A DNA stretch of 11,161 nucleotides from Desulfobacterales bacterium (GTDB lineage Bacteria; Desulfobacterota; Desulfobacteria; Desulfobacterales; UBA5616): positions 1-11,161 of the forward strand of contig JAWODC010000081.1 in NCBI GenBank assembly GCA_046483495.1, written 5' to 3'. The translations under genes were made by a program, and so were the position numbers. The notes under the pieces were generated by a model. The model made no database searches. It had not been told where the DNA came from and saw only the letters and a program-made list of their open reading frames with translations. Below, piece by piece: positions 1 to 11,161 of this stretch. Positions within the stretch are counted from its first letter, which is position 1, and the number at the start of each line of letters is the position of its first letter.

Positions 1-1534
1 CCTTCCCGGTCCGGGTTACACCCCGAATGACGCCGTCATTCAAAAACCACGCCAGCAGTCGCAACCCGACCTGCTCCCTGCCGGTTTCCCTTAAATCCAG
101 CTTTCGATAAGGTTCGGGTTCCGGTATGGCTTTCTCGTGATCGATCAGATGCTTCAAAAAATTCAACAGCCGCGTCAGCCGCAGCAGCGTTACGGCCTGG
201 GCGCGTGTCGTTTCGTGCGCTACGGGTATTGTGGTGGCCCGCATCAGCGAATATGCTTCAGGGAATAGTCCCGAGTGCCGATATCGGTTCCAATCAAGGC
301 TGCCGGGAGCGGGATAATAAATGGAAAGAGCCGCCAGTACCGGTTGCCGGGCAAGAAAAAGCAGGTCTTGAAGCGAATGGCCCGGCTTCTGAAAAGGAGC
401 GCCCGCGATAACATATCCGACCGCTCCAAGGCCGTAAATTCCGGCCCACACAAGTGCATCCTGAAACGCGCGAGATACGTCGGGCCTTGAAAATCGCTTG
501 AGCTGCGCATCATTGGTGGTGCACAATGAGAGATTCAAAAAAGAAAATCCGGCCTCTTTCATTGCGGCCACCACCGTTTCATCAAGAGATGGAGGAAAAA
601 GTCCGTTCATGGCCCGAAGCTCCAGGTTCAGCGACTTGTATCGAAGGGTCATTTCTTTTAACAAATCGAGAAACCAGCGTTTATCGAGCGAGAGGTTTTC
701 ATCTTCGAAATCCACGAATCCAAGATTTCCTTCATGGACCGCGATGTCGATCTCACGAATGACCGCATCGACGGATTTTCTCCGATAAGGCACGGTCTTT
801 CCTACGCAGCAATAGGAACACCTCCGGGGGCACCCGCGTCCGGCGGTTACCACGATGCTTCGTTTTTTTTTGCGATGATAATACGAATTCTCGATCAGGT
901 GTCCTGCGGGCGGGGGATAATTATCGAGACGGTCCATGTAAACGGGCGGATTGATCACCGGTCGTCCGGTTTCAGTCTTATATCCCAGACCCGGCAGATC
1001 GTTTACGGGCGCATTCTTTTGAACAGCACCGGCCAAAAGCGGCATTGCGACCTCCCCATCTCCCCGTATAATGAAATCCACAGCCTCACACCTCAACACA
1101 TCTTCCGGGCAATGGGTCGGATGGTGCCCGCCGAGCACCACCTGACACTCCGGAATCGCCTGCTTGACTACACGGGCGGTCTCGAAAGCTTCATCTCTAT
1201 AGGCGGTAAACAAAGATGAAATCCCCACCAGGAAGGCCCCGGATATTTTTATACGGCTGTGAAGATATGCGTAGCTGTACCCGTAGTGGCGGTATTGGTG
1301 GAACAATGAAAAGGGGGAAATGTCCTCCATACCGTAAAACGGTTGGAGATAAGCCATCTGATCAGGCAATCGAAGCGGGCGTGATTTTGAAACCGCCAGC
1401 GCATCGAGAATCGTAACATCGAAACCATGATCCATCAGAACCCGGGCGATACAGGCCAATCCATAGGGAATGGTTCGCTTGGCGGTCAGGTAAAAATCAC
1501 GGATCGGGGGTTGTATCAGGAGGATATCCGTCAT
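1..1534 (-). CDS. Cobalamin (B12)-binding domain radical SAM protein; 3' end lies outside the window (>=511 aa)
   Basis: Manual translation of the - strand from ATG at 1534 (AAGGA RBS at 1544-1540) is open to the window edge: MTDILLIQPPIRDFYLTAKRTIPYGLACIARVL...VGISSLFT...VVLGGHHPT...DFIIRGDGE (typical B12-binding Rossmann-domain motifs), then AGRGCPRRCSYCC (CxxxCxxC, Cys235/239/242, nt 832-809) and FEDEN. Not in the ORF track because no stop codon falls inside the window. Confidence 0.92.
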   Translation of the reverse strand, partial: MTDILLIQPPIRDFYLTAKRTIPYGLACIARVLMDHGFDVTILDALAVSKSRPLRLPDQMAYLQPFYGMEDISPFSLFHQYRHYGYSYAYLHSRIKISGAFLVGISSLFTAYRDEAFETARVVKQAIPECQVVLGGHHPTHCPEDVLRCEAVDFIIRGDGEVAMPLLAGAVQKNAPVNDLPGLGYKTETGRPVINPPVYMDRLDNYPPPAGHLIENSYYHRKKKRSIVVTAGRGCPRRCSYCCVGKTVPYRRKSVDAVIREIDIAVHEGNLGFVDFEDENLSLDKRWFLDLLKEMTLRYKSLNLELRAMNGLFPPSLDETVVAAMKEAGFSFLNLSLCTTNDAQLKRFSRPDVSRAFQDALVWAGIYGLGAVGYVIAGAPFQKPGHSLQDLLFLARQPVLAALSIYYPAPGSLDWNRYRHSGLFPEAYSLMRATTIPVAHETTRAQAVTLLRLTRLLNFLKHLIDHEKAIPEPEPYRKLDLRETGREQVGLRLLAWFLNDGVIRGVTRTGK

Positions 1535-1626
1535 GGTTTTCCTTCTGCATGGGCGTAGTGGATTTTTCAGTCATCAGGCAAAAGCCTAAATTGGAAAGCC
1601 TATCTTCTACCATTCTCACATCTTTT

Positions 1627-1653
1627 TTGCCAATATATTTGCAATTAATTTGC
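1627..1653. promoter_or_regulatory. Near-perfect 18-bp palindrome TTGCCAATATATTTGCAA (1627-1644), overlapped by GCAA-N5-TTGC (1641-1653), in an AT-rich divergent promoter region; candidate transcription-factor operator
   Basis: Seen directly: 8 of 9 positions pair. It lies in the 213-bp spacer between the divergent starts at 1534 (-) and 1748 (+). Function is inferred. Confidence 0.4.
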
Positions 1654-1747
1654 CTCTTAAAAAAATTTATTATAGAAGGGTTTGCGTCATTTGAGGCGAT
1701 TTTGGGGAGCTTACAACCCTTGGAAATACATAGTAAAGGAGGTAATC

Positions 1748-2320
1748 GTGAAATCAAAGACGGTAAAGGACCTGATGGTCCCACTTTCGGAATACGCCAC
1801 GGTTTCGGAAGATGCGACGCTCTATGAAGCGGTAATGGCGCTTCGTAGAGCCCAGGAAGAATTTGACCAGACGCGTGATCGCCACCGGGCAATCCTCGTC
1901 TATAACAAATTCGACAAAATAGTTGGAAAAATCAGTCAGTTGGACGTTCTTCATTCCCTTGAACCCAAGTATGGGGAAATGGGGGATGGTCCGATGACCC
2001 GATTCGGCCTGTCGCGGTACGGATTCAGCCCGAAGTTTATGAGAACGATGATGTCCCAATTCAATCTCTGGGAAAAATCGCTGGAAGAAAGCTGCAGAAT
2101 CGCCGGCAAACTCAAGGTGAAAGATATCATGTATACCCCGACACTGGGTGAATTCGTCGAAGACACCGCCAGTCTGTCGGTCGCCATTCACCAGCTGCTT
2201 CTGGGCCACCACCAATCCCTGCTGGTAACCCGCAGGAGAGACATTGTCGGCATTCTGCGGCTGACGGACGTATTTCGAGAAGTCAGCCTGACGTTCGAGC
2301 GCATCGGAAAACCCGGTTAG
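1748..2320 (+). CDS. CBS-pair (Bateman module) protein, 190 aa (copy 1)
   Basis: Start revised from 1682 to GTG at 1748, which follows a perfect AAGGAGGT RBS (1736-1743). CBS motifs VKDLMVP...KIVGKISQLDVL and KVKDIMYTP...LLVTRRRDIVGILRLTDVF. Clear paralog of 5552..6109. Confidence 0.9.
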   Translation: MKSKTVKDLMVPLSEYATVSEDATLYEAVMALRRAQEEFDQTRDRHRAILVYNKFDKIVGKISQLDVLHSLEPKYGEMGDGPMTRFGLSRYGFSPKFMRTMMSQFNLWEKSLEESCRIAGKLKVKDIMYTPTLGEFVEDTASLSVAIHQLLLGHHQSLLVTRRRDIVGILRLTDVFREVSLTFERIGKPG

Positions 2321-2458
2321 CCGACATATGTTCGCCGCCCATGACGGGACCGTTTTGAATCGCATTTATTTCCTCCCGCGTGGCAAGCTGGAGAGCACCA
2401 TACATTTGTGTTCGAGCAAATGCAGATGTTTCGAAGGATCAACGGAGGTTAGGATCTA

Positions 2459-3958
2459 ATGGAAAAGAATATTGAATATGATATCGAAAAAAAGAAAATC
2501 GACTGGAAGAAGTATATCTTTTTGTTCTTGGGCATTTCCCTTTTTGCCGTAATGTATTATGCCCCCCCGTTTCCCGATGCCGTCGATCCGACAGGAGAGC
2601 ACTTTCCGTTGTCCCGCGAGGCCAAAGGGGCGCTCGCGGTATTTCTGCTGGCGGGTACCTGGTGGGTATTCGAGGTTTTGCCCATCGGGATCACCAGTAT
2701 CGCCATCGGCGTGCTCCAGGCCCTGTTTCTCATTCGTCCGGCAAAGGCCGCCTTCAAGGATTTCATGGACCCGTCGGTCATGTTCATTTTTGCCTCCCTG
2801 ATGATCGGAATGGTGTTTACCAAGACCGGACTCACCAAGCGATTAGCCTACAAAATGCTGATGATCGTGGGTGAGCGCACCAGCATGATCTATCTCGGAT
2901 GTTTTATCGTTACAGCCGCCCTGACCCACATCATGGCCCATACCGCGGTTGCTGCGACGATTTATCCACTGCTGCTTTCCATTTACGCCCTCTATGGCGA
3001 AGGAGACAAGCAGACGCGCTTCGGCAAAGGTCTTTTTATCGGTATGGCCTATGTCGCCGGCGCAGGCAGCATCGTTACGCTTCTGGGCGCAGCCCGGGGT
3101 GCCGTTGCCCTCGGATTTTACCAGGACATCCTGTCCGAAAACATCGCGGCCGGGCTGAATATGGATATCTCGTTCTTTAATCTGAGCTTTTTTATGTTTC
3201 CCATCGGCTGGTTGATGACGTTTTTGCTGTGGGGCTTTTTCATGGTGTTTTTTAAACCCGAAAAGAAGGTGATCCCCGGTCTGAGGGAAAAGGCCGCCCA
3301 GTTGAACAGCCAGTTGGGTCCCATGACAAAAAACGAAATAGTCGCCGCCCTCATCGTTTTCTTCTGTATTGTCCTGATGGGTATTCGGCCATATATTCCA
3401 AGCCTTCAGCCCATAGACAAAACAGCCATTATTCTGCTGTCCACCTTAATGTTTTTTATTACCGGCATTATGGATATCGAGGATCTCGAATCCATTCCCT
3501 GGAACATCATCCTGCTCTTTGCCGGGGCCATGAGCATCGGGTTCTGTTTGTGGGAAACCGGCGCTGCAAAATGGCTGGCCGTCAACTGGCTGGCTATGTT
3601 CCAGAAAGCTCCGGGATTTATTTTCATCATGAGCATCGCCTTTTTCGTGATGATGATGACCAACTTCATCATGAACGTGGCCGCCATCGCCATATCGCTT
3701 CCCGTGGCACTGGTAATCGCTCCTTACCTGGGGGTGGCCCCCGAGGTTATCACATTCGCCTCTCTGGTGGCCGCAGGCATGCCGTTTCTGTTCCTGGTGG
3801 GCGCCGCGCCCAATGCCATCGCCTATGATTCCAAGCAGTTTTCCACGGGCGAATTTTTTCTGTACGGCATACCGGCCAGCATTATACTGATGGTGGTCAT
3901 CGCGGTCTTCGTCTGGCTCATATGGCCCCTGATGGGTATGCCGGTAATGATAAAATGA
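2459..3958 (+). CDS. DASS/SLC13-family anion (sulfate/dicarboxylate-type) permease, 499 aa
   Basis: GGAGG RBS at 2444-2448. Highly hydrophobic multi-TM protein with family signatures WWVFEVLPIGITS, TGLTKRLA, IPWNIILLFAGAMSIG...ETGAAKWLA and C-terminal APNAIAY. Substrate cannot be assigned from sequence. Confidence 0.9.
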   Translation: MEKNIEYDIEKKKIDWKKYIFLFLGISLFAVMYYAPPFPDAVDPTGEHFPLSREAKGALAVFLLAGTWWVFEVLPIGITSIAIGVLQALFLIRPAKAAFKDFMDPSVMFIFASLMIGMVFTKTGLTKRLAYKMLMIVGERTSMIYLGCFIVTAALTHIMAHTAVAATIYPLLLSIYALYGEGDKQTRFGKGLFIGMAYVAGAGSIVTLLGAARGAVALGFYQDILSENIAAGLNMDISFFNLSFFMFPIGWLMTFLLWGFFMVFFKPEKKVIPGLREKAAQLNSQLGPMTKNEIVAALIVFFCIVLMGIRPYIPSLQPIDKTAIILLSTLMFFITGIMDIEDLESIPWNIILLFAGAMSIGFCLWETGAAKWLAVNWLAMFQKAPGFIFIMSIAFFVMMMTNFIMNVAAIAISLPVALVIAPYLGVAPEVITFASLVAAGMPFLFLVGAAPNAIAYDSKQFSTGEFFLYGIPASIILMVVIAVFVWLIWPLMGMPVMIK

Positions 3959-3964
3959 TGAAAA

Positions 3965-4030
3965 TTGAAAAATAGAAAGCAAGAAGGTTAGCGGACCGTT
4001 TGAACATCCACTAACCTTCTTCGTTTTCAA
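3965..4030. terminator. Probable bidirectional intrinsic terminator between the convergent transporter and beta-helix genes
   Basis: Perfect 11-bp inverted repeat AAGAAGGTTAG (3981-3991) / CTAACCTTCTT (4011-4021), extendable inward (GGA/TCC). The left flank is A-rich and the right flank T-rich (TTGAAAA 3965-3971 / TTTTCAA 4024-4030). Confidence 0.75.
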
Positions 4031-4048
4031 ATGGCTTTTTCTATTCGG

Positions 4049-5473
4049 TTAAGGCTGAATCATTATGGTTGGATACAGCCCGAGCTTATCCCCCTCGGGA
4101 TACGGCTGTATGGTGTTGAACGAAATATTCTGATTTTTCTGGGCATGGCCCCTGTTTTCGCCGGCGTCATTGAAAAAAGCGCCGTTTGCCTCCAGAATAT
4201 GGTGGATCCGATCCTTAAAGGCGGTAATAAAGGCATTGCCGCTCCCCTCGAAAAACATGTTTCCCTTCGAAAAACCGGCTTTTATTTTCTTGAACTCGGA
4301 TATGGGCAAGCTGTTCATATCGCGTTCTTTTCGATTGGTAATCATCCCCCAAACCACATGGCCGTCAGGTACGGCAAGGTCTTCAACGACATCGATGATC
4401 GTGTGGGGCATGACAATGCATTCCTTTCCGATGGTGAGCCGAACATCAGGCCGCCCCCGCAAAAAGCTGTTAAACCCAACGAATCCGTTCCTGCCCATAT
4501 CCGCCTCGATGATCTTCGCACCATGGGCCGTCACATTGTAGCCTTCCAGTCGTGAATTGATGATAAAACAATTTTCCTGTGCATTGGCGCCTTTTCCGAG
4601 CCAAGCGTTTTGAAGAAAAGCCCGCTGGGATACCAGAACGTTTTCACCGATGTGGGTCTGCGTATCCGTGACGGCATATCGATCCAATGATGCACTGGCG
4701 GGTACCGGCACGGGAGGCTTATGATTGACCTTGTCGAAAACGGGTTGAAACGCTTCTTTTCGCTCTTCCAGAAAATCGATCAGCCGCCCCCGCGGTGGGT
4801 TGCCTGCTGAAAATGAAATATATCCGCTCAATCGATCCAGGGGATACCGGTACAGGAAATTGAAAACATCACCGTTTTTTACCCAGACCGTGCCCGGTCC
4901 GATGTTCTGGTGACTGATTTCACCGGCTTGTATGTAAGAAAACGTGCCGATAATGCAGTCTCGAAGGGTGGTCAAATCCACCGTGGAAAACGGGCCGAGA
5001 AAACACCCGGAAGATGGTGACCCGTGAATATTGGCATAATTTAAGGAAATGGTATCCCGAATATAAAATTTTTCCAGGGTTTCAGGGTCGTGGCTGTAAT
5101 TGTGAACCAACGTTTTGATGAGAAAGCTGTCCTCGATGTCGATGCCTTCGTCATCGGTGATCGGAATGGGCTGGCCGTTGTACTGAAATGCATCGCCTTT
5201 TTTCTTGAGTTCATCGCCGCGAATATCACTTTTGTACAACAGGGAGTTTCTCACCCGGCATTTGCCGAGAAAATAACTTCCGGAAAGGCTGGAATGCACA
5301 AGCTGCAAATCCAGCGGATGATTGGGGGTAATCCCGTAAAACGCATAGAATTTGAGAAGCTTACTCAATGGAATCAGATCGTGGATATACGGATTCACAT
5401 CGATATTCAGTTCACGAAGGTTGATATTGGTTCGCTGGACAATGCGCTGGTAAAGTTTTTCAAGTTCCTTCAT
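4049..5473 (-). CDS. Left-handed beta-helix (hexapeptide repeat) protein, 474 aa, with two gamma-carbonic-anhydrase-like domains in tandem
   Basis: Start revised from 5509 to ATG at 5473 (AAAGGA RBS upstream). Hexapeptide repeats in both halves (CFLGPFSTVD, CIIGTFSYIQ; THIGENVLVSQRAFLQNAWLGKGANAQ, LTIGKECIVMPHTII). Gamma-CA-like motifs IRGDE, LVH, IHG, NAQEN and TAHG. CDS and fold are well supported; enzymatic function is inferred. Confidence 0.85.
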   Translation of the reverse strand: MKELEKLYQRIVQRTNINLRELNIDVNPYIHDLIPLSKLLKFYAFYGITPNHPLDLQLVHSSLSGSYFLGKCRVRNSLLYKSDIRGDELKKKGDAFQYNGQPIPITDDEGIDIEDSFLIKTLVHNYSHDPETLEKFYIRDTISLNYANIHGSPSSGCFLGPFSTVDLTTLRDCIIGTFSYIQAGEISHQNIGPGTVWVKNGDVFNFLYRYPLDRLSGYISFSAGNPPRGRLIDFLEERKEAFQPVFDKVNHKPPVPVPASASLDRYAVTDTQTHIGENVLVSQRAFLQNAWLGKGANAQENCFIINSRLEGYNVTAHGAKIIEADMGRNGFVGFNSFLRGRPDVRLTIGKECIVMPHTIIDVVEDLAVPDGHVVWGMITNRKERDMNSLPISEFKKIKAGFSKGNMFFEGSGNAFITAFKDRIHHILEANGAFFNDAGENRGHAQKNQNISFNTIQPYPEGDKLGLYPTIMIQP

Positions 5474-5551
5474 CGTATTTCCTTTTTGGTTTATTTCACG
5501 GCGGGACACGCCCGCCCGGCGGTAGTTACGCCCTCACATAAACTACCGGCC

Positions 5552-6109
5552 TTACCCCGATGTTTCGTTTTCCTTCATGGCATGGAAAATCGCCGCAAAC
5601 ACATCCGACATCCGCAGAATACCGATAACCGACCCCTCCTCCATAACCATCAAGGACAAATACGGACCCGCGGCAAGCTGATGAATCGCCTCGTCCAATG
5701 ATGCGTCCACCCTGATATATTCGTACTCCGAAGGGGCCTGCATAAACTCTTCGACCCTCATTTTTGCCGGATTTCTGCAAATTTCCTGAAGGCTGCGGCC
5801 CTTGGGGCGGTGTTTTTCATGCATCGCCCCGATGAAATTCGGACTGAAGCCGAATCGGCCGATTTCACCGATTTCTTCCATTTGCCTGTTCCCCGCATTT
5901 ATGGATCGCAGCACGTCCAGTTGGCTGAGTTTTCCCACCACCTTTCCATCCTGGTCCATGACCAGAACCGCACGATGGTGGTACTTGCTGTGGTCGTATT
6001 CCTCCTGAGCCTTTTCCAGTGCGAATACCGCTTCGAAAACGGAAGAGCCCGTTGGAACGGTTGCGTATTCCGATAGCGGCACCATAAGATCCCGGACTGC
6101 ATATTCCAT
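5552..6109 (-). CDS. CBS-pair (Bateman module) protein, 185 aa (copy 2)
   Basis: Start revised from 6124 to ATG at 6109, 7 nt after GAGGAG. VRDLMVPLSEYATV...KVVGKLSQLDVL...VIGILRMSDVF. By hand count, 39 of 66 N-terminal residues are identical to copy 1. Confidence 0.9.
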   Translation of the reverse strand: MEYAVRDLMVPLSEYATVPTGSSVFEAVFALEKAQEEYDHSKYHHRAVLVMDQDGKVVGKLSQLDVLRSINAGNRQMEEIGEIGRFGFSPNFIGAMHEKHRPKGRSLQEICRNPAKMRVEEFMQAPSEYEYIRVDASLDEAIHQLAAGPYLSLMVMEEGSVIGILRMSDVFAAIFHAMKENETSG

Positions 6110-6192
6110 AGTATCACTCCTCAAAGTATCGGCACTGCCGTAGAAAGTAGTTCCAACCTCCGCCTACCCGGCGCTTGTATGATCTATTTTTA

Positions 6193-6208
6193 AGCGTGTA
6201 TCCTGCCA
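6193..6208 (-). promoter_or_regulatory. Candidate sigma-54 (-24/-12) promoter for the CBS2 / beta-helix operon
   Basis: The - strand reads TGGCAGGATACACGCT against consensus TGGCACG-N4-TTGCW: exact GG-N10-GC spacing and intact TGGCA, but TT is replaced by AC. It lies 84 nt upstream of ATG 6109. Confidence 0.45.
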
Positions 6209-6421
6209 TAAACCACTATCGAAATCAATTAAAAGAACTGAATAGCGCCCATTGCGGGCAATTGGGGGAAAAAATCGATTTTTCCAATCGACTATCATAA
6301 AAAACCGTAGTATAAAGAAGAATTACCAGGCTTTTTCGGGGTATTTTCGGTCGGGATTGTATGTGCCGACACGCGCCGACTAAAAGCCCCAAACCCAAAG
6401 AAATCGGTAGGGAAGGTGCGC

Positions 6422-7102
6422 ATGCTGGTGAAAGACTGGATGAGCAAAACCGTAGTGGCTGTCGATGCGGACGCTTCCATGGCCGATGCCGTAAAACTGC
6501 TCAAAGAACATCATATCCGGATGTTGCCGGTAATGAGCAACGGAAAACTCGTGGGGGTGGTGACAGACCGGGATATCAAGCGTGCCTCTGCTTCGGACGC
6601 AACCACCCTGGAAATTCATGAACTGCTCTATCTGATATCGGCCATAAAAATAACGGAGATTATGTCCCCCAACCCCATCACCGTTTCCGAAGATTACACG
6701 GTTGAGGAAACGGCCCGCATCCTGCTGGTCAATCGCATTTCCGGGGTTCCGGTGACGGATGCTTCCGGCTCGGTTGCGGGTGTGATCACCCAATCGGACC
6801 TGTTCAAGGTGATCATATCGATGACGGGTAGAGAACACAAGGGCATAGCCCTCGCCCTTCAGACCGAAGACAGGCCCGGTGCCGTTACGGAAGCCATTCA
6901 TACCATTAGAAACTTCAACGGCCGCATTATGAGTATTCTAAGCTCCCGTGAACAAGCCCCTGAAGGGCACCTTCGAATGTTTATTCGAATGTCCGCAGTC
7001 CCCACGGAAAAGCTGGACAGCCTGCTTTCCGACTTATCGCGGCATGCACGATTGTTGTATATGATAAACTATCAGGATAACAAGAGATATATCGCCGATT
7101 AA
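6422..7102 (+). CDS. AcuB-like CBS-pair + ACT domain protein, 226 aa
   Basis: Probable start at ATG 6422 (GGAAGGT just upstream). MLVKDWMSK, IRMLPV...LVGVVTDRDIKRASASDATTLEIHELLYL, ISGVPV...GVITQSDLF, and ACT-type EDRPGAVTEAIHTIRNFNGRIMSI. Gene symbol withheld because orthology to acuB is unverified. Confidence 0.9.
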   Translation: MLVKDWMSKTVVAVDADASMADAVKLLKEHHIRMLPVMSNGKLVGVVTDRDIKRASASDATTLEIHELLYLISAIKITEIMSPNPITVSEDYTVEETARILLVNRISGVPVTDASGSVAGVITQSDLFKVIISMTGREHKGIALALQTEDRPGAVTEAIHTIRNFNGRIMSILSSREQAPEGHLRMFIRMSAVPTEKLDSLLSDLSRHARLLYMINYQDNKRYIAD

Positions 7103-7129
7103 TCCGTTTTCGAAAAAGATGGCTCACAT

Positions 7130-7194
7130 AGCAGTTCAGAAAAACCACACCAACCCTTGGCGGGATAAAGCTGCTTTCTGAAGGCGTTTTTTTT
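7130..7194 (+). terminator. Possible intrinsic terminator or attenuator downstream of the AcuB-like gene
   Basis: Inverted repeat TTCAGAAA (7135-7142) / TTTCTGAA (7175-7182) followed by T8 (7187-7194). The loop is long and the stem AT-rich, so it is non-canonical. Confidence 0.35.
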
Positions 7195-7255
7195 GGGTGA
7201 CGCGTGCTTCCAAATTCAGCGGTTCAAGCGTCATCGGCTTTCGATTGGAGGTCCT

Positions 7256-8815
7256 ATGTACGTCAGTCGCGTTTCCGAAATGAGGAATCTCGATAAAAAA
7301 GCAGTGGAAAAGTTCAATATTCCGGAAAATCTTCTGATGGAAAACGCCGGGTTGGCCATTTTACGGGTGATCTCCGACGCGCTGGGCATTACGGAAAAAA
7401 AATTCATTATTTTCTGCGGATCGGGTAATAATGGGGGGGATGGATTCGTTGTCGCCCGGCAGCTTCATTCCCGTGGCGGTCGTGTTACCGTGTTTATCAT
7501 GGGCGATCGGCAAAAGTACCGGGGCAGCGCCGCCCTCAATCTGACCATTCTCGAAAACATCGGACTCGACATTCGCGAAATCAAATCGACCGATGCCGTA
7601 AGGACCGCCGTCGCCCATTGTGACGCCATTATCGATGCGATGTTGGGAACCGGCTTGATGCGAAATATCGAAGGGCTTTATAAAGACGTAGTCGACCACA
7701 TCAACGTCTCCGGAAAAATGATTTTCAGCGTGGACATCCCATCCGGTGTTAACGGCGATACCGCGCAGGTCATGGGAACAGCTGTAAAGGCCGATGTTAC
7801 CGTCGCCCTCGGCCTTCCGAAAATCGGCAACCTCCTCTATCCCGGATATGACCAATGCGGCAAACTGTTTACCACCCATATCTCTTTTCCACCTGAAATA
7901 TATCAGCACCTCAAAATCAAGATTAATACGCATATCGACGTTCCGCGGCGCAATCCCGCCTTTCACAAGGGTCTATTCGGAAACCTCCTGACCATTGCCG
8001 GGGCTTACGGGTATTACGGCGCCCCTTATTTCAGCGCCCTTTCGTTTTTGAAAGCCGGCGGCGGATATTCCCGGCTGGCGGCACCAAAAAGCATCATTCC
8101 GTTTGTCGCCGCCGGCGGCAGTGAAGTCGTATTTCTTCCCCAGGCGGAAACGGAAGCGGGCAGCATTTCTCTTAAGAATGCGGATTCTTTAGTGGAGATC
8201 GCCAATAACATGGATATGGTCATTGTCGGGCCGGGCCTGTCCCTTCAAGAAGAGACCCAGATCCTGGTCCGCAAACTTGCCGCGGCAATCACGGTCCCGC
8301 TGCTTATCGACGGCGACGGCATAACCGCCGTTTGTAATCATCCGGACATTATCCGACACCGAACGAGCCATACCATTTTAACGCCCCATATGGGGGAAAT
8401 GGCGCGCATCACCCACTTGAATGTTCAGCAAATTCAAAAAAACCAAATCGATGTGCTGCAAAAAGCGGCCGGTGACCTGAATGCCCATATTGTTTTAAAA
8501 GGAGCCCATACCCTTATCGGGTGCCCGGACCGGTCCGTTTTCATTAATTTAAGCGGCAACAGCGGCATGGCTTCGGCCGGTTCCGGGGATGTGCTCACCG
8601 GAACGATTTGCGCCATGGCGGCGTTGGGTCTTTCCTTTGAGAATGCGGTGAGGAAAGGTGTCTTTATCCACGGGGTTGCCGGGGATCTGGCGGCACTGGA
8701 AAAAGGGGAAGACGGCATCACCGCCCGGGATATTTTGGACTTCCTTCCCATGGCTGTAAAAACAGACCGAGACGGTACCCTGCAGGATAGCTGCCAGGGA
8801 CCCGCCGTCGTGTAA
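7256..8815 (+). CDS. nnr: Bifunctional NAD(P)H-hydrate epimerase / ADP-dependent dehydratase (YjeF/Nnr), 519 aa
   Basis: Start revised from 7193 to ATG at 7256 after GGAGGT. Epimerase motifs LMENAG, CGSGNNGGDG, DAMLGTG, SVDIPSG. Dehydratase motifs HKGLFG, GPGLS, LTPHMGEMARI, VLKGAHT, MASAGSGDVLTG. Confidence 0.96.
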   Translation: MYVSRVSEMRNLDKKAVEKFNIPENLLMENAGLAILRVISDALGITEKKFIIFCGSGNNGGDGFVVARQLHSRGGRVTVFIMGDRQKYRGSAALNLTILENIGLDIREIKSTDAVRTAVAHCDAIIDAMLGTGLMRNIEGLYKDVVDHINVSGKMIFSVDIPSGVNGDTAQVMGTAVKADVTVALGLPKIGNLLYPGYDQCGKLFTTHISFPPEIYQHLKIKINTHIDVPRRNPAFHKGLFGNLLTIAGAYGYYGAPYFSALSFLKAGGGYSRLAAPKSIIPFVAAGGSEVVFLPQAETEAGSISLKNADSLVEIANNMDMVIVGPGLSLQEETQILVRKLAAAITVPLLIDGDGITAVCNHPDIIRHRTSHTILTPHMGEMARITHLNVQQIQKNQIDVLQKAAGDLNAHIVLKGAHTLIGCPDRSVFINLSGNSGMASAGSGDVLTGTICAMAALGLSFENAVRKGVFIHGVAGDLAALEKGEDGITARDILDFLPMAVKTDRDGTLQDSCQGPAVV

Positions 8816-8941
8816 AACGGCTGTGAAAAAAGGGTCGTTTGAGCGTTCGGTCTACTCGGATCGGAATCGAATAGAACGTAAAATGACGCAAAACCGGTAA
8901 CAGCAATGACCGGATTTTCCAAAGAACAAAAAGGAAACCCT

Positions 8942-11161
8942 ATGGATTCCCGACCTGCTCAACATCAGCATAGCCGGCATTTTCTCGGCATATGCCTGGG
9001 TGCATCCACCGTTTCCATGGTGCACCTCACCTTAGGCCCTCAAGCAAAAAACAATCCGGCGATAACCCGGGCCGAAACGTTCACCCATGAAGGCAATCCC
9101 CGTCGCACTCTGGACAAGGCCTTGCAGGGATTCGATCTGAACACGATGGATAAAATCGTGGCTACGGGAAGGCGATTTAGAGATTTTGTAAATTTCACCA
9201 CCATTTCCGAGCCCCAAGCCGTAGAATACGCCTATCGTTTTTTGAAGCCGGAAGGCATCGACTGCCCGGCCATCGTATCCGCCGGAGGAGAAACGTTCAT
9301 GGTGTATGTGCTTAACCGGCAGGGTCGCATCGCCAATGTCATCACCGGAAACAAGTGTGCGTCCGGAACCGGTGAATTTTTCCTGCAGCAGTTGCGGCGC
9401 ATGAATGTCACGCTTGAGGAGGCGGCGCTCTGGGCTGCGGACGAAGACCCCTACCCGGTTTCGGGCCGATGCAGCGTGTTTTGCAAATCCGACTGCACGC
9501 ACGCCACCAATAAGGGGATTCCGAAGGCCAACGTTACCGCGGGCCTTTGCCGTATGATGGCGGACAAGATTCTGGAACTATTAAAGAAAGTTGAGCGCAA
9601 AAATGTTATGATCACCGGTGGTACGACGGCCAACCGGATGATGATGCGGCACCTGCGGCAGCATATTAGGGGACTGGTCGTTCCGGACGAGGCCCCCTAC
9701 TTCGAGGCCCTCGGTGCCGCACTATGGGCGACCGAAAATGAGGGGGGAAATTTCGAAAATACGGGCCGATGGTTTAAAAGCCGTTTGGGAATGTATGACA
9801 CGCTGCCGCGGCTGACGGACTATGAATCCCTGGTGGAATTCAAATCGATGGAAACGAGTGTTGCCGCCCCGGGGAATGTCTGCACACTGGGATTGGATGT
9901 GGGATCCACGACAACAAAAGCGGTACTGATGAGGAACCGTGATAATGCGGTGCTGGCATCGGTTTACCTCAGGACCGACGGCGATCCTGTCGAGGCCTCA
10001 CGAAAATGCTATGCGGCGATTGGAGCGCAGGTAACATCGCAAACCGATCCTCAATCTATTCGTATCACCGGGTTGGGTGTCTGCGGATCGGGTCGCCAGA
10101 TCGCCGGGCTGCATGCCCTGACCGACGGTGTCATCAATGAAATCATCGCCCATGCCGCCGCCGCCGTATATTTCGACCCGAAGGTGGACACGATTCTTGA
10201 AATCGGCGGCCAGGATGCCAAGTACACCTATATCGTCAACTCCGTGCCGGCCGATTATGCCATGAATGAAGCATGCTCCGCCGGCACCGGATCTTTTCTG
10301 GAAGAATCCGCCCTTGAAAGCCTCGGAGTGAAGATGGAAGATATCGCTGATATCGCTCTCACCGCCGATAAACCGCCGAACTTCAATGACCAGTGCGCGG
10401 CGTTTATCGCCTCGGATATCAAAAATGCCATTCATGAGGGGGCCCGACACGAAGACATCGTGGCAGGGCTGGTGTATTCCATCTGTATGAATTATACCAA
10501 CCGGGTCAAAGGAAACCGGCAGGTTGGTGAAAAAATATTCATGCAGGGCGGGGTCTGCTACAACCGGGCCGTTCCCATGGCAATGGCGGCTCTCGTCGGC
10601 AAACCCATCGTCGTGCCGCCGGAACCCGGTCTCATGGGGGCTTTCGGTGTCGCACTCGAGGTCAAAAAACGAATTGATCTCGGATTGCTGACTGAGGCCG
10701 ATTATAACCTGGAAACATTGGCTGCACGGGACGTCGTCTACAAGAAACCGTTCATCTGCAAAGGAGGCAAGGAAGGGTGTGACCGCGGCTGCGAAATCGC
10801 CGTCATCGAGATCGAAGGAAAAAAATATCCATTCGGGGGTGCCTGTAACCGGTACTACAACCTTCGGCGCGCGATCCGATATGACGTGAGCCGACTGGAT
10901 CTGGTGAGCGTTCGTCAACGGCTTATTTTCGAGGATTACGGAACAGCCGAGGCACCTTCCGGCATGACAAAAAATCGTGGCCGCATCGGCATCACCAAGA
11001 GCTTTATGGTCAATACCTATTTTCCTCGGTTTCCTTCGCGCCTTCGGATTCGGCAGTTCCGTGTACCTCCGGTCCGGCAGTTTCCGGTACCTCTGATCCG
11101 GTCCCTCCTTCAACCTCCGGTCCGGTCCCTCCTTCAACCTCCGGTCCGGGATCTTTCCCTG
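8942..11161 (+). CDS. 2-hydroxyacyl-CoA dehydratase activator family protein (two BadF/BadG/BcrA/BcrD ASKHA ATPase domains, Cys-rich linker, start of a DUF2229-like region); incomplete, family-like only to ~11026
   Basis: ATG at 8942 with AAGGA RBS (8931-8935); the frame is open for 740 codons to the window edge. Domain 1: GICLGAST, NKCASGTGEF, GRCSVFCKSD. Domain 2: GLDVGSTTTK, EIGGQDAK, MNEACSAGTGSF, DQCAAF, QGGVCYN. Then CKGGKEGCDRGC...GGACNRY and RIGITKSFMVNTYFP. Not in the ORF track because it has no stop in the window. Confidence 0.93.
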   Translation, partial: MDSRPAQHQHSRHFLGICLGASTVSMVHLTLGPQAKNNPAITRAETFTHEGNPRRTLDKALQGFDLNTMDKIVATGRRFRDFVNFTTISEPQAVEYAYRFLKPEGIDCPAIVSAGGETFMVYVLNRQGRIANVITGNKCASGTGEFFLQQLRRMNVTLEEAALWAADEDPYPVSGRCSVFCKSDCTHATNKGIPKANVTAGLCRMMADKILELLKKVERKNVMITGGTTANRMMMRHLRQHIRGLVVPDEAPYFEALGAALWATENEGGNFENTGRWFKSRLGMYDTLPRLTDYESLVEFKSMETSVAAPGNVCTLGLDVGSTTTKAVLMRNRDNAVLASVYLRTDGDPVEASRKCYAAIGAQVTSQTDPQSIRITGLGVCGSGRQIAGLHALTDGVINEIIAHAAAAVYFDPKVDTILEIGGQDAKYTYIVNSVPADYAMNEACSAGTGSFLEESALESLGVKMEDIADIALTADKPPNFNDQCAAFIASDIKNAIHEGARHEDIVAGLVYSICMNYTNRVKGNRQVGEKIFMQGGVCYNRAVPMAMAALVGKPIVVPPEPGLMGAFGVALEVKKRIDLGLLTEADYNLETLAARDVVYKKPFICKGGKEGCDRGCEIAVIEIEGKKYPFGGACNRYYNLRRAIRYDVSRLDLVSVRQRLIFEDYGTAEAPSGMTKNRGRIGITKSFMVNTYFPRFPSRLRIRQFRVPPVRQFPVPLIRSLLQPPVRSLLQPPVRDLSL
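11042..11161. repeat. Degenerate 24-bp tandem repeat, about 5 units, consensus CCTCCGGTCCGGTCCCTCCTTCAA
   Basis: Units: 11042 CTTCGGATTCGGCAGTTCCGTGTA; 11066 CCTCCGGTCCGGCAGTTTCCGGTA; 11090 CCTCTGATCCGGTCCCTCCTTCAA; 11114 CCTCCGGTCCGGTCCCTCCTTCAA; 11138 CCTCCGGTCCGGGATCTTTCCCTG. Confidence 0.9.

Follow-up and report, generated by a model that had tools for sequence, protein, structure and literature searches.

A tandem gamma-carbonic-anhydrase-like protein of Desulfobacterales with complementary half-sites, predicted to form one metal site and encoded in a DASS-CBS anion-transport cluster

Cam from Methanosarcina thermophila (1QQ0/1QRG) is the gamma-carbonic anhydrase (gamma-CA) against which the present protein is best compared. 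It combines a left-handed beta-helix (LbH) with a C-terminal helix; D61 and D76 are among its site residues, and R59 pairs with D76. A CcmM-CcmN complex also exists (7D6C). Its make-up is 2:1. Cam is a one-domain homotrimer with three sites according to the accessible text of PMC4519908, whereas the tandem protein described here consists of two unlike domains carrying a half-site each. Both share the LbH and C-terminal helix, equivalents of R59, D61, E62, N73, Q75, D76 (as Glu), H81, H117, H122 and N202, and an acidic-residue loop after the H81 equivalent; the tandem protein differs in having no strict Glu84 and in its additional N-terminal helices, hairpins and C-terminal tail. Cam numbering and residue roles follow the accessible text of PMC4519908 and PMC7199487.

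An asymmetric precedent is found in plant complex I, where the gCA1/gCA2/gCAL heterotrimer holds one complete metal site with the same residue split. In Arabidopsis, gCA1 gives H130, N99, Q101, D102 and Y207, and gCA2 gives H107, H135 and R86, as stated in the accessible parts of PMC8290278. That source describes three separate complex I-bound subunits and lists gCA1 and gCA2 each with active-site residues, whereas the halves of the tandem protein are fused and each incomplete, no third subunit is evident, and the setting is a bacterial anion-transport cluster. Two gamma-CA-like domains per chain, with whole-protein superposition, are likewise present in the fusion P0275, in Atlas clusters of 338-363 aa and in PaaY (8GPP). 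P0275 differs in that both domains have three His, so it shows no complementary loss, and it may represent an ancestral-type state. The gene kinds around the present locus are those of a DASS-CBS-two-component sulfate-uptake cluster of Desulfobacteraceae, whose DASS protein is assigned to sulfate uptake in the accessible parts of PMC11887813; carbonic anhydrase appears in neither its text nor one of its supplements, and its data tables may list the tandem gene. The accessible part of PMC5840216 contains neither 'anhydrase' nor 'CBS'.

The window, that is, the whole 11,161-nucleotide stretch of DNA analysed, contains an open frame on its minus strand that translates into 474 aa (protein P0001). 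The following features are relevant.

1682..2320, plus strand: second CBS-pair gene, sharing 44% identity with the one at 5552..6124 and preceding the DASS gene; start codon tentative
2459..3958, plus strand: DASS-family anion symporter gene, convergent with the tandem gene; conserved cluster partner
4049..5473, minus strand: tandem gamma-CA-like protein gene, 474 aa; 3C8V family, Pfam PF18776
4052..4732, minus strand: domain 2 (D2), residues 248-474; gamma-CA fold and C-terminal helix; one-His side
4139..4240, minus strand: helix 412-431 with N430 (Cam N202) and the GHAQ motif 442-445; from profiles, model and conservation
4523..4525, minus strand: H317 (Cam H117), predicted third metal ligand; from profile register and conservation
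4574..4585, minus strand: N297-A-Q299-E300 (Cam N73/Q75/D76); from profile register and conservation
4733..5356, minus strand: domain 1 (D1), about residues 40-247; left-handed beta-helix and helix 230-247; two-His side
5024..5026, minus strand: H150 (Cam H122), predicted metal ligand; from profile register and conservation
5039..5041, minus strand: N145, D1 counterpart of Cam H117; variable, with H in 135, D in 47, N in 35 and P in 17 of 251 homologues
5072..5101, minus strand: loop 125-134 (H128, D129, E131, E134), at the site of the Cam acidic loop
5102..5104, minus strand: H124 (Cam H81), predicted metal ligand; from profile register and conservation
5210..5221, minus strand: R85-G-D87-E88 (Cam R59/D61/E62); 0.96-0.98 of 48 representatives
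5480..5484, minus strand: AAGGA, ribosome-binding-site-like, 6 nt ahead of ATG 5473
5552..6124, minus strand: CBS-pair protein gene, directly upstream of the tandem gene on the same strand, with a 78-bp gap

Homologue alignments begin at the same Met as ATG 5473, and every residue and coordinate that a first-pass annotation of this DNA had given (R85-G-D87-E88, H124, N145, H150, N297-A-Q299-E300, I305, H317, I322 and N430) was found to be correct. The CBS-pair gene at 5552..6124 and the tandem gene are likely co-transcribed. Promoter and terminator scans of the window gave results at chance level, and a sigma-54 motif preceding the CBS gene was present at 3 of 76 loci and not in the window. 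Four metatranscriptome runs contained scattered pieces of 150-280 bases from the tandem gene, both CBS genes and DASS at 99% identity or more; these matches are contigs and tell nothing on transcription or co-transcription. At 11000-11161, where the window ends, short repeated peptides terminate the frame of an acyl-CoA dehydratase activase, possibly an assembly artefact.

The protein belongs to the 3C8V / PF18776 family, based on full-length homology and on Hexapep_loop (PF18776), the only Pfam model above its cut-off. No NCBIfam model reached the cut-off, with a weak CcmM match far below it and a weak LpxD match. The crystal structure 3C8V, a 'putative acetyltransferase' (YP_390128.1 of Desulfovibrio G20), is a full-length homologue (E 2e-154, 52% identity) and holds all ten site residues; its residues at positions 145 and 425 are Pro and Arg, respectively. 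At least 2222 sequence clusters contained homologues at E 0.001 or better, and the named close relatives were mostly Desulfobacterales and Desulfobulbales. A short subfamily of 349-401 aa at 24-29% identity retained RxDE, both D1 His, NxQE, the D2 His and the helix Asn, and had neither the N-terminal helices nor the acidic HDPE loop; its members (P0233, P0234, P0236, P0237 and P0271-P0274, one named from Desulfobacterales) would make good minimal scaffolds for assays. Other variants included P0121, a single record whose N-terminal extension resembles a response-regulator receiver domain by eye, and an Atlas cluster of 227 aa with 55 members comprising D1 only, which could be contig-end fragments or a split form. 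No longer fused form was seen among 5584 candidates of 831-2370 aa, which is weak evidence.

To place both domains on the gamma-CA site, each half-alignment was compared by hhalign with a Cam-type profile (13 sequences) and a CamH/YrdA-type profile (17 loci left after motif filtering of 30), both built from fetched genomes. D2 aligned with the CamH/YrdA-type profile at a probability of 97.9 and with the Cam-type profile at 97.1, setting N297-x-Q299-E300 on N-x-Q-D, I305 on H81, H317 on H117 and I322 on H122, with no RGD; PDB profile alignments gave the same register. N430 fell on the Asn202 column of the Cam-type profile, in agreement with the earlier likening of the D2 C-terminal helix to the Asn202 helix. 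D1 aligned more weakly with the CamH-type profile (probability 74.5, E 2.7e-5), which set RGDE on RGD, H124 on H81, N145 on H117 and H150 on H122, and gave no alignment with the Cam-type profile (probability 0.9). The registers proposed earlier by eye were thus recovered, for D1 only with the CamH-type profile. Similarity between the D1 and D2 profiles themselves was undetectable (probability 1.5).

Accordingly, no single domain contains the equivalents of His81, His117 and His122: D1 has two, with N145 at the third position, and D2 has one, with I305 and I322 at the others and no RxD. Across D1 and D2 together, the aligned sequences place all three in the right registers, conserved, and the second-shell equivalents of R59, D61, E62, N73, Q75, D76 (as Glu) and N202 each occur once, split between the two domains. 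With no complete His3 set in a single domain, the protein is not classed as a canonical gamma-CA, though it would work like Cam. The partition between D2 and D1 equals the two-subunit partition of the gamma-CA site given in the accessible parts of PMC8290278, which supports the interpretation. By fold, D2 superposed on Cam 1QQ0 from end to end (residues 248-451 on 6-213, Z 18.0, rmsd 2.0 A over 163 residues). D2 possesses both the left-handed beta-helix and the antiparallel C-terminal helix, and D1 shows the same elements in the model.

Conservation was assessed on 251 full-length sequences, comprising 120 listed clusters, 77 of 80 close loci, 22 distant loci, 28 of 150 representatives (fragments and frameshifted entries having been left out) and 4 others. 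All ten site residues were present in 243 of the 251; two of the remaining eight are alignment slips in the short subfamily and six are degenerate sequences. The three His (H124, H150 and H317) are conserved, and His was never found at 305 or 322 (0/251). Among 48 long-family representatives below 70% identity, a set that includes degenerate sequences, the ten site columns had a mean conservation of 0.94 compared with 0.55 for 202 polar columns, a level not attained by any of 100000 random sets of ten such columns. Cam-type residues were present in 0.94-0.98 of these representatives on D1 side A and in 0.88-1.0 on D2 side B. The reciprocal losses proposed by the first-pass annotation were seen as well: the N73/Q75/D76 positions of D1 were Cam-type in only 0-0.08 of the 48, and the R59/H81/H122 positions of D2 in 0-0.04. 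Its statement that D1 had lost the H117 equivalent holds for this protein (N145) and fails family-wide, His145 being present in 135 of 251 homologues.

With strand registers taken from the model and 42 intact representatives (six degenerate and eight short sequences excluded), the faces predicted to meet showed conservation of 0.97 and 0.91, the predicted free faces 0.59 and 0.73 and the background 0.62; helix conservation was 0.91 in D2 versus 0.47 in D1. In the same 42, 10 of 19 invariant polar residues lie at Cam site positions. The acidic loop noted earlier after H124 (HDPE) is present here, with H128 in 37 and D129 in 34 of the 42; its likeness to Cam is partial, since the Glu84 position is Ser127 and HDPE is missing in the short subfamily. 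The six degenerate homologues (P0125, P0133, P0136, P0137, P0145 and P0149) have all lost N297 and N430, and four of them also lack D1 site residues. Mostly hit in both halves and still full-length, they are possible non-catalytic paralogues. In the tree they occupy three separate positions; since this quick tree left 18 of 39 inner branches unresolved, the losses can be counted only approximately as independent events.

The genomic context links the tandem gene to anion transport. A CBS gene lies directly upstream of it in 76 of 79 close loci, an arrangement mostly replaced in 22 more distant loci by a nearby CBS-DASS pair. A DASS orthologue (55-80% identical) was located no more than 5 kb away at 14 of 20 distant loci and at 10 of 80 close loci, a set with many truncated members, and SulP at 7 of these 100 loci. 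The cluster is rich in regulators. Of 301 sampled genomes from the phylum, 24 have the tandem gene and 60 the DASS orthologue; the latter is present in 23 of the 24 carriers and lies within 8 kb of the tandem gene in 16 of the 23 (8 families). In one genome with a full copy elsewhere, the N-terminal part of a second copy of the tandem gene (G264:C15:6-113) lies 45 bases past a DASS gene and is cut by the contig end.

Among the 37 DASS genomes without the tandem gene, 12 have a beta- or LCIB-type CA near DASS, the LCIB proteins being taken here, from their Pfam name, to be active CAs. The LCIB-type gene lies within 150 bases of the DASS stop in 5 of the 37 (2 families), and the beta-CA gene 3.9-7.1 kb from DASS in 7 of the 37 (2 families).

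L185:5682-6389, L186:7921-8631 and L188-L190: LCIB-type CA directly downstream of DASS; five genomes of two families without the tandem protein
L198, L200, L203, L207, L216 and L223: beta-CA 3.9-5.5 kb from DASS; two further families

No CA was seen near DASS in the other 25 of the 37, some of them on short contigs. Another CA near DASS was found in none of the 23 carriers with both genes and LCIB in none of the 24 carriers; where carriers have a beta-CA (5/23), it lies elsewhere than the DASS neighbourhood. The contrast in CA near DASS gave a Fisher P of ~0.002, on a post-hoc subset of DASS genomes in which kin are not independent, and beta-CA showed no phylum-wide depletion in carriers (6/23 versus 15/50). 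The genome of the present bacterium (96.7% complete) showed no alpha-, beta- or LCIB-type CA and one CamH/YrdA-type gene (L111:950-1483, minus strand, contig C94), which keeps RGD, NxQD, H81 and H117 and has Arg in place of H122; the H122 His is also missing in 6 of 17 CamH/YrdA-type proteins of related genomes. It is conceivable that this protein serves as a third-subunit partner of the tandem protein.

These results point to two gamma-CA-like domains whose complementary Cam half-sites would build one His3 site for CO2/bicarbonate, with a balancing role for the DASS-CBS cluster, and this appears the likelier account as a whole. The single-chain composite site put forward by the first-pass annotation is largely supported, the convergence of the three His in space being predicted from the residue pattern, which allows one site per chain. 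A composite metal site is very probably present, and given such a site, its formation within one chain can be expected with high confidence; CO2 hydration is probably the main reaction. A tandem duplication probably joined two subunits of an ancestral trimer into a single chain, and each domain would then have dropped the face no longer used. D1 would supply H124, H150 and R85/D87/E88, and D2 would supply H317, N297/Q299/E300 and N430. A divalent metal (Zn, Fe or Co) at H124/H150/H317 would bind water, activated as in Cam, while Q299, N297 and N430 would orient the substrate, the Cam hydrogen-bond network thus being supplied by D2. Proton transfer could be carried out by E88 and loop 125-134, a candidate proton shuttle, and an R85-E300 pair would tie D1 to D2. 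The least certain step is the job itself, balancing bicarbonate, CO2 and protons for DASS-CBS anion uptake; the gene linkage to DASS suggests such bicarbonate or pH balancing.

The composite His3 site could also be real and serve mainly another purpose, either hydrolysis of a small substrate (COS, or a thioester of the kind suggested for relatives of PaaY/CaiE) or sensing of bicarbonate or another anion and regulation of DASS together with the CBS protein. This would fit the tie of PaaY with Cam as best D2 fold match (Z 18.5 versus 18.0), the regulator-rich cluster, the persistence of degenerate homologues at full length and the inactivity of YrdA, RicA and TtCA, which have the gamma-CA fold, reported in the accessible text of PMC12648627. 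However, the equivalents of E62, Q75 and N202 are present, a set whose addition raised a weak gamma-CA activity 17-fold according to the accessible text of PMC7199487, and two unrelated CA classes occupy the DASS neighbourhood where the tandem protein is absent. A main function other than CO2 hydration is thus regarded as unlikely.

A further arrangement would assemble the CA site between the chains of a dimer, trimer or tetramer, with D1 of one chain facing D2 of the next, and His145 homologues might add a second site. The 3C8V entry contains four chains, the classical gamma-CA sites are all intermolecular in the accessible text of PMC4519908, and His145 is frequent as given above. On the other side, the AF2 model (pLDDT 94.9, pTM 0.94) matched 3C8V over the whole chain with a TM of 0.94 and an rmsd of 1.4-1.5 A (1.4 over 460 residues), an agreement that is not independent because 3C8V is old enough for AF2 training; the pTM and the whole-chain match argue for a fixed D1-D2 arrangement. 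Consistent with side-by-side domains, residues 42-454 of the Atlas model superposed on two hexapeptide/CaiE clusters of 338-363 aa (TM 0.76-0.78 by target, 0.57-0.60 by query). Position 145 can be H, D, N or P and is Pro in 3C8V, and NxQD and the helix Asn are absent from D1 throughout the 48 representatives, so a second site would be without its other parts and position 145 reads as a relic. Sites between chains are therefore judged improbable. A canonical D1 homotrimer using position 145 was rejected for P0001, which has Asn145 and no NxQD.

The name under which the family is filed, hexapeptide acyltransferase, draws on the PDB title of 3C8V and on database names of the matches, which are automatic and for which no paper testing them was found; the conserved His would then be catalytic bases or structural. 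D1 alone is ambiguous by fold, its TM being 0.52-0.58 whether the cluster is gamma-CA, PaaY or acyltransferase (0.52-0.55 for gamma-CA clusters); its four matches extending through the helix region include gamma-CA, PaaY and one acetyltransferase cluster, and an Atlas feature search with D1 returned only DUF4954, under 0.9. Two GlmU entries preceded Cam in Foldseek E-value order (target TM 0.2 versus 0.6) and GlmU came first after 3C8V in one profile search, a placement above gamma-CAs that is attributed to its long beta-helix. In the D2 search of 48161 chains, ranks 2-12 were gamma-CAs, PaaY, CcmM or complex I chains (Z 16.5-18.5), followed by a dynactin-complex chain (Z 16.4) and then by acyltransferases at Z 15.0 or less over fewer residues, the first of which (Z 15.0) ends before the helix; the concern that the halves might match transferases better is thus not borne out for D2. 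Together with invariant polar residues that map one-to-one on the gamma-CA site and the lack of a conserved sugar- or lipid-biosynthesis neighbour across 20 distant loci, this makes an acyltransferase very improbable despite the annotations, the weak LpxD and GlmU matches and the ambiguity of D1.

A literature search, mostly without subscription journals, retrieved no description of a fused complementary split-site gamma-CA or of a function for the 3C8V family; for 3C8V itself no functional study was found and only protein-design work matched, and guessed G20 locus tags led only to an unrelated mention of a sulfate transporter. One-site asymmetry is already known from plant complex I, whereas for the fusion of complementary halves in one chain, new as far as this search reaches, no description was found. 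The composite-site reading would provide a specific testable function for at least 2222 sequence clusters and for a crystal structure labelled 'putative acetyltransferase' since 2008. Since accounts of gamma-CAs present them as trimers whose sites lie between subunits, a natural one-chain composite site would make the three-fold assembly dispensable, and an asymmetric scaffold for mechanism and engineering would follow.

More tentatively, a single-chain one-site gamma-CA might fill a 'carbonic anhydrase slot' of the DASS-CBS cluster of sulfate reducers, occupied by beta- or LCIB-type enzymes in other lineages. If so, the DASS 'sodium/sulfate symporter' would be part of a prokaryotic transport metabolon that couples it to bicarbonate or protons, either by exchanging sulfate for bicarbonate or by transporting bicarbonate, with consequences for the energetics of sulfate uptake. 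With three unrelated CA classes exchanging beside one DASS orthologue, sulfate reducers would allow a direct test of how uptake of sulfate or anions is coupled to bicarbonate and pH.
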